From Candidatus Peregrinibacteria bacterium (GTDB taxonomy: Bacteria; Patescibacteriota; Gracilibacteria; Peribacterales; Peribacteraceae), in contig JACPMB010000003.1 in the NCBI GenBank assembly GCA_016186175.1, positions 8,508 to 72,507 on the forward strand: a DNA stretch of 64,000 bases, given 5' to 3'. This document shows, piece after piece, positions 1 to 64,000 of this stretch; the first letter of the stretch is position 1; each line of letters opens with the position of its first letter. The translations under genes were made by a program, and so were the position numbers. A model generated the notes under the pieces. It saw nothing but the letters and a program-made list of their open reading frames with translations. It was not told where the DNA came from and made no database searches.

Positions 1-2
1 CC

Positions 3-932
3 GCGCCCCATATTTATCTTCGCAGCGACCCCGCCGGAGCGTCCGCTTTGCTCCCCTATCCTCTGCGTCCGTTTATAGCATTATCCGGCGGCTTGTTGCT
101 GAGCAAAGCAGGAGGGACGTCCCGAATCAGCGTCTTCGGTGCGCCTGCGAATATCACGGCGGCCGTCCCGGACGATGTAACTATGTTTTCGCAGGCGCCT
201 GATCTGGTGCTGGCAATTTCCTCCCCCGCGTACGCGATTGACCTTTGGCTGGCAAGCCTGCCAGAGATCGAGCGCGCCATCCGCCGGGGACAACTCGCGA
301 ACATCGCGCATGACCTGCTCGGCGACGACTGGAGCATGCAGTACGACATTTTGCCCGCGATGCGCGATGCCGCCGTCCTGTCATGGAAAACCGGAACAGG
401 CTCCACTCCGTTGTTCATGCTGCAAAGTCATGCGGCAAGCGCCGCAGGTATCCGGAGGCAACTGCAAGAATTGCACGACGGCTTTAAGGCAATGCTCACC
501 GGAACGACGGTTGCGCGCCGCATGTTTGATCGCGGATTCACATCGGCTGTTCTTGGCAGCGACCCATCTCAAGTGGAAGACGTGAAAACCGTTGAGAACG
601 GATGGACGGTGCGCGAAACTCGTCAAAAGAACGGCGACCGGATGATGCTGAGCGCCTCGCGCGGCCGCGAATTCGTCGTGAGCAACAAAAGGGAATGGCT
701 GGAAGATGTGATAGCAGAAACACCGGCGCGCAGGCTCCCGGATGCGTCCGACAGTACGATTGCATCGGGCGTTTTTTCCGTGAATCTTTTAAGAAAGCTG
801 ATATCCGGCGCGCTTGCCGGACAGGAGTGGCAATGGCTGCTGGAAGATTTTCCGGCCAGCCGCCCGATTGCATGGTATCTCGAACGCAATGGACACGGGC
901 TCACACTCTCCCTTACGCTGTCCGGGCAATGA
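3..932 (+). CDS. Hypothetical protein, 5' end probably outside the window
   Basis: Frame is open from position 3 to TGA at 930-932, which overlaps the secF ATG (ATGA). No recognisable motif. Confidence 0.7.
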   Translation, partial: APHIYLRSDPAGASALLPYPLRPFIALSGGLLLSKAGGTSRISVFGAPANITAAVPDDVTMFSQAPDLVLAISSPAYAIDLWLASLPEIERAIRRGQLANIAHDLLGDDWSMQYDILPAMRDAAVLSWKTGTGSTPLFMLQSHAASAAGIRRQLQELHDGFKAMLTGTTVARRMFDRGFTSAVLGSDPSQVEDVKTVENGWTVRETRQKNGDRMMLSASRGREFVVSNKREWLEDVIAETPARRLPDASDSTIASGVFSVNLLRKLISGALAGQEWQWLLEDFPASRPIAWYLERNGHGLTLSLTLSGQ

Positions 933-1867
933 CTTTCCCCAGATTATCCAAATACTTTCTTGGCTTCTCGGCAATCCTGGTGCTGGCGTCCGCAACGCTC
1001 TTTGTTGTTGCAGGACCGAAATATTCGATTGAGTTTACCGGTGGCACGCTTCTTCAGATAGAACTGCCCGCAGACAAGACACGGGATGACGTTATCTCGG
1101 CGCTACAGTCATACGAAGAATCTGCTGGCTCTGCCGACGCGACCATACAGCCGGATGCAGGACGGCCGGCGGCATTGGGGAATTTCACGGTAACTGCTGT
1201 AAAGACCGCAAGCGAGGAGGCGTTTCTCATCCGACTGCGGCCGATGGATAACGAAGAGCACATCTCCGTCCTCGCGCACCTGCGCACGTCACTCGGAGAC
1301 GTCAAGGAACTCAAATACAACACAATCGGCCCAAGCTTGAGCCGCAGCCTCAAAGCCAAATCCTTGCAGGCAATCGCGTTTGCGTCCGTCGCCGTCATCC
1401 TTTATCTGGCCATCGCGTTCCGGAAACTGCCGAGGAAACTGAACCCATGGAAGTTCGGCGTGCTTGCGATCATCGGATTCCTTCACGACGTCATAGTTAC
1501 CGTCGGCGTTTTTATAGTCATAGGATGGTTCACCACATTTGAATTCGACACGCTGTTCGTTACCGCGCTGCTTACCATTCTCGCGTACTCGGCCAACGAC
1601 ACAATCGTGATCTTCGACCGCATTCGGGCCAACATGACATTCGAGAACCGTTCGGAAGAGCTCTCGAAGATCATAGTTGCCGGGTTGCGTCAGTGCGTCA
1701 CGCGCACGTTTTCGACCGCTTTCGCATCTCTGATAATGCTGATTTCTCTGTTCTTTCTCGGAAGCGACAGCATACGCTGGTTCATCCTGGCTCTGATCTT
1801 CGGCACCGTCATAGGGGCGTACAGCTCGTATTTTGTCGCAGCGCCGCTCCTGATGTACTGGAAGTAA
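929..1867 (+). CDS. secF: Protein translocase subunit SecF
   Basis: SIEFTGGT, IGPSLS and AYSANDTIVIFDRIR motifs with six TM segments; ATG at 929 is coupled to the upstream stop. Confidence 0.95.
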   Translation: MTFPRLSKYFLGFSAILVLASATLFVVAGPKYSIEFTGGTLLQIELPADKTRDDVISALQSYEESAGSADATIQPDAGRPAALGNFTVTAVKTASEEAFLIRLRPMDNEEHISVLAHLRTSLGDVKELKYNTIGPSLSRSLKAKSLQAIAFASVAVILYLAIAFRKLPRKLNPWKFGVLAIIGFLHDVIVTVGVFIVIGWFTTFEFDTLFVTALLTILAYSANDTIVIFDRIRANMTFENRSEELSKIIVAGLRQCVTRTFSTAFASLIMLISLFFLGSDSIRWFILALIFGTVIGAYSSYFVAAPLLMYWK

Positions 1868-1871
1868 AACC

Positions 1872-3149
1872 ATGCCCGATATTTCTCCGCCAAAAAAGCT
1901 CAAGCAGTCCCGCGTAGAATGCACGGTCGCTTTTACCGGCGAAGAAGTCGCGTCGGCGGAACAGAAGGCGCTGCTTCGGCTCGGCGGAAACATGCGCATA
2001 GAGGGCTTCCGGCCCGGCAAAGCGCCGACGGCTCTTGTCAGACAGAAAATTGATCCTTCTTATTTGAACGAAGAGACAGTGCGCCTTCTTCTTCCAGCCG
2101 TTTTCGATGCAATCCTCAAGGAACACAATCTGCGGCCCATCATACCCCCGAAAGTGGATATTATATCACGCGCTCCTCTGACCATGACGATCACGTTAGT
2201 GGAAAAACCGGACGTTAGGGTTAAGGGCGCAGGGAAAATTCGCGTGATCAGGAAGGACATTGTCGTGGAAAAAAAGGACGTCGCCCGGATGACTGGCTAC
2301 CTGCGCGACCAGTACCGGACTGCCATTCCGGTTGAACGTCCGGCGAAAGACGGCGACGAATTGACCCTCGACTTCGCCGGAACGCTGGACGGGAAAGAGG
2401 CCGAGGGGACTCGTGCGACCGGCTACAAGCTCACCATCGGAAGCAAATCGCTGATTCCCGGCTTCGAGGAGGCTTTGATAGGAATGAATCAGGGGGAACG
2501 GAAAAGTTTTCCTCTAACATTTCCAGCCGACTATCACGCAGAACACCTGAGGGGAAAAGAAGTCACGTTCACGGCGATCGTGAATGACATAAACGAAGTT
2601 CGAATGCCGGATTTCACGGACGCTTTCGTAAAAGAACATCATATGGGCGAATCGGTGAGCGATTTGGAGAAGAAGATCGAGCAGACGCTGCTGGATCAGC
2701 GGAAACGGGACGACAAAGTCCGCCGCCGGGAGGAATTATTGGACGCAATACGCTCCGCGGCCGCCGTTGACCTGGCGCCGGAACTGATCGCGCACGAAGA
2801 GCGGATGCTCTTCGACGAGATCGTGCGAAATCTCGAAGCGGAGAAGGCCGGCATGGATGACTGGCTTAGGCGGACGAATCGCACCGCGGAGAAACTCAAG
2901 GAAGAATTGCTGGAAGAAGCCGTAAAAAGACTGACTTTGCGCTTTGCAATCCAATGGCTGTTGGAAGAAAATAAAATCGAGGCAACTCCGCAAGAACTGG
3001 ACGAAGCCCGCGAAATTGCGCTTGCGGACGTGGAGCCGTCGGAACGCGGAAAAGCTGAATCGCACTACAAAAAAGGAGGAGAAGGGTACGAGGAGCTTAA
3101 GTGGCGGAAGAGAGTGGATAAACTTGTGGAGGAAATGCTGGCTGCGTAA
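1872..3149 (+). CDS. tig: Trigger factor
   Basis: GFRPGKAP ribosome-binding motif and FKBP domain (LIPGFEEALIGM, FPADYHAEHL). Confidence 0.96.
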   Translation: MPDISPPKKLKQSRVECTVAFTGEEVASAEQKALLRLGGNMRIEGFRPGKAPTALVRQKIDPSYLNEETVRLLLPAVFDAILKEHNLRPIIPPKVDIISRAPLTMTITLVEKPDVRVKGAGKIRVIRKDIVVEKKDVARMTGYLRDQYRTAIPVERPAKDGDELTLDFAGTLDGKEAEGTRATGYKLTIGSKSLIPGFEEALIGMNQGERKSFPLTFPADYHAEHLRGKEVTFTAIVNDINEVRMPDFTDAFVKEHHMGESVSDLEKKIEQTLLDQRKRDDKVRRREELLDAIRSAAAVDLAPELIAHEERMLFDEIVRNLEAEKAGMDDWLRRTNRTAEKLKEELLEEAVKRLTLRFAIQWLLEENKIEATPQELDEAREIALADVEPSERGKAESHYKKGGEGYEELKWRKRVDKLVEEMLAA

Positions 3150-3156
3150 GACAACT

Positions 3157-5232
3157 CTATTGAGCTTTCCTCCACCTGACTCCGATTCTCCTATCGGGAT
3201 TCCCGCGTTGCACATTCTTGCACTTCGCATCGTGGATCATCACGTCTCCCGATCTTGTGATTATGCCTGCGATCCTGGAGGCGCGGCCGACGGACAACCC
3301 CTTTATGTCGGAATCCGGCTTGCAGCATCTGGCGAATTTCAACGGCATCGGCACATTGCCGTCAATATCCACCAATGAATCTTTGCGCTGAAAACGCTGC
3401 CTGCCCGCCGAAACCTTGCTTGCCGGCCATAGCTCAAGCGACGGCTGGGCGAAGGCGTACTTGCCAGACGATTGGCCGGGGGCCCTCCCGTCCGCAAGTC
3501 GCGTAACAAGCGAAGTGCGCGCCATTCCTATAGCAACAAAAGCGGGCCTGGCGTCCCCTGTCGCCGCCGCGGCAGTCGCGGTCCGCAGCGGACGAAGAAG
3601 ATCGAGGCGCTGCAGCAGCGATCCGGCTCTGTCGGTGCCCTGTCCGATTTTCATCAGCAGATCTTCCCGCTCGGACATGGAGAGCGATTTGCCGTCATGG
3701 AACCGAAGCAATGACAAGCCGCTGTCGAGAGCGGGCAGGCGCCTCTTCTTAAGCTCTGCGACGATGATCTCTTTGCCGCGTTGTATGTTTTCTTCGCGGT
3801 GGGTCGTATGGAGATACCGTTTAAGGTGCGATCTCGACGATGCCATTTTTAACAGTTGCAACCATTTCGCGGTCGCCTGAGGCGTGCGCTGAGTGATGAT
3901 TTCGACAACGTCGCCGTTTTCAAGTTCGTATTCCAAAGGAACGATTGCGCCGTTCACGCGAGCAGCGCGGAAAGTCAATCCGACGTCCGTATGAATCTGG
4001 AACGCGAAATCGAGCGTGGTTGCCCCCTCAGGCAGTTCGACTACATCGCCCTTAGGCGTCAGCACGAATATATGCTCGACAAGCCGCGGGGCAGAGCGGC
4101 CACCGATACCGGCGGAATGTTGCGAAGCGAGTGCCTGCTGAAGTCGCGTTCTCTGCGTCGCCTGTTCCGCGCCCCATCCTTCCTTGTAACTCCAGTGCGC
4201 CGCCACGCCGTATTCTGCTTTGCGGTGCATCGAGCGGGTGCGCACCTGAACCTCAACGAACACCCCCTCTGGCACGCCGGGCAGCTTTGCAACCGTCGTA
4301 TGAAGACTCTGGTAGCCGTTCGGTTTTGGAAACGCGATGTAATCTTTGAATCGGTTCGTGACCGGCCTCCCGATCCTGTGCAGCGCGCCAAGCACCAGAT
4401 AGCACTCTGCCTCAGTCTCGACTACGACGCGCAAAGCGAAAAGATCGGGCAGGCTCTCGATGTGCGAAAGGCTTTTGCCGGTCATTTTCCGGAATAGGCT
4501 GTACGGCTGTTTTTCGCGACCGTGAATAGAAGCAACAATCCCCTGCTCGCCGAGCGCGCGTTTTAGTTCTTCGGATGCCGGAGCCAGAAATGGGCCGTAC
4601 CTGTCGTGCACCTGCTGCAACTGTTCTTCGATATGCTCGGCGTCGGACGGGTACGCGACAGGGAATGCCAGAGCTTCCAGACGCTGCTTGAGAGCGTGAA
4701 TTCCGAGTCGCGCCGCGACGGGAGCGAAGAGGTTTAGCACGTCGCGGGCGACGCGACGACGGTCAGCCGGCGGAAGCCGGGCAATGTGCTCCAGAGCAAA
4801 ACATCTCTTTGAAAGGACAATGAGCAGTATCCGGATGTCGTCCGCAACGCTGAGAAGCATGAGTCGCATATCCTCGACGCTGCTCTTGCTATTGCGCATG
4901 CTGACGTGCGACAGAAGGTACACACCGCTGACTATCGCACGCACCCGCGGACCGAATTCCTCCTGCAACGCAATTGGGCTCATAGTCTTTATTTCCAACG
5001 CATGCTGCAGGATGCACGCGGCGACGGTGTCGGAATCAGGCTGGAACGGCAGCAATATTTTAATCACCCCCAGCGCGTGCTCGAGGAGCGTTACGCCAGT
5101 CCAGTGCATGGCGCCTTTGTAAACATTGTCTGCCCTGCTGACGATCGCCAGAAGCCTTTCCTGCTCCACCGGCAATTTGGCTTCGTGGAGAGGCTTAAGA
5201 ATGGCAGCAAGCGGCGTGGACGACGCGGGCAT
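3157..5232 (-). CDS. relA: RelA/SpoT family (p)ppGpp synthetase with degenerate HD hydrolase motif and no ACT domain
   Basis: APVAARLGI, RFKDYIAFPKPNGYQSLHT, EVQVRT, TGS domain (TPKG, DFAFQIHT) and ARCCKP zinc finger; start placed at MPASST. Confidence 0.92.
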   Translation of the reverse strand: MPASSTPLAAILKPLHEAKLPVEQERLLAIVSRADNVYKGAMHWTGVTLLEHALGVIKILLPFQPDSDTVAACILQHALEIKTMSPIALQEEFGPRVRAIVSGVYLLSHVSMRNSKSSVEDMRLMLLSVADDIRILLIVLSKRCFALEHIARLPPADRRRVARDVLNLFAPVAARLGIHALKQRLEALAFPVAYPSDAEHIEEQLQQVHDRYGPFLAPASEELKRALGEQGIVASIHGREKQPYSLFRKMTGKSLSHIESLPDLFALRVVVETEAECYLVLGALHRIGRPVTNRFKDYIAFPKPNGYQSLHTTVAKLPGVPEGVFVEVQVRTRSMHRKAEYGVAAHWSYKEGWGAEQATQRTRLQQALASQHSAGIGGRSAPRLVEHIFVLTPKGDVVELPEGATTLDFAFQIHTDVGLTFRAARVNGAIVPLEYELENGDVVEIITQRTPQATAKWLQLLKMASSRSHLKRYLHTTHREENIQRGKEIIVAELKKRRLPALDSGLSLLRFHDGKSLSMSEREDLLMKIGQGTDRAGSLLQRLDLLRPLRTATAAAATGDARPAFVAIGMARTSLVTRLADGRAPGQSSGKYAFAQPSLELWPASKVSAGRQRFQRKDSLVDIDGNVPMPLKFARCCKPDSDIKGLSVGRASRIAGIITRSGDVMIHDAKCKNVQRGNPDRRIGVRWRKAQ
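3400..3457. repeat. Nested palindromic REP-like elements inserted in frame in relA
   Basis: CCTGCCCGCCGAAACCTTGC...GCGAAGGCG encloses CCGGCCATAGCTCAAGCGACGGCTGG; resembles the intergenic elements at 63064-63092 and 15234-15272. Confidence 0.65.
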
Positions 5233-5374
5233 GAAGATATGGATTCTAGACACTACGCTGTTTCTCGTCAAACATTCATTGGCTTTACACAGCCATATTT
5301 CTTGGAGTGATGTCCGCGAAGAAACAGCGCCGTGTCTATTGACTTCCTGCACGTCATGAGTAGAATACCGTCAC

Positions 5375-5495
5375 GTCCGAAGACCGAGGGCACAAGGCCG
5401 CAGGCCGAAATAAGCCCCTCCGAGGAATACAGCATCGGTTACTCGGCCCCGGCTTGGTGATTCGTGCCGTGTTCCTCGCTGGTCTCCCGGACGCA
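5375..5495 (+). promoter_or_regulatory. L10 ribosomal protein leader (autoregulatory RNA)
   Basis: CCGAAGACCGAGGG...TAAGCCCCTCCGAGG matches the AGAC..GG/CC..CGAGG core of L10 leaders, directly upstream of rplJ. Confidence 0.75.
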
Positions 5496-5539
5496 ACGTT
5501 CCAAGGGAGGCTTGCGCGTGCACGCGTTTCATTCTCATT

Positions 5540-6067
5540 ATGGCTCTCACCAAAGCGCAAAAGACGATTCAGCTCAAGGAGCTTAGGGACAAGCTGAAAT
5601 CCTCGCAGTCGGTCGTCTTCGCCAATTACATCGGCTTGAAGGTTGCGGAAGTGAGCGACTTGCGCCGCAAGCTCAAGGCAGCCGGAGCGGAAATGAAAGT
5701 CGCGAAAAAGACGCTCATGCGCATAGCTGCGAAAGAGGAGGGGCTGCCCGTGCCGGAGGAGAATGGCCTTCCAGGCCCCGTCGCCTGCATTTTCAGCATT
5801 GCCGATCCGATCGTCGGGCCGCAGATCGCCTTCGCCTTCAGCAAGGATCACCCACAAGTCTCATTCGTCGGAGGATTGTTTGAAAAAAAGCTTCTTACAA
5901 AGGCGGACGCCATGGCTCTTGCGACGATTCCCGGACGACAGGTGCTTCTCGCGACATTCGCCGGAATGTTACGGTCGCCGCTGCGCTCATTCGCTTCCAT
6001 TATAAACTCCCCGCTGACGGGGTTCGCCCGGGCCTTGAGCGAAAAGGCAAATAAGCAGCAAGTCTGA
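5540..6067 (+). CDS. rplJ: 50S ribosomal protein L10
   Basis: MKVAKKTLMRIA motif; rplJ-rplL order. Confidence 0.96.
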   Translation: MALTKAQKTIQLKELRDKLKSSQSVVFANYIGLKVAEVSDLRRKLKAAGAEMKVAKKTLMRIAAKEEGLPVPEENGLPGPVACIFSIADPIVGPQIAFAFSKDHPQVSFVGGLFEKKLLTKADAMALATIPGRQVLLATFAGMLRSPLRSFASIINSPLTGFARALSEKANKQQV

Positions 6068-6107
6068 TTTTGCATTTTTAATTTTTCATTTCCCTCCCCA
6101 TCCGTTT

Positions 6108-6509
6108 ATGTCAGACGCCGCAACAACCACTCTCACAGCCGAAGAGAAGGCCGTAATCACCGCACTGGAAAAACTGAACGTCATCAGCCTCAACAACGTG
6201 GTCAAGTACATGGAAAAGGAGTACGGCATCAGCGCAGCAGCTCCAGTGGCCGTCGCGGCCGCCGGCAGCGCTGCCGCTGCCGCTCCGGCAGAGGAGAAGA
6301 GCAGCTATAACGTTGAACTGACAGAATCCGGCGCGCAGAAGATCGCCGTGATCAAGGCGCTGCGCGAAGTCACAGGCCTGGCTCTGGGCGACGCCAAAGC
6401 CATGGTGGACGGCGCTCCGAAGATGGTCAAGGAAAACGTGCCGAAGGATGACGCCGAGAAGATGAAGAAGACTCTTGAGGCCGCAGGCGCGAAAGTGTCG
6501 CTGAAATGA
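6108..6509 (+). CDS. rplL: 50S ribosomal protein L7/L12
   Basis: Ala-rich hinge, KIAVIKALREVTGLALGDAK, LEAAGAKVSLK. Confidence 0.97.
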   Translation: MSDAATTTLTAEEKAVITALEKLNVISLNNVVKYMEKEYGISAAAPVAVAAAGSAAAAAPAEEKSSYNVELTESGAQKIAVIKALREVTGLALGDAKAMVDGAPKMVKENVPKDDAEKMKKTLEAAGAKVSLK

Positions 6510-6725
6510 CTCGCATCAGAGCAGTTATGCAGGGCGCTGAAATGCGCCCTTTTTGCGCAATACGGCGATTTTCGCATTCATTGACGCCGTTGACTTGGAT
6601 TTTCATTGATGTAGGCTGTGGCCAGCAATTCCTTCCATCTCGTCGATCGAGCAATTCGTGAAACAGAAAGAAGGAAACAGCCCTCGCAGGCGGGATGTCT
6701 GCAATTACTTCCTTCTTTTTATTTT

Positions 6726-7019
6726 ATGGCTGATCAACAGATCACCTGCCGCGACTGCGGACAATCGTTTGTGTTCACCGATGGTGAACAGGAGTTCTAC
6801 GCGTCGAAGCAGCTCTCTGCGCCGCAACGGTGCAAGGACTGCCGCGCCGCGCGGAAAAACGAGAGGATGCAGGATCGCCAGATGCACGATGCCGTCTGCG
6901 GCAAGTGCGGAGCGCAGTGCCAGGTCCCCTTTAAGCCTCGCTCGGTCGAGGAGGGTGGCCGACCGGTTCTTTGCAAGGCGTGTTTCGACGCCGAGCGCGG
7001 AAACCGCATGGCTGCGTGA
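6726..7019 (+). CDS. Zinc-ribbon protein with CxxC-x17-CxxC domain
   Basis: CRDCGQSFVFTDGEQEFY...PQRCKDCR followed by CGKCG..CQVPFKP...RPVLCKAC. Confidence 0.9.
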   Translation: MADQQITCRDCGQSFVFTDGEQEFYASKQLSAPQRCKDCRAARKNERMQDRQMHDAVCGKCGAQCQVPFKPRSVEEGGRPVLCKACFDAERGNRMAA

Positions 7020-7020
7020 G

Positions 7021-7076
7021 GTCCCTCGTACGCTAGCCCTTCGACTACGCTCGGGGCGAGCTACTCGGGACGACAC
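7021..7076 (-). repeat. Nested REP-like element (GTCGTCCCGAGTAGC family enclosing CCCGAGCGTAGTCGAAGGG)
   Basis: GTCCCTCGTACG...CCCTTCGACTACGCTCGGGG...CTACTCGGGACGAC; related ends at 14529, 27322, 41322 and 58778. Confidence 0.75.
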
Positions 7077-7104
7077 GGAATGCTCAACAATTGAGTCATT
7101 CACG

Positions 7105-7132
7105 AAAAACCCCCGCGAGGGGGTTTTTCTTT
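7105..7132. terminator. Intrinsic terminator
   Basis: AAAAACCCCC GCGA GGGGGTTTTT hairpin with T-tract after the zinc-ribbon gene. Confidence 0.8.
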
Positions 7133-7179
7133 GGAATCCATGCCATTTTGTTGTTTTGTCGTCGGCGTAGGATGGATGT

Positions 7180-7908
7180 GTGAATAAAGCTGCTGCAAAT
7201 CGCTACTGCGAGCTCGACCTGCTTCGCACGATCTCTATTGCGATGATGATCGCATATCACATCGCATACGATCTTGAATCGTATTACGGATGGCACATCG
7301 GACTCTTCGTATATGCAGGCTGGCACCTCCTGCAACTGAGTACGGCGACTTTCTTTTTGCTTCTTGCGGGATGCAGCTTCGCAATTTCGTGGAGTCGGAC
7401 GCCAATATATCGTAAATACCTGAAGCGCGGCATGGGCGTCGTCGCCTGCGGGATGCTGGTGACAGCGGCGACTTACTGGTTCGAGCCGGCGACTTACGTG
7501 CGCTTCGGAATCCTGCACATGATCGGCGTCAGCATTATACTGCTCCCATTCTTCACGCGGCTCGACGAATGGAATTTGCCGGCTGGTCTGTTCATCGCGG
7601 GACTCGGAATGTTCATGCCTGCCGTCTCAGGCGGAACGCTCGCGCTAGTTCCGTTTGGAATGACGCCTCCGGGCTTCGCAACCGTTGATTATTTTCCGCT
7701 TATCCCGTGGTTCGGCGTCGTTCTAATCGGCTACGCCATAGGTCTTCGCATCTACGTGAAGCGGTCGCCGCCGTTGTTCTCGATTCTCCATTCTTCATTT
7801 TTCATTCGCATCACCTGGCCTGGCCGACACGCCCTCATCATCTACTTGCTCCATCAGCCCGTGCTTCTGGGCATCCTGGTTGCTCTTGGCGCCATCGGCT
7901 TGTTCTGA
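7180..7908 (+). CDS. DUF1624 / HGSNAT-like membrane acyltransferase
   Basis: ELDLLRTISIAMMIAYH, FGILHMIG, DYFPLIPWFG and GRHALIIYLLHQP. Confidence 0.85.
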   Translation: MNKAAANRYCELDLLRTISIAMMIAYHIAYDLESYYGWHIGLFVYAGWHLLQLSTATFFLLLAGCSFAISWSRTPIYRKYLKRGMGVVACGMLVTAATYWFEPATYVRFGILHMIGVSIILLPFFTRLDEWNLPAGLFIAGLGMFMPAVSGGTLALVPFGMTPPGFATVDYFPLIPWFGVVLIGYAIGLRIYVKRSPPLFSILHSSFFIRITWPGRHALIIYLLHQPVLLGILVALGAIGLF

Positions 7909-7977
7909 ACGAATCTGAATGTTTTTCGGAAAAACCCCCGTTGATGTAAAACACAACGACGGGCTACACTGCGACTG

Positions 7978-9531
7978 ATGTCCTTTACCACTCGTCGCAT
8001 ACGCGAGGAGACGCCGCCTTCACGTTGGAAAAACGCGATGAAGGCCGCCGTGCCTTATTTGTTGAAATTGGGAGGACTGTTCGTCGCTCTTTACGGCAAA
8101 TGGAAAATCCGGCACGAGGAGGACGAGAGGAAGGCGGTGCGAATTCGAGTTCTGAAAAAGATCGCCGTCGTGCTTATCGCCGCCTTATTAGTCATGGCGA
8201 TCGTCGCCGGCACGGTGCAGGCGCTTGTAAGTTTGCGCATAATAACGCTTCATACTTTCCTGTCCGTCACAGGAGCGGATTTACCGGCAGATGAAAATGG
8301 CTTCACGAACATTTTGTTGCTTGGAGCCGGGGACAAAGATCACGACGGCACGGACCTGACTGACGCGGTTATTGTGGCGAGTCTGGATCCGCGAAATACG
8401 AGGAGCGTGGTGATGCTGTCGCTGCCCCGCGACCTTTACATGCTTTCGACCGGGAAAATGGGCAGCGGGCGCATCAACGAGCTTTACCGGAATTACAAAG
8501 GCCGTCTCCGCGCGAAAGATAATATGAAATCCGACGCGGCCTCATTGCAATCCATGAAGGAACTCGCCGCGGAAATCGGCCGAAAGCTCGGGATGGAAAT
8601 TCATCATGTCATCAAGGTGGATTTTACCGCCTTTGTGGAAGGCGTGAATGCACTTGGTGGCGTGGATATCACGGTGCCGCACGACATAGTTGACGCCGAA
8701 TACCCTGGGCCGAATTACACTTTTGAAACATTCGAGATTCACAAAGGCCCCCGGCATCTTGACGGCGAAACCGCTCTTAAATACGCACGCAGCCGCCACA
8801 CGACGAGCGATTTCGGACGGTCGGCCAGGCAACAACAGCTCCTTGTCGCCCTGGCTGAAAAAGCCAGATCGCATGGCATCGCCCGGAGCCCCGGCACGAT
8901 AACGAAGATGCTCAAAACGCTCGCCGATCATGTCGAAACTACTTTGTCATTCGCCGAAATTCTGGGAGCCGCAAGACTTGGCGAACGCATTGACCGCAGC
9001 AATGTCATAAACACACATTTAAACATCGAAACCGGCGTCGAAACTCCGTTCATTTCTCCAGGTGGATTCCTTTACGCCCCGCCACGCGACCAGTTTGAAG
9101 GCGCGTCCGTGTTGCTCCCCGTGTCCATTCCGGAATTCCCGGTTACATGGAAACAGATACAGGCGTTCGTACGTTTGTTGTTCGAAAATCGCACGATCAT
9201 TCTAGACAAACCTGAGGTGCGGATTCTAAATGCAGGCGCAAAGACCGGCGCGGCCAGGATGCTTGGCAACGAGCTGATACGTTACGGATTCGAAGACGTG
9301 GAAACAGCAAATGCGTCCGACGACCGCAGGAATTCGCCGAAAATTCCCGCGACCGTCATCGTTGCGCGCGCGGAAGCGGACGGATATATGGCGGAATTTT
9401 TCGCTGATCTTCTCAATCTGCCGCCGGGACCCCTGCCTGTGCAGATCTCAGTCGAAAAACAGGGACAAGTGACCATAATTCTGGGAACCGACTATGCCTA
9501 TACGCCTTTGCAGGACCTGATATTGAAATAA
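7978..9531 (+). CDS. LCP (LytR-CpsA-Psr) family protein with C-terminal LytR_C domain
   Basis: NILLLG, TDAVIVAS, LSLPRDLY, ALKYARSRHTTSDFGRSARQQ, VRILNAG and VTIILGTDY. Confidence 0.92.
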   Translation: MSFTTRRIREETPPSRWKNAMKAAVPYLLKLGGLFVALYGKWKIRHEEDERKAVRIRVLKKIAVVLIAALLVMAIVAGTVQALVSLRIITLHTFLSVTGADLPADENGFTNILLLGAGDKDHDGTDLTDAVIVASLDPRNTRSVVMLSLPRDLYMLSTGKMGSGRINELYRNYKGRLRAKDNMKSDAASLQSMKELAAEIGRKLGMEIHHVIKVDFTAFVEGVNALGGVDITVPHDIVDAEYPGPNYTFETFEIHKGPRHLDGETALKYARSRHTTSDFGRSARQQQLLVALAEKARSHGIARSPGTITKMLKTLADHVETTLSFAEILGAARLGERIDRSNVINTHLNIETGVETPFISPGGFLYAPPRDQFEGASVLLPVSIPEFPVTWKQIQAFVRLLFENRTIILDKPEVRILNAGAKTGAARMLGNELIRYGFEDVETANASDDRRNSPKIPATVIVARAEADGYMAEFFADLLNLPPGPLPVQISVEKQGQVTIILGTDYAYTPLQDLILK

Positions 9532-9547
9532 TGTATTATTCGCTCTC

Positions 9548-10453
9548 ATGACTCCACGGGAAATCATCGCCGAGGCATGGGCCATCACCCGCCGCGAATC
9601 GTCCATGCGCCGCTGGGGATGCACTTCGGCGTTTTTCGAGCTTCTGTTGAGCATCAAACTAATCAGTTATCAGATTTATTTCCTTTACGAATACGTCTCC
9701 GGAAACGGCGGCGCGGGATTCTTCGACGTGGAAATCATAATGTACAACAGCATGCCTCACTGGTTTTTCTGGACCTTCGTCATTATTCTGCTCCTGCTCT
9801 TCGCGATCGAATTTTTCTTCCCGCACATGGCGCGGGGCGCGATAATAGGCCTGGGAGCGAAATCGCACATGGGCGAACCAGTGAAAGGCGGGACGGTGCT
9901 CGCGCTTTACAATTTCTTCGCGATCTTCGCGATTCACGAGATGTTCGTGCTTGGGAGTCTCTCTACAAGCATCACTCTCACGTCTGTCATAGTGCGATAT
10001 ATTGACGGCAATGCGAAGACGGCGGTGATCGCGCTGCTTTGGATCGTATGGGCATTCTCGAACCTGCTGCGTTTTTTCTTCAGTTTCTCGGAAGAAGCAG
10101 TCGTAATTGACAAGATCGGCATTTTTGAAGCTCTCGGCAAAAGCTTCAAGCTCATTATCAGCTATCTGGGGCACATAATGTTCCTGCTGCTGCTGCTTTT
10201 CGTAATCAGCCTCCGGATAATCCTGAACGCCGCCATCGTCATAATCATTCCGGGCTGCATTATCGGAATCGTGCTGTTTCTTGGCATGTTCCTGTCCACG
10301 CTGCTCACATGGATCATAGGCGGCGTCATCGGCATAGCCATGACCGTGGCGGCAAGCTACTTTTTCGCCTATCTTCACGTCTTCAAGCAGACTGTATGGA
10401 CGATCACATACCTGGAATTGCGGAAGCATAAGGATCTGGATGTGATTGGCTGA
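9548..10453 (+). CDS. Multi-pass membrane protein of unknown function
   Basis: 301-aa hydrophobic ORF following the LCP gene. Confidence 0.8.
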   Translation: MTPREIIAEAWAITRRESSMRRWGCTSAFFELLLSIKLISYQIYFLYEYVSGNGGAGFFDVEIIMYNSMPHWFFWTFVIILLLLFAIEFFFPHMARGAIIGLGAKSHMGEPVKGGTVLALYNFFAIFAIHEMFVLGSLSTSITLTSVIVRYIDGNAKTAVIALLWIVWAFSNLLRFFFSFSEEAVVIDKIGIFEALGKSFKLIISYLGHIMFLLLLLFVISLRIILNAAIVIIIPGCIIGIVLFLGMFLSTLLTWIIGGVIGIAMTVAASYFFAYLHVFKQTVWTITYLELRKHKDLDVIG

Positions 10454-10565
10454 TGACTTCTATGCGCCACCGTTTTTCTCTTGTACATCACGCGTTCCGC
10501 TGTAAACCACATTTTGCAATACACACAACTGGTAAAAGACCGGCTTATTGTAGAATGTGCAGCTG

Positions 10566-10766
10566 ATGAGCAGTTGTAGAAATTGTCCTAGCGCCCATGT
10601 GATTACAGTTGAAGGAACGACAATCACGGTCTGCGTGCGCGATGACAATCACCAATTAAATTCGGGCGCCAGAACACAATGCGCGGATGTATTGGGGATG
10701 AGCACGGCGGAATATCAACAATTGCTGGCTGACAGAGCAAATTACAAGTCTCCGCCTTCATCCTGA
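10566..10766 (+). CDS. Small hypothetical protein with CxxC
   Basis: TAGAAT -10-like box upstream; fills the gap before lexA. Confidence 0.45.
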   Translation: MSSCRNCPSAHVITVEGTTITVCVRDDNHQLNSGARTQCADVLGMSTAEYQQLLADRANYKSPPSS

Positions 10767-10835
10767 ATTAACATCATTCATTGCCGCAGACATATAATCA
10801 GAGCACATCGCCAAAAAAGCGATATGCGGAATTGC

Positions 10836-10872
10836 TTGACTCGTGTACACACGTACACCTATTCTGGTGTAC
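10836..10872 (+). promoter_or_regulatory. lexA promoter with putative LexA operator
   Basis: TTGACT-N18-TATTCT; palindrome TGTAC-N4-GTACA (10844-10857) in the spacer and GTACACC-N6-GGTGTAC around the -10. Confidence 0.7.
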
Positions 10873-10950
10873 GCCTGCCCACCGACGTGCTCTTCGCGAC
10901 GTTGTCACGAAGCGAAGATGAAGGCGCGGGCGTCTTTTTCCGCCTTTTCC

Positions 10951-11580
10951 ATGCCGATTACAACCGACACGCTGACGCCGCACCAGAGGACCGTTTTGAG
11001 TTACATACGCGAATTCCAGCATAAGCGCGGGTATTCGCCGTCTCTTTCGGATCTGGCGGTTGCATTCGGCGTTCGCAGCAAAAACGCCGTCGCCAAGGTG
11101 GTGACGGTGCTTTTTAGGGCAGGTCATCTGGAAAAGGATCCAAAGGGGCGCATCAAGATCATGGAACAGCCTCAGGCCAATGAAACCGCGCCGATGATGC
11201 TGCCCTTGTTCGGGCCGATTGCGGCGGGTTTCGCCGCTCCGGTGGAAGAACAGGCTGAGGAAACGATCACACTTGAAAACTATCTCGTACGCGACAAGTC
11301 CGCGACATTCCTTTTGCGCGTCAAGGGCGACAGCATGATCGCAGCCGGAATCCACGAAGGAGACTTGGTAATTGTGGAGCGCGGCAAGGAGCCGCGCACC
11401 GGCAACATCGTCGTGGCTGTCCTGGACGGAGAGTTCACGCTAAAGAGGCTGGTGAAGGAAAAGACCGGTCGGGTCGGCAAGTTCTTCCTGAAGGCGGAGA
11501 ATCCCAAATACCCGGAGATGTTTGCCCGCGAAGAACTCACTGTGGCGGGGGTTGTAAGAGGTGTGATCAGGAAATACTGA
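10951..11580 (+). CDS. lexA: LexA repressor
   Basis: N-terminal wHTH (GYSPSLSDLA), AG cleavage site (IAAG), LRVKGDSM and TLKRL catalytic Ser/Lys. Confidence 0.93.
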   Translation: MPITTDTLTPHQRTVLSYIREFQHKRGYSPSLSDLAVAFGVRSKNAVAKVVTVLFRAGHLEKDPKGRIKIMEQPQANETAPMMLPLFGPIAAGFAAPVEEQAEETITLENYLVRDKSATFLLRVKGDSMIAAGIHEGDLVIVERGKEPRTGNIVVAVLDGEFTLKRLVKEKTGRVGKFFLKAENPKYPEMFAREELTVAGVVRGVIRKY

Positions 11581-11581
11581 T

Positions 11582-11797
11582 GGAACCTCTGAATGTAAAC
11601 ATGCCATGCGGAATAAATTCCGCATTCATTCATCGCAACCGTTAACCGCCGATTTACCTGTGGTGAGCTCCGTCGAACCAAATCGGCGGTTAACGTATGG
11701 GATAACACGGCGAATTACCTGTGGTGAGCTCTGTCGAACCAATTCGCCAACATACGGTGCAATCAAAGGTGTTGGTTGAGCATTTTTCAGAGGTTCC
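11582..11797. mobile_element. MITE-like element filling the lexA-valS gap
   Basis: Terminal inverted repeats GGAACCTCTGAA...TTCAGAGGTTCC; the same ends occur at 50162/50209-50329; two internal hairpins carry a REP motif in their loops. Confidence 0.7.
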
Positions 11798-14503
11798 TTA
11801 GGCCAGAGACCTGATCCTTTCGCAAATCGTTTTCAGCTTTGCACTCGTTTCTTCCAGCTTCCTGCGCTCCGCTTCCACGACCTTGGGAGGAGCTTTGTCC
11901 GTGAAGGACCTGTCCCGGAGTTTGGCCTCGATGCCAGAAATATACCGCCGCAGTTCGTCGCCCTCTTTTGCGAGCTTCTTTAGTTCGGCATCCTTGTTGA
12001 TCAGCCCTGCAAGAGAGAGATGGACCTCGGCGCCCGCAAGAATCACGGCGACCGTGCTCTTGAGCTCCTGCGGATGCGCAGCAATCGTCAGAGACCCGAC
12101 CTTCGCCAGCCTGCGAATGTGCCCGGACTGGGAATCGAGCAGTTGAGCGTGTTCCTTGCTGAAGATGGTCACCGTGAGCTGTTTCCCCGGCGCAATTCTC
12201 TGCTCCGAGCGGAGTTTGCGGATTGCTGTGATCACGTTGATGAGCGTCAGAAGCTGATCGAACGACTGCTGATCTTGCAGCTCAGATGTGATTGTCGGCC
12301 ACTGCTCTCTGATAAGCATGCCGGCGTCCGCCGGCTTTAGTGATGCCCATAGTTCTTCCGTTACGAACGGACAGTATGGATGCAATAGCTTAATAATTGT
12401 ACGGAGCGCATGCACGAGCACATCAAGATTCACTGTGCCCTTGCTCAGTTCCAGATACCAATCGCAGAAATAATCCCAAACGAATGCATACAACCGCTCC
12501 CCTACTTCACTTAGACGGTACTGTTGCAGCCCGGAAGCGACGTCATGAATGAGAGCCTGCAATGCATGCAGCAGAGCGCGATCCGCCAGAGTAAGTTCGT
12601 TGACCGGCGGCAGAGACGCGATCTTAGAGGGATCTTTTTTTTCTTCTTCGCACTTCATAAGCACGAACCGCGACGCGTTCCACAGCTTATTGACGAAGTT
12701 GCGGTACCCCGCGATCTTCTCCTCGTAGAGACGGAAATCATTTCCGGGACTCTGGCCGACGATCATGGCAAGCCGAAGAGCGTCGGCGCCGTACTTCCCA
12801 ATGACATCAATGGGGTCAATGTTTGTTTCCGGATGCGTCTTGCTCATTTTCCTGCCTTCGCGATCCCGGATCAGGCCGTGGAGGTATACCACGTCGAATG
12901 GCGCCTGACCGTACTCGAGTTCCGGCATCGCCCCGGTGACGTACGTCGTCATGAGAATCATCCGCGCGACCCAAAAGAAAAGAATGTCGTACCCGGTTTC
13001 GAGTACGTCCGTCGGATGGAATTTCAAGAAGTCCGGGCTTTTTAAGAGAATATCCTCGAGCGTGAGATCAAAATCCCCAGCCAATGAACGATCAACGAGC
13101 GTGCTCCAAGTCCAGAGAGCGGAACTGAACCAGGTATCGAGAGTATCGGAATCCTGTTCCCATGCAGTGCCTTTTGGCGGCTGAACACCGACGTGAATGT
13201 CTGAGGCTCCTGCCGCATTCCTGTACCAGACAGGAATCCGATGCCCCCACCATATTTGTCGTGAAATGCACCAGTCTCGGAGATTGTCTATCCAGTGAAA
13301 GTACGTCTTTTCAAACCTGTTCGGAATGATCTTGATGAGACCGGTTTGCACGACCTCCTGCATGACTTCCTTCAGGCTGAGCTCCCGCCGTTTCCATTTT
13401 ACGACGCGCTTGTTCACGTCAATGAACCATTGCTCCTTGATCTGCGGCTCGATCATTCCTTTCCCCCGTTGGCTGAGAGCCACGTTGTGAAGGTAGTCTT
13501 CCTTGACGCCGACGAGGAGGCCTTTGGCCTTGAGCTTCTCAACGATTTTCGGGCGCGCGTCTTTCAGGGTCAAGCCGCTGAATTCCCCGGCTATGGGCAA
13601 TAGCTTGCCGTCGAAACCGATGATCTGTTCTTTATCGAGCTTGTGACGCTCGGCGATTTCAAAATCCGCGTGGTCGTGCCACGGCGTAATCGTCATGACT
13701 CCAGTTCCGAATTCCGGATCAACCGCCTTGTCCTTTATCACTGTTGTTTCCACTGGCCCGTTGATCCACTCGACGGTCATCTTCTCGCCATGCGTGTATT
13801 TGGCATATCGCATGTCATCCGGATGCATGACGACGTACTTGTCGCCGAATTTTGTCTCTGGACGGGAGGTGCTGATTTCAAATGGGCCGTATTTGAACGT
13901 GTAGAACGGTTCCTTCCGCTCTTCGTAAATTATTTCGTCGTCGCTCACTGTAGTCTGTAGAGCCGGATCCCAGTTGACGATCCGATTCCCGCGGTAAATA
14001 AGACCGTCGCGGTACATCTTCACGAACACTTCGACGACGATGCGATTGAGCGCGGGTTCCATCGTATAGTGCTCGCGGGACCAATCGCAGCTCGCCCCCA
14101 TTTTCCTGATCTGCCCGCGGATCGTCTTCTTGCTGTTCTCCACGAAGGCGTGGATTCCCTTCAACAGCTTCTCGCGCCCGAGCTCCTTGCGGGGGTCGCG
14201 CATCTTCTGCTCCTTCTGCAGTTTCCGGATGACGAAGCTTTCCGTCGCAATCGCCGCATGGTCCGTGCCGGGGACCCAGAGCGCTTCCTTCCCGCGCATC
14301 CGCTGGAACCGGATGAAGACATCCTCCAGCGCGATCATCATCGCGTTGCCCACATGCAATTGCCCCGTGGCATTCGGCGGCGGGAGGGAGATCGTGAACG
14401 GTTCTTTTGCGCTCTTCACATCCGCGACAAAGGCGCAGCTCTCCTCCCACATTCTGTAGATGCGGTCTTCGGCTGTCTTTGGATCATATGTTTTCGGGAG
14501 CAT
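11798..14503 (-). CDS. valS: Valine--tRNA ligase
   Basis: PPPNATGQLHVGNA (HIGH-like), DWCISRQIWWGH, KMSKT and C-terminal coiled coil. Confidence 0.97.
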   Translation of the reverse strand: MLPKTYDPKTAEDRIYRMWEESCAFVADVKSAKEPFTISLPPPNATGQLHVGNAMMIALEDVFIRFQRMRGKEALWVPGTDHAAIATESFVIRKLQKEQKMRDPRKELGREKLLKGIHAFVENSKKTIRGQIRKMGASCDWSREHYTMEPALNRIVVEVFVKMYRDGLIYRGNRIVNWDPALQTTVSDDEIIYEERKEPFYTFKYGPFEISTSRPETKFGDKYVVMHPDDMRYAKYTHGEKMTVEWINGPVETTVIKDKAVDPEFGTGVMTITPWHDHADFEIAERHKLDKEQIIGFDGKLLPIAGEFSGLTLKDARPKIVEKLKAKGLLVGVKEDYLHNVALSQRGKGMIEPQIKEQWFIDVNKRVVKWKRRELSLKEVMQEVVQTGLIKIIPNRFEKTYFHWIDNLRDWCISRQIWWGHRIPVWYRNAAGASDIHVGVQPPKGTAWEQDSDTLDTWFSSALWTWSTLVDRSLAGDFDLTLEDILLKSPDFLKFHPTDVLETGYDILFFWVARMILMTTYVTGAMPELEYGQAPFDVVYLHGLIRDREGRKMSKTHPETNIDPIDVIGKYGADALRLAMIVGQSPGNDFRLYEEKIAGYRNFVNKLWNASRFVLMKCEEEKKDPSKIASLPPVNELTLADRALLHALQALIHDVASGLQQYRLSEVGERLYAFVWDYFCDWYLELSKGTVNLDVLVHALRTIIKLLHPYCPFVTEELWASLKPADAGMLIREQWPTITSELQDQQSFDQLLTLINVITAIRKLRSEQRIAPGKQLTVTIFSKEHAQLLDSQSGHIRRLAKVGSLTIAAHPQELKSTVAVILAGAEVHLSLAGLINKDAELKKLAKEGDELRRYISGIEAKLRDRSFTDKAPPKVVEAERRKLEETSAKLKTICERIRSLA

Positions 14504-14528
14504 TGGACGGCAGTTTAGTGTTTTTTTG

Positions 14529-14571
14529 TCATTCCGAGTAGCCCCGCACCTTTCCGCAGAAGGGTGCGGGA
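14529..14571 (+). repeat. Dispersed repeat, near-identical to 27322-27364
   Basis: GTCATTCCGAGTAGCCCCGCACCTTTCCGCAGAAGGGTGCGGG versus GTCATCCCGAGTAGCCTCGCACCTTCCCGCAGAAGGGCGCAGA. Confidence 0.8.
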
Positions 14572-14610
14572 CATAAACGCTCAAATGTGATATACTGGCG
14601 GGAAATCTCC

Positions 14611-14880
14611 ATGCAGAGCTTGAACATCCTTCCGGGCGCGCCGGCCTCAATCCCGCCAGGCCCGGAGCTGTCGTCAATGACGCCCTCGGCCGTAATCGCG
14701 GAGAGAGCGCCTGTGGCGCGTGGCGCGGCCGGCCTCGGAGTGAGTAACATTCTCAGCTGCCTGTCGCCGCTGCTGCCGGTCGCCGGCATAGGATTCCTGA
14801 CATGGCTTGGCGCGGATATGATCCTTGGCGGGGCGCTCGGGAATCCGTTCACGCCGAAAGGCGCTAAGCGCGTGGCGTGA
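14611..14880 (+). CDS. Small hypothetical membrane protein
   Basis: TATACT upstream; Gly-rich hydrophobic C-terminal half. Confidence 0.5.
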   Translation: MQSLNILPGAPASIPPGPELSSMTPSAVIAERAPVARGAAGLGVSNILSCLSPLLPVAGIGFLTWLGADMILGGALGNPFTPKGAKRVA

Positions 14881-14915
14881 GCGCGATATTGTCCGCCTTG
14901 CTACAATGCCGCCCG

Positions 14916-15227
14916 ATGCCATCATTCGATTTCCAGTGCCGCGCGTGCCAGCACGTTTTTGAGTTCGCGCGCCCGTTCGGCAGCAGCGCGCAACCCGCGT
15001 GCCCCTCATGCAGCAGCAAGAGGGTGGAAAAATTGATCGCTCCGCCGGCGGTGCACTTTAAAGGAAGCGGATGGTACAAGACGGACAGTCGGCCTGTGAT
15101 TAAACCGGAGAAGAAAAAAGAAGAAAAGAAAACAGAAGCTCCTGCTTCAGAACCGAAGATCGAGAAAAAGGACATCAGTGCGCAAACAAAACATACACAC
15201 AAACCGGATGATACCGCGCACCACTAG
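14916..15227 (+). CDS. FmdB family zinc-ribbon protein
   Basis: MPSFDFQCRAC..FE...CPSC...FKGSGWYKTD signature. Confidence 0.92.
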   Translation: MPSFDFQCRACQHVFEFARPFGSSAQPACPSCSSKRVEKLIAPPAVHFKGSGWYKTDSRPVIKPEKKKEEKKTEAPASEPKIEKKDISAQTKHTHKPDDTAHH

Positions 15228-15233
15228 GAGTGA

Positions 15234-15272
15234 CCCGTCTTCGCTCGCCTTTGGCGAGCTACGCCGGGCAAG
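15234..15272 (-). repeat. REP-like palindrome (CCGGCGTAGC...GCGAAGACGG family)
   Basis: CCCGTCTTCGCTCGCCTTTGGCGAGCTACGCCGGGCAAG; related to 63064-63092. Confidence 0.6.
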
Positions 15273-15374
15273 AGGGTCTCTGCACGGCTTGCCCGCCGCA
15301 GCTCCGGCAGAAGCGGATTGGATGCCTTTTCTTTTTGGCAATTTTCTTTGGTGGGACAAAGAAATGGCGGTTGG

Positions 15375-17636
15375 TCATCGCCTTGACGGCCCCCTTCTCG
15401 GTCCCCCAAATCCTCCACTCGGCCGTCCCCCGAACCCTCCGGATCGCGGAGGAAGCGGCGTCCAGCCTGCGGGTGGCGCCGTCATCTGCTTGAGCGACAT
15501 GCGCGTCTTGCCCTCGATCGGATCGTACTCGATGCATTTGGCCTCGACCTCCTGACCGAGTTTTAGAATGTCTTCAACCCGTTCGGTGCGTCCCCATTGC
15601 AGTTCCGAAATATGTATCATCGCATCTTTGCCCGGTAGGAATTCGACGATTGCGCCGGTTCCGTCAATGATCCTGACCACTTTGCCCTTGTAGACTTTTC
15701 CGACTTCCGGTTTCTCGACGATTCCCATGATCCAGGATTTGGCTTTTTCCATCGCCTCGCCATTGACTGACGTTACGAACACCAATCCGCTGTCCTCTAT
15801 GTCAATTTCGACGCCGAGTTCCTTGGTGATCTTTTGTATTGTCTCCCCGCCTTTGCCGATTACGAGCCTGATGTCATCCGGATTAATTCGAATCGTCTCG
15901 ATTCGCGGCGCGAACGGACTCATTTCTTTCCGCGGCTCTGTTATCGCCTGCAGCATGACTTTGAGCACTTCCATGCGCCCGGATTTTGCGCGCGCAAGCG
16001 CTTCCTCGAAGACAGCGTCTGGCAGGCCCTTGATTTTGATGTCCATCTGAATCGCCGTGACGCCTTTTTCCGTGCCGGTGACTTTGAAGTCCATATCCCC
16101 GCCGAAATCCTCCTCGTCCTGCAGATCGGTGAGGATGACGTACTTCCCTGGCGAGCCTGACGAACCATCTTCATCGGAGATCAATCCCAGAGCGATCGCG
16201 GAGACTGGGGTCGTGATTGGAACGCCCGCTGCCATGAGGGCCAGGGTGCATCCGCAAGTGGCCGCCATGGAACTGGAGCCGTTGCTTGAGAGAATCTCCG
16301 TTACGGCGCGTATCGTGTACGGATAATTTTCCTGCGACGGCAGCACCGGTTCCATGCCCCTTTGCGCAAGATTGCCGTGGCCAACTTCGCGATTCCCGAC
16401 AAAGAGGCGGTTGCTGGTTTCGCCGACGGAAAACGGCGGAAAGTTATAATGATGCATGAATCGGATCTCGTGCTCTCCTTCCATTCCCTCAACGATCTGC
16501 CTGTCTCCCGGGCCTCCGAGCGTGACAGTGGTTAAACCCTGCGTTTCGCCGCGCTCGAAGAGCGCCGAACCGTGAACGCGGTTCGGGAGGATATCAACCA
16601 TGGCGCTGAGCGGCCTGATCTGATCTGTCTTTCTGCCGCTCATGCGCACGCCTTCCTCCAGAACAAGTCTGCGCATTTCTCCTTTCACGATTTTGTCAAC
16701 GAAAGCCGGCCCGTGGTCATGAAGCTTCTGAAATTCTTCCAGTTGCTCATCGGTGCAATCCTTCGGTGTCGGAAACTTCTCTTTGAGCTTAATGACGGAC
16801 TCCTCCATGAGCCGCGCGAAGATCCCCCGGCGGACGTTCTTTGGCATGTGCGTCTTGATCGCCTTCGTGATCTCCGGGAGCGCCCAGTTCTTAAGGAATT
16901 TATACGCCCCATCATGCGTGAATATCGGATCAACTGCGAATTTCTCTTTACCCATCTCCTTTTGTATGTCGGCGAAAAATCCGGCGATTTTTTGCGCCCA
17001 CTTCCTGCCGAATTGTATGGCGCGCAGAATTTCCGCTTCCGGCGCCTGGTTGGCGCCGGCTTCTATCATAACCACCCGCTCCAGCGACGCCGTGACGAAC
17101 ATATCAAGATCGCTTTTCAGGCGCGCCTCGCGTGACGGATTCAAAACAAGCTCGCCGCCTATTAGTCCCACGCGAACCATGCCGATTGGCCCGTCGCACG
17201 GGCAGTCGCTCAGGGCAACGGCAAGATTTGCGGCGTTGCCCGAAACGATGTCGTGTTCGTGCTCGAAGTCGTAACTCAGCACGGTGCAGAAGACCTGGAT
17301 GTCGCGGCGGATATTCTTGTCAATCATCGGCCGCAATCCCCGGTCAATGACTCGGCCGAGCAGGATATAGTCGTCGCCCGGGCGTCCTTCGCGCTTGCGG
17401 AACCGCGATCCCGCGATCTTGCCTCCGGCGTAATACTTTTCCTGATAGACAACTTGCAACGGCAAAAAATCAACGCCTTCGCGCGCTTTGGCGCTGACTG
17501 TGCAGTTGCCGAGCGCGATGGTGTCTCCCAGCCGGCAGATAACCGACGCGTTCGCCTGGTTCGCAATCGCGCCCAGCTTGACGATGAGTGTCTGATTCCC
17601 GAGTTCGAGCGAGTATTCCTTTTGCGGAGATAACAT
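15375..17636 (-). CDS. pnp: Polyribonucleotide nucleotidyltransferase (PNPase)
   Basis: Two RNase PH domains (HGSALFERGETQ, SNGSSSMA, GDMDFKVTGT), KH and S1 domains, Gly/Arg-rich tail. Confidence 0.97.
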   Translation of the reverse strand: MLSPQKEYSLELGNQTLIVKLGAIANQANASVICRLGDTIALGNCTVSAKAREGVDFLPLQVVYQEKYYAGGKIAGSRFRKREGRPGDDYILLGRVIDRGLRPMIDKNIRRDIQVFCTVLSYDFEHEHDIVSGNAANLAVALSDCPCDGPIGMVRVGLIGGELVLNPSREARLKSDLDMFVTASLERVVMIEAGANQAPEAEILRAIQFGRKWAQKIAGFFADIQKEMGKEKFAVDPIFTHDGAYKFLKNWALPEITKAIKTHMPKNVRRGIFARLMEESVIKLKEKFPTPKDCTDEQLEEFQKLHDHGPAFVDKIVKGEMRRLVLEEGVRMSGRKTDQIRPLSAMVDILPNRVHGSALFERGETQGLTTVTLGGPGDRQIVEGMEGEHEIRFMHHYNFPPFSVGETSNRLFVGNREVGHGNLAQRGMEPVLPSQENYPYTIRAVTEILSSNGSSSMAATCGCTLALMAAGVPITTPVSAIALGLISDEDGSSGSPGKYVILTDLQDEEDFGGDMDFKVTGTEKGVTAIQMDIKIKGLPDAVFEEALARAKSGRMEVLKVMLQAITEPRKEMSPFAPRIETIRINPDDIRLVIGKGGETIQKITKELGVEIDIEDSGLVFVTSVNGEAMEKAKSWIMGIVEKPEVGKVYKGKVVRIIDGTGAIVEFLPGKDAMIHISELQWGRTERVEDILKLGQEVEAKCIEYDPIEGKTRMSLKQMTAPPAGWTPLPPRSGGFGGRPSGGFGGPRRGPSRR

Positions 17637-17717
17637 AGATGAGGGGGGAAAGATATCATCCCGTGTGGAAAATCGCAGAACGATTTTCGCATCGGGAGGC
17701 TTCCCTCCAACGTGCGA

Positions 17718-17873
17718 CCTCATGTGTGTGGATTCACCTCCGACTTCTCGCAGAGATCGCCACAAGCTAGTCGTCCTGCGTCGCTCCCGTTCGATGGCCA
17801 GAGCCATATCAGGACCAATATCGGGGCAGATGCGACGATTCGAGGAGTCGGACGTAAACCCAAAACAATGAGG
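17718..17873 (-). promoter_or_regulatory. Long rod-like stem in the pnp 5' leader (RNase III site-like)
   Basis: Nested pairings CCTCAT/ATGAGG, TCCGACT/AGTCGGA, ATCGTCGCA/TGTGGCGAT and GTCCTG/CAGGAC on the minus strand; TATACT at 17918-17923. Confidence 0.6.
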
Positions 17874-18004
17874 AGATGAACGACGAAGGAAAGATCGTGC
17901 CCTTAAGGGCCGCGAAGAGTATAGCGACTTTGCCGCGAAAAAAAAGCCCTGCTCTCAGCTACATCTGCCCGTGCTGGATTCGCCCGGCCATGCCATTCGC
18001 GCCT

Positions 18005-18089
18005 GGCGACGACCCCGCCGAAGAGTTACGTATACATTGCTGATCAACGTAATTTCGGAAGACAGAAATTCTTCGGCGGGGTCGTCGCC
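18005..18089. repeat. 20-bp perfect inverted repeat with 45-bp spacer
   Basis: GGCGACGACCCCGCCGAAGA (18005-18024) and its reverse complement (18070-18089). Confidence 0.85.
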
Positions 18090-18117
18090 GATGATGACGC
18101 GGGTTACGAGGCGCATA

Positions 18118-20262
18118 TTATGAAGATAGAAACGGCTGCAGGGTTTTGAGCGGAACTTGCATTTTGTTTTCGGTCTCGTCGTACTCGGCGGACGGATCCG
18201 AATCCATGACAATGCCGGCGCCAGCTTGCACCGTAAGGACTGACCCGTGTCGCATCACTGAACGCAAGCCCATTACCGCCTTCATGTTGCCTCGCACGTC
18301 AATGAAACCAATTGAGGACGCGTACAACCCGCGCGGCTCGCGATCCTCATATTCATAAATGATCTGCATGGCGCGCACTTTGGGCGCGCCGGAAACGGTG
18401 CCCATCGGCGCGATTGTGAGCAATGCCCGTAATGGCGAAACCTCTTTCATCAGCCTGCCCCGCACTTCCGATGCGATGTGCATCACCGGTCCGGCGTCTT
18501 TTCGGTGCATCAGGAGGGCTTCGGGCGTTACTACGGTTCCGAGTTCCGCGATGCGCGCGACGTCATTGCGTTCAAGATCAACCAACATCATATGTTCAGC
18601 CCGTTCCTTTGGATCGTTTTTCAGTTTTTGAAATGCTTCTTCATCTTCCGACGACCTGCCTGACCTCCTGGCCGTTCCGGCAAGCGGCAAGGCGGTGACG
18701 TCGCCGTTGATTATGTGCATAGCAAGCTCCGACAAAGAACCGATGCTTTCTTCGTCTGCCATCTTGATCGCATGCATGTGCGTTGATGGGCAAACGGCGC
18801 GGAGTTGCGCATAGAGAGGAGCCATTGATCCCTCTATGGAAAAGGTTTTGCGGCGCGACAAAATCGTTTGAAAGGAATTGCCTGTTCGGATTTCATTTTC
18901 TTTTATCCCGTTTACTCTCCGCATAAACTCTTCTCGGGACATTCCATCGTGTTTTGGAGTGACCACTGTCGGAGATGCACAACACGGCTCCATACCGATC
19001 ACTTCTTGAAAATACCGCATGCGGTCCCGACCGCGCGTGAAGTACGTGTATTGCTTCCTGGTTCTGTCATACATCAGTCCGTCATCGAAATATCCGAAGG
19101 CGAAAGTACTCCTGCCTTCCGGCGTGCGTCCGGGGAATCGTTCGGTTTCCAGATATTGCGTCGCTTCATAACTCAGGAAACCAACAAGGCCGCCGCTGAA
19201 GTGCTGTCCTTCCGGAGGATCTCCGGAAGACTCTTTTGTCAGATAATCCATCGCTCGCGATAGAACGTCGAATGGAGATGAGGCCGCGTGACAGACGCGC
19301 TCGCCGTCCAGGAGCAATTCGTTATTGTTCGCGCTCAACACAAATACCGGCCTGAAACCGAAATATGAACGGGAGTCCGCTGCCGTTCCATCCTGCGGAA
19401 GAGATTCGAAACAAAACGCGTGATCGGAAGCGCCATGAAGACGGGCGTAGACCTCTTCCGGAGGGAGATCGCACTGGAATTCTCGCGATTCAAACGGTTT
19501 TTGTTTTGCAATCGCCAGCCGCTGAATCAGTCCGTACGGCAATTGTGTCTTTGGCTGCCGGTCGGGGAAATAATATGCGCGTTGTGTGTTTGACCGGAAA
19601 GCGCCGGGCGTCAGCCTGAGGAAATTATCCAGTATCCGGAGGCCGTCGTCCGTGGCGAAAGATTCTGGGTGGAACTGAACTCCGTATATGGGATAGGCGC
19701 GATGCTGAACGGACATGATGACGCGCAGTTCATCTCTGGTAAATGACGTTACGGCCAGTTGTTCCGGAAAAGAGCATTGATCAACGCAAAGGGAATGATA
19801 GCGCATGACTTGCGCGTCAGGTCTCATCCCTGCAAGAAGATTTGGGCAGGGCAACCGGTTCTCATCAACAAAATTCAATCTGCTGGTTTTTCCGTGAACT
19901 GCCTCTGGCGCTGCAATAACGCGGCAGCCAAAGTGCACTGCAAGCGCCTGATGACCCAGGCAAATTCCCATCAATGCCCTGTTATGCTCGATGGCGAAAT
20001 CAATGGCGTCCGGCGTGATGCCGATGTCTTCCTGGTTGTGCGGGCTCCCCGGGCCGGGACCGATCACAATCGCACCCGGGTTGATCCTGCGAATATCCGG
20101 TGCGGCTATTGCGTCGTTGCGAACGATTCTTGAGTCGGCTCCAAGTTTTCCAAACTGGTTCCTGATGTTATGAGTAAAAGAATCGTAATTATCAACGATT
20201 AGCACGCCGCCGTCGGGCGATTGCCGATTGGAAGCTTGATTATGCAAATTGGTGGAAGACAT
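18118..20262 (-). CDS. trpE: Fused glutamine amidotransferase-anthranilate synthase (TrpG-TrpE order)
   Basis: GATase: DNYDSFT, PGPGSP, GICLGHQ, QFHPES. Chorismate-binding domain: PLAGT, KERAEHMMLVDLERND, GTVSGAPKVRAM. Confidence 0.85.
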   Translation of the reverse strand: MSSTNLHNQASNRQSPDGGVLIVDNYDSFTHNIRNQFGKLGADSRIVRNDAIAAPDIRRINPGAIVIGPGPGSPHNQEDIGITPDAIDFAIEHNRALMGICLGHQALAVHFGCRVIAAPEAVHGKTSRLNFVDENRLPCPNLLAGMRPDAQVMRYHSLCVDQCSFPEQLAVTSFTRDELRVIMSVQHRAYPIYGVQFHPESFATDDGLRILDNFLRLTPGAFRSNTQRAYYFPDRQPKTQLPYGLIQRLAIAKQKPFESREFQCDLPPEEVYARLHGASDHAFCFESLPQDGTAADSRSYFGFRPVFVLSANNNELLLDGERVCHAASSPFDVLSRAMDYLTKESSGDPPEGQHFSGGLVGFLSYEATQYLETERFPGRTPEGRSTFAFGYFDDGLMYDRTRKQYTYFTRGRDRMRYFQEVIGMEPCCASPTVVTPKHDGMSREEFMRRVNGIKENEIRTGNSFQTILSRRKTFSIEGSMAPLYAQLRAVCPSTHMHAIKMADEESIGSLSELAMHIINGDVTALPLAGTARRSGRSSEDEEAFQKLKNDPKERAEHMMLVDLERNDVARIAELGTVVTPEALLMHRKDAGPVMHIASEVRGRLMKEVSPLRALLTIAPMGTVSGAPKVRAMQIIYEYEDREPRGLYASSIGFIDVRGNMKAVMGLRSVMRHGSVLTVQAGAGIVMDSDPSAEYDETENKMQVPLKTLQPFLSS

Positions 20263-20283
20263 TGATAGTGGGGGAAATAAATA

Positions 20284-20315
20284 CAAAAAAAAGCCGCCTC
20301 CTGCGCGGCAGCGGC
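20284..20315 (-). terminator. Attenuator terminator upstream of trpG-E
   Basis: GCCGCT...GGCGGC hairpin followed by eight Ts on the minus strand. Confidence 0.7.
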
Positions 20316-20335
20316 GTTGGAATCGTTTAATCAGA

Positions 20336-20449
20336 TCACCGCAAAGCGCGCAGGCATGAAGAGGCGGGCCGCCACCTCGCGTCGGCTGCTCTGCCAGAAT
20401 GGCAGAGCTGACTGGCAATCCCGGCGTGGATGATCGTTGATAGTCTCAT
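20336..20449 (-). CDS. Putative trp leader peptide
   Basis: MRLSTIIHAGIASQLCHSGRAADARWRPASSCLRALR; the single Trp codon lies just before a segment complementary to the terminator. Confidence 0.55.
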   Translation of the reverse strand: MRLSTIIHAGIASQLCHSGRAADARWRPASSCLRALR

Positions 20450-20452
20450 GAT

Positions 20453-20480
20453 TGAACTGTTGTACCGGTACAACGGTACA
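20453..20480. promoter_or_regulatory. Tandem TrpR operator
   Basis: TGAACTGTTGTACCGGTACAACGGTACA contains two GNAC(T/C)-N8-GGTAC boxes staggered by 8 bp, next to trpR. Confidence 0.75.
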
Positions 20481-20529
20481 TGAGGGCAAAATGAAAAGCA
20501 AGAGCAATTTTTGATCGGCCGCATCCGCG

Positions 20530-20820
20530 CTATTTGGCCGCTTTCTTCATTCGTTTAATGAACAACGCGAATCCTCCCTTTCCGTATCTGAGCGCACGGG
20601 AACCACGCGTGATTTTGCTGATGCTGATCTTGAGTTTCTTGTTGATTTCCCTTTGCTTCATCCCCGATGACAACGCCTGAATCAATTTCCACCGCTCGGC
20701 GACGGATGACAACTCTCTGGGAGTGAGAATGTCTTCCAGGAGCAATGCAGCCTCTTTTGCATTCCTGACACTGGCAAAAAGACCATACAAAGCCTGCTTG
20801 CCGCGAGCGTCACTATCCAT
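20530..20820 (-). CDS. trpR: Trp operon repressor
   Basis: LTPRELSSVAERW...QREI...ISKITRGSRAL matches the TrpR family. Confidence 0.88.
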   Translation of the reverse strand: MDSDARGKQALYGLFASVRNAKEAALLLEDILTPRELSSVAERWKLIQALSSGMKQREINKKLKISISKITRGSRALRYGKGGFALFIKRMKKAAK

Positions 20821-20875
20821 GATTGAAAAGGGTAGCGCATGCGGCGGATTCTTCAATGCCTGAGCGTTACGGGGC

Positions 20876-21145
20876 TCACTTCTTCAATTTGTGCCTCTCC
20901 AAAACCTCCTGGTACTCCTGCGGCTTGTTCTGTTTTAAGTACGTCAGGAGCTTGCGGCGTTGGGCGACTTTGCCGAGCAGTCCGCGCCGGGCGGAATTAT
21001 CCTTCTTGTGGTCCTTGAGGTGATCGGTAAGCAGGCCGATTGTCTTCGTCAGAAGCGCGATCTGCACCTGTGGGCTGCCAGTATCCTTTGCATGCTTCCT
21101 GTGCTTGGTGATGAGGGCTTTCTTCGACTTTTGCTTGATAGCCAT
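20876..21145 (-). CDS. rpsO: 30S ribosomal protein S15
   Basis: DTGSPQVQIALLT, HKKDNSARRGL. Confidence 0.97.
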   Translation of the reverse strand: MAIKQKSKKALITKHRKHAKDTGSPQVQIALLTKTIGLLTDHLKDHKKDNSARRGLLGKVAQRRKLLTYLKQNKPQEYQEVLERHKLKK

Positions 21146-21314
21146 AGAGTTGGTTAAGAAAAAACGAATTGGCGCCGGGCCGATCGGAGGCAAGCCACCC
21201 GAACAGCGCGGACACGATGGGGGATTGTAATCAGAAAAACGCAAAAAGCAAGGCTCCTGGGGCAAAATGCCTCTCTGAAGCCTATGACAAAGGAGTGAGT
21301 GGACATGCGTACAC

Positions 21315-21374
21315 CACGTAAAGACGCGTCAGCGGCTTTACGTGTCACGTGGCGGCGGAGCCGCTTTACGTGAC
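21315..21374. repeat. Two CACGTAAAG-family hairpin repeats
   Basis: The reverse complement of 21344-21374 (GTCACGTAAAGCGGCTCCGCCGCCACGTGAC) matches 49471-49501, upstream of a GIY-YIG gene. Confidence 0.8.
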
Positions 21375-21423
21375 CACGATGTTGACGCGTCCACGTGGCG
21401 CCGCCATCTGCTAAGATTCCGGC

Positions 21424-22533
21424 ATGACGTTTGCGATCGGGCTCCTCACGGGCTTTCTCATTGGAGGGGTGATCGCGTACTGGCTCGGACGGCGTTCCAC
21501 CTCAGACGCCGCAACTATCGCCGAGTCGCTCACGGACAAAGTGTTTTCACGGCAGGCAGAAAAAATTCTGCAGCTCGCGGAGGCCAAGCTTTCGGGAAAG
21601 AAGGACGTGATTGATGGAACGTTGAAGGCGATGAAGGGAGACCTGAACCGCGTGGAAGACCTGATGCGCAAAATCGGCGACGGCAATGTGCAGGTTGGTA
21701 CGCGATTGGATAACGCAGCAGTCGCCATTAAAGAGCTGTCCGAAACCACCGGCGGCATTCGCAATGCCCTGAGCAGCAACAATCTGCGCGGGAATTGGGG
21801 CGAACGCATGGCGGAAGACGTATTGCGTCTCTCCGGCCTCATCGAAGGCATCAATTTCATCAAGCAAACGAAGCTCGAAACCGGATCGAAGCCCGACTTC
21901 ACGTTCATGCTGCCGCAGAAGCTTAAACTGAACATGGACGTGAAGTTCCCCTTCAACAACTACCAGCTCTATGTCGAAGCAAAGACCGACCGGGACAAGG
22001 AGGAACATAAGGAGAAGTTCCTGAAGGACGTCCGCAAGCGCGTGAAGGAAGTGCAGACGCGCGATTACATCAACCCGGAGGACGGCACCGTAGACTACGT
22101 GCTGCTCTTTGTCCCAAACGAGCAGATTTTCTCCTTCATCAACGAGATTGACCGCACCGTGATCGACGAAGCGATGCGCGGGAAGACGATCCTCTGCTCC
22201 CCGTTGAGCCTATACGCGATCCTCGCGGTCATCCGGCAGTCCATTGATAGCTTCAGCATGGAGAGCAAGTCGCAGGAAATGCTCACGATCTTCGGCGCGT
22301 TCAGGCAGCAATGGGAGAAATTCAAAGATCAGATGGAAACCGTGAAGGAGCGCTTCGAGTCCGTCCACAAGGGATACGAGGAGCTCACGGGAGCGCGTGA
22401 GCGGCAGCTCGACCGGCAGCTTCAGAAGATCGACGAGATTCGCTCAGAGAAAGCTTTTGAGAGTCCGATCGAAGCGGCGGGGGAGAAGGCCAAAATGAAA
22501 GCGTTGAGCGAAAAGCGCGTATCCATGGAGTGA
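21424..22533 (+). CDS. rmuC: DNA recombination protein RmuC
   Basis: RGNWGE, PDF..LP, DVKFP, DYVLLFVPNE; N-terminal TM segment. Confidence 0.93.
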   Translation: MTFAIGLLTGFLIGGVIAYWLGRRSTSDAATIAESLTDKVFSRQAEKILQLAEAKLSGKKDVIDGTLKAMKGDLNRVEDLMRKIGDGNVQVGTRLDNAAVAIKELSETTGGIRNALSSNNLRGNWGERMAEDVLRLSGLIEGINFIKQTKLETGSKPDFTFMLPQKLKLNMDVKFPFNNYQLYVEAKTDRDKEEHKEKFLKDVRKRVKEVQTRDYINPEDGTVDYVLLFVPNEQIFSFINEIDRTVIDEAMRGKTILCSPLSLYAILAVIRQSIDSFSMESKSQEMLTIFGAFRQQWEKFKDQMETVKERFESVHKGYEELTGARERQLDRQLQKIDEIRSEKAFESPIEAAGEKAKMKALSEKRVSME

Positions 22534-22569
22534 GCATTAAGATAGATTCATCGTCTACATTATTGTTTA

Positions 22570-24858
22570 ATGATGACGCACATCTCCGATCCCATCCTCG
22601 GCCCTCTCAACGAGCCGCAACGCCAGGCGGCCATTCATCATGCAGGCCCGGCGCTCATTCTGGCCGGCGCCGGGAGCGGGAAGACGCGCGCGCTGACGCA
22701 CAGGATCGCACGATTGATGAAGGACGGCGTGCAACCATGGCAAATCCTCGCGGTGACCTTCACCAACAAGGCGGCGAACGAAATGAAGGAGCGCATCAAG
22801 AATCTTCTTCATATTGTCGAAGGATCGTCACACCTCGACTTCGCTCGGGATGACCGGCAATCGCTCGCGCGATTGCCGGTCATGGGCACGTTCCACTCGA
22901 TCTGCGCACGAATCTTGAGGAAGGACATCGAGCGTCTGGGCCGCAATCGCAATTTCGTGATTTACGACACCGATGATCAGGAAAAACTGATGAAGGAAGT
23001 CCTCAAAGAACTGCAAATTGACGAAAACACGCTCAAGCCGAGGCCCGCACTCGGCTACATCGGACGATTCAAGAGCGAAGCAATGAACGCGAAGGACGCG
23101 CTGAAGGATGCGACCACTGAACGCATGATCCAGGTAATCCGGGCATACGAAACCTACGACAAGATGCTCCGCGCGGCCAATGCCGTGGACTTCGACGATC
23201 TGATTCTGGAAACCGTCCGGCTGTTCAACGAAGTGCCGGAGGTGCTCAGCCGCTACCAGGAAACGTGGCGGTTCCTCCATGTGGACGAGTACCAGGACAC
23301 GAACCACGCGCAGTACCTGTTCATCTCCCAACTCGCGCAGAAGTACCGCAACCTCTGCGTCATCGGAGATCCCGACCAGTCCATCTACGCCTTCCGCGGC
23401 GCCGACGTACGAAACATCCTGGAATTCGAGCAGGAATACCCTGATGCGCTGAGGATCGCGCTTGAGCAAAACTACCGCAGCACGCAGGTCATACTGGACG
23501 CATCCAACGCCGTGATCAAATCCAACCCGCGGCGCCCGAAGAAGAATATGTGGACCAAGCGGAAGGGCGGGCCCACCGTGATCGTTCATGAAGTGCGGGA
23601 TGAGAGGAAGGAAGCGGAAGAAGCAGCCAAAGCAGCGCAGTTTTTGAAGAAAGACGGGGTGCCGCTCAACCACCAAGTGGTTCTGTACCGCACCAACGCG
23701 CAGTCTAGACTGTTCGAAGAAGCCTGCATGCGCGCAGGCATTCCCTACCGCATCGTCGGCGGCACGAAGTTCTACACGCGGAGGGAAGTGAAGGACGTTC
23801 TCGCGTACTTGTATGTGATTCTGAATCCCGCGGACACGATTTCGCTGCTCAGAATCTTGAATGTTCCCGCGCGAAAGATCGGCGAGGCCACACTCGGACA
23901 TATTCAGGCGTTTGCGTCCCAGGAAAGTCTCACGCTGTGGGATGCATTGATCCGCGCAAACGACATCGTCGAACTGAATGACGGGGTGAAGACGCGCATC
24001 GAGAAATTTATCTCCATTGTGAAGCAATTGCGCACCCGCTCCTCCGCTCTGGTGGTTTCTGAGCTTGCCGCCCAGCTCCTGGATGCAGTGGGACTGGAGA
24101 AATGGCTGCGGGACGACCTCGATGAGGGCGAGGAACGCTGGCAGAACGTGCAGGAATTGCTCACTGTCATGCACAAGTACGATCAGCTGGACCCCCAGAC
24201 ATCGCTGACGAGTTTTTTGGAGGAGGTCGCGCTGATTTCGGAGGTGGATAAGCTGACTTCCATACGCGACGACGCGCTCACGCTGATGACGCTGCACCTC
24301 TGCAAGGGTCTGGAGTTCGAACACGTGATGATAGCGGGATGCGAAGAAGGCATCTTCCCGCACAGCAGTTCCATGTTCGACAAAGAGCAGCTGGAGGAGG
24401 AACGACGGCTGATGTACGTTGGCATGACGCGGGCCAGGACGCATTTGAGAATTTTCTTCACGCGCAGCAGGCAGTTATGGGGCAATACACAAGCCAATGC
24501 GCCGAGCCGCTTCATCGCCGACCTGCCCTCGGAAGCCGTCGAGCGGCGCAGCGACGAGCTTCTCTCGGCTTTCGCATGGGCAACGGAGAGCGGACGACTG
24601 AAAGCCGCAGAGTCGCATACGGATATCCAACCATATCGCCAGCGTGCTGAATTGAATGTGGAGTTCAATCAAGACCTGGAGATCGCGGATGGGATGAATC
24701 AAGACGTACCCGAGCTGCGGAAAGGCTCCCGCGTTCGGCATCCGTCATTCGGCGAGGGAACAGTCCTCAGCAAGCGCGGCGACGTCGCGACAATCGTATT
24801 CGATTCGGGGAAGAAGAAGGACTTCGCGCTGAGCATCGCGCCGTTGCAAGTGTTGTAG
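22570..24858 (+). CDS. pcrA: ATP-dependent DNA helicase PcrA/UvrD
   Basis: AGAGSGKT, VDEYQDTN, GDPDQSIY, LEQNYRS, KGLEF, EERRLMYVGMTRA and C-terminal Tudor-like HPSFGEG. Confidence 0.96.
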   Translation: MMTHISDPILGPLNEPQRQAAIHHAGPALILAGAGSGKTRALTHRIARLMKDGVQPWQILAVTFTNKAANEMKERIKNLLHIVEGSSHLDFARDDRQSLARLPVMGTFHSICARILRKDIERLGRNRNFVIYDTDDQEKLMKEVLKELQIDENTLKPRPALGYIGRFKSEAMNAKDALKDATTERMIQVIRAYETYDKMLRAANAVDFDDLILETVRLFNEVPEVLSRYQETWRFLHVDEYQDTNHAQYLFISQLAQKYRNLCVIGDPDQSIYAFRGADVRNILEFEQEYPDALRIALEQNYRSTQVILDASNAVIKSNPRRPKKNMWTKRKGGPTVIVHEVRDERKEAEEAAKAAQFLKKDGVPLNHQVVLYRTNAQSRLFEEACMRAGIPYRIVGGTKFYTRREVKDVLAYLYVILNPADTISLLRILNVPARKIGEATLGHIQAFASQESLTLWDALIRANDIVELNDGVKTRIEKFISIVKQLRTRSSALVVSELAAQLLDAVGLEKWLRDDLDEGEERWQNVQELLTVMHKYDQLDPQTSLTSFLEEVALISEVDKLTSIRDDALTLMTLHLCKGLEFEHVMIAGCEEGIFPHSSSMFDKEQLEEERRLMYVGMTRARTHLRIFFTRSRQLWGNTQANAPSRFIADLPSEAVERRSDELLSAFAWATESGRLKAAESHTDIQPYRQRAELNVEFNQDLEIADGMNQDVPELRKGSRVRHPSFGEGTVLSKRGDVATIVFDSGKKKDFALSIAPLQVL

Positions 24859-24921
24859 TCGCGAAACAAACATCTTTGAAACATCTATTGGATGTCGGCG
24901 GCGCGCAAGTATGCTTTTGCC

Positions 24922-25743
24922 ATGGCATCTTTGCGGGAAAAAGTATTGTCCTTCCTCCATGGTCACCGGGTCCGCCTTAACACCGATCTCGGCCAGCATT
25001 TTCTGGCCGATGAAGATGTTCTGGAGGCGATCGTTGAGACTGCGGAGATCGGACATGAAGATCACATCGTTGAGATCGGGCCTGGCATCGGCATCCTGAC
25101 CGGCCGGCTCCTAATGCGCGCAGAGGAAGTCACATCCATCGAGCTGGATGCCCGGATGATTACGCTCATGAAAGATTTTCTTCCGCCGGAGAACGAGCGC
25201 GCCGCAAGAAAGTTCACCGTCGTCCATGAGAATGCCCTTCGTGTGGATTTTCCGGAGACGCCATACAAAATTGTCGCCAATATTCCTTATCACATCACCT
25301 CCCCTCTGCTCCGGCATGCGTATCTTGAATCAACGGCGCAACCGACAACGATGACACTCCTGATCCAGCGCGAAGTGGCGGAGAAAATCTGCGATGAAGA
25401 GCATGCCGGCATCCTAACGATCATGGTGAAGCTCTTTGGCGATCCGGAAATGATCTGCACGGTGCCGCCGGAAGCATTCATTCCGCCGCCGGCAGTCGAA
25501 TCCGCCGTGCTCAAGATCACCTCACACCCCAAGCCGCTCGCAGACCGCCCGACGATCGACAACATTCTGAAGTTCCTGAAGCTATCTTTTGCAGGGAAAC
25601 GAAAAATGCTCAGGAACACGCTCGGAAATTTGGAGAACGGAATGGAATCTCTCGCAAAGGCAGATATTGATCCTGCGCGAAGGCCGGAAACGCTGACGGT
25701 GACGGAGTGGATTGAATTGGCTGAACGTTCCACGACCGCATAG
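24922..25743 (+). CDS. rsmA: 16S rRNA dimethyltransferase RsmA/KsgA
   Basis: LGQHFL, EIGPGIG, ANIPYHITSP, RRPETL. Confidence 0.96.
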   Translation: MASLREKVLSFLHGHRVRLNTDLGQHFLADEDVLEAIVETAEIGHEDHIVEIGPGIGILTGRLLMRAEEVTSIELDARMITLMKDFLPPENERAARKFTVVHENALRVDFPETPYKIVANIPYHITSPLLRHAYLESTAQPTTMTLLIQREVAEKICDEEHAGILTIMVKLFGDPEMICTVPPEAFIPPPAVESAVLKITSHPKPLADRPTIDNILKFLKLSFAGKRKMLRNTLGNLENGMESLAKADIDPARRPETLTVTEWIELAERSTTA

Positions 25744-25846
25744 AACATCTTTAATGGCTTGTATAAAAGAAAAACTCGTCCGCTGGAAAGGAAAATCTAC
25801 GCAAGAGGATTCACCGGATTCGGTCACAGTGAGATCCTGAGCCGCT

Positions 25847-27451
25847 ATGCGCCCGTCGCATCTGTCTTATTCTTTCCTTGTGAGTTTTCTTGCCGCGGTG
25901 TTCGCGCTGCAATGGTGGCAGTCGCCCGCGTATCCGTGGCAATTGTGGATGACCGCCGGCGCCATGGGTTTCTTGTGTTCCATCGTAGCTGTGATGGCAG
26001 ATAAAAGGAATGCGCTGCTGCCGTTCGCGATTATGATCGGCGCGGCCGCGGCCATCTGGACGGTATCGCGTACAACTCACGTCCCCTCATCCGCAGACGT
26101 TGACTTTCACGCAAACGGAACGGAGGTTGTTCTGCGCGGATTCATCGCCGATGATCCGGACAGGAGAGCGATGCAGACGAATTACACCGTTGCCATTGCC
26201 GTCCTGAAAAAAGGAGATAAGACTTTCGCGGTTGGCGGCAATGTCCTTGTGACGCTCCGCGTCGGCCACCAGGCCTTCGAGTACGGCGATCCGGTGATAG
26301 TTCGGGGAATCCTGGAATTGCCGGAAGGCAACCATGACTTCCGCTACGACCGTTATTTAAGCGTGAAGAGAATTTACAGCGTCATGAATAATCCAACGAT
26401 GGATCGCGCAGGTTTGAACAGGGGCAACGCGGTACTGCGAATGATCTACCGGTTTCGCAGAAGTATGGAATGGCAGATCAATGAGCTCTTTCCGGAACCA
26501 CACGCGTCTCTGCTGGCTGGATTGCTGCTGGGGGCGCGGGGCGCCATGCCAGAAGACCTTGTTCTGGATTTCAAGACAACCGGGCTCACGCACATCGTCG
26601 CGATTTCCGGCTACAACATAACCATCCTGATAACTGCGATGGGGACTTTGCTCTTCTGGATGCCGCTCAAGTGGCGTTTTTGGCCTTCGTCGCTGCTGAT
26701 TGCAGCCTTCACACTGCTCACGGGAGCATCCGCTTCCGCGGTTCGCGCGGCGGTGATGGGGATACTTGCACTGCTAGCGCTGCAAACGAACCGCATACAG
26801 ACGACGCGGCTCACTGTTCTATGGTCGGCGTTCCTGATGCTCGCCTGGAATCCAAAGCAGATGTGGTATGACGCCGGATTCCAGCTTTCATTTCTCGCAC
26901 TTATCGGCGTTCTGGAGATCAGTCCGCTCTTGCAGCCTTGCCTGCGGCGGCTTCCGGAACGCTTCGGCGTCCGGGAATCGTTCTGCCTGACGCTCTCAGC
27001 ACAGGCGCTGGCCTCTCCGTGGATTCTTTTTCTTTTCGGCCAGTTGAGCCTGATCGCTCCGCTCAGCAACCTGCTTGCCCCGCCGGCCGTCCCTTACGCG
27101 ATGCTTATGGGAACTATAAGCATCCTGTTCGGGTGGGTCTGGTCGCCGATTGGACGCGCGTCCGCGATGCTCGCATGGCTGCCGTTGCAATGGATCACCG
27201 GCGTAGCGCATGCGCTCGGCGCGATTCCGTTCGCGTCTCTGACTTTGACGGGATTCACAACAGTATGGATGGTGATTTACTACGCGTGTACAGCACTATG
27301 GGTCGGACGCCATGCCATTGTGTCATCCCGAGTAGCCTCGCACCTTCCCGCAGAAGGGCGCAGAGTCACCACTCGTATCTGCGAATCGTCTTCTTTCCGC
27401 TCCAATGCGGAAGCGCGACGGTTTCCGTCGGCTGCCGGCGCGGAAATTTGA
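25847..27451 (+). CDS. comEC: ComEC/Rec2 competence channel (DUF4131 plus competence domain, no beta-lactamase-like domain)
   Basis: GLTHIVAISGYN, SAVRAAVM, DAGFQLSF; the C-terminus runs through a repeat into the convergent gene. Confidence 0.92.
   Translation: MRPSHLSYSFLVSFLAAVFALQWWQSPAYPWQLWMTAGAMGFLCSIVAVMADKRNALLPFAIMIGAAAAIWTVSRTTHVPSSADVDFHANGTEVVLRGFIADDPDRRAMQTNYTVAIAVLKKGDKTFAVGGNVLVTLRVGHQAFEYGDPVIVRGILELPEGNHDFRYDRYLSVKRIYSVMNNPTMDRAGLNRGNAVLRMIYRFRRSMEWQINELFPEPHASLLAGLLLGARGAMPEDLVLDFKTTGLTHIVAISGYNITILITAMGTLLFWMPLKWRFWPSSLLIAAFTLLTGASASAVRAAVMGILALLALQTNRIQTTRLTVLWSAFLMLAWNPKQMWYDAGFQLSFLALIGVLEISPLLQPCLRRLPERFGVRESFCLTLSAQALASPWILFLFGQLSLIAPLSNLLAPPAVPYAMLMGTISILFGWVWSPIGRASAMLAWLPLQWITGVAHALGAIPFASLTLTGFTTVWMVIYYACTALWVGRHAIVSSRVASHLPAEGRRVTTRICESSSFRSNAEARRFPSAAGAEI
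27322..27364 (+). repeat. Dispersed repeat, near-identical to 14529-14571
   Basis: Direct comparison; lies in the 3' end of comEC. Confidence 0.8.
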
Positions 27452-27902
27452 AAGCATGCGATATCACGACGGTTCCGTGTTTTAGCTCGCGGTCGAACTT
27501 ATCTTCGAGCGACGCCATAAGCGCTGGCGAAAGGTAAAGAAATATCGCATCCGCGCCACTCGCGTCGTAATTCAGAGCGTTGCCGCACAGCAACCGCAAT
27601 TTCTGGCCGCTCAGTAGAATATTCACCCGCCCCAGACACCACACAGTCGGTGCGATCTCGATGCCGGTCGCGGCGATGCCGGGGTGCCTGCGCTTGGCTT
27701 CGATCAGAATCAGGCCGTTGCCCGCACCCATGTCAACAACGGCTTCCGATCCCTTGAGGCGCGCCAAAGTCACCATGGCCCGCGCGACGAACTTTGGCGT
27801 CGGGACGTACGGCACCCCTCCTACAAACCAGAAAACAGCTGTGATCACGATCATAACAACCGGCAGAATCGCGAAAACGATGACGATATCCGCTGGCTGC
27901 AC
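27366..27902 (-). CDS. Membrane-anchored class I SAM methyltransferase
   Basis: N-terminal TM, VPYVPTP, VDMGAGNG, GIEI, IFLYL. Confidence 0.88.
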   Translation of the reverse strand: MQPADIVIVFAILPVVMIVITAVFWFVGGVPYVPTPKFVARAMVTLARLKGSEAVVDMGAGNGLILIEAKRRHPGIAATGIEIAPTVWCLGRVNILLSGQKLRLLCGNALNYDASGADAIFLYLSPALMASLEDKFDRELKHGTVVISHAFKFPRRQPTETVALPHWSGKKTIRRYEW

Positions 27903-27961
27903 AAATAAAGCCTACAGAAGACTTTTGGATTCCGCATCATGCGCTATAGACTCGCTCCGAT

Positions 27962-28840
27962 ATGAGATCACTGTCAGTTTCATTCGCAGCTTTTCTGTTT
28001 GCGGCATCGCTCGCCGGATGTGCGGGGCTAACCGCGGACAAAACTCCACGGCAGCCGGCAACCGATTCGGGCGCGACAGTCGGTGAAGCACGCGGGAGCA
28101 CTTCGACTGTGCTCAGTGTAAACAAGCCCCCGCGCTTCACCCTGAGCTCGCCCCTGAAGGACAACATCATTCATGACGCGGCTGCCCATTCGAGCCTGAG
28201 AGGCCCGCAGCAGGGCCTTCGCACGGCAAGCAGCCGCGCTTTGTCGAAGGGCAAACTCGACTATGCCAGTGTTCTGGAACTGGCTATGAACGGGAACCAC
28301 GACGCCGAATTCGAACTTGGCGCCATGTTCCACGACGGTGACGGAGTCGGTCGGGATTTCGGCAAGGCACTTGAGTGGTACAGAAAAGCCGCATCTGCCG
28401 GCAATCGCCAGGCCGCGTTCAATCTCGGATTGATGCTCCAAAACGGCGAAGGCGCCGGCGCCGATCCCGACGCGGCCCGCAACTGGTTCATCCGCGCGTC
28501 GGATGCCGGAGACGCGCGCGGCGCGCTGCAACTCGGCACGATGGCGTATGCGGAAAAGGATTATTCGAAGGCGCTCTCCTACTTCCTTAAATCTGCGGGG
28601 CAGGGGCTAGCCGATGCGCAGATGAACGTCGGAATCATGCATATTCGCGGCGAAGGCGTGCCGTCGCAGGATCTCGTCGGTGGATACGCGTGGCTGACAC
28701 TGTCCAAAGAAGGCGGCAATCAGCGCGCGGCGGCGATGCTGGATGGTCTTTCTGGGAAGATGACGGAGGAACAGAAAATGGAAGGCAAAGCGAAGGCGCA
28801 GGAACTGGGAGCAGAGGTGAACGAGGCTGTGGGGGACTAG
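27962..28840 (+). CDS. Lipoprotein with SEL1-like repeats, carrying an in-frame repeat insertion
   Basis: LAGC lipobox; repeats such as AEFELGAMFHDGDGV...ALEWYRKAA. Confidence 0.88.
   Translation: MRSLSVSFAAFLFAASLAGCAGLTADKTPRQPATDSGATVGEARGSTSTVLSVNKPPRFTLSSPLKDNIIHDAAAHSSLRGPQQGLRTASSRALSKGKLDYASVLELAMNGNHDAEFELGAMFHDGDGVGRDFGKALEWYRKAASAGNRQAAFNLGLMLQNGEGAGADPDAARNWFIRASDAGDARGALQLGTMAYAEKDYSKALSYFLKSAGQGLADAQMNVGIMHIRGEGVPSQDLVGGYAWLTLSKEGGNQRAAAMLDGLSGKMTEEQKMEGKAKAQELGAEVNEAVGD
28081..28251 (+). repeat. Structured element copy 1 (in frame in the SEL1 gene)
   Basis: Near-identical to 33734-33875, with an extra CTTCGACTGTGCTCAGTGT REP in the first loop. Confidence 0.9.
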
Positions 28841-28851
28841 GGGTGAGGGGC

Positions 28852-30966
28852 TTACATGAACAGCGCCGCAAGAGCCAATGTCAGCGTCGAGAACAGCTTA
28901 ATCAGAACGTGGAGCGACGGCCCGGCGGTATCCTTGAAAGGATCTCCGACTGTGTCGCCGGTGACCGCCGCTTGGTGCGCGTGGCTGCGCTTGCCGCCGT
29001 GGATGCCGCCTTCGATGTACTTTTTCGCGTTGTCCCACGCACCGCCGGCGTTGTTGAGGTACGCAGCCAGAATGACGCCGACAATCGTGCCTACCATCAG
29101 GAGCCCGGCGACCGCCTCCTTTCCCAGGACGACGCCGACAAGGATTGGCGAGACAACCGCGACGATGCCCGGCATGATCATCTCCTTCAGCGCCGCGCGC
29201 GTGGAAATATCCACAGCTGCCGCGTAGTCTGGGTCCTCAGTGCCGCGCATGATCCCCGCCTTCTCCTTGAACTGGCGGCGGACCTCATGGACGATAACCG
29301 ACGCCGCGCGGCCGACCGCACGGATGGTGAGCGACGTGAAGAAGAACACCACCATGGCGCCGATGAACGCGCCAACGAAAACTTTGACATTTGCCAGATC
29401 AACGACCTCAAACTGCGCCTCCGTCAGATACGCGGAGAAAAGCAGAAAGGCCGCGAGCGCCGCCGAACCCACGGCATATCCCTTCGTGAGCGCCTTGGTT
29501 GTGTTTCCGGCGGCATCCAGCTCGTCGGTGACTTTTCGCATTTCCTCCGGCGCCTTGGACATCTCGACTATGCCTCCCGCGTTGTCCGTGATCGGTCCGA
29601 ACATATCCATCGAAAGGACATAGCCGACGACCGCCAGCATGCCCATGGTCGCTACGGCCGTCCCGTAAAGCGCGCCGCCATCGATCCCCGTTTGCTCGCC
29701 CAACCAGTACGCGCAGAAGAGCGCTACGCAGACCGTCAGCACAGTAAGACCGGTGGACTCCATGCCAATCGCCGTGCCGGAGATGATGTTAGTCGCGTGT
29801 CCCGTCGTCGAGGCGTCCGCAATGGACTGCACTGGGCGGTACTCCTTGCTTGTGTAGTAATCCGTGATGTAGACGAAAGCAACGGAGGTCAGGACGCCGA
29901 CCAGTCCGGCAAGAAAGTACCAAATCGCGGAATCGCTGAATATCGCAGGCAGGTCGTCGTGCAATATATCCGTCGGCGCGTTGAGCATCCAGCGCGAGCA
30001 AAAGTACAGGGCGATTGTCGTAAGGACGGCCGTGACCCAGAATCCGCGCGTCATCGCGCGCATGGGATTCTTCTCAGTATCTTTCGCCGAGACGGTGTAC
30101 ACTCCTATAATCGCAGCTACGAGCCCTATGGATCGCAGAACGAGCGGAAAGAGCACACCTTTGACGCCGAAGTACGGCACCAGCGCGACGCCGAGGATCA
30201 TCGCGCCGATGTTCTCGGCGGAGATGGATTCAAAGAGATCCGCGCCGCGCCCGGCGCAGTCGCCGACGTTATCGCCGACGAGATCGGCCACTACGGCCGG
30301 ATTGCGCGGATCATCCTCTGGTATGCCAGCCTCGATCTTGCCGACCAGATCCGCGCCGACGTCCGCCGCTTTCGTGTAAATCCCTCCACCGAGCTGCGCG
30401 AAAAGCGCCACGAAGCTCGCGCCGAAGCCGTACCCGACAATCAGCTTCGGGATGTCGGCTACGTCCAGCAGGAACACGAACTTGTAGAAGAGGTATAGAC
30501 CGCTGATTCCGAGCAGACTCAAGGCCGTGATAACGATCGCGGGGACCGCACCTCCACGCAGGGCCATCTGCAATGCACTATTGAGACCGCCTTTGGCCGC
30601 CGCCGCGCACTTGAGGTTGACGCGCGTTGCAACACGCATGCTCACCACTCCCGCGAGGCCGGATAAGAGCGCCCCCAAAAGGAACGCCGCCCCAGTCTCG
30701 ACGCCGTGTGTCCACGCACTCTCATCGCTGCCAGTAAGTCCGTAGAGCACCACTATCAAGACTGCAACGATGACGGTGAGGACTGCGATCGCCTGATACT
30801 GACGACGTATGAACGCCTGCGCCCCCGTACGGATCGCGTTGGCGACTTTTTTCATCTCATGCGTGCCGTCAGGCGCGTACTTGACCTGGTTCCAGAATAC
30901 GAGTGAATACAGGAGGCCGGCGATCGCTACGACAGGCGCGAAGAATTCGAGAAGATAGGAGGACAT
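28852..30966 (-). CDS. hppA: Membrane-bound pyrophosphatase, K+-independent type
   Basis: [34 protein letters not shown] (Lys indicates K+-independent), [14 protein letters not shown]. Confidence 0.96.
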
Positions 30967-31103
30967 AGAAATGGGAGTAATGCCGATATTCGGATGAAAT
31001 TACCTGGGGCTGTTGCCCTGGAAGTGCGTAAAGACTAAAGATTTGAGCTTGGAAGTCAATGTACACGGCCTTTCGTTCACGGACGGAGCTATTATGTCAC
31101 CGT

Positions 31104-33284
31104 ATGGTTTCGACAGAGGAAGACAGGCTGTCCAATCTTCGCAAGCGAGTCGCCAGGGCGCCGCAGGATCCTGGCGTGTATAAATGGCTGGATGACAACG
31201 GACGCGTTCTGTACGTCGGAAAGGCGAAGAATTTGAGGAAGAGATTGAGCTCATACGTGCGATCGGCGCCACCACTAGGGCCGTGGAAGGAATCGTTCAT
31301 GCGGCAGATCGTCGATTTCGACGTGCTGGTCGCGACGTCCGAATTCGAAGCGCTGATTCTCGAAACGAATTTGATAAAGCAGCTGCGGCCCAAATACAAC
31401 GTCCTGATGAAGGACGACAAGAATCATATCTTCATCCGCGTCTCCGTACAGGATTCTTATCCGTCCGTCGCGACTGTCCGGCGATTCGAGCAGGACGGCG
31501 CAAGGTATTTCGGGCCGTACATGAACGGCGATGAAGTCAATCAGACGCTCGATCTGCTGCACGAAGCCGTCGGCTATCGCGCGTGCGCGCAGTCAATAGC
31601 AGCCATGAACAGGGGCGGGCGGGCGGTGCGTCCGTGCCTGGAATTCCAGATAGGCAGGTGCAACGGGCTGTGCGCCGGAAAAATCACGAAAGACGAATAC
31701 AGAAACCGGATTGATCAGATGGTTTCGTTTCTGAAGGGGCAAAAGGATTCAATCAAAAGCATCCTACTCGAGCGGATGCGCGCCGCAGCCGATGATCGCA
31801 AGTTCGAGCTTGCCGCGAAGCTGCGCAATTACATCGGCCTCATCGAAGGCGGAGCCGACGACAAACAGGTGGCCGCAGACGGCACCGGAGAAAATTCCGA
31901 CATTCTCGGCGTCGCAATATCAAGCAACCGCGCACACGTGACAATTCTGCACCGCCGCAACGGACGCTTGGTCGGCGAGTCGCATTTTGCGTTATCAGGC
32001 CATCCGGAATCCGCCGCATCGGTCCTTGAACAATTCATCCCGCAATACTACGACGACGGGCGCGAGATCCCGGAAGCAATAATCATTTCCGAAGCTCCGC
32101 CCGACGACGGCAAAGTGATTGAAATTCTTCTGAGGGAACGACGGAAAAAAGCGGCGCGGCTGATCGTTCCGGAGCGCGGAAAAAAATCAAGATTGCTGCA
32201 ACTCGCGGAACGAAACGCGCGCGAGCAAGCGCGCCAGATGGAACTCAAATGGGAAACGGAAGAACGCAATACCACAGGCGCGCTCGCGGAGCTTGCGGAG
32301 GCGCTCGCACTCCCAGCGCCGCCGCAGAGAATCGAAGGATATGACATCAGTCACCTGGGGGGGACGGAGACAGTCGGTTCTATGGTCGTCATAAAAGATG
32401 GCCGGGCGTCCAATGATCAGTACCGTTCATTCATCATCCGTACTATGCAGAGCGGCGAAGTGGATGACTGCAAGGCGATGAAAGAAGTGCTTACGAGACG
32501 ACTGCGGAGACTCACGGAGAATGTGCGCGGGGAAGAGAATAAATGGAATACGGAAGGAATCACGTTCGGAAAGGCCTTGAAGAAGGATCAGGCGGAGATC
32601 GAGCGGATCCACGCCGCGAACACAGACGATATGGAGAATTCCAACGTCCGTTGCGGCAACTGCATCGTTGCGCGTCACGATGGATCAATCGTCGGTTTCG
32701 GCCGGATATACAAGCATCCTAAGAGCATCATGGAGCTGGAATCCGTCTGGGTGGACGAACCGTTCCGCGGAGGAAAGCTAGGCCAATTAATCGCCCGAAA
32801 ACTCCTGCGCATGATCAAGAAAGGCAAGGTGTACTCCAAAGTGCAACCCGAATTGGAGCAATATTACGCGGATATTGGATTCCGATACATCATAACCACG
32901 CCAAAAGAACTCCTCCGTCCATCCGCGAAAAGAAAATGTCGAACGGCGAGGGTTGTGATGATGTGGGAGTCCAGCCGCAATAAAACGGACGCATCGCTCT
33001 CGTCGAAACCAGACCTTATAGTCGTTGACGGCGGCAAGGGACAGCTAAATGCCGCAGACGGCGTCGTGAAGTCATTCGGTCTCGACATTCCGGTGGTCGC
33101 TTTGGCCAAGCGCGAGGAGGAAATTTTCGCTCAGGGGCGATCAAGCAAGATCGCATGCCCCGATGAATCACCAGCGAAGTTCCTGTTGATGCGGTTGCGC
33201 GACGAGGCGCACCGCTTTGCAAACGCGCATCGCGTGAAGCGGACGATCAATGCAATCAAATCGCCGCATGGAAAAGCGAAATGA
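31104..33284 (+). CDS. uvrC: Excinuclease ABC subunit C with inserted GNAT-like domain
   Basis: PGVY..YVGKAKNLRKR, RIEGYDISH, PDLIVVDGGKGQ, LRDEAHRFA; insert contains VWVDEPFRGGKLGQ. Confidence 0.93.
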   Translation: MVSTEEDRLSNLRKRVARAPQDPGVYKWLDDNGRVLYVGKAKNLRKRLSSYVRSAPPLGPWKESFMRQIVDFDVLVATSEFEALILETNLIKQLRPKYNVLMKDDKNHIFIRVSVQDSYPSVATVRRFEQDGARYFGPYMNGDEVNQTLDLLHEAVGYRACAQSIAAMNRGGRAVRPCLEFQIGRCNGLCAGKITKDEYRNRIDQMVSFLKGQKDSIKSILLERMRAAADDRKFELAAKLRNYIGLIEGGADDKQVAADGTGENSDILGVAISSNRAHVTILHRRNGRLVGESHFALSGHPESAASVLEQFIPQYYDDGREIPEAIIISEAPPDDGKVIEILLRERRKKAARLIVPERGKKSRLLQLAERNAREQARQMELKWETEERNTTGALAELAEALALPAPPQRIEGYDISHLGGTETVGSMVVIKDGRASNDQYRSFIIRTMQSGEVDDCKAMKEVLTRRLRRLTENVRGEENKWNTEGITFGKALKKDQAEIERIHAANTDDMENSNVRCGNCIVARHDGSIVGFGRIYKHPKSIMELESVWVDEPFRGGKLGQLIARKLLRMIKKGKVYSKVQPELEQYYADIGFRYIITTPKELLRPSAKRKCRTARVVMMWESSRNKTDASLSSKPDLIVVDGGKGQLNAADGVVKSFGLDIPVVALAKREEEIFAQGRSSKIACPDESPAKFLLMRLRDEAHRFANAHRVKRTINAIKSPHGKAK

Positions 33285-33409
33285 CAGGCGCAGTCCGCCG
33301 CAGGAATCACACGAAAGGCCGACGTGTAATGAAACCGTTGGTTTTTTTTGGCGATTTTTTTGCACTTCTTTCAAAAACGACTACACTGCAGCCATCTTAC
33401 TCTCAGATT

Positions 33410-33739
33410 ATGCGCAAATTCTCTCTACTGCTCGGCACTCTCGGAGGCGCGCTCGCCGGTTACATACTGAGCAACGAAAGACTGCGCAAGCAAATGGCGA
33501 GCGCACCCAACGCCGAGGCGATGGCCAAGCTGCTCGGTCAGCAACTCACGAAAGACGGAAGAAAAGTCGCTAAGGAAGTGAAGGGATTTGTGGAGAGCGA
33601 GGACGTGCAGAATAATCTCAAGAAAGCGAAGGCATTCGCCAGCCAGAAGCTCGGATCCGCACAGAAGGAATTGAAAAAGTACGCGAAAAAGGGCTACAGG
33701 GAGGCGAAGAAGTATGCCACAGGCATGATTTCGCGGTGA
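33410..33739 (+). CDS. Small YtxH-like membrane-anchored protein
   Basis: LGTLGGALAGY anchor followed by a basic helical tail. Confidence 0.7.
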   Translation: MRKFSLLLGTLGGALAGYILSNERLRKQMASAPNAEAMAKLLGQQLTKDGRKVAKEVKGFVESEDVQNNLKKAKAFASQKLGSAQKELKKYAKKGYREAKKYATGMISR

Positions 33740-33875
33740 AGCGCGGAGGCAAGCACCCGCGCTTCACCCTGAGTTCGCCCCCGAAAGACAACATCATTCA
33801 TGACGCGACTGCCCATTCGGGCCTGAGAGGCCCTCAGGGCCTTCGAACGGCAAGCAGTCGCGCTTTGTCGAAGGG
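33734..33875 (+). repeat. Structured element copy 2 (upstream of pyrG)
   Basis: Near-identical to 28081-28251. Confidence 0.9.
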
Positions 33876-33932
33876 TGACAGTTGCGCGTCAAAGCAAAGA
33901 CGCGGCATTGCAAGGCAGAAAAAACCGAGTAA

Positions 33933-35720
<1,788 letters not shown>

Positions 35721-35768
35721 AAACATCACACAAAAACATGGAGTGGCTGCGCACGCTATGCTACGTCC

Positions 35769-36506
35769 ATGCCCATCCTCTCAGTCACTCACCTCTCCCT
35801 TACCCTCAACAGCCAGCAAATCCTCAAGAACGTGACCTTCTCCGTCGAACAAGGTGAAGTGATTGGATTGATAGGGCCCAACGGCTCGGGAAAGACGACG
35901 CTGTTCAACGTGCTTTCCGGATTTCTTAAGCCGACGAGCGGCGTCATGCACTTCCGCGACGCCGACATCACGTCGGTCTCCCCCGCCCAGCGCGCGCGGC
36001 TGGGTATTGGAAGAGTATTCCAGAACTTCGGGATATTCCGTGAGATGACGCTGGAGGAGAACGTGCTCGTCGCGCTCGAGGCGCTGCCAAAAGAACAGAG
36101 GATGCTGCTGGGCAGCATCAAAGATGCTGTGAAGGGGACGCTCGACATGGTCGGGCTGAGCCACCACGCGAAGAAGAAGGCCGGCTCGCTCAGCGGAGGA
36201 CAGATGCGCCTGCTCGAGATCGCGCGCACCCTGAAGAGCGGCAAGGAACTGTTCCTTTTAGATGAGCCTACCGCCGGCGTGAGCCCGAAGATGACCAGGC
36301 AGGTGGCCGACCTGATCGGGGAGCTTAAGAAGGAAGGGAAGACCGTCCTAATCATAGAGCACGACCTGCCGTTCATCTCCCAGATATGCGACCGCGTGCT
36401 CGTCCTGGACGTCGGCGAGGTGGTGCTGAGCGGGGCGCCGCGGGAGATCAAGCACGATAAAAAGCTGCAGGAAATTTACTTCGGCGCCGACGCGGCGCCG
36501 TACTGA
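35769..36506 (+). CDS. Branched-chain amino acid ABC transporter ATPase (LivG-like)
   Basis: GPNGSGKTT, LSGGQ, LLDEPTAG, IEHD. Confidence 0.9.
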   Translation: MPILSVTHLSLTLNSQQILKNVTFSVEQGEVIGLIGPNGSGKTTLFNVLSGFLKPTSGVMHFRDADITSVSPAQRARLGIGRVFQNFGIFREMTLEENVLVALEALPKEQRMLLGSIKDAVKGTLDMVGLSHHAKKKAGSLSGGQMRLLEIARTLKSGKELFLLDEPTAGVSPKMTRQVADLIGELKKEGKTVLIIEHDLPFISQICDRVLVLDVGEVVLSGAPREIKHDKKLQEIYFGADAAPY

Positions 36507-36643
36507 GCCTGTCGAAAAATCGTACTTCGAGATGCCCTCCACGAGTTCAGAAACGAAGTTGCACACCTAGACTTAGAGATGCCCCTTTACAAAGCCACGA
36601 TTCTGAGGGAAAGTACGCCTGACATTCCTTTCCCCATTTTCGT

Positions 36644-37756
36644 ATGAAGCGCTCTCTCGCACTTCTTTCATTGACAGCCCTCGCGTTGACGGCCTGCCAA
36701 CCCGCCGGAGGCGGCACGATCAAGATCGGCTATATCGGCCCATTGACCGGCGACGCGGCGTCGTACGGCGTTGACACATTGAACGGCGTGAAAATGAAAA
36801 TCGAAGAAATCAACGCCGCTGGCGGCATCAACGGCCGTCAAATCGAAATCGTCGCCGAAGACGGCAAGTGCACGGGTTCCGAGGCCGCAAGCGCCGCACA
36901 GAAGCTCGTCAACGTGGACAAGGTCATCGCCATCGTCGGCGGCCAGTGCAGCGGCGAAACACTAGCGGCGGCGCCGATCGCCGAAGAGGGCAAGGTCGTC
37001 ATTGTCTCACCGGTCTCCAGCAGCCCGGATGTGACGAAGGCGGGCGATTACGTCTTCCGCGATTACCCGAGCGACGCGCTGAAGACGAAAGCGATGGCGA
37101 AGTACTTCGCAGAGGAGAAGATAACGAAGGTCGCGATGATATCGGAGAACACCGATTTCGCTTCGGCCTTCCGCGCCTCGCTAAAGGAGAATCTTCCGGC
37201 GGACGCCGTCGTATTCGACGAAGTCGTCGAGCCGGGAACGAAGGATTTTCGGACGCTCATGACCCGCCTCAAGAATGTGAAGTTCGATACCTTCTTCCCG
37301 AACGCCCAATCGGATGCGACCATGGCGGCGATGATGCAGCAGTTCCGCGACCAGGGCATGAAGCAGCCAGCCATCAGCCATGACATCGCCGACTCCGTCA
37401 CGCTTGCCAAGCTCGCGCCAGAGGCCGTGGAAGGCATGTGGGTGATCAACGTGCCGACCTCCGGCCAGGGAACGTCGTTCGAAACGGACTTCACGGCGAA
37501 GTACGGCGCCGCTCAGGCGACGATCGCGTTCGCAGCTCACGCGTACGACGCAGCGGGCGTGATCGCCGAAGCCCTAAAGGCAGGAGCAACCGACGGGACG
37601 GCGATTAAGGACTGGCTTTACAATATGAAGGAGTACAAAGGTGTCGTCGGCGCGTTCAGTTTTGATCGGAACGGCGACGTCGTCGGCGTCCCGTACGGCC
37701 TCAAACAGTTTCAGAAAGGAGTGATCAGGCAGGTAAAAGGAATCAGTGTAGACTGA
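36644..37756 (+). CDS. LIV-type ABC substrate-binding lipoprotein
   Basis: LTAC lipobox, IKIGYIGPLTG, INAAGGINGR, AYDA. Confidence 0.92.
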   Translation: MKRSLALLSLTALALTACQPAGGGTIKIGYIGPLTGDAASYGVDTLNGVKMKIEEINAAGGINGRQIEIVAEDGKCTGSEAASAAQKLVNVDKVIAIVGGQCSGETLAAAPIAEEGKVVIVSPVSSSPDVTKAGDYVFRDYPSDALKTKAMAKYFAEEKITKVAMISENTDFASAFRASLKENLPADAVVFDEVVEPGTKDFRTLMTRLKNVKFDTFFPNAQSDATMAAMMQQFRDQGMKQPAISHDIADSVTLAKLAPEAVEGMWVINVPTSGQGTSFETDFTAKYGAAQATIAFAAHAYDAAGVIAEALKAGATDGTAIKDWLYNMKEYKGVVGAFSFDRNGDVVGVPYGLKQFQKGVIRQVKGISVD

Positions 37757-37843
37757 AAGGAGAATGTAGCTCGCAATCAGTGCACTCATCGCAGGTTCCA
37801 TCGCCACGGCATTCGCGAATGCCGTGGCGAGCCCCGCTGATCT

Positions 37844-38719
37844 ATGCAATTAATAGTGAACGGTCTCATTGCTGGTTCTCTGGCTGCTCTCATGGCGGGG
37901 GGGCTGGCCTTGGTGTACGGCGTTCTCGGGATCTTCAATCTCGCCCTCGGCCAACTGGCGCTTATTGGCGGCTACGGAACATGGTGGCTGCACGCATCGG
38001 GCATTCCACTCTTCCCGAGCCTCATAGGCGGGATGGCGATTGGTGCGATATTCACATGGCTGACGTTCGAAATCGCGGTCGCGCCATTCTACCGAAGAGA
38101 TGCGCGGATTCCTCTCGTGACGACGATTGCCTGGAGCATGATCCTCGATGCCGCAATCCTCCTGACCCTCGAAGAACGTCCGAGATCAATTCTCCCGGGG
38201 GGCAAGCACTTTCTTCCATTTGATGCAGTGCGCATCAGCGTCGAACAGATCGTTCTAATCGGCTGCACGCTCATTTTCGTCTGTGTCGTGGCGTGGGTGC
38301 TCCACTCGACGCCATTCGGCAGAAAAATCCGCGCCACCGTGCAGCATCCCGACGCCGCTCGAAGCCTGGGGATCTCCTCGTCGCTCCTTCACCGGATCGT
38401 CTTCATCGTGAGCGGCGTTCTGGCCGCCTGCGGCGGGATCTACATCGGAATTGATCAGAACCTGACGCCAACCCTGGCGTTCCCTGTGACGATCAAGGCG
38501 TACGCCGCGCTGATCGCGGGAGGGAAGGACAACTTCTGGGGAACGATTCTGGCGGCATACATTATCGCGATGCTTGAGCAACTCGCCGTCGGGACGCCGT
38601 GGTGGTTCGGCAACTACGTTTCAGCGGGATACCAGAGCATCGTGGCGCTGCTGTTCATCATCGTCGTGCTCCTCATCAAGCCGACGGGGCTGTTTTCCCA
38701 CAGAGCGCGCGCCGCATGA
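37844..38719 (+). CDS. livH: LIV-type ABC permease (LivH-like)
   Basis: QLIVNGL..GS, GLALVYGVLGIFNLA, TPFGRKIRA, KPTGLF. Confidence 0.88.
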   Translation: MQLIVNGLIAGSLAALMAGGLALVYGVLGIFNLALGQLALIGGYGTWWLHASGIPLFPSLIGGMAIGAIFTWLTFEIAVAPFYRRDARIPLVTTIAWSMILDAAILLTLEERPRSILPGGKHFLPFDAVRISVEQIVLIGCTLIFVCVVAWVLHSTPFGRKIRATVQHPDAARSLGISSSLLHRIVFIVSGVLAACGGIYIGIDQNLTPTLAFPVTIKAYAALIAGGKDNFWGTILAAYIIAMLEQLAVGTPWWFGNYVSAGYQSIVALLFIIVVLLIKPTGLFSHRARAA

Positions 38720-38731
38720 GCTGGCACGGCG

Positions 38732-39613
38732 ATGCCGCGCTTCTACAACCTCCCGGAAATGCCATTTTTCTTCCACCTCATTACCGTCATCGCCATCGCC
38801 CTCCCGGCGCAGCTGGGTTACACGTTCGTGTTCGGCCGCGGGAAGATCTTACATTTCGGGCCGATCGGCGTCTCCACAGTCGCCGCGTACGGGACATTTC
38901 TAACGCTGAACGCGACCGGGAGCTTCCTACTGGGACTCTGCGCGGGAGTCCTAATGGCCTTGGCGTTCTCACTCCTCTTCGCCTGGCTATCGTTCCGCCT
39001 GGATTCGGACGGGCTCGGCATCATGTCAATCGCCGTCTACCTGGCGCTCTTCGCGGTGGTCTTGAACTGGACGAGTCTCACGCGCGGTGCGTTGGGGTTG
39101 CCGCGGATCCCACGCGTGCCGTTCGCGGATTCGGCCATGTCCTTCGCGCTACTGACAACTGGAGCGTGTGTCTTGTGGACGCTCTTCTTCCTCTGGCTGG
39201 ACCGTACGAAGCTCGCGCGGCAGGTGAGCGCGCTGGCGGAAGGAGAATGGCATGCGAAGGCGCTCGGCATCAGCAGGGCGGGCGCGCACATCGCCGCATT
39301 CGTGATACTGGGCTTGACGCTGGCAAGCGACAACTTCTTCTACGCGCAGTACTATCATCTTCTGCATCCCTCGGACTACTACTTCCCCGCCTTCGTGTCG
39401 CTGCTCATGATCACCGTCGCGGGAAAGCCCGGAAGCACGCCCGGTGCCATCATCGCGACGATCCTACTGTCGCTCCTCAAAGAAGGTCTCCGCTTCCTCC
39501 CCTTCCCTTCGGCCGTCCTCGGGCCGCTGCGCTTGATGTTATTTGGAATCATTCTGCTGGCAGCAGTTTGGATTCAGAGAGACACATTATTTCCCAAGAA
39601 ACGGACAATCTGA
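38732..39613 (+). CDS. livM: LIV-type ABC permease (LivM-like)
   Basis: NWTSLTRGALGL, AKALGI, LLKEGLRFL. Confidence 0.82.
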   Translation: MPRFYNLPEMPFFFHLITVIAIALPAQLGYTFVFGRGKILHFGPIGVSTVAAYGTFLTLNATGSFLLGLCAGVLMALAFSLLFAWLSFRLDSDGLGIMSIAVYLALFAVVLNWTSLTRGALGLPRIPRVPFADSAMSFALLTTGACVLWTLFFLWLDRTKLARQVSALAEGEWHAKALGISRAGAHIAAFVILGLTLASDNFFYAQYYHLLHPSDYYFPAFVSLLMITVAGKPGSTPGAIIATILLSLLKEGLRFLPFPSAVLGPLRLMLFGIILLAAVWIQRDTLFPKKRTI

Positions 39614-39683
39614 GCGCTAATTCGATAACCCGTTATTCTCAAAGATGAATTATCTTACATTCCATTCCGCTATAATTTGGCAT

Positions 39684-40640
39684 GTGAATCTTTCCCAAAC
39701 GGTCCTCGGCGTCCGCTTCGAAAACCCGACCGTACTTGCTTCGGGAATCATGGGCGTCACAGCCGGCAGTTGGAAACGCGCCGCGCGCTGCGGCGCGGGA
39801 GCTGTAACGACGAAGTCCATCTGGCTGCGGGAACACAAGGGACATCCAAATCCCGTCATCATCAGCACACCGCACTGGACGCTCAACGCCGTCGGCGTGC
39901 CCGACGCTGGCTATGAGAAAGCACGCGAGGAAATCGGCGAATTCCTGAAGGATAAACCTGTCCCTCTGATCGTGAACATCATCGCCGAGACTGTGGAAAA
40001 CTACTCGAAAACCGCCGAGGTGCTTTTGCCGCTCAAGCCCGATTTTCTGGAAGTTAATATCAGCTGCCCGAATATCGAGCATGAATTCGGCAAGCCTTTC
40101 GCCTGCTCCGCATCGGACGCGGCGGCGGTTACGCAAGCCGTGAAGGGCGTTTGCAAAGGGACGCCGGTCTTTATCAAGCTGTCTCCGAACGCGGACAGCA
40201 TCGGCCGGATCGCAGCGGCATGCGCCGCGGCCGGAGCAGACGGGTTCACCGCCATCAACACCGCTGGTCCCGGCATGGCAATTGACCTGCGCAGCCGCAT
40301 GCCGATTCTGGCGAACAGAGTTGGAGGACTCTCCGGGCCCGCCATCAAGCCGATCTCAGTACGCTGCATCGCCGAAGTCTATGAGGCGACCGGCGGCAAA
40401 CTCCCAATCATCGGAACCGGTGGAGTTTGCACCGGGGAAGACGCGATTGAACTTATGCTGGCAGGAGCTTCCCTGATCGGAATAGGCACCGCCGTGGGAG
40501 ACCGCGGAATGGACGTTTTCCAGAAAGTCTGCGACGAGATGCAAGCCTGGTGCGCGAGCGAAGGGGTGAAGGATGTGAAGGAACTTGTAGGAGGAATGCA
40601 TCACGCTGTCGCGCGAGTGGAAAGTGGAAAAAAGTCATAA
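39684..40640 (+). CDS. pyrD: Dihydroorotate dehydrogenase family 1B catalytic subunit
   Basis: NPTVLASG, EVNISCPN, KLSPN, GGLSGPAIKP; GTG start 7 nt after TATAAT. Confidence 0.94.
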   Translation: MNLSQTVLGVRFENPTVLASGIMGVTAGSWKRAARCGAGAVTTKSIWLREHKGHPNPVIISTPHWTLNAVGVPDAGYEKAREEIGEFLKDKPVPLIVNIIAETVENYSKTAEVLLPLKPDFLEVNISCPNIEHEFGKPFACSASDAAAVTQAVKGVCKGTPVFIKLSPNADSIGRIAAACAAAGADGFTAINTAGPGMAIDLRSRMPILANRVGGLSGPAIKPISVRCIAEVYEATGGKLPIIGTGGVCTGEDAIELMLAGASLIGIGTAVGDRGMDVFQKVCDEMQAWCASEGVKDVKELVGGMHHAVARVESGKKS

Positions 40641-40716
40641 CTTTCCACTTTCCACTTTCCACTTTCCACTTTCCACTTTCCACTTTCCACTTTCCACTTT
40701 CCACTTTCAACTTCCC
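40640..40716 (+). repeat. Heptamer tandem array (ACTTTCC) x9 plus 2 degenerate units
   Basis: Counted directly; inverted GAAAGTG units lie just upstream; the same heptamer recurs at 63930-64000. Confidence 0.95.
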
Positions 40717-40720
40717 ACTC

Positions 40721-41635
40721 ATGTCGATCCCCCTTCAGAGCCGGCTCCCCAGAACCTATCGGATCAAACATGTAAAACAGGAAACCGAAATGGTGCGCAC
40801 ATTCACGTTCGACGGCTCGCTGGGCGCGAAACCCGGACAGTTCGCGATGGTGTGGCTGCCTGGAGCGGACGAGGTGCCGATGAGCGTCGCCTGCGACGAC
40901 GGCGCGACCACGCGGATCACATTTTTTGCCGCCGGCGGCATGACGAATGAGCTGGCAAAACTCCGCGTTGGCGATCTCGCGGGGCTGCGCGGGCCGTTCG
41001 GCACGCATTACGAATGGGAACGCGGCCAGCATATCGTCCTTGTAGCTGGAGGATACGGCGCTGCGCCGATGTACTTCGTCGCGAAGGAGACGGCCATGCA
41101 CGACTGCACTCTGGATGTGATCGTCGGCGCGCGGAGCAATGATCACCTGTTGTACGTGGAGGAGCTGGAATCGCTCCCGCACGTGTCGCTCCATCTCGCG
41201 ACCGACGACGGATCCGCAGGGCACAAGGGATTCGGCACCGACATTTTGGAAAAGTTGTTAAGTTCGTGCCACCGACCGGCTGCGGCCCGACCCATAGATG
41301 CGACATCCGCTCCGCGGATTTCTACTCGGAGTGACAACGGAAAGTGCAGTCCTATTGATCAGATCTTTGGTTGTGGGCCCGAAATGATGTTGAAGCGCAT
41401 TAGTGAGATGTGCGCGAAATATGAGGTTACTGCGCAGCTTTCCATGGAACGCTACATGAAGTGCGGGTACGGACTGTGCGGGAACTGCGTTATGGATCCG
41501 CTTGGCATACGCATCTGCAAGGAAGGGCCCGTGGTAAGCAACGAGGTTCTGCTGCAATTGACGGAATTCGGGAAATACTACCGCGATGATCTGGGCAAAA
41601 AACACAGCTTCGACGCTATCAGGAAACAGCGATAA
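40721..41635 (+). CDS. pyrK: Dihydroorotate dehydrogenase electron transfer subunit
   Basis: PGQFAM, RGPFG, AGGYGAAP, CGPEMML, MKCGYGLCGNC...CKEGPV. Confidence 0.92.
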   Translation: MSIPLQSRLPRTYRIKHVKQETEMVRTFTFDGSLGAKPGQFAMVWLPGADEVPMSVACDDGATTRITFFAAGGMTNELAKLRVGDLAGLRGPFGTHYEWERGQHIVLVAGGYGAAPMYFVAKETAMHDCTLDVIVGARSNDHLLYVEELESLPHVSLHLATDDGSAGHKGFGTDILEKLLSSCHRPAAARPIDATSAPRISTRSDNGKCSPIDQIFGCGPEMMLKRISEMCAKYEVTAQLSMERYMKCGYGLCGNCVMDPLGIRICKEGPVVSNEVLLQLTEFGKYYRDDLGKKHSFDAIRKQR

Positions 41636-41706
41636 AATGCGGAATATCGTGCCGAATGGCAGAATGGCAGTTTGCATATTTAGCATAATTATGTTATAGT
41701 ATCTAA

Positions 41707-41822
41707 GTCATCTTCTGATCGATCTCCTCCGATCGTCCCACATGGTGACATCTATACCGTCGCAAGACGGATTAACAAACATCAACCGTCATCTGCAGTC
41801 GTAGGCGACGGTTTTTGTTTTT
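41707..41822 (+). ncRNA. Candidate small RNA (or 20-aa ORF) between a promoter and a terminator
   Basis: TTGCAT-N17-TATAGT at 41672-41700; CCGTC GCAA GACGG hairpin; AACCGTC...GACGGTT terminator with T-tract. Confidence 0.5.
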
Positions 41823-41932
41823 CCGCAGAAAAACCCTGAGCGAGCTGCCAAGCATTGCAAATCTCGGACGCGGCGAGTCGAAGGGCTTTTCCGCAGAAAA
41901 ACCCTGAGCGAGCTGCCAGGCAAATCGAAGGA
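41819..41932 (+). repeat. Tandem 32-bp direct repeat built on CCCTGAGCGAG...TCGAAGG REP elements
   Basis: TTTTCCGCAGAAAAACCCTGAGCGAGCTGCCA at 41819-41850 and 41887-41918. Confidence 0.85.
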
Positions 41933-42019
41933 TGCTTTTGTCACTCGTCAAGTTGGAGTGCTAGACAAAAGTCAGGACAGATACTATTATCCACTCTCTA
42001 CTTTTTTCCCATTTCATTT

Positions 42020-42076
42020 ATGTCAGCATATAGTTGTTCCGGAGGCGGCGGATGCGGAGGCGGCTGCAGCCACTGA
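42020..42076 (+). CDS. 18-aa Cys/Gly-rich micropeptide MSAYSCSGGGGCGGGCSH
   Basis: TAGACA-N17-TATTAT promoter (41962-41990), pyrimidine-rich UTR like those of rplL and the LIV binding protein gene, terminator downstream. Confidence 0.55.
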   Translation: MSAYSCSGGGGCGGGCSH

Positions 42077-42106
42077 TTTATCGCCGATGTATTCGTCAGA
42101 AAATAG

Positions 42107-42138
42107 GGTTCGCGTGCGTACAACGCGGGCCCTTTTGG
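42107..42138 (+). terminator. Intrinsic terminator after the micropeptide
   Basis: AGGGTTCGCGT/ACGCGGGCCCT stem followed by a short T-tract. Confidence 0.65.
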
Positions 42139-42211
42139 TTGCACAATAGCCCGCATAATTTGATGCGGCTTGCTTCTTGACACATAACAGAAAAGGTATT
42201 TAATTAACTGC

Positions 42212-43255
42212 ATGACTGAAACACGCCGCGAATGCGAGGATGAGCCGATACAGGCAACATTCGACAAATTGGTGGATGAATGTCTATCCACGGCGGAAAA
42301 ACTGGGTGTGAGCATTAAGCATCAAAATGCGCTCTCCATCTGGCTGTGCAAAGGCCTGGATTCAGGCTGGTCGAATGTCAAACAAATATTCGCAGAAGTA
42401 TGGCGCAAAACTGAAAAGGATTCAGTTATACGTGAGCAACTCAAGGCCGCCGTCCGCTCCATCGCATCTCAATTCTGCGATATTAACGCGTATTATATAG
42501 CTAAAGTTCTGTGCGAAACGACGGAGCAGGATCACGGAACGATGATTCTGGAACATGCGCGGGCGCACGGCGCGATTGATCCGATAAGCAAGGATGTCAA
42601 TCTTGATCTTGCGATGACAGTGGAGGAACGAGGCACTGCGCAAGAGATAGACAAGGTGCTTGCTTTGAAATTGCCAATGAGCGGAGGCTTCGACGATATA
42701 CACGGACAGGTCAAAGATGTTCTGGAAAACATCTGGCGTTTGCTCAAAACATACACCAGGCATCTACAACTGCCATCACGACACGGCAATGTTTATCAAT
42801 TGTTGTTTCCGACGGCGGCTTTGCAGCTGCACGAACAGAACTACGATATTGCAATCGGGGTGCTCCATGGCGGAGCGAATATCGTCAATTATATGCACCC
42901 TCTTGGTCAGAACTCCGGTTATCTGGAATGGCACAGGCACTGGCAGCGCAATCCAACATGGATTACAAAAAATAGGACAGAGATAAGGAAGGGCATGAGA
43001 GTGCTACTGTGCGAGAATGATGCGTGTTCCGGAGATACTTTGATCAATGTGATGCGCAAGCTGGATTCTATTTCTCCGTCGTCGGTGGACGTGTGTTTTA
43101 CAGGCATAAGGCACAAAGCAAGCAAAGATGTTGCCGGTAAAATGAATGCTTTCGGCCGGATCATGCACCTCACTGACCTGAGCAGTGAAAGAATTTTTTC
43201 AGACATGTTGAAGTACAAGCAATTGCTGACGGATGTCATGGCCGGTACGGAGTGA
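42212..43255 (+). CDS. Hypothetical protein with C-terminal phosphoribosyltransferase-like domain
   Basis: IAIGVLHGG and RVLLCENDACSGDTL resemble type I PRTase motifs; visibly more AT-rich than the core genes. Confidence 0.65.
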   Translation: MTETRRECEDEPIQATFDKLVDECLSTAEKLGVSIKHQNALSIWLCKGLDSGWSNVKQIFAEVWRKTEKDSVIREQLKAAVRSIASQFCDINAYYIAKVLCETTEQDHGTMILEHARAHGAIDPISKDVNLDLAMTVEERGTAQEIDKVLALKLPMSGGFDDIHGQVKDVLENIWRLLKTYTRHLQLPSRHGNVYQLLFPTAALQLHEQNYDIAIGVLHGGANIVNYMHPLGQNSGYLEWHRHWQRNPTWITKNRTEIRKGMRVLLCENDACSGDTLINVMRKLDSISPSSVDVCFTGIRHKASKDVAGKMNAFGRIMHLTDLSSERIFSDMLKYKQLLTDVMAGTE

Positions 43256-43423
43256 GAGTTCGGATATCGAATGACACCGCTTCGCTTTTAAATGGATGGG
43301 CCACGTTCCCATTGCTGATGCTTGATCCAAATTATTTTGTGTACGGCTCTCCCAGTTTCTTCATAACCCGGTGAAAACGCTTTTAAAACGGCAAGCGCTG
43401 GAAGTCGTGTATACTGCGGGAGT

Positions 43424-44602
43424 ATGGAGGAAACTGACGTTCCAGAGATGCACGTGAAACAGACGGTGCGTGTGTTCGCTGCGGCCTCTTTTCTTCACGA
43501 TATCGGATCGGACATGATTTTCTCCGTCTGGCCGCTCTTCCTCACGCAAGTGCTCGGTGCGAACATGGCGGTCGTCGGTTTCATTGATGGACTTGGCGAC
43601 ACCATCGTCTCGATCTCTCAGGCAGTCTCCGGCTATCTCTCTGACCGCATCCGCAAGAGGAAGATCTTTGTGTGGATGGGATACCTGCTCGGCGGCATCG
43701 CACGGATCGGCTATGCACTCGCGCCATCGTGGCAATGGATCATTCCTTTCCGCATCCTCGACCGCTCAGGGAAAATGCGCGGTGCGCCGCGTGATGCAAT
43801 GCTTTCGGATGTCTCGACTCGCGAAAATCGCGGAAGGCACTTCGGCATACTGCGGGCAATGGACAATGCTGGTGCCGTCGTCGGCATCATCTTGTCCATC
43901 CTGCTCATCGAGCGGATTGGTTATAGCTCACTGTTCCTGACCGCCGCGGTTCCTTCCATACTAGCCGTTCTCCTCGTACTCACCTTCGTCCGGGAATCGA
44001 CATCCTCAACGCGAATCTTCAAAGGAGTCCGGCTGACGGATTTCACACATGATCTCAAGCTCTACACCATACTCTCTGCGCTCTTTTCTTTGGGGAACTT
44101 CAGCTACTCCTTCCTCCTCCTTGTGGCGAGACAGGCCGGATTCACTGTTGGTTCCATTCCCGTCCTGTATTTGCTCTTTACGCTCATGGCCGCTCTCTTC
44201 TCGCTGCCGTTCGGGAAGCTGGCAGACAAGTTCAACCGGAAAGCAGTTCTCCTCTGCTCTTTTATCCTCTGGGCTGGAGTTTCCACCTTGCTACTCCTGA
44301 GTCACTCCACGACTGCCATCATAGTATCGTTCGTGCTCTACGGACTTCACAAGGCGGCGCACGATCCGGTCCAAAAGGCTTTTGCCGCTGAACTCGCACC
44401 GAAGGATTTTGTCGCGAGCACACTCGGCGGATTCCAGATGGTCATCGGTCTCTGCAGTCTCCCCGCATCGCTGATGGCAGGTCTTATCTGGGATCGCATT
44501 GGCATGATGATGCCATTCCTGCTTTCCCTCATCCTGACTGTTTTTTCCTCTTTCCTGCTGCTGTTTGTGACTGAAGGCAAAAAGTCGCGCAGGCCAAGTT
44601 AA
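43424..44602 (+). CDS. MFS transporter
   Basis: GYLSDRIRKRK and GKLADKFNRK motif A; about 12 TM segments. Confidence 0.92.
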   Translation: MEETDVPEMHVKQTVRVFAAASFLHDIGSDMIFSVWPLFLTQVLGANMAVVGFIDGLGDTIVSISQAVSGYLSDRIRKRKIFVWMGYLLGGIARIGYALAPSWQWIIPFRILDRSGKMRGAPRDAMLSDVSTRENRGRHFGILRAMDNAGAVVGIILSILLIERIGYSSLFLTAAVPSILAVLLVLTFVRESTSSTRIFKGVRLTDFTHDLKLYTILSALFSLGNFSYSFLLLVARQAGFTVGSIPVLYLLFTLMAALFSLPFGKLADKFNRKAVLLCSFILWAGVSTLLLLSHSTTAIIVSFVLYGLHKAAHDPVQKAFAAELAPKDFVASTLGGFQMVIGLCSLPASLMAGLIWDRIGMMMPFLLSLILTVFSSFLLLFVTEGKKSRRPS

Positions 44603-44717
44603 ACCGAATAATTCCGAACAGTTGATGAAAAATACGTATTGTGGTCAGCCATCCTATTGGCATCCAATGATATTCGATCCAAGGCTCGGCCGCAAAATTC
44701 CACTATGCCACTGCAGT

Positions 44718-46109
44718 CTAGTGCCGTGACCCATGCAATTCGCTTCGCCGAAGGAGAAACGTCAGGATCGGAGGTGTGAGGAGAGTCGTGAGGATCACCA
44801 TAATGATGATGACGGAAAAAAGTTTGTCCGTGAGCACCCCGAGAGACAATCCCATCGAAGCAAAGATGAGACCCACTTCACCACGAGGCACCATTCCCCA
44901 GCCGACGAGCGACTTTCGCACGGGTCCTGCGGCGAGTCCGGAGACGATCTTCCCTACGAATGCCACTGCGGTGATCCCGAGGGCGACGAGGAGCACAGGG
45001 AGGTTCCCGAGCGTCTCGAGTTTCACTCCCATGCCGATCATGATGAAGAAGATCGGCACGAGGAAATGGCCAAGCGGCTCGATGATGTCGTCGATGTGCC
45101 GATCAGCATGCGGCTCGATCGCTGCGAGCACGCGCTGCCTCGTCGCGCTGTCTGCCTTCTCCACCGACGCTTTCACGTCGGATACCACTTTTGGATCCTT
45201 GAAGTAGCGGAAGTGCACGGGTTCGAGGACGAGTCCCGCCGCGAAGGCTCCGACGATCGGCGCAAGACCTATTTGCTGCGCGAGCCCTGCGATGACGAGC
45301 CCGAAGCACACAGCCAGGGTGAACTTCATGCCGACACCTGTATGAATCATCGAGAAGAGCTTGCCGAGGCGCGGTGCCAGAACGTGGCCGATGACGATGG
45401 ATCCCACGAGGAACGCAAGTGCCTTCAACGTGATGAGGCTGATACCTGCGAAGTTCACGGTGCCTTCCGTGGCGATCGCAGATACCACAGCGAGGATGAT
45501 GAGGCCGATGACGTCGTCGATGACAGCAGCTCCGAGCACGATCTGCGCCTCTGGACTCTGCAATTTCTTAAGATCACGGAAGACGCGCGCGGTGATACCG
45601 ACGGAGGTGGCCGTCAATGCTGCTCCCAAGAAAAGGTAGGCATTGCTCTGCAGGCCTGGGAGAAGCAGAGGACCCACAATGTACGTACCGAGCACGAACG
45701 GTGCAATCACACCGACCGTGGCGACGAGGAGGGCACGGACACCGACTTTTCGCATCTTTTGAATATTCGATTCGAGACCGATTTGGAAGAGAAGAATGAC
45801 TACCCCCAGTTCCGCAAGGAAGCGGATGATCTCGTGATGCTTCACGGGCTCGATCCAGGGAATGCCGACGAGCACGAGGTTCCCAAGCAGCACACCCATG
45901 ATCAGTTCACCGAGGACAGCAGGTTGCCCGAAGCGTTCGACGAGACTCGCCATCTTCGCGGCCACGAGCAGGAAAGCGATCCAGAGGAACGTGCTTGCGA
46001 TATTGTGTGTTCCCGGATCTCCGGCACTTTCGGCTGCGAAGGCAATCGGCACATGAGCGAGCGCGAGAAGTGAGAGAGGAAAGATTCTTCGAAGCAACGT
46101 GCAGCGCAT
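44718..46109 (-). CDS. Cation:proton antiporter (CPA2, NapA/KefB-like)
   Basis: GQPAVLGE, TATSVGIT, AAVIDD, PIFF, MVPRGEVGL. Confidence 0.93.
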   Translation of the reverse strand: MRCTLLRRIFPLSLLALAHVPIAFAAESAGDPGTHNIASTFLWIAFLLVAAKMASLVERFGQPAVLGELIMGVLLGNLVLVGIPWIEPVKHHEIIRFLAELGVVILLFQIGLESNIQKMRKVGVRALLVATVGVIAPFVLGTYIVGPLLLPGLQSNAYLFLGAALTATSVGITARVFRDLKKLQSPEAQIVLGAAVIDDVIGLIILAVVSAIATEGTVNFAGISLITLKALAFLVGSIVIGHVLAPRLGKLFSMIHTGVGMKFTLAVCFGLVIAGLAQQIGLAPIVGAFAAGLVLEPVHFRYFKDPKVVSDVKASVEKADSATRQRVLAAIEPHADRHIDDIIEPLGHFLVPIFFIMIGMGVKLETLGNLPVLLVALGITAVAFVGKIVSGLAAGPVRKSLVGWGMVPRGEVGLIFASMGLSLGVLTDKLFSVIIIMVILTTLLTPPILTFLLRRSELHGSRH

Positions 46110-46239
46110 GCGTTTGGGAGGAAAGTTGTGGCATAGTATGCCGTGAAGGTTGATTCCGTTCAAGCCCACTGGCCTCGGCGAAAAACAACTGCGTCAACTG
46201 GAGAAACAATGGGAATCACGAACATGATGACAGAAATAA

Positions 46240-47220
46240 TCACAGAGCGATGACGATCTGTATGGCAACGATCCCGAGGTACCCTCCGAGGAGCACAGCG
46301 CCTTCGAGCCGCGAGATCGTCTGCTTCGTGAGAAGAAAGAAAAAGAGCAGGAGGCTCATTACGATGAGCGCAGGCAATTCAAACGAAAGCCAGCGACTGG
46401 AGATGGCGACCGGCGAGAGCATCGCCGCGATGCCGAGCGTCACTAGGAGTGTGAAAACGTTGCTACCGAGCGTCTCGGACACGGCGATGTCCCCCATGCC
46501 CTTCTTCGTAGCTTTATACGCCGCAAAGATATTGGGGAGCGACGGTCCGAGCGCCCCCAGCGTCAGACCGATGAGGAGTTCATCGATACCAAGGGTGCTG
46601 GCAAACCACACGAGTTGCTGCGAGAAAATATGCGCGCCGACGAGGAGCAAAGCCGTTCCAAGGATGAACGAGAGCCAGTTCGCTTTCATTTTGCCGAAGT
46701 TGAAGCCGATGAAATCAAGTTCCATCTCGATTTCTTGTATTTCTTTGCTGCGTTCTTCGGGAGACAGCTGCTTCTCCTGCATGAAGATATTGACGAGGTA
46801 CGGGATGAAGAGCAGGAACAACGCCCCGCCCTCCAGCCGCGTGATCTCGCCGCTCGCGCCGATGGCGAAGATGAGAATCGGGATGATGATCGAGAAGATG
46901 CCATCCCGTAGAATGAGGGATTTCTTCACTTTCAATGGCCGGATAATCGCGCAGAATCCCGTCATGAGCCCGATGTTGCAGATGATCGAACCAAGCACCA
47001 CGCCCAAGCTGATCGCGAGGTAGCCTTGCATCGTCGTGAGGACGGCCACGAGAATCTCCGGCAAGCTCACGGCGGTAGAGACGAGGATGAGCCCCACAGC
47101 CACTCCCGATACACCGAGCCTCCGTGCAATAGGGATGAGGGAAGCGGTCAGCCAGTCCGACCCCTTACCCATAAGAAGAATGCCGAGGCCAGTGAAAAGG
47201 AACGCAACGATGAGGAACAT
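46240..47220 (-). CDS. Calcium/sodium antiporter (YrbG-like)
   Basis: Alpha repeats STAVSLPE...GSIICN and GPSLPN...GSNVF. Confidence 0.9.
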   Translation of the reverse strand: MFLIVAFLFTGLGILLMGKGSDWLTASLIPIARRLGVSGVAVGLILVSTAVSLPEILVAVLTTMQGYLAISLGVVLGSIICNIGLMTGFCAIIRPLKVKKSLILRDGIFSIIIPILIFAIGASGEITRLEGGALFLLFIPYLVNIFMQEKQLSPEERSKEIQEIEMELDFIGFNFGKMKANWLSFILGTALLLVGAHIFSQQLVWFASTLGIDELLIGLTLGALGPSLPNIFAAYKATKKGMGDIAVSETLGSNVFTLLVTLGIAAMLSPVAISSRWLSFELPALIVMSLLLFFFLLTKQTISRLEGAVLLGGYLGIVAIQIVIAL

Positions 47221-47358
47221 GAGATGTAGAAATGGATTGTAGCAGCGATCTGATCGATATAAGTTGAGGATTCATCTTCTTCGACGCTCCGAAACCAATC
47301 CTGCGTGGCATCAGGGTTCTGATGTTCTTTCTTTGTTCTGCTATACAATGCGGACATC

Positions 47359-47958
47359 ATGCACATCTTCGCCCTCGAAACAGACATCGGGAAACTGAAG
47401 GCAAGTTTCCTCTCGGAAGAGGAACGGGAGATCTGCACGGTGTTCTTCCATGGTTTCCGATTCTTCCTGACAGTGCTGCGTCTGACGCTCTGGACTTTCC
47501 TCATCATCGGCATCGCCATGGGGATCGGCTTAGCGGGTCTGCCATTTTCATGGGTCGTTATCGCGGCGTCCAGTGTCTGGCTCGCCTTTGTCTCCCGACC
47601 GTTGCTGCGAGCATACCTCGACTGGCATTACGACTTCATCCTCATCACGACTGACAAAGTGATCCTCGTCAATCAATCATCGATCTTCCATCAGAAGGTC
47701 ACACCGATGAACCTGGAGAATTTCGCGAGTGCGAGTGCTGAGACACAATTCTGGAACCTCTTCCCCTTCGGAATTCTGCACTTCAACTGGAAAGAGGGTG
47801 TAGGGAACGGTGTGAATCTACGCTACATCCCGCATGCGCATGACATCGCATCGTGCATCTCGGACGCGATCACCACATTCCAGCGGCGCAAGGATCTGCG
47901 TCGCTACGGCAGTACGTCGGAAGAGGAACAGAGAAGAGGGCATGAAGTGCGGTCGTGA
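47359..47958 (+). CDS. Membrane protein with bacterial PH-like domain
   Basis: Two TM segments then DWHYDFILITTDKVILVNQ...FG...YIPH. Confidence 0.75.
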   Translation: MHIFALETDIGKLKASFLSEEEREICTVFFHGFRFFLTVLRLTLWTFLIIGIAMGIGLAGLPFSWVVIAASSVWLAFVSRPLLRAYLDWHYDFILITTDKVILVNQSSIFHQKVTPMNLENFASASAETQFWNLFPFGILHFNWKEGVGNGVNLRYIPHAHDIASCISDAITTFQRRKDLRRYGSTSEEEQRRGHEVRS

Positions 47959-47960
47959 AC

Positions 47961-48197
47961 TTACAAATTTGAATCCCAGAGAGCATCCTCGAAGGTCGGG
48001 GTTTGAGAACTTGAAGGCACCACGATCGCGAGAGGCGGATTCCTTTCGCAAGTTGACCGGATTCGACGACCAACCTGATTCGTTCCCCATTCGTCGAGAA
48101 CTTCTTTCACTATTTGATCAGCTAGATTGCGCTGTTCATTGGAAAGCTGCCGGACTTCAAATGGAGTGCCTTCTTCTGCCCTTTCCCGGTTGCTCAT
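47961..48197 (-). CDS. Small hypothetical protein
   Basis: ORF in the same orientation as the GIY-YIG cluster; no motif. Confidence 0.4.
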   Translation of the reverse strand: MSNRERAEEGTPFEVRQLSNEQRNLADQIVKEVLDEWGTNQVGRRIRSTCERNPPLAIVVPSSSQTPTFEDALWDSNL

Positions 48198-48245
48198 GAG
48201 CAAAATATACCTGCGAACATATATGGAAGCAATGAGATAGTGACA

Positions 48246-48506
48246 TCAGTTTTTCGTCGGATGCTTACCTACAGCAAGATTTTCTTTCTTCATCTTGCTC
48301 CATGTCTTCACCTGCGCTTCACGACGTCTGGCTTCAACAAGAGTAGAAAATTCTTCGTGATAGATGATTTTCACTGGCCGTCGCGATCGTGTGTATTTAG
48401 CACCTTTGCCTATATTGTGTCTCGCCTCTCGAGCTTTCAGATCAATACAAGAACCTGAATACAAAGACGCATCGACGCACCGTGCAAGATAGAAATAGTA
48501 AGGCAT
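48246..48506 (-). CDS. Stand-alone GIY-YIG nuclease (UPF0213/YhbQ-like), copy 1
   Basis: YFYLARC..SLYSG...R..RHN.GKGAKYTRSRRPV...ARRREAQVK. Confidence 0.92.
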   Translation of the reverse strand: MPYYFYLARCVDASLYSGSCIDLKAREARHNIGKGAKYTRSRRPVKIIYHEEFSTLVEARRREAQVKTWSKMKKENLAVGKHPTKN

Positions 48507-48532
48507 TGGTTTATGAGTATATCTGATTGATT

Positions 48533-48665
48533 GCCCTCGGCTCGCTCCGCTCGCTCGGGGCACTCGCCTCGGCCACGCGAAAGAATGGTCGGAGCCCGAG
48601 CGAAGCCGAGGGCGTAGACCACGAGCGAGGCCCGAGTTGCGCAGCAACGAGGGCCGAGTCGAGTG
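48533..48665. repeat. Cluster of CCCGAGCG...(T/C)CGAGGG hairpin repeats upstream of GIY-YIG copy 1
   Basis: GCCCTCGGCTCGCTCCGCTCGCTCGGGGC, GCCCGAGCGAAGCCGAGGGC and nested CCACGAGCGA...CGAGTCGAGTGG. Confidence 0.8.
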
Positions 48666-48752
48666 GCAGAACAACGGGGTCTGACACCAAAAAGGTTGAG
48701 GCCCAGACAAGGTTTTTGAGAGTCGGGTTTTAGGGATGACAGGGCAAGACGG

Positions 48753-49016
48753 TCACCTCTTTTCTGATGCTCTGAGAAAGATTACGGTCGTTACAAGCTC
48801 GATCAATTTTCTTCCATGAGCATCATCTTCAAATCCCCCCATTATTGATATGAGACTTCTCCTCGATGAATCTTGTTGAAGAGTAGTTGCAGCTTTTTGG
48901 AGAACTGTGATGTCATCTGGAGTGAGAGCGGCTTCTACAAAACGTGGATGGCTTTTCGCCAGAGAACCAATATCCAAGCCTGTTGTGTAATCAAATCCCT
49001 CATCCATAACTTTCAT
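48753..49016 (-). CDS. Small hypothetical protein between GIY-YIG genes
   Basis: AT-rich ORF with TACAAT immediately upstream. Confidence 0.55.
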   Translation of the reverse strand: MKVMDEGFDYTTGLDIGSLAKSHPRFVEAALTPDDITVLQKAATTLQQDSSRRSLISIMGGFEDDAHGRKLIELVTTVIFLRASEKR

Positions 49017-49029
49017 ATTGTACCATTTT

Positions 49030-49314
49030 CTAGGCAATCTTAGAAACTGAGGAATGTGAATTGAATTTGAAATGATGTGCAAGTTGTTTCTTTACAAAGC
49101 GATGGCCAGCACCGCTTTTCAGAAATTTCTCTCGGCCAAGGGCATCCATCTTCTCCATGTATGCCTCGTAGTAGATGAGTTTCCAGGGTTCTCCATGAGA
49201 GGTGGAAATATTCTTGCCGTCATTATGAGCATCGAGACGTTCTTCAACATTCGTCGTGTAGCCGATATACCATTGTTTGTCAGTCTCGCTTTCGAGGAGG
49301 TAAACGAAATACAT
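49030..49314 (-). CDS. Stand-alone GIY-YIG nuclease (SLX1-like group), copy 2
   Basis: YFVYLL...WYIGYT...RLDAHNDG...PWKLIYYEAY...REKFLKSG. Confidence 0.93.
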   Translation of the reverse strand: MYFVYLLESETDKQWYIGYTTNVEERLDAHNDGKNISTSHGEPWKLIYYEAYMEKMDALGREKFLKSGAGHRFVKKQLAHHFKFNSHSSVSKIA

Positions 49315-49332
49315 AGCAGATTATTGTAGCAG

Positions 49333-49544
49333 CCCCGTAAAGGCGCTGCGCGCCCACGGGGACACGGCCCGTAAAAAGCTGCGGCTTCACGGGCCATGTA
49401 AAAAAGCTTCTCGTGCGTTTATATGTTTTTCTCGTCGCAAGTTGGTGGCTGCGCCACGTGACTGCGCGCAGGGACGTAAAGCGGCTGCGCCGCCACGTCC
49501 CACGTAAAACAGCTGCTCGCTTCGCTGCGCGCAGTTTTACGTGG
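49333..49544. repeat. Four CGTAAA...ACG hairpin repeats between GIY-YIG copy 2 and tRNA-Glu
   Basis: Units at 49333-49361, 49366-49395, 49471-49501 and 49500-49544, with covarying outer stems. Confidence 0.85.
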
Positions 49545-49616
49545 CAGCCCCACGGGGAATCGAACCCCGGTTAACGGATTGAAAACCCGCTGTCCTAACC
49601 GCTAGACGATGGGGCC
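49542..49616 (-). tRNA. tRNA-Glu(TTC)
   Basis: GGCCCCATCGTCTAGCGGTTAGGAC...TTTTCAA...GGTTCGATTCCCCGTGGGGCTGCCA; cloverleaf with encoded CCA. Confidence 0.96.
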
Positions 49617-49817
49617 GTGATCGTGGGAGGGCCACCTAGCGGTGTCCCTCCCACGGACCCACCCTTCCCTTTCGGCGGTGTCGCTCCAGCCGGGCAAAGC
49701 CCGGCTTCGCGACAATTTTTTTGATTAGTCCGAGAAAGAAGAATGCGTCCGTGAAAGAACGACTTTGTCATCATAATGCATCAGGATGCAGAAAAATACT
49801 GCCGCTATACTTTTTCC

Positions 49818-50279
49818 ATGCCATATTATTTCTACCTCGCCCGCTGCAGAGACGGATCGCTCTACGCTGGAACATGCATGGACCCCGCGACGCGGCAGGC
49901 GAAGCACAATGACGGGACGGGCGCGAAGTACACGCGCTCCCGCCGGCCGGTGAAGATTATCTATCACGAAGCATGTGCGACACTCGGAGAAGCACGACGG
50001 CGGGAGGCGGAAATCAAGCGCTGGAGAAAACGCGACAAAGAGGAGCTCGCGGCATCAACGCGACGCGCGGCGGAGTATCAGAGATTGCTTCCGAGCAGCT
50101 GCCTTGAGAAAACATCAGCGAGGCGGCAAGCAAGAGAGCGTTCGCTCGGCGCCAGACATCTGGAACCTCTGCAAAATGATACGCATCACCAAAACATCAC
50201 GATGGTAAGGAACCTCTCAAAAATCGCTTCATGCGAGGAAGCGAGCCAAAATTTCGCGAGGCGTATCGGCATACGTTGA
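49818..50279 (+). CDS. Stand-alone GIY-YIG nuclease, copy 3 (paralog of copy 1), with C-terminal run-on into a MITE
   Basis: MPYYFYLARC...GAKYTRSRRPVKIIYHE...ARRREAEIK; TATACT 6 nt before ATG. Confidence 0.88.
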   Translation: MPYYFYLARCRDGSLYAGTCMDPATRQAKHNDGTGAKYTRSRRPVKIIYHEACATLGEARRREAEIKRWRKRDKEELAASTRRAAEYQRLLPSSCLEKTSARRQARERSLGARHLEPLQNDTHHQNITMVRNLSKIASCEEASQNFARRIGIR

Positions 50280-50329
50280 GCGAAATTTTGGCGCAGCTGA
50301 CGAAGCAGGAGGCATTTTTCAGAGGTTCC
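50162..50329. mobile_element. MITE-like element with GGAACCTCT termini
   Basis: Left ends at 50162 and 50209, right end GCATTTTTCAGAGGTTCC identical to 11780-11797; internal GCCAAAATTTCGC/GCGAAATTTTGGC inverted repeat. Confidence 0.7.
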
Positions 50330-50347
50330 GCCTGGTACCACTGTCGA

Positions 50348-51556
50348 TCACCGCTCCCCTTCCGCAAGCTTCAGAGATGGGTCGCGCCTGTATGCTTTCC
50401 CCGTGATCGCGTTGCGGACGATTGACGGGGCGCTACTGGTCACGGTCGGGAAGCCGACGATATTCTTGTATGGTTTCGTTTCGATCATGCGCGAATTCGC
50501 CGCGCTCTCCGCTGATGCTGCTTTCATACCGGCATTCCGCATGGCGACTCCGATTTTGCATTCGAGTGCGTGTAATTCCGCCACAATTGCTTGCCACTCG
50601 GTATCGCCATTCCGCAATTGCCCGCGAACCTGGTCACTGAGAAGATGTTCAAAGGACATGAGAAGCTTGCGGGAAATATTCTGCACAGCCCTCTTGAATT
50701 CGCGTGCGAACACTTGCGCGACGGCGAATTGATCTTCGATATCTTCGAAGAATACGACGAATTCGTCGCCTCCCTGCCGGCAGATTGACACGCGCGTCCC
50801 CGAACGGACAGGAAGGCGCACGGGCAGCGCTTCGGCGATCGGCCGCAGGACGGTTTCGTCAACGAATCCCTGACCGTACTGGTCATTGATGGCTTTGAAG
50901 CCGCTGACATCCGCAAACACAATGACGCCGATGCGATCGGGTTCGAGGTCCAGACGCTGATGGAACGCGGCATGGCTGAGCAGCGTCGGGAATTTCTTGT
51001 CCTGCTGCAATTTCTCCAGCATCGCCTCGCGCGTCTGCACCATGCGCGATACGATCTCGAGGAGTTCTGGCTGGTTCTCGACGCCAGCGAGAAGTTCCGT
51101 GACCAACGCGTCGTCGAGCTCGTCCGCTTCGCGCTCTCTACCTCCCTTCTTCAAACGCCCGAGCATCCGCGCCGCCCGTTCCCGGGGCGTGAGCGTCAAC
51201 TCGTTCCTCGTGAGATTCGCCTTTATGGTGTAGAGAGCGCCGAGCACGGCCGCGTCGCCTCCGTCGGCAATCTGTTCCAACGCGATCGCCATCTCGACTA
51301 CGCCCCCGCGGTTCTGCGCCCCGCGTGGACGGATCGTGTGCGTCGCTTTGCCGTGACGGAGCGCGCTTGCGACCTGATTGCGGAATTCCAGCGCGAACGT
51401 CTGCAGGAGTTGATGATTATTGAGCGCGGAAAGGACATTCTTCTGATCTGCAGAACGCTGCTCGGGCGCGGCAGGAGGAATCAGCGGAGCCTCGACTGTT
51501 TCCAGGAGCGCCTCATGCGTTCCGGTGTCCGAAGTCGACTTTGACCGTTGAGCCAT
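50348..51556 (-). CDS. GGDEF domain protein (putative diguanylate cyclase)
   Basis: DVSGFKAINDQYG and RQGGDEF. Confidence 0.85.
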   Translation of the reverse strand: MAQRSKSTSDTGTHEALLETVEAPLIPPAAPEQRSADQKNVLSALNNHQLLQTFALEFRNQVASALRHGKATHTIRPRGAQNRGGVVEMAIALEQIADGGDAAVLGALYTIKANLTRNELTLTPRERAARMLGRLKKGGREREADELDDALVTELLAGVENQPELLEIVSRMVQTREAMLEKLQQDKKFPTLLSHAAFHQRLDLEPDRIGVIVFADVSGFKAINDQYGQGFVDETVLRPIAEALPVRLPVRSGTRVSICRQGGDEFVVFFEDIEDQFAVAQVFAREFKRAVQNISRKLLMSFEHLLSDQVRGQLRNGDTEWQAIVAELHALECKIGVAMRNAGMKAASAESAANSRMIETKPYKNIVGFPTVTSSAPSIVRNAITGKAYRRDPSLKLAEGER

Positions 51557-51696
51557 ACACGTACTACATCACAAAGAAAAAGCATTCGCAATACTTCCTC
51601 GGCATCACGCACACATAAGTAGAGTTCCGGGATACGTCGCGACCATGTCCGGAAAACCCTACCAGTACCCCTGATTTTCCACTACGCTTCAAGGAC

Positions 51697-52965
51697 ATGG
51701 CGTATCCGCAAATCCAAAACACCGCAAGTTTCACCAACCTCGGCATCGCGCCGGGCCTGCTGCAGATACTTGCCCGGATGAAATTCACGGCACCTACGCC
51801 GATTCAGCACCAGGCGATTCCCATAGCAGTGGAAGGCAAGGACGTGATCGGCATCGCGCAGACCGGCACAGGAAAGACGATGGCATTCGGCCTGCCGATG
51901 CTGCAGCGGCTTGCGCAATTCGGGGGACGGGGGCTTGTGATCCTTCCAACGCGGGAGCTCGCCTACCAGGTGGAAGAAGCGCTCGCGCCATTTGCAAAGG
52001 CTCTCAATATCCGCACTGCGGTCTTCGTTGGCGGCGCATCAATGAATTTGCAGCGTCAGATGCTCCGGCATAACCCCCGTATTCTCATCGCGACGCCGGG
52101 GCGGCTGAACGATCACCTGGAACAACGGACAGTGACGCTAAAGGAGGTCAATATCCTCGTGCTTGATGAGGCCGACCGCATGCTCGACATGGGATTCAAG
52201 CCGCAGATTGACCGAATCCTCGCGCACGTGCCGAAGAAACGGCAGACCATGCTCTTTTCGGCGACTATGCCGCGCGAGATCCTGCAATTGGCTACATCGC
52301 AGATGCAGACGCCGCTGCGGATCGAAGTCGCGCCCGCTGGAACGACCGCCGAAAAAGTGGAGCAGGAGATTTTCGTCGTCCGAAAAGAAGAGAAATTGCG
52401 GCTCCTGGAAAAGCTTCTGCAGGAATACACGGGCTCGGTGCTCGTGTTTTCTCGGACGAAGCACGGAGCGAAAAAGATGACGCGGGCGGTGCGCGCCATG
52501 GGGCACGCGTCGGCGGAAATCCACGCCAATCGCTCGCTTTCGCAGCGCCGCGAAGCGTTGGAGGGCTTCAAGACCGGACGCTACCGCGTGCTGATCGCAA
52601 CAGACATCGCCGCTCGGGGCATAGACGTGACGGGCATCGCGATTGTCATCAATTATGACCTGCCGGATGACCCGGGAGATTACGTCCATCGCATCGGGAG
52701 GACGGCGCGGGCCGGCCGCGAAGGACGCGCGATCTCGTTCGCCACTCCGGATCAGACGGGCGACATACGGAGCATCGAGCGGCTTACGCGCATGCCGATC
52801 CGCCGCACTCCCCTGCCTTCGCTGCCGCCGCCGCGGGCGGCTCTTCCTGAAGAACATCGCTTCGTCGGTGAGCGCCATACTCGGACATCGGATGCACACA
52901 ATCCGCGCGGGCATAAACAACACAGTGGATGGCGACGTGGAGGGAGACGATTCCGTGGAAGGTGA
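51697..52965 (+). CDS. rhlE: DEAD-box RNA helicase (RhlE-like)
   Basis: AQTGTGKT, PTRELA, DEAD, SAT, HRIGRTAR; RGG-like tail. Confidence 0.93.
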   Translation: MAYPQIQNTASFTNLGIAPGLLQILARMKFTAPTPIQHQAIPIAVEGKDVIGIAQTGTGKTMAFGLPMLQRLAQFGGRGLVILPTRELAYQVEEALAPFAKALNIRTAVFVGGASMNLQRQMLRHNPRILIATPGRLNDHLEQRTVTLKEVNILVLDEADRMLDMGFKPQIDRILAHVPKKRQTMLFSATMPREILQLATSQMQTPLRIEVAPAGTTAEKVEQEIFVVRKEEKLRLLEKLLQEYTGSVLVFSRTKHGAKKMTRAVRAMGHASAEIHANRSLSQRREALEGFKTGRYRVLIATDIAARGIDVTGIAIVINYDLPDDPGDYVHRIGRTARAGREGRAISFATPDQTGDIRSIERLTRMPIRRTPLPSLPPPRAALPEEHRFVGERHTRTSDAHNPRGHKQHSGWRRGGRRFRGR

Positions 52966-53053
52966 AGTGTGTGCTTCACAACGCGCAGAAAAAATCGGTC
53001 TTTTTGGCTTCCTTGAGGTAACAATCCGCCTTTTTTGCCGTTATAGTGCCTGC

Positions 53054-54823
53054 ATGCGCGCCTTTCTGACGCTGCTTTCGGCTGTATGGCGATATACGCG
53101 AGACCGGCGCGGCCGGCTACTGCTGTACGTTGCGATGTTCATCGGGGCGAATATCGTCCTGCTGCTGGAGCCGCTCGTGATCGGGCGACTGCTAAACACT
53201 ATCCAGCAGATACGGAATGTTCCCGATCCTATGGCGTCGCTCGGCATCCTGTTCGCGCTGCTCATCGGCATTCAGTTCTCCTTCTGGGCACTTCACGGCC
53301 CGGCGCGGGCGCTGGAGACCACAGGCGCGTTTCATGCGCGGATCGCCTTCGCCGACCACGTCTTCCGCACCGTCACATCCCTGCCGATGCAGTGGCACAA
53401 GGACCACCACTCGGGGCAGACCATCAACCGTATGCGCAAGTCGGCCTACGCGCTGAACGAATTCCTGGGAAACGGTTACCAGATAATCGAAATGATCGTC
53501 CGACTGATCGGGTCTGTGACCGCAATAGTGATTCTGCAGCCGATTGCGGCATTCATTGCCCTGAGCGTGACGGCCTTCGCGTTCCTCATCGTCTTCTTGT
53601 TCGATCGCGTCCTCCTGCGCCAGTACGAGGAAATCAATGAACGCGAGCATTTCACCGCCTCAGCGCTGCACGACTACGTGACGAACATCGCCACGGTGAT
53701 CACGCTGCGGTTGGAATCGTTGACGCGCAATGAACTCTGGAAGCGCATGACCGTATACTACCCGCTTTTCCGTAGGAACTCCATCGTCAACGAAACAAAG
53801 TGGTTCCTGACGACAATCGTCATCGCCGTGATGACCGTCACAGTACTCGCATGGTACGCGCTCACGACCATCCGCGGCGGCGGCGTTCTGCTGGCGGGCA
53901 CCGTGTACATGCTGTACGACTATCTGCAGAAGATCGGAAGCGTGTTCTTCATGTTCGCGTGGAAGTACAGCGCCACCGTGCAGCAGTACGCCGACATGTT
54001 GGCGTCGAAGGCGATCCTGGACGCCGTGCCGGCGGAAAGCGACCCAGCAGAACCGCTCCCACAGGGGTGGAGGAGCGTCACTATCCGCAATCTGCGGTTC
54101 TCTTACGAAGATACGGCGAAGCGCCGCCATCATCTGGACGGCATCTCCATGACGCTCGAGCGCGGAAAGAACATAGCCCTCGTAGGGGAGAGCGGCTCCG
54201 GCAAGAGCACGCTGATGAGCCTGCTCCGCGGACTTCACGTGACAGAGAGCGCGGACGTGTCATGCGACGGCCAGACCCTGCCGGAAGGACTGCGGCACCT
54301 GGCGCAGCACGTGACGCTCATCCCGCAGGAGCCGGAAATTTTCAGCAACACCATTGAGTACAACGTCAGCGTCGATACGCAGCAATCGGAAGATGAGCTG
54401 CTGCATGACATCGACCTCGCATGTTTCACGCCGGTGCTGGATCGCCTTCCGCACGGGCTGAAGACGGACATCGCCGAAAAGGGCGTAAACCTGAGCGGCG
54501 GCGAGAAGCAGCGGCTGGCACTCGCGCGGGGAATCTTCGCTGCAAAGGAGAGCGACATCATTCTTCTGGATGAACCAACGTCCTCCGTGGATTCGATGAA
54601 CGAACTGAAAATTCACCGTAATATCTTCGCGCACTTCGCCGACCGCTGCATCGTCGCCTCTATCCACCGGCTGCACCTGCTGCCGCTCTTCGATGAAGTC
54701 TGCGTGTTGGCGAATGGGAAATTGATCGAACGGGGAAAGCCGGCAGAATTGATGGAGCGGGACGGGCCGCTGGGGAGAATGTGGAAGCAGTACCTGCGTC
54801 AGCATCCCCGGTATGGAAAGTAA
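53054..54823 (+). CDS. ABC transporter fused permease/ATPase
   Basis: TM domain then GESGSGKS, LSGGEKQR, LLDEPTS. Confidence 0.92.
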   Translation: MRAFLTLLSAVWRYTRDRRGRLLLYVAMFIGANIVLLLEPLVIGRLLNTIQQIRNVPDPMASLGILFALLIGIQFSFWALHGPARALETTGAFHARIAFADHVFRTVTSLPMQWHKDHHSGQTINRMRKSAYALNEFLGNGYQIIEMIVRLIGSVTAIVILQPIAAFIALSVTAFAFLIVFLFDRVLLRQYEEINEREHFTASALHDYVTNIATVITLRLESLTRNELWKRMTVYYPLFRRNSIVNETKWFLTTIVIAVMTVTVLAWYALTTIRGGGVLLAGTVYMLYDYLQKIGSVFFMFAWKYSATVQQYADMLASKAILDAVPAESDPAEPLPQGWRSVTIRNLRFSYEDTAKRRHHLDGISMTLERGKNIALVGESGSGKSTLMSLLRGLHVTESADVSCDGQTLPEGLRHLAQHVTLIPQEPEIFSNTIEYNVSVDTQQSEDELLHDIDLACFTPVLDRLPHGLKTDIAEKGVNLSGGEKQRLALARGIFAAKESDIILLDEPTSSVDSMNELKIHRNIFAHFADRCIVASIHRLHLLPLFDEVCVLANGKLIERGKPAELMERDGPLGRMWKQYLRQHPRYGK

Positions 54824-54842
54824 CCCTCTCCCGCGCCGAAGA

Positions 54843-55073
54843 AAACCCCCTCCCCCGGCCCCTCCCCCAACCTCGCATCGCTCGGTTGGGAGAGGGGTGA
54901 CTGCCATCTCCCCCTCTCCCCCGCAGGGGGGAGGGGGTCGGGGGGAGGGGGTTTCTGAGAATGGGGAGGGGCCGGGGGAGGGGGTTTCTGAGAATGGGGA
55001 GGGGCCGGGGGAGGGGGTTTCTGAGAATGGGGAGGGGCCTTCTGAGAATGGGGAGGGGCCGGGGGAGGGGGTT
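54843..55073 (+). repeat. C-rich/G-rich palindromic element followed by a 33-bp G-rich tandem repeat
   Basis: Unit GGGGGAGGGGGTTTCTGAGAATGGGGAGGGGCC; period 33 seen at 54951, 54984 and 55017, plus a partial copy. Confidence 0.9.
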
Positions 55074-55091
55074 CTACGCTAGAATCCCGCC

Positions 55092-56018
55092 ATGCTCGAA
55101 CTCCATCGCCTCCTCCTGGGCGACGCCGCGCGCAATCATGCATTCGCAAAAGCGTTGAATGGGGTCATCGTGCCGGGGCAGACGACAATCGCCGACATCG
55201 GCTCCGGGACGGGGTTTTTGAGTTTCCTCGCGGAAAAGTACGGAGCCAGAGAGTGTTTCCTGTACGAGCGGAATTCCGCGATGCTCGCGCTGAGCAGGAA
55301 GACCGCGCGGGAGAACGGCATGAAGCGATGCCGATTCAATGCGGGACACTCGACGGAAGTGGCGAACCCCCCGAAGGTGGACGTCATCGCGAGCGAGACA
55401 CTGGGCAATTGGGCGTACGAAGAAAACATCATCGAGACGATGAACGATGCGCGCAGATTCTTAAAGCCCGGTGGAATCATGATTCCGCAGGAGCTGCGCT
55501 GCTTCGTCGCACCGGTGACTTCACCGCGCTTGTACGATGAGCTCAACATCTGGGACCGCATCGGACACGGGTTGAAGTTCACGGCGGCCAGGGAAACGTG
55601 CATGAACAACATGTATGTGAAGGACATTGTTGCAAAAGACCTTCTGGGCAATGGGGAGCAGTGGGATGTTGTGGATTTCCGTAAGCATAACAGCTCCATC
55701 CGTAATAACGCCGTCGCATGGATCATGCCGTCTACAGCGACGATCTACGGTTTTGCATGCTGGTGGGAAGCATTGCTCGTAAAGGGCGTCTCAATCAGCA
55801 CGAGCTCCTTTGGGCCGCCGACTCACTGGAAGCAAATCTATCTCCCGGCCCTTGCCCCGATTACCGTCCGCAGATCGGAGACTGTCCGCCTGACAATTTC
55901 GTCTGATTCACGCCCCGCCGTGAAGATCAACGTGGCATGGAAGACAGAAATCCTTGATGCGAAGGGCAAAACGCGAACGCGGACGGCGCAGGATATGCGA
56001 ACTGGATATGTGGAGTAG
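55092..56018 (+). CDS. Eukaryote-type protein arginine methyltransferase (PRMT-like)
   Basis: HRLLLGDAARN, DIGSGTG, VDVIASETLGNWAYEE (double-E loop), FLKPGGIMIP, GFACWW, PTHWKQ. Confidence 0.85.
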   Translation: MLELHRLLLGDAARNHAFAKALNGVIVPGQTTIADIGSGTGFLSFLAEKYGARECFLYERNSAMLALSRKTARENGMKRCRFNAGHSTEVANPPKVDVIASETLGNWAYEENIIETMNDARRFLKPGGIMIPQELRCFVAPVTSPRLYDELNIWDRIGHGLKFTAARETCMNNMYVKDIVAKDLLGNGEQWDVVDFRKHNSSIRNNAVAWIMPSTATIYGFACWWEALLVKGVSISTSSFGPPTHWKQIYLPALAPITVRRSETVRLTISSDSRPAVKINVAWKTEILDAKGKTRTRTAQDMRTGYVE

Positions 56019-56028
56019 AATCCCGATT

Positions 56029-56547
56029 ATGGAACACCGACCGCACCTCGCGGCAATTCTGGAACGCAACATACGAACTCTCTCGGAAGTGCGCGCTCAA
56101 ATGGAACGGCGAAAAGGGATGCAGGAAAAAATGGCCGATGCCGTTACATCGTTCACCGGGAGCGTCCTATTCGTATATATTCATGTCATCTGGTTTCTCG
56201 CATGGCTTGTCTTCAATTTGGGATTGACTCCTTTCCCGTCGTTCGACCCGTTCCCATTCGGGCTTTTGACGATGATCGTATCGCTCGAAGCGATTTTCCT
56301 CTCGACATTCGTTCTCATCAGCCAGAATCGCATGTCGCAGATGAGCGAACGGCGGTCGGATCTGGATTTGCAGGTCAATCTGCTGGCAGAATATGAAATC
56401 ACGAAGCTGCTGCGGCTTTCCGACGCCCTGGCGGACCATTTCAATCTTAAAGAAGGGCGCGACCGCGAACTTGAACAGTTGAAAGTGGAAATTCAGCCGC
56501 AGGACGTGCTTCAGGAAATGGAACGCGGCGGCCACCATGTTTTCTAA
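56029..56547 (+). CDS. DUF1003 membrane protein
   Basis: FDPFPFGLLTMIVSLEAIFLSTFVLISQNR, DLQVNLLAEYE. Confidence 0.92.
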   Translation: MEHRPHLAAILERNIRTLSEVRAQMERRKGMQEKMADAVTSFTGSVLFVYIHVIWFLAWLVFNLGLTPFPSFDPFPFGLLTMIVSLEAIFLSTFVLISQNRMSQMSERRSDLDLQVNLLAEYEITKLLRLSDALADHFNLKEGRDRELEQLKVEIQPQDVLQEMERGGHHVF

Positions 56548-56574
56548 TCGCGCTCAGGGCGAGAGCCTGAGGAA

Positions 56575-58002
56575 TCAATACGCCTTCCCATACAACGCCA
56601 TCGTGATTCCTTGCTTGCCGGATACCGGGTCTTTGCCGCATGCCATCCTGTCTGTTTCGGGAAGCAGTCGTATGGTCGCTTTAGTTTTCTCTTTGACGGC
56701 GTTCGCGGATGCGACTGTCCCGTCCCACGAAGTCCAGACCATATTCCCCTCTTCGATCAGCAGAGCGAGTTCGTCCATGGATGACGCTTCTCTCGTGTGG
56801 TCATCAAGATATTGCTTGGCCTGGGCGTATAGCGTTGCCTGTATATCATGCAGGAGAGTCTGCACGGCCGCTGCGGACGCCGACGCGACCGGAATCGCGC
56901 TCTTCCCGCCCGTATCGCGCCGCACGACGGTGATCTGTTTTTTCTCAACATCCTTGGGGCCGATTTCGACCCGCAACGGAACTCCTTTCACTTCCCATTC
57001 GTTGAACTTGAACCCCGGCGACTTGTCGTCGCGGTCGTCAATTTTCACGCGAAGCGCCGGCGACCATGATTGCTCGAGACTTTTGCACGCGGACAGCATC
57101 GCCGTCTTCTCCGCATCCGTCTTGTAGATCGGGATGATGACGATCTGAACCGGCGCGAGCGACGGGGGAAGCCGCAGCCCTTTCGCGTCTCCGTGAACGA
57201 CGATCACGGTGCCGATGATGCGCGTCGAAAGCCCCCAGCTCGTGATCCACGGACGTTGCGCCATACCGGCGGCGTCCAGAAATTTGACGTCGTACGCCTC
57301 CGAAAACCCCTGCCCCAGATTGTGCGATGTCCCCGCCTGGATCGCCTTGCCGTCGCGCGCAAGCGCTTCGGTCGTCAGCGTGTAGAGCGCTCCGGCGAAC
57401 TTTTCATGATCCGGTTTCCGGCCGCGCAGCACCGGAAGCGCGAGGAATTCGCGGTCGAAGTCCGCGTACATCTTAAGCGCGTCGTTCACCATGGCGTCCG
57501 CTTCGTCTTTCGTGGCATGCGCGGTGTGACCCTCCTGCCACAGGAATTCCAGCGTGCGGAGGAACGGCCGCGTGCGCATCTCCCACCGGACGATGTTCGC
57601 CCACTGGTTGATCTTGAGCGGCAGGTCGCGGTGTGAATGTATCCACTTTGCGAACGTCGGATACATGATGGTCTCGCTCGTAGGCCGGACGTAGAGTTTT
57701 TCCGCCAGTTCCTTTCCTCCGCCGTGCGTCACCACCGCGCACTCGGGCGCGAAACCCTTTACATGGTCCTTCTCTTTGTTCAGGAACGATTCGGGGATAA
57801 AAAGCGGAAAATAGCAATTCTGGACCCCGAGCGCCTTGATGCGCCGGTTCAAGTCCTGCTGGATTGCCTCCCACATCGCGTACCCGTAAGGCTTGAAGAC
57901 TATGCATCCTTTGACGTCGGCGTGTTCGGCGAGGTCGGCATGCTGTATGACGTCGAGATACCACTGAGGAAAGTCATTTTTTTGGTCGGCGAGGCGTGGC
58001 AT
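56575..58002 (-). CDS. proS: Proline--tRNA ligase (archaeal/eukaryote type)
   Basis: VRPTSET, VRWEMRTRPFLRTLEFLWQEGHT, QAGTSHNLGQ, C-terminal GKAY. Confidence 0.97.
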   Translation of the reverse strand: MPRLADQKNDFPQWYLDVIQHADLAEHADVKGCIVFKPYGYAMWEAIQQDLNRRIKALGVQNCYFPLFIPESFLNKEKDHVKGFAPECAVVTHGGGKELAEKLYVRPTSETIMYPTFAKWIHSHRDLPLKINQWANIVRWEMRTRPFLRTLEFLWQEGHTAHATKDEADAMVNDALKMYADFDREFLALPVLRGRKPDHEKFAGALYTLTTEALARDGKAIQAGTSHNLGQGFSEAYDVKFLDAAGMAQRPWITSWGLSTRIIGTVIVVHGDAKGLRLPPSLAPVQIVIIPIYKTDAEKTAMLSACKSLEQSWSPALRVKIDDRDDKSPGFKFNEWEVKGVPLRVEIGPKDVEKKQITVVRRDTGGKSAIPVASASAAAVQTLLHDIQATLYAQAKQYLDDHTREASSMDELALLIEEGNMVWTSWDGTVASANAVKEKTKATIRLLPETDRMACGKDPVSGKQGITMALYGKAY

Positions 58003-58039
58003 GGGACGAGTATAGGGCACAGTTTGATATACTCAACGC

Positions 58040-58777
58040 ATGCGCGATCTGCAGGAAGAACTCCGAAGACATCTCGCTTCCGAGCTTCACGGCAGCCATC
58101 TCGGTCCGTGGATACACGACATCGTCTACGGCGCTCACGACGGCATAGTGACCACATTCGCGGTGGTAGCCGGCACTGTCGGAGCAGGCTTGCCAGTGGG
58201 CATCGTGGTGATAATCGGCATGGCGAATCTGCTGGCGGACGGCGTTTCGATGGGTGCCGGAGCCTTCCTGTCACTGCGGTCCGAGCGCGACCAGTACGAG
58301 CGCCTGCTCAAGGAAGAGCTGCAGGAGATAGACGATGATCCGGAAATCGAGCGCGAGGAAATCCGTGAGGCGTACCGCGCGAAAGGATTTTCGGGGGAAG
58401 ACCTGGAACGGACGGTTGCGATCATCACGCGCGACAAGACCGTGTGGGCGGAAACGATGATGAGGGAGGAACACGGCATGATGCCGCCCGGCTCGTCCGA
58501 CAATGCCTTGTTGCACGGCGTGGCGACTTTTTTGGGTTTTTTCGTCTTCGGCGGCGTCCCGCTGCTGCCGTATCTGATGTTGCGCGCGGAATCCAACAAC
58601 TTCGTTCTCTCGATCGCCGGCGCCGCATTCGCTCTTCTGCTCGTGGGAATCACTCGCAGCCTGGTCACACGCGAGCGCATCTATCGCGGCGCAATCGAAA
58701 TACTCTTGATCGGCGCGACGACTGCAAGCGTCGCGTACGGAGTGGGAGTGGCACTGAAGAGCTTTGCAGGGGTTTGA
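58040..58777 (+). CDS. VIT1/CCC1 family metal transporter
   Basis: DIVYGAHDGIVTTFAVVAG, ANLLADGVSMG, MMREEHG. Confidence 0.93.
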   Translation: MRDLQEELRRHLASELHGSHLGPWIHDIVYGAHDGIVTTFAVVAGTVGAGLPVGIVVIIGMANLLADGVSMGAGAFLSLRSERDQYERLLKEELQEIDDDPEIEREEIREAYRAKGFSGEDLERTVAIITRDKTVWAETMMREEHGMMPPGSSDNALLHGVATFLGFFVFGGVPLLPYLMLRAESNNFVLSIAGAAFALLLVGITRSLVTRERIYRGAIEILLIGATTASVAYGVGVALKSFAGV

Positions 58778-58795
58778 TCCCTCGTACGAGGGACG

Positions 58796-59206
58796 CTAAC
58801 TCAGCCAAATCCCCGCCCATGTGACCGCACCGCCGAAGATTATCCCTCCCGCCACTTGCTTACCCGAATGTCCCAGCCGCTCGCTCAAATGCTTCCACTT
58901 TTGCAGCCGGTTGAGTATGACCGCCTGCTCCCCTATCGCACGCCTCGAACCCATGGCGTCGTACCATACGATGCACGCCAGAACGAACGCGATGGCGAAC
59001 CCAACCGAATTGACGCCGGTTTTCCTCCACACGACGATGAGCAGGGACGTGACGAACGCCGAGTGCGTGCTTGGCATGCCGCCCGGACGAAACAACCCTT
59101 CGTGCCACCTGCCGGTCCGCAGGCCCTCGCCGGCAATCTTCGCCGCTTCGCATAGAATACCGACGGCGAGAGGAATCAGGAAGGGGTAGAGGCGGAGGAG
59201 GGACAT
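58796..59206 (-). CDS. Divergent PAP2 family protein (DUF212)
   Basis: GGMPSTHSA, YDAMG.RR..GEQA..LN, LGHS..QV. Confidence 0.92.
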   Translation of the reverse strand: MSLLRLYPFLIPLAVGILCEAAKIAGEGLRTGRWHEGLFRPGGMPSTHSAFVTSLLIVVWRKTGVNSVGFAIAFVLACIVWYDAMGSRRAIGEQAVILNRLQKWKHLSERLGHSGKQVAGGIIFGGAVTWAGIWLS

Positions 59207-59228
59207 GGGGCAAGAGTATACTCAATGT

Positions 59229-60650
59229 TTAACCGATCGTAGTGATGATTTTGAGTCTCTTTCCATCAACAGTATGTTCTTGTTCACGCAACCTTTCACC
59301 AGCATTGTAACGGCGGATAGCATCGGCAATTTCGCTGAATCCAAGGATCTGACCGTTCCTAACAGTAAATAGGCCAAAATCTACAGATCCGACTATCTGT
59401 AGACCGCCTACTGCCCGGGTGCATTGTTCCAAAGTAGGAGCGATCGGAGGAGACCAAAAACCCGGCGTGGAAATACCCAATATTGCTGGAGAAGGAGGAA
59501 CGTATTGCTGAACCTGAATTCTCATTGGCAATCCATCAACAAATATGCCATTCGTGCCGATCGCTATATTGACGCCATCAGCTTCGAATGAGACAGACTG
59601 TGCAATAAAGTTCTGGTTTGACGGAAGATCGCTGATCGCTTTGATGACCTGCTGCTCAACCGATACCTTGATTTTATCTTCCTTGTTCTTGGCCTGATTC
59701 TCAACATTGGTCTTGTTCTCGGCATTCTTTGCTTGATTCTCCACTTTCATTTTATCTTCGGTGTTTTTCGTCTGGTTCTCGATTTTTTTCAGTCCCGCTT
59801 CCCTGGCTTCAAGCGCCTTTAATCTGCCTTGAAGGAACTCCTTTCGCTGTTCCTGGCCTGGCATCGGATTAATCATTGTCAATTCATCCTGGATTGCCTT
59901 GCGGGCTCTTCCAATTGCGGCATCCACATCGTTCGTTCTGTTGCTGTCCAGTGCATCACTGATCAGTTTCGTTGTTTCATTCTGTTGCTTGCGTATTTTC
60001 TCTCGCTGTTCCGTGCTGCCGCCTCCGAACCAGCCGGACACGGTATCTTTCACACTCTTCCAGAGCCCGCCGATTGCCGTCCAGTTTTCCTGCAATTTTT
60101 GGAATCCGAGGAATCCCATGGTACCCGCTACGCCTGTCGCTAAAGTTTTCCCTATTACTCCAAGTTCGTTCCACATCCACTTGATTGCGAGAACCGCAGC
60201 GACTCCGGCGCCTGCCAAGATTCCAACACGGGCCGCAGGAGGCAAATCACGCGTGGCCGCGCTGAGTGTCCTGATCCCGACATCCAGCGAGCCCGCCGTG
60301 AACTGCAGCGCCCCGCGGACCGCGCCCGGAGCGTCCGGAGCGTAGTCGGGGAGTATGAATCTTTTATCCATGACTTCGCGCAAAGTCTTCAGTTCCGCGA
60401 CGATTTCTTTTCGCGTATCGTCCGACACGTTCGCAGCGGCTTCGATCAGGGAGATGCGCGTGCCGATGACTGCCTGCAGCCTCTCGAGTTTCCTCTGCTG
60501 TTCCGGAGTCGCGTTTGCCCCTGCGCTGAGATCTTCGCGCAATCGGCGGATTTGCTGCGCGCCGAGAGAGATTATTTGCTCGCGTGACGCGTTGTTATCA
60601 ACAAGAGTATCTATCGTGGGAAGAACGTCTATGGATAGCGTGGAGGACAT
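59229..60650 (-). CDS. Hypothetical protein with central Gly-rich TM hairpin, coiled coil and 13-aa repeats
   Basis: VGILAGAGVAAVLA...GVAGTMGFLG; three K/N-V/I-ENQ.KN.E.K units. Confidence 0.8.
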   Translation of the reverse strand: MSSTLSIDVLPTIDTLVDNNASREQIISLGAQQIRRLREDLSAGANATPEQQRKLERLQAVIGTRISLIEAAANVSDDTRKEIVAELKTLREVMDKRFILPDYAPDAPGAVRGALQFTAGSLDVGIRTLSAATRDLPPAARVGILAGAGVAAVLAIKWMWNELGVIGKTLATGVAGTMGFLGFQKLQENWTAIGGLWKSVKDTVSGWFGGGSTEQREKIRKQQNETTKLISDALDSNRTNDVDAAIGRARKAIQDELTMINPMPGQEQRKEFLQGRLKALEAREAGLKKIENQTKNTEDKMKVENQAKNAENKTNVENQAKNKEDKIKVSVEQQVIKAISDLPSNQNFIAQSVSFEADGVNIAIGTNGIFVDGLPMRIQVQQYVPPSPAILGISTPGFWSPPIAPTLEQCTRAVGGLQIVGSVDFGLFTVRNGQILGFSEIADAIRRYNAGERLREQEHTVDGKRLKIITTIG

Positions 60651-60675
60651 GGATGTGAATGTGTTAAGAAAATCG

Positions 60676-62271
60676 CTATGCGGAGAACGCGAGCGTCGTC
60701 GGATTCGTGAATGTGATTCTGTTCATGTTTTGATTCGCCGTCGCCGTGACCTGCTGCTGCAAGACGCTCAAACGCACTCCCTGATTCCTTCCGTTTGCGC
60801 GAATCTCGACGTCTCCGGCGTTCGCGGAAGCGGCCACGAGCGTCAGACTGGCGGCTCGCGTCGTGTTATTTGCGTCATAAAAAGTCCTGAACGGCGCGCT
60901 GTCGTCGCTCCCCGCCCGCATTTGCAGATTCCCGCCGTCTTTGCGAAATTGCATCCGGGTGCCGTTTATCGTGACAGTAAGCACCTGCGACTCCGTCACC
61001 GGCAGTTCAAAGTTCGGAGGATTGAAGATCAGAGTGTCGAACGTGCGACGCTCTGTGAGCGTAGTTGGCTGCGGGGAAAGCATGTCCTCATCCAGACGCC
61101 GCGGTAGCGGTGCGCCGCTCTGCAAATGCTTCTGTGCAGAGGCAATCGTTGGAGGGCCCTGTGTGAATCTTTGACCGTTCGCCTTGCTGTAACGGGCATT
61201 TGCTGCCCAAATATCGAATAGTTCTTCCCAGCGCGTCATCACACGGTCTTCCACTTGCAGTTCTTGCTCTGTAGGCGCAGGAAGTGGCGGTCGCGCTCTC
61301 AATGCTGCACGGGTCAATATCTTTCGATGATTTTCTACCGCCATTTTTCGATACATGTCCTTGCCAACTGCATAGAAATCGGAGCCCTCAGGGACGAGCG
61401 TGGATGTTGCAAGAAAATTGGCGATCTTCGCACGCAAAAAATCGAAGAGGAACGTGGCAATTTTTTCCGTCGTGAGTCCAATACCCAGTGCACGCTTCAT
61501 CCATGGCTGCAGGGCCTCACTCTTGAGGAGAGGTTCAATCAATGAGTTGCGAATGTGTTTTTCAAAGCTATCCGCATCAGGATTTTCCAATTGCTCTATA
61601 AACGTACGGGGGTCAGACACGACGCCGAGAATTTTCTGAACTTGCTCATGGAATGTGGGAGACTCGACTGCCTGCGCCAAAATCTCACGAAGTTGTTTCA
61701 CTATCCCAGGCCTGTCCAGCTCTCGTTCAAGATTGGTGATGAACTCCGGGTCAACAACCTGAAAATCCCGTATCGCCTCATCAATGGCTGCCAACGCCTG
61801 CCGTTGACGCTTCAGGCTCTCCAGCTTTTCCGTGCTTTCCTTAAGAACAGCGGCAGTCTTTACTTCAATCTGAAGCTTCGTAAGTTTAGCGCGGAGCTCT
61901 GCTATCCGTTCCCGTTGCTCGATAGTAAGCTTTCCTGTGCCAGCAACTTCCCGAGAGGCCGGAACCGACAGGAATTTGTTGATTGCTTCGGCGATGCGCG
62001 CACGCACCGCATCGGCGCTCAATCCGAAGGCGCCATTCACAGTGAACGTCTGCGGCATGCGATCCATCTGCGCCGCGTTAATCTGCGGAAAGCCCGGGAT
62101 TCTGTTCATCGCTTCTATAATTCCGGCGACCGCAGGATGCGTTGCGCGGAGCGTCGGCGGAACCGGAACTTCGGGAATCAGCGGCCCGTTACGGCCAGTT
62201 TCGATTTGGAAGCACAACCTTGGCTCCCGAAATGAGCAAGATGAACGGATATAGGTGAATGTGTGTTTCAT
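60676..62271 (-). CDS. Hypothetical protein
   Basis: 531-aa ORF co-oriented with its neighbours; helical middle and beta-rich C-terminus. Confidence 0.8.
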   Translation of the reverse strand: MKHTFTYIRSSCSFREPRLCFQIETGRNGPLIPEVPVPPTLRATHPAVAGIIEAMNRIPGFPQINAAQMDRMPQTFTVNGAFGLSADAVRARIAEAINKFLSVPASREVAGTGKLTIEQRERIAELRAKLTKLQIEVKTAAVLKESTEKLESLKRQRQALAAIDEAIRDFQVVDPEFITNLERELDRPGIVKQLREILAQAVESPTFHEQVQKILGVVSDPRTFIEQLENPDADSFEKHIRNSLIEPLLKSEALQPWMKRALGIGLTTEKIATFLFDFLRAKIANFLATSTLVPEGSDFYAVGKDMYRKMAVENHRKILTRAALRARPPLPAPTEQELQVEDRVMTRWEELFDIWAANARYSKANGQRFTQGPPTIASAQKHLQSGAPLPRRLDEDMLSPQPTTLTERRTFDTLIFNPPNFELPVTESQVLTVTINGTRMQFRKDGGNLQMRAGSDDSAPFRTFYDANNTTRAASLTLVAASANAGDVEIRANGRNQGVRLSVLQQQVTATANQNMNRITFTNPTTLAFSA

Positions 62272-62293
62272 ACGTATTGGAGAAATTGGATGT

Positions 62294-62512
62294 TCAGGTT
62301 GCCAGTGTCGGATTGGCCGCCTGCCTGACGGCCGTAAAGTAATCCCTCACTTTTTCTTCGACGTGTATATTCTCGCCTTCGCTCAGTATTCTTTCCAGTT
62401 TGGCGACGTGCTCCGGCTTCATAGACGGGAGCGTCCTTAGCCAGTAGGCGCGCTCTTCGTCCGAAAGCAACTTGCTCTTCGAGACGAGCTTTTGAAGCTG
62501 CAATGAATCCAT
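62294..62512 (-). CDS. Small hypothetical protein
   Basis: SKLLSDEERAYWLRTLPSM...LERIL helical protein; TATAAT upstream. Confidence 0.7.
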   Translation of the reverse strand: MDSLQLQKLVSKSKLLSDEERAYWLRTLPSMKPEHVAKLERILSEGENIHVEEKVRDYFTAVRQAANPTLAT

Positions 62513-62692
62513 AAGCAAATTTGTGTGAATCGGATCATTATAGCAACAAACAGTAGCTTTGGCGAAGGCGGCAGCAATGACAAAAGCGGCAAATGTGACA
62601 AAGAGTATTTTTTGCCGCCTGCGCCCGTTACAGGGCGCGCCGACTGGCCGTTTTTGTCGTCTTGGTCCAACATGTGCTACCTTTCGTCACGC

Positions 62693-63046
62693 ATGAATAT
62701 TCAGCACTTTGAAAAAGGCCTCTCCTACAACGATCAGGAGCTGCTTATCCTAGCAAAGAAGATCGGCAAGCTCGCGACGTACTGCAAGAAGCTCAAAGAC
62801 GAGGATTCCGCGATACGCGTGGAAGCAGAGCGGCGCCCCACAAAAAAGAACCGCGATCGGGTGAAGGTGATGGTGACGGTGGAGCTGCCGGGGAAAATTC
62901 TGCGCGCCGAATCGCGCCGCAATCGCGTCATCGAAGCGGTGGATCGGGCGATGGAGAAGCTGAAACCGCAAATCAAGCGATATAAAGAGGAAGGAACAGG
63001 GAGGGAAAGGGCGAGGCGCGCGAAAGCAAACACCTACAAAACATAA
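62693..63046 (+). CDS. hpf: Ribosome hibernation factor HPF/RaiA
   Basis: KKIGKL...LPGKILRAE...AVDRAMEKLKPQIKRYKE. Confidence 0.88.
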   Translation: MNIQHFEKGLSYNDQELLILAKKIGKLATYCKKLKDEDSAIRVEAERRPTKKNRDRVKVMVTVELPGKILRAESRRNRVIEAVDRAMEKLKPQIKRYKEEGTGRERARRAKANTYKT

Positions 63047-63049
63047 ACA

Positions 63050-63128
63050 TCCCCCTCTCCGTGCCTGTCCGCCGTAGCTTTAGCGAAGGCGGAGACGACG
63101 GAGAGTGGCTAGGGGTGAGGGGTGAGGG
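63050..63128. repeat. Nested repeat: CCCCTCTCC...GGAGAG element enclosing CCGCCGTAGCTTTAGCGAAGGCGG
   Basis: Read directly between hpf and rplY. Confidence 0.7.
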
Positions 63129-63129
63129 T

Positions 63130-63846
63130 TCACTTCTTCGTCTTACCTTCCTTAGACGTTTTCTCCGACTTCTCCTTTGTCTGAGCTTCAGTCGTTGGCG
63201 CGGCGCCCTCTGTAGTTGTGACCCCCGGAACGCCCGTAGCCGCTGCAGCCGCCTCTCCCTCTGCCGTCGCCGGGGCCGCGACAGCGACTTCTTCTATTTC
63301 GCGCGGTTCCTGGATGGTCACAAGGACCGTGTCGGCGCCGTCCATAACCCTGACTCCCTGTGGCGCAGGCAGATCGCGAACCGCGATGCTCGCATGGAAC
63401 TCTGCGAGTGCGGCAATATTAACCGTGATGTTGTGCGGGAGATTTTTCGGCAGGCACCGCACCCTGACATGATCATGCGCAATTACAAGAACTCCGCCAA
63501 GCGTCTTGACGGCCGGTGCCTCTCCTTCGAAATGCAACGGCACCAGAGTCTCTATTTCTTTTTCCATGTTCACCGCATAAAAATCCGCGTGAATCTCGCG
63601 GTCACTGACCGGATCAAAAGCGATAGCCTTGAACAGCACGGGGATTTTTTTTCCTCCCACATCCAACTCCACCAGCGTGCTCTCACCCGCCTTGACGAAC
63701 GCATTGTGCAGCTCCTGCGCCGGGCATTGCACGTTCATTTGCGCCTTGTGCCCGTACACAACGCACGGCACTTGATTCTCGCGGCGCAACGCCTTGGGAT
63801 TGGCTTTAAGATCGCGGGCAGCCGCCGTAAGTGGGATCATTTGCAT
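63130..63846 (-). CDS. rplY: 50S ribosomal protein L25/Ctc
   Basis: LRRENQVPCVVYG, IHADFY, VPLHFEGEAPAVKTLGG. Confidence 0.95.
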   Translation of the reverse strand: MQMIPLTAAARDLKANPKALRRENQVPCVVYGHKAQMNVQCPAQELHNAFVKAGESTLVELDVGGKKIPVLFKAIAFDPVSDREIHADFYAVNMEKEIETLVPLHFEGEAPAVKTLGGVLVIAHDHVRVRCLPKNLPHNITVNIAALAEFHASIAVRDLPAPQGVRVMDGADTVLVTIQEPREIEEVAVAAPATAEGEAAAAATGVPGVTTTEGAAPTTEAQTKEKSEKTSKEGKTKK

Positions 63847-63929
63847 GGACGACCTAGGGTATGTGCCAAATTCAAGCGGGTCAATAGGCTCCTGGAGGGT
63901 AAAATCCTTCCTAGAGTAATAGTGATAAG

Positions 63930-64000
63930 TTGAAAGTGGTAAGTGGAAAGTGCTGTGTTTGGACCGCTTTCAACTTTCAACTTTCCACTTTCCACTTTCC
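63930..64000. repeat. Inverted heptamer arrays (GAAAGTG / ACTTTCC), truncated by the window end
   Basis: Same unit as 40640-40716. Confidence 0.9.

Follow-up and report, generated by a model that had tools for sequence, protein, structure and literature searches.

The locus and its neighbourhood

The window analysed here, a 64,000-nucleotide stretch of DNA from a Candidatus Peregrinibacteria bacterium, carries on its forward strand, at 55092..56018, a gene predicted from Pfam and PDB matches to encode a PRMT-type SAM-dependent arginine (guanidino) N-methyltransferase. The open reading frame is present where an earlier note on this DNA had placed it; it starts with ATG, encodes 308 aa, and cannot be longer because an in-frame TAG lies three codons 5' of the ATG (55080-55082). 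Around it in the window are genes for a helicase, an ABC transporter, a DUF1003 protein, ProRS and VIT1. The neighbouring genes are 70-93% identical to genes of Candidatus Peribacteria, in agreement with the earlier attribution of the DNA to a CPR-like bacterium.

Two genes upstream of the PRMT gene, as the earlier note had it, lies a gene for a DEAD-box RNA helicase of the RhlE type (51697..52965, forward strand; Pfam DEAD and Helicase_C), whose product shares 47% identity with E. coli RhlE (E 4e-109). Further away, on the reverse strand at 15375..17636, is the gene for PNPase (753 aa; Pfam RNase_PH, KH and S1), the start of which was set by identity with a database protein. Immediately 3' of the PRMT gene, a gene for a DUF1003 membrane protein (PF06210; 56029..56547, forward strand) opens with an ATG at 56029, 10 bases past the PRMT stop, and co-transcription of the two is possible; among 80 related loci, just 3 have a DUF1003 gene downstream of the PRMT gene, and in a fourth the DUF1003 match lies far upstream on the opposite strand. 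The 268-bp spacer 5' of the PRMT gene holds a G-rich tandem repeat (33-bp unit, approximately 3.3 copies) together with a perfect inverted copy (54843..55073). The spacer has a folding z of -3.4 and no match in Rfam, and its G-rich repeat is missing from all 84 loci compared.

Three wider arrangements were considered and rejected. A conserved operon of PRMT and helicase does not hold, as the PRMT gene has the helicase nearby at no more than 5 of the 80 related loci, in two of them on the opposite strand. Nor do the PRMT gene and a downstream alpha/beta hydrolase form a co-transferred pair: the hydrolase is present at 12 of the 80 loci, and the hydrolases of Gammaproteobacteria and CPR are only 23% identical. 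A defence system was rejected as well, PADLOC having returned a generic methyltransferase-core match (mad2, residues 27-141) along with generic ABC and helicase matches.

Membership of the PRMT superfamily

With the 308-aa protein as query, phmmer gives PRMT6 as the best PDB match (E 7.4e-24, residues 4-293), which is far beyond chance, and the near full-length PDB matches comprise PRMT6, PRMT8, CARM1 and PRMT1. A profile built from the family reaches CARM1 at E 1.1e-35 (residues 4-291), and of the 60 PDB sequences that it matches best, 59 are named arginine methyltransferases. By PRMT class, the type I enzymes score best with this profile (E 1e-35 to 1e-28), followed by PRMT7 (7.5e-26) and PRMT5 (1.8e-20). 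In Pfam the methyltransferase core matches Methyltransf_31 (4.8e-13) and Methyltransf_25 (4.1e-10), while the PRMT-specific C-terminal domain is recognized both by PRMT_C (PF22528; 35.0 bits against a cut-off of 27, residues 138-271) and by PF17286 (PRMT5_C; 33.2 bits, cut-off 30.3). The Atlas's own model of the protein has a pTM of 0.91, and its structural neighbours carry PRMT_C.

Taken with the alignment to CARM1 and the conserved catalytic residues described below, the Pfam and PDB matches make the identification as a PRMT-type enzyme well supported, and judged by sequence the protein is a type I-like member of the PRMT superfamily. In full-text literature searches we came across neither a characterised bacterial PRMT nor any publication devoted to a PRMT from bacteria or CPR, and a term search of the main text of a CPR methyltransferase preprint found neither arginine nor PRMT.

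Conserved residues and departures from eukaryotic PRMTs

The PRMT signatures follow one another in the order given in the earlier note: HRLLLGDAARN at residues 5-15, DIGSGTG at 35-41, SETLGNWAYEE at 101-111, FLKPGG at 123-128, GFACWW at 220-225 and THW at 244-246. Their conservation was counted in 80 family members, and the nucleotide positions given here are all on the forward strand. The first core helix (residues 5-15; 55104..55136), which aligns to the corresponding helix of PRMT6 and CARM1, contains R14 (80/80) and D11 (79/80). In the motif I glycine loop, which would bind SAM (residues 35-41; 55194..55214; covered by Methyltransf_25 and Methyltransf_31), D35, G37, G39, T40 and G41 are each found in 80/80, and the acidic residue that follows motif I, E59, in 79/80. 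The double-E loop (residues 101-111; 55392..55424) carries the putative catalytic glutamates E102 and E111, which are 9 residues apart, as had been claimed, and for which the loop glutamates are the aligned residues in PRMT6 and CARM1; both are present in all 80 members, as is E110. The beta-barrel, the domain found only in PRMTs, is present at the level of sequence and profile, and the neighbours of the Atlas model agree; it spans residues 138-293 (55503..55970), includes GFACWW, and is reached to its end by PDB alignments that extend to residues 291-293. Within it the THW loop (55821..55829) aligns to the THW of PRMT6 and CARM1, with T, H and W in 80/80.

The eukaryotic type I PRMTs (PRMT6, CARM1/PRMT4, PRMT8, PRMT1, PRMT2 and PRMT3) therefore share with the bacterial protein a Rossmann SAM-binding domain joined to a PRMT beta-barrel, and within these motif I and its following acidic residue, a double-E loop whose glutamates are 9 residues apart, the GF..WW strand and the THW loop. 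In addition, a segment of the bacterial protein (residues ~143-175) aligns with the dimerisation-arm region of CARM1 and PRMT6 and may correspond to it, being about 5 residues shorter than in CARM1. The differences are nevertheless considerable. Identity is only about 24-28%, and the bacterial protein consists of 308 aa free of accessory domains. In PRMT1 and CARM1 an N-terminal helix with a conserved aromatic motif closes over SAM; this extra helix is absent here because the protein begins 4 residues ahead of the conserved H5 in the first core helix. The start site is identical in 25 of 28 aligned homologues, the other three being 1-5 residues longer, and the best 120 homologues are 284-340 aa in length. 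The family also has its own C-terminal end, with conserved D301 and G305. Residue 8 is Leu, Ile or Met and residue 113 Ile or Leu, at the positions of two PRMT1 methionines that we take to steer product type; the product type is therefore uncertain. The description of the protein as a complete eukaryote-type PRMT must accordingly be amended on two points, the missing N-terminal helix and nearest relatives that are bacterial.

A bacterial clade under purifying selection

A genome scan with the single protein recovered no relative, whereas a scan with an alignment did, and relatives are now found in at least 197 species genomes of Peregrinibacteria, Nevskiaceae (Gammaproteobacteria) and Planctomycetota, with free-living cultured Nevskiaceae and the gamma proteobacterium HdN1 among the carriers. 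Stagnimonas aquatica THS-13, Solimonas sp. SE-A11 and Stenotrophobium rhamnosiphilum GT1R17 are cultured strains that have the gene. Of 2240 candidates, 765 are homologues at E <= 0.001. Bit scores are 130-332 for the best 150 representatives, as against 88 for the best solved eukaryotic PRMT (PRMT6). The composition of the gene is like that of its neighbours (GC3 of 0.722, compared with 0.677 +/- 0.062 in 26 other genes), and in close Peribacteria relatives the gene is syntenic, although no gene of that block is less conserved (at loci L001/L002 it has 61% identity, the helicase and ProRS 83-93%). Because its nearest relatives are bacterial and its composition matches the adjoining genes, the gene is no recent eukaryotic import; it appears native to a compact bacterial clade, and neither a solitary occurrence nor a late arrival from eukaryotes. 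Constraining the 53 CPR sequences to a single clade was not rejected (p-AU 0.566), and the unconstrained quick tree nested the other phyla among the CPR sequences. A search for longer, fused forms of the family found none, and at DNA level the PRMT gene matched nothing in 5,426 E. coli genomes, both results being weak evidence; the PRMT protein had no match in phages.

Across three phyla, dN/dS lay between 0.03 and 0.27 in 13 close pairs (a 14th pair was saturated), which points to purifying selection on a functional gene. These values argue against an inactive relic, one form of an alternative in which the protein is the ribosomal protein L11 methyltransferase PrmA, or another lysine/N-terminal methyltransferase. 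Three named close homologues do carry the label '50S ribosomal protein L11 methyltransferase', and Pfam PrmA is matched at 28 bits (cut-off 22). That match, however, extends only over residues 21-131 and profile positions 154-257 of 296, the class I SAM-binding core that the two have in common and from which the usual database name stems, and the NCBIfam PrmA equivalogs fall far under their cut-offs (NF001785, 27.7 bits against 188; NF001790, 22.4 against 269; TIGR00406, 17.8 against 183.15), while the double-E and THW motifs, which are specific for arginine, do not vary within the family. PrmA itself modifies lysines and the N-terminus, not arginine. Its trimethylation of bL11 lysines is described in the available text of a preprint (bioRxiv 10.1101/2023.06.29.546327). 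We regard this alternative as very unlikely in any of its forms, and the 'L11 methyltransferase' label on many family records as evidently wrong.

The distribution also bears on the earlier suggestion of a host-directed enzyme, that is, one secreted or injected to methylate the proteins of a host cell. An attached life on other cells is commonly assumed for many CPR bacteria, and this type of enzyme is otherwise characteristic of eukaryotes. Against this, the protein has no signal peptide or membrane segment (the maximum 19-residue Kyte-Doolittle mean is 1.11) and its first residues already lie within the conserved catalytic helix, so that the N-terminus is part of the catalytic core; no secretion genes were found near the PRMT gene in the window, and the same family occurs in free-living Nevskiaceae and HdN1. 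The enzyme is predicted to be cytoplasmic, and the suggestion, for which we found no support, is most improbable.

Bacterial relatives and possible small-molecule substrates

Beyond this clade are other bacterial PRMT-like families, named 'L11 methyltransferase family protein' or 'class I SAM-dependent methyltransferase' (215 representatives at E <= 1e-30, 3305 at E <= 1e-10). Their fold is alike by Atlas structure comparison (TM 0.86-0.97, in clusters of 64-143 members with PRMT_C in 59-92% where listed), and most of 116 full-length representatives have the same short N-terminus. They differ in being 30-35% identical to the PRMT clade, in the extra PqqD, NUDIX, GreA/Rnk or TPR domains that some carry, and in the loss of a loop glutamate or the THW histidine in 10-20% of representatives. 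Our search found no characterised member of these families.

Some distant relatives sit in small-molecule clusters, and for this reason free arginine stays a rival substrate: the enzyme might act on it, or on another small guanidino compound or peptide, rather than on proteins, as in bacterial natural-product pathways. On a plasmid of Pantoea dispersa lies a gene that aligns with 90% of the query at 24% identity, keeps both loop glutamates and has SHW for THW; it is placed between genes for an iron-containing redox enzyme (PF14518), a Rieske protein, an MFS transporter and an ATP-grasp enzyme. In an NRPS encoded on a Nostoc plasmid, a methyltransferase domain resembling PRMT5 sits between the adenylation and the carrier domains, and one distant representative is a fusion with the peptide-recognition domain PqqD. 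Since the Pantoea relative keeps the double-E loop in a cluster of small-molecule type, the motifs are no proof of a protein substrate. Two small-molecule guanidino methyltransferases can be likened to the PRMT protein by description: the available text of PMC11705231 presents SznE/StzE as an arginine-guanidino methyltransferase that yields N-methyl-L-arginine, and that of PMC5572114 presents BlsL as a guanidine N-methyltransferase for which its authors report low similarity to GAMT and PRMT. What these enzymes and the Pantoea gene product would have in common with the PRMT protein is SAM-dependent methylation of a guanidino nitrogen, predicted in the latter case.

Their genes, in contrast, lie in biosynthetic clusters and the PRMT gene does not: there is no such cluster around it in the window, and the other PRMT loci inspected (with HrpB, hydrolases, an M23 peptidase, a ligase, urocanase and others) have no recurrent biosynthetic set. 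Purifying selection keeps the family in Peribacteria, which have small genomes and few biosynthetic pathways, and the Pantoea gene is no better a match for the 308-aa protein (71 bits) than PRMT6 is (88 bits). We therefore consider a small-molecule substrate unlikely.

Gly/Arg-rich tails as candidate substrates

The proteins that the earlier note had singled out as possible targets both have the tails ascribed to them. The helicase ends in ...SGWRRGGRRFRGR, its last 13 residues (52924-52962) being Arg/Gly-rich, and PNPase ends in ...PPRSGGFGGRPSGGFGGPRRGPSRR, the last 38 residues (15378-15491), which follow the S1 domain, forming a Gly/Arg-rich tail. Among the 41 window proteins scored, these two alone have R+G of at least 0.40 over their last 40 residues. 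At 5/5 related loci the helicase orthologues have RGG-rich tails (R+G 0.44-0.62) that are longer than that of the window helicase. In PNPase, tail R+G is at least 0.25 in 115/115 full-length Peribacteria homologues and at least 0.35 in 99/115, and E. coli PNPase has no such tail (R+G 0.125). A PRMT gene and a tailed PNPase also seem to co-occur on five other contigs. Searching the Atlas for the PNPase tail by itself gave no useful information (scores <= 0.89, unnamed clusters).

In eukaryotes, type I PRMTs prefer RGG/GGF repeats, which is what the PNPase and helicase tails look like. Methylation of RNA-decay proteins, as the earlier note had proposed from these tails, is a reasonable, if hypothetical, reading of them. 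A genuine protein arginine methyltransferase could instead act on other substrates, ribosomal or translation proteins for example, in which case the tails would be ordinary unmethylated RNA-binding extensions. E. coli RhlE also has an RGG-type tail, and we know of no PRMT in E. coli; RGG tails on RhlE-type helicases are evidently not specific to PRMT carriers. The linkage to the helicase is confined to close relatives, and no Gly/Arg-rich protein adjoins the PRMT gene in the loci of Gammaproteobacteria or Planctomycetota. In the proteomic surveys covered by the available text of the same preprint (bioRxiv 10.1101/2023.06.29.546327), methyl-arginine and methyl-lysine lie mainly on translation and central-metabolism proteins. 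The lineage-wide PNPase tail, absent from E. coli PNPase, and the likeness of both tails to the repeats favoured by eukaryotic type I enzymes argue the other way, and we hold methylation of other proteins to be possible but rather doubtful.

Proposed mechanism

Our preferred reading, to which we give a probability of roughly 0.6, is that the gene encodes an active, cytoplasmic, SAM-dependent arginine methyltransferase of the PRMT fold that acts on the organism's own proteins, with the C-terminal tails of PNPase and the RhlE-type helicase as the leading candidates. We infer that the enzyme is active, that it dimerises, and that it prefers protein to free arginine. It would be a minimal bacterial PRMT of about 308 aa, a Rossmann SAM-binding domain and a PRMT beta-barrel, transferring methyl groups from SAM to the terminal guanidino nitrogens of arginine. 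By analogy with the eukaryotic type I PRMTs, SAM would be seated under motif I and E59, and E102 and E111 would hold the substrate guanidinium between them and deprotonate it. The pocket may be shaped by a pair formed by D11 of the first helix and H245 of the THW loop; in PRMT1 structures the first-helix Asp pairs with the THW-loop His. The likely product is mono- and possibly asymmetric dimethyl-arginine, and methylation of the tails would tune RNA binding or assembly.

More speculatively, a eukaryote-like system of RGG methylation may operate in Peribacteria and, through common descent or transfer, also in Nevskiaceae and some Planctomycetota, with a minimal PRMT marking the tails of PNPase and RhlE and so tuning their RNA binding or assembly. 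The PRMT fold would then have first diversified in the large bacterial PRMT-like radiation and not in eukaryotes; this extension we put forward tentatively, as an improbable though conceivable history.

Arginine methylation by PRMTs is usually regarded as a eukaryotic trait. Methyl-arginine has nonetheless been reported in bacterial proteomes, and the available text of such work, including bioRxiv 10.1101/2023.06.29.546327, names no writer enzyme. A clade with intact catalytic residues under purifying selection, spanning streamlined CPR genomes and cultured Nevskiaceae, offers a direct route to a bacterial methyl-arginine writer, and the lineage-wide PNPase and RhlE tails provide concrete test peptides. 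Should free arginine turn out to be methylated instead of the tails, the annotation of many proteins in the clade and its relatives would be corrected; if the tails are methylated, bacterial RNA decay would gain a regulatory layer so far known only for eukaryotic RNA-binding proteins.

A PRMT-like protein of bacterial type

The open reading frame at 55092..56018 (+ strand) opens with an ATG, its start being fixed by an in-frame TAG at 55080-55082, and encodes a protein of 308 aa. All the protein arginine methyltransferase (PRMT) signatures that the earlier note had read in this frame were located in the claimed order: HRLLLGDAARN (residues 5-15), motif I DIGSGTG (35-41), the double-E loop SETLGNWAYEE (101-111), FLKPGG (123-128), GFACWW (220-225) and THW (244-246). 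The loop glutamates, E102 and E111, are indeed nine residues apart, and they align with both loop glutamates of PRMT6 and CARM1. The GC3 of the gene (0.722) falls inside the spread of 26 other window genes (0.677 +/- 0.062). The exact decamer TAGAATCCCG has only two copies in the 64 kb, at 55080-55089 and 56016-56025, each with a stop codon at its front and ending 2-3 bases before an ATG (that of the PRMT gene and that of the DUF1003 gene); it might be a -10-like signal, a re-initiation signal or a small duplication.

Pfam recognized a class I methyltransferase core (Methyltransf_31, 4.8e-13) and, over residues 138-271, the PRMT-specific barrel PRMT_C at 35.0 bits against a curated cut-off of 27, with PRMT5_C at 33.2 bits (cut-off 30.3). 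No NCBIfam model reached its cut-off for this protein, and identity with PrmA, the L11 methyltransferase, was rejected, as the NCBIfam PrmA equivalogs scored 17.8-27.7 bits against cut-offs of 183-269. The single protein had matches to 77 different chains (E <= 0.01) among PDB sequences, led by PRMT6 (7.4e-24, residues 4-293), and a profile of 28 aligned family members matched CARM1 at 1.1e-35 (positions 4-291). Fifty-nine of the best 60 chains for this profile are named arginine methyltransferases (the other, 8rbk_A, is a 'MGC151858 protein'), with type I enzymes ranked at the top, PRMT9 and PRMT7 next and PRMT5 after them. The ESM Atlas already contains this very protein, together with its own confident model (pTM 0.91), and its nearest structural clusters are bacterial (TM 0.86-0.97), with PRMT_C listed in 7 of 10 rows. 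By sequence and profile comparison, the predicted fold includes the PRMT barrel.

Eukaryotic PRMTs carry an extra N-terminal helix that covers SAM. This helix is missing here, because the window protein begins four residues ahead of the His that is conserved in the first core helix, and its homologues are alike and short: 25 of the 28 aligned share the same start, the other three have 1-5 residues extra, and the 120 best are 284-340 aa long. The earlier description of a complete eukaryote-type PRMT thus holds for the core, double-E loop, barrel and THW, but not for the N-terminus. The protein also lacks the accessory domains of eukaryotic PRMTs (a search for longer fused forms of the family found none, which is weak evidence), and its segment aligned to the dimerization arm of CARM1 is about five residues shorter. 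The bacterial family has, moreover, a C-terminal end of its own, with D301 in 75 and G305 in 78 of 80 members. This motif (residues 299-305) lies beyond the eukaryotic-aligned region and has a basic residue at 303 or 304; one possibility is that the tail folds back on the active site.

Conservation was assessed on 80 sequences, the window protein plus those of 79 related loci, leaving out L015, a fetched locus whose translation from the match start had <270 residues or contained X. Twelve positions were invariant in 80/80 (R14, D35, G37, G39, T40, G41, E102, E110, E111, T244, H245 and W246), and D11 and E59 were each kept in 79. Because dN/dS was 0.027-0.271 in 13 close pairs from Peribacteria, Nevskiaceae and Planctomycetota (Nei-Gojobori; a 14th pair was saturated), the PRMT gene is judged to be functional; the same selection rules out a relic. 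Within the block of genes syntenic between the window and its close Peribacteria relatives (L001-L004), PRMT has diverged most: its tblastn identity is 57-61%, vs 89-93% (helicase) and 81-83% (ProRS) in L002 and L003.

Distribution and phylogeny

Of 2240 candidates from a word-indexed search, 765 proteins matched at E <= 0.001; the 120 best are 48-100% identical to the window protein. The family is already PRMT1-like by name in some database records: among source-named matches, seven are 'protein arginine N-methyltransferase 1' (six JGI, one NCBI) and three '50S ribosomal protein L11 methyltransferase', the remaining names being generic. Of 6983 matches (E <= 0.001) from an exhaustive search of representative proteins, 3305 had E <= 1e-10 and 215 had E <= 1e-30; among the best 150, 116 representatives are full-length, and most of these have the short N-terminus. 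Two representatives were put to the test, and neither is an orthologue of a solved eukaryotic PRMT (best PDB E-values 1e-28 and 1e-47). Together, these searches and tests place the window gene, on sequence grounds, in a large, mostly bacterial PRMT-like radiation. No match was found in phages, and plasmids held distant relatives only.

When one genome per species was scanned, at least 197 relatives came up, and 79 of the best 80 were used in a quick tree; going by record title, these are 46 Peregrinibacteriota, two Gracilibacteria, 23 Pseudomonadota (mostly Nevskiaceae, and including strain HdN1, which has a complete genome), four Planctomycetota and four unassigned (three Patescibacteria group, one 'uncultured bacterium'). 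Among the Pseudomonadota are the cultured Solimonas sp. SE-A11, Stagnimonas aquatica THS-13 and Stenotrophobium rhamnosiphilum GT1R17. The window grouped with four Peribacteria loci (support 99), 20 of the 23 sequences from Pseudomonadota (Nevskiaceae and their allies) formed one clade (100) and the Planctomycetota a separate one (98), the latter two nested in an 80-row clade (97) with an unresolved backbone. A single CPR clade was not rejected by the AU test (p 0.566), so that transfer may have gone in either direction. The end branch of the window PRMT is long (0.63 vs 0.25-0.43 in the four nearest loci). The carriers include free-living bacteria, and the window protein has no signal or membrane segment and a catalytic N-terminus, so that a host-directed enzyme, which the earlier note had entertained, is unlikely.

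Genomic neighbourhood

The gene order in the window is RhlE-type helicase, ABC exporter, a 268-bp repeat-rich spacer, PRMT, DUF1003 (beginning 10 bases downstream of PRMT) and, on the other strand, ProRS. This order is common only to close relatives: across the 80 loci, the RhlE-type helicase lies near PRMT in five (on the other strand in two of those), ProRS in eight and DUF1003 in four (just downstream of PRMT in three), and the neighbours in Planctomycetota, HdN1 and other loci are unrelated. In 17 of 23 Gammaproteobacteria loci (L044, L046, L051, L054, L057, L058, L061-L063, L065, L069, L070, L072, L074 and L076-L078) the DEAH-box helicase HrpB (PF08482) sits immediately upstream in divergent orientation. 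This gives PRMT a second RNA helicase as neighbour, in a different phylum, although the adjacency may be lineage- or family-level synteny. No conserved operon informative on function surrounds the PRMT gene across the 80 loci compared. An alpha/beta hydrolase occurs near PRMT in 12 loci of two phyla (L016, L037, L067, L072, L074, L075, L079 and five more), directly after it in seven; the association is probably coincidence, because the hydrolases of Gammaproteobacteria share only 23% identity with those of CPR.

Between 54843 and 55073, the spacer holds about 3.3 copies of a G-rich 33-bp tandem unit and, just past the ABC transporter stop, a perfect inverted copy of 24-25 nt; the RNA of the spacer folds with a z of -3.4. 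The repeat was absent from all 84 fetched loci and matched no Rfam family, and it could act as a terminator or be prone to form a G-quadruplex. The exporter frame (52643-54823) would overlap the helicase gene by ~320 bases from its first start codon, and the ATG at 53054 is likely the better start. Elsewhere in the window, a 741-aa UvrC homologue (31059-33284) has a GNAT acetyltransferase domain (residues 531-609) besides its GIY-YIG and UvrC RNase H-like domains, and Pfam matches neither of two large adjoining frames on the minus strand at 59229-62271 (473 and 531 aa), of which the first has Lys/Asn/Glu-rich repeats.

Candidate substrates

The helicase two genes upstream of PRMT (51697..52965; 47% identical to E. 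coli RhlE) has the Arg/Gly-rich C-terminal stretch claimed for it, and PNPase (15375..17636, - strand, 753 aa) the Gly/Arg-rich C-terminus, a 38-residue tail following the S1 domain. No other of the 41 window proteins that were scored reaches R+G >= 0.40 in the last 40 residues. All five related loci with a helicase orthologue encode RGG-rich tails, longer than that of the window (R+G 0.44-0.62 over the last 45 residues). Among the 120 best PNPase homologues, tail R+G was >= 0.25 in all 115 of at least 700 aa and >= 0.35 in 99 of them (0.125 in E. coli PNPase), and five contigs besides that of the window seem to carry both PRMT and a tailed PNPase, judging by identical lengths of the longest contig. 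Two observations count against the tails as PRMT substrates: E. coli RhlE likewise bears RGG repeats, and in the 80 loci (794 ORFs) no Gly/Arg-dense protein recurs apart from the five helicases, two further matches being single ORFs and the Gammaproteobacteria loci having none.

The enzyme might instead methylate a small guanidino compound (e.g. free arginine) or a peptide. SznE/StzE is described as an arginine-guanidino methyltransferase (PMC11705231), and BlsL (PMC5572114) as a guanidine N-methyltransferase whose similarity to PRMT is low. A gene on a Pantoea dispersa plasmid (24% identity over 90% of the query; both glutamates kept, SHW replacing THW) is flanked by an iron-containing redox enzyme, a Rieske protein, an MFS transporter and an ATP-grasp enzyme. 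This compact set (NZ_CP082345.1, L084 4247-9465), in which the PRMT-like gene is labelled 'L11 methyltransferase' and the redox enzyme is PF14518, looks like an uncharacterized pathway beginning from methylated arginine. In a Nostoc NRPS, a PRMT5-like methyltransferase domain sits between adenylation and carrier domains (Nostoc sp. ATCC 53789, plasmid pNsp_c, L083 5019-10850; residues 990-1122), and the distant PRMT-like representatives P0253, P0178, P0256 and P0205 are fusions to PqqD (peptide-recognition), NUDIX, GreA/Rnk and TPR domains. Such fusions hint that the substrates in other bacterial clades might be peptides or be linked to transcription. Given these small-molecule settings, the motifs indicate guanidino methylation without proving a protein substrate. 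The PRMT gene, however, has no biosynthetic neighbours and is kept in small CPR genomes, and the Gly/Arg-rich tails are conserved across the lineage; we therefore regard a small-molecule or peptide substrate as improbable and favour proteins as the likely substrate.

In the full-text literature we found no paper characterizing a bacterial or CPR PRMT, a search largely outside subscription journals, so that prior work is possible. Methyl-arginine has been reported in bacterial proteins, with no writer named in the relevant passages of one paper (PMC8466066) and likewise in those of a preprint (bioRxiv 10.1101/2023.06.29.546327). The hypothesis that the PNPase and helicase tails are PRMT substrates is concrete and would be cheap to test.
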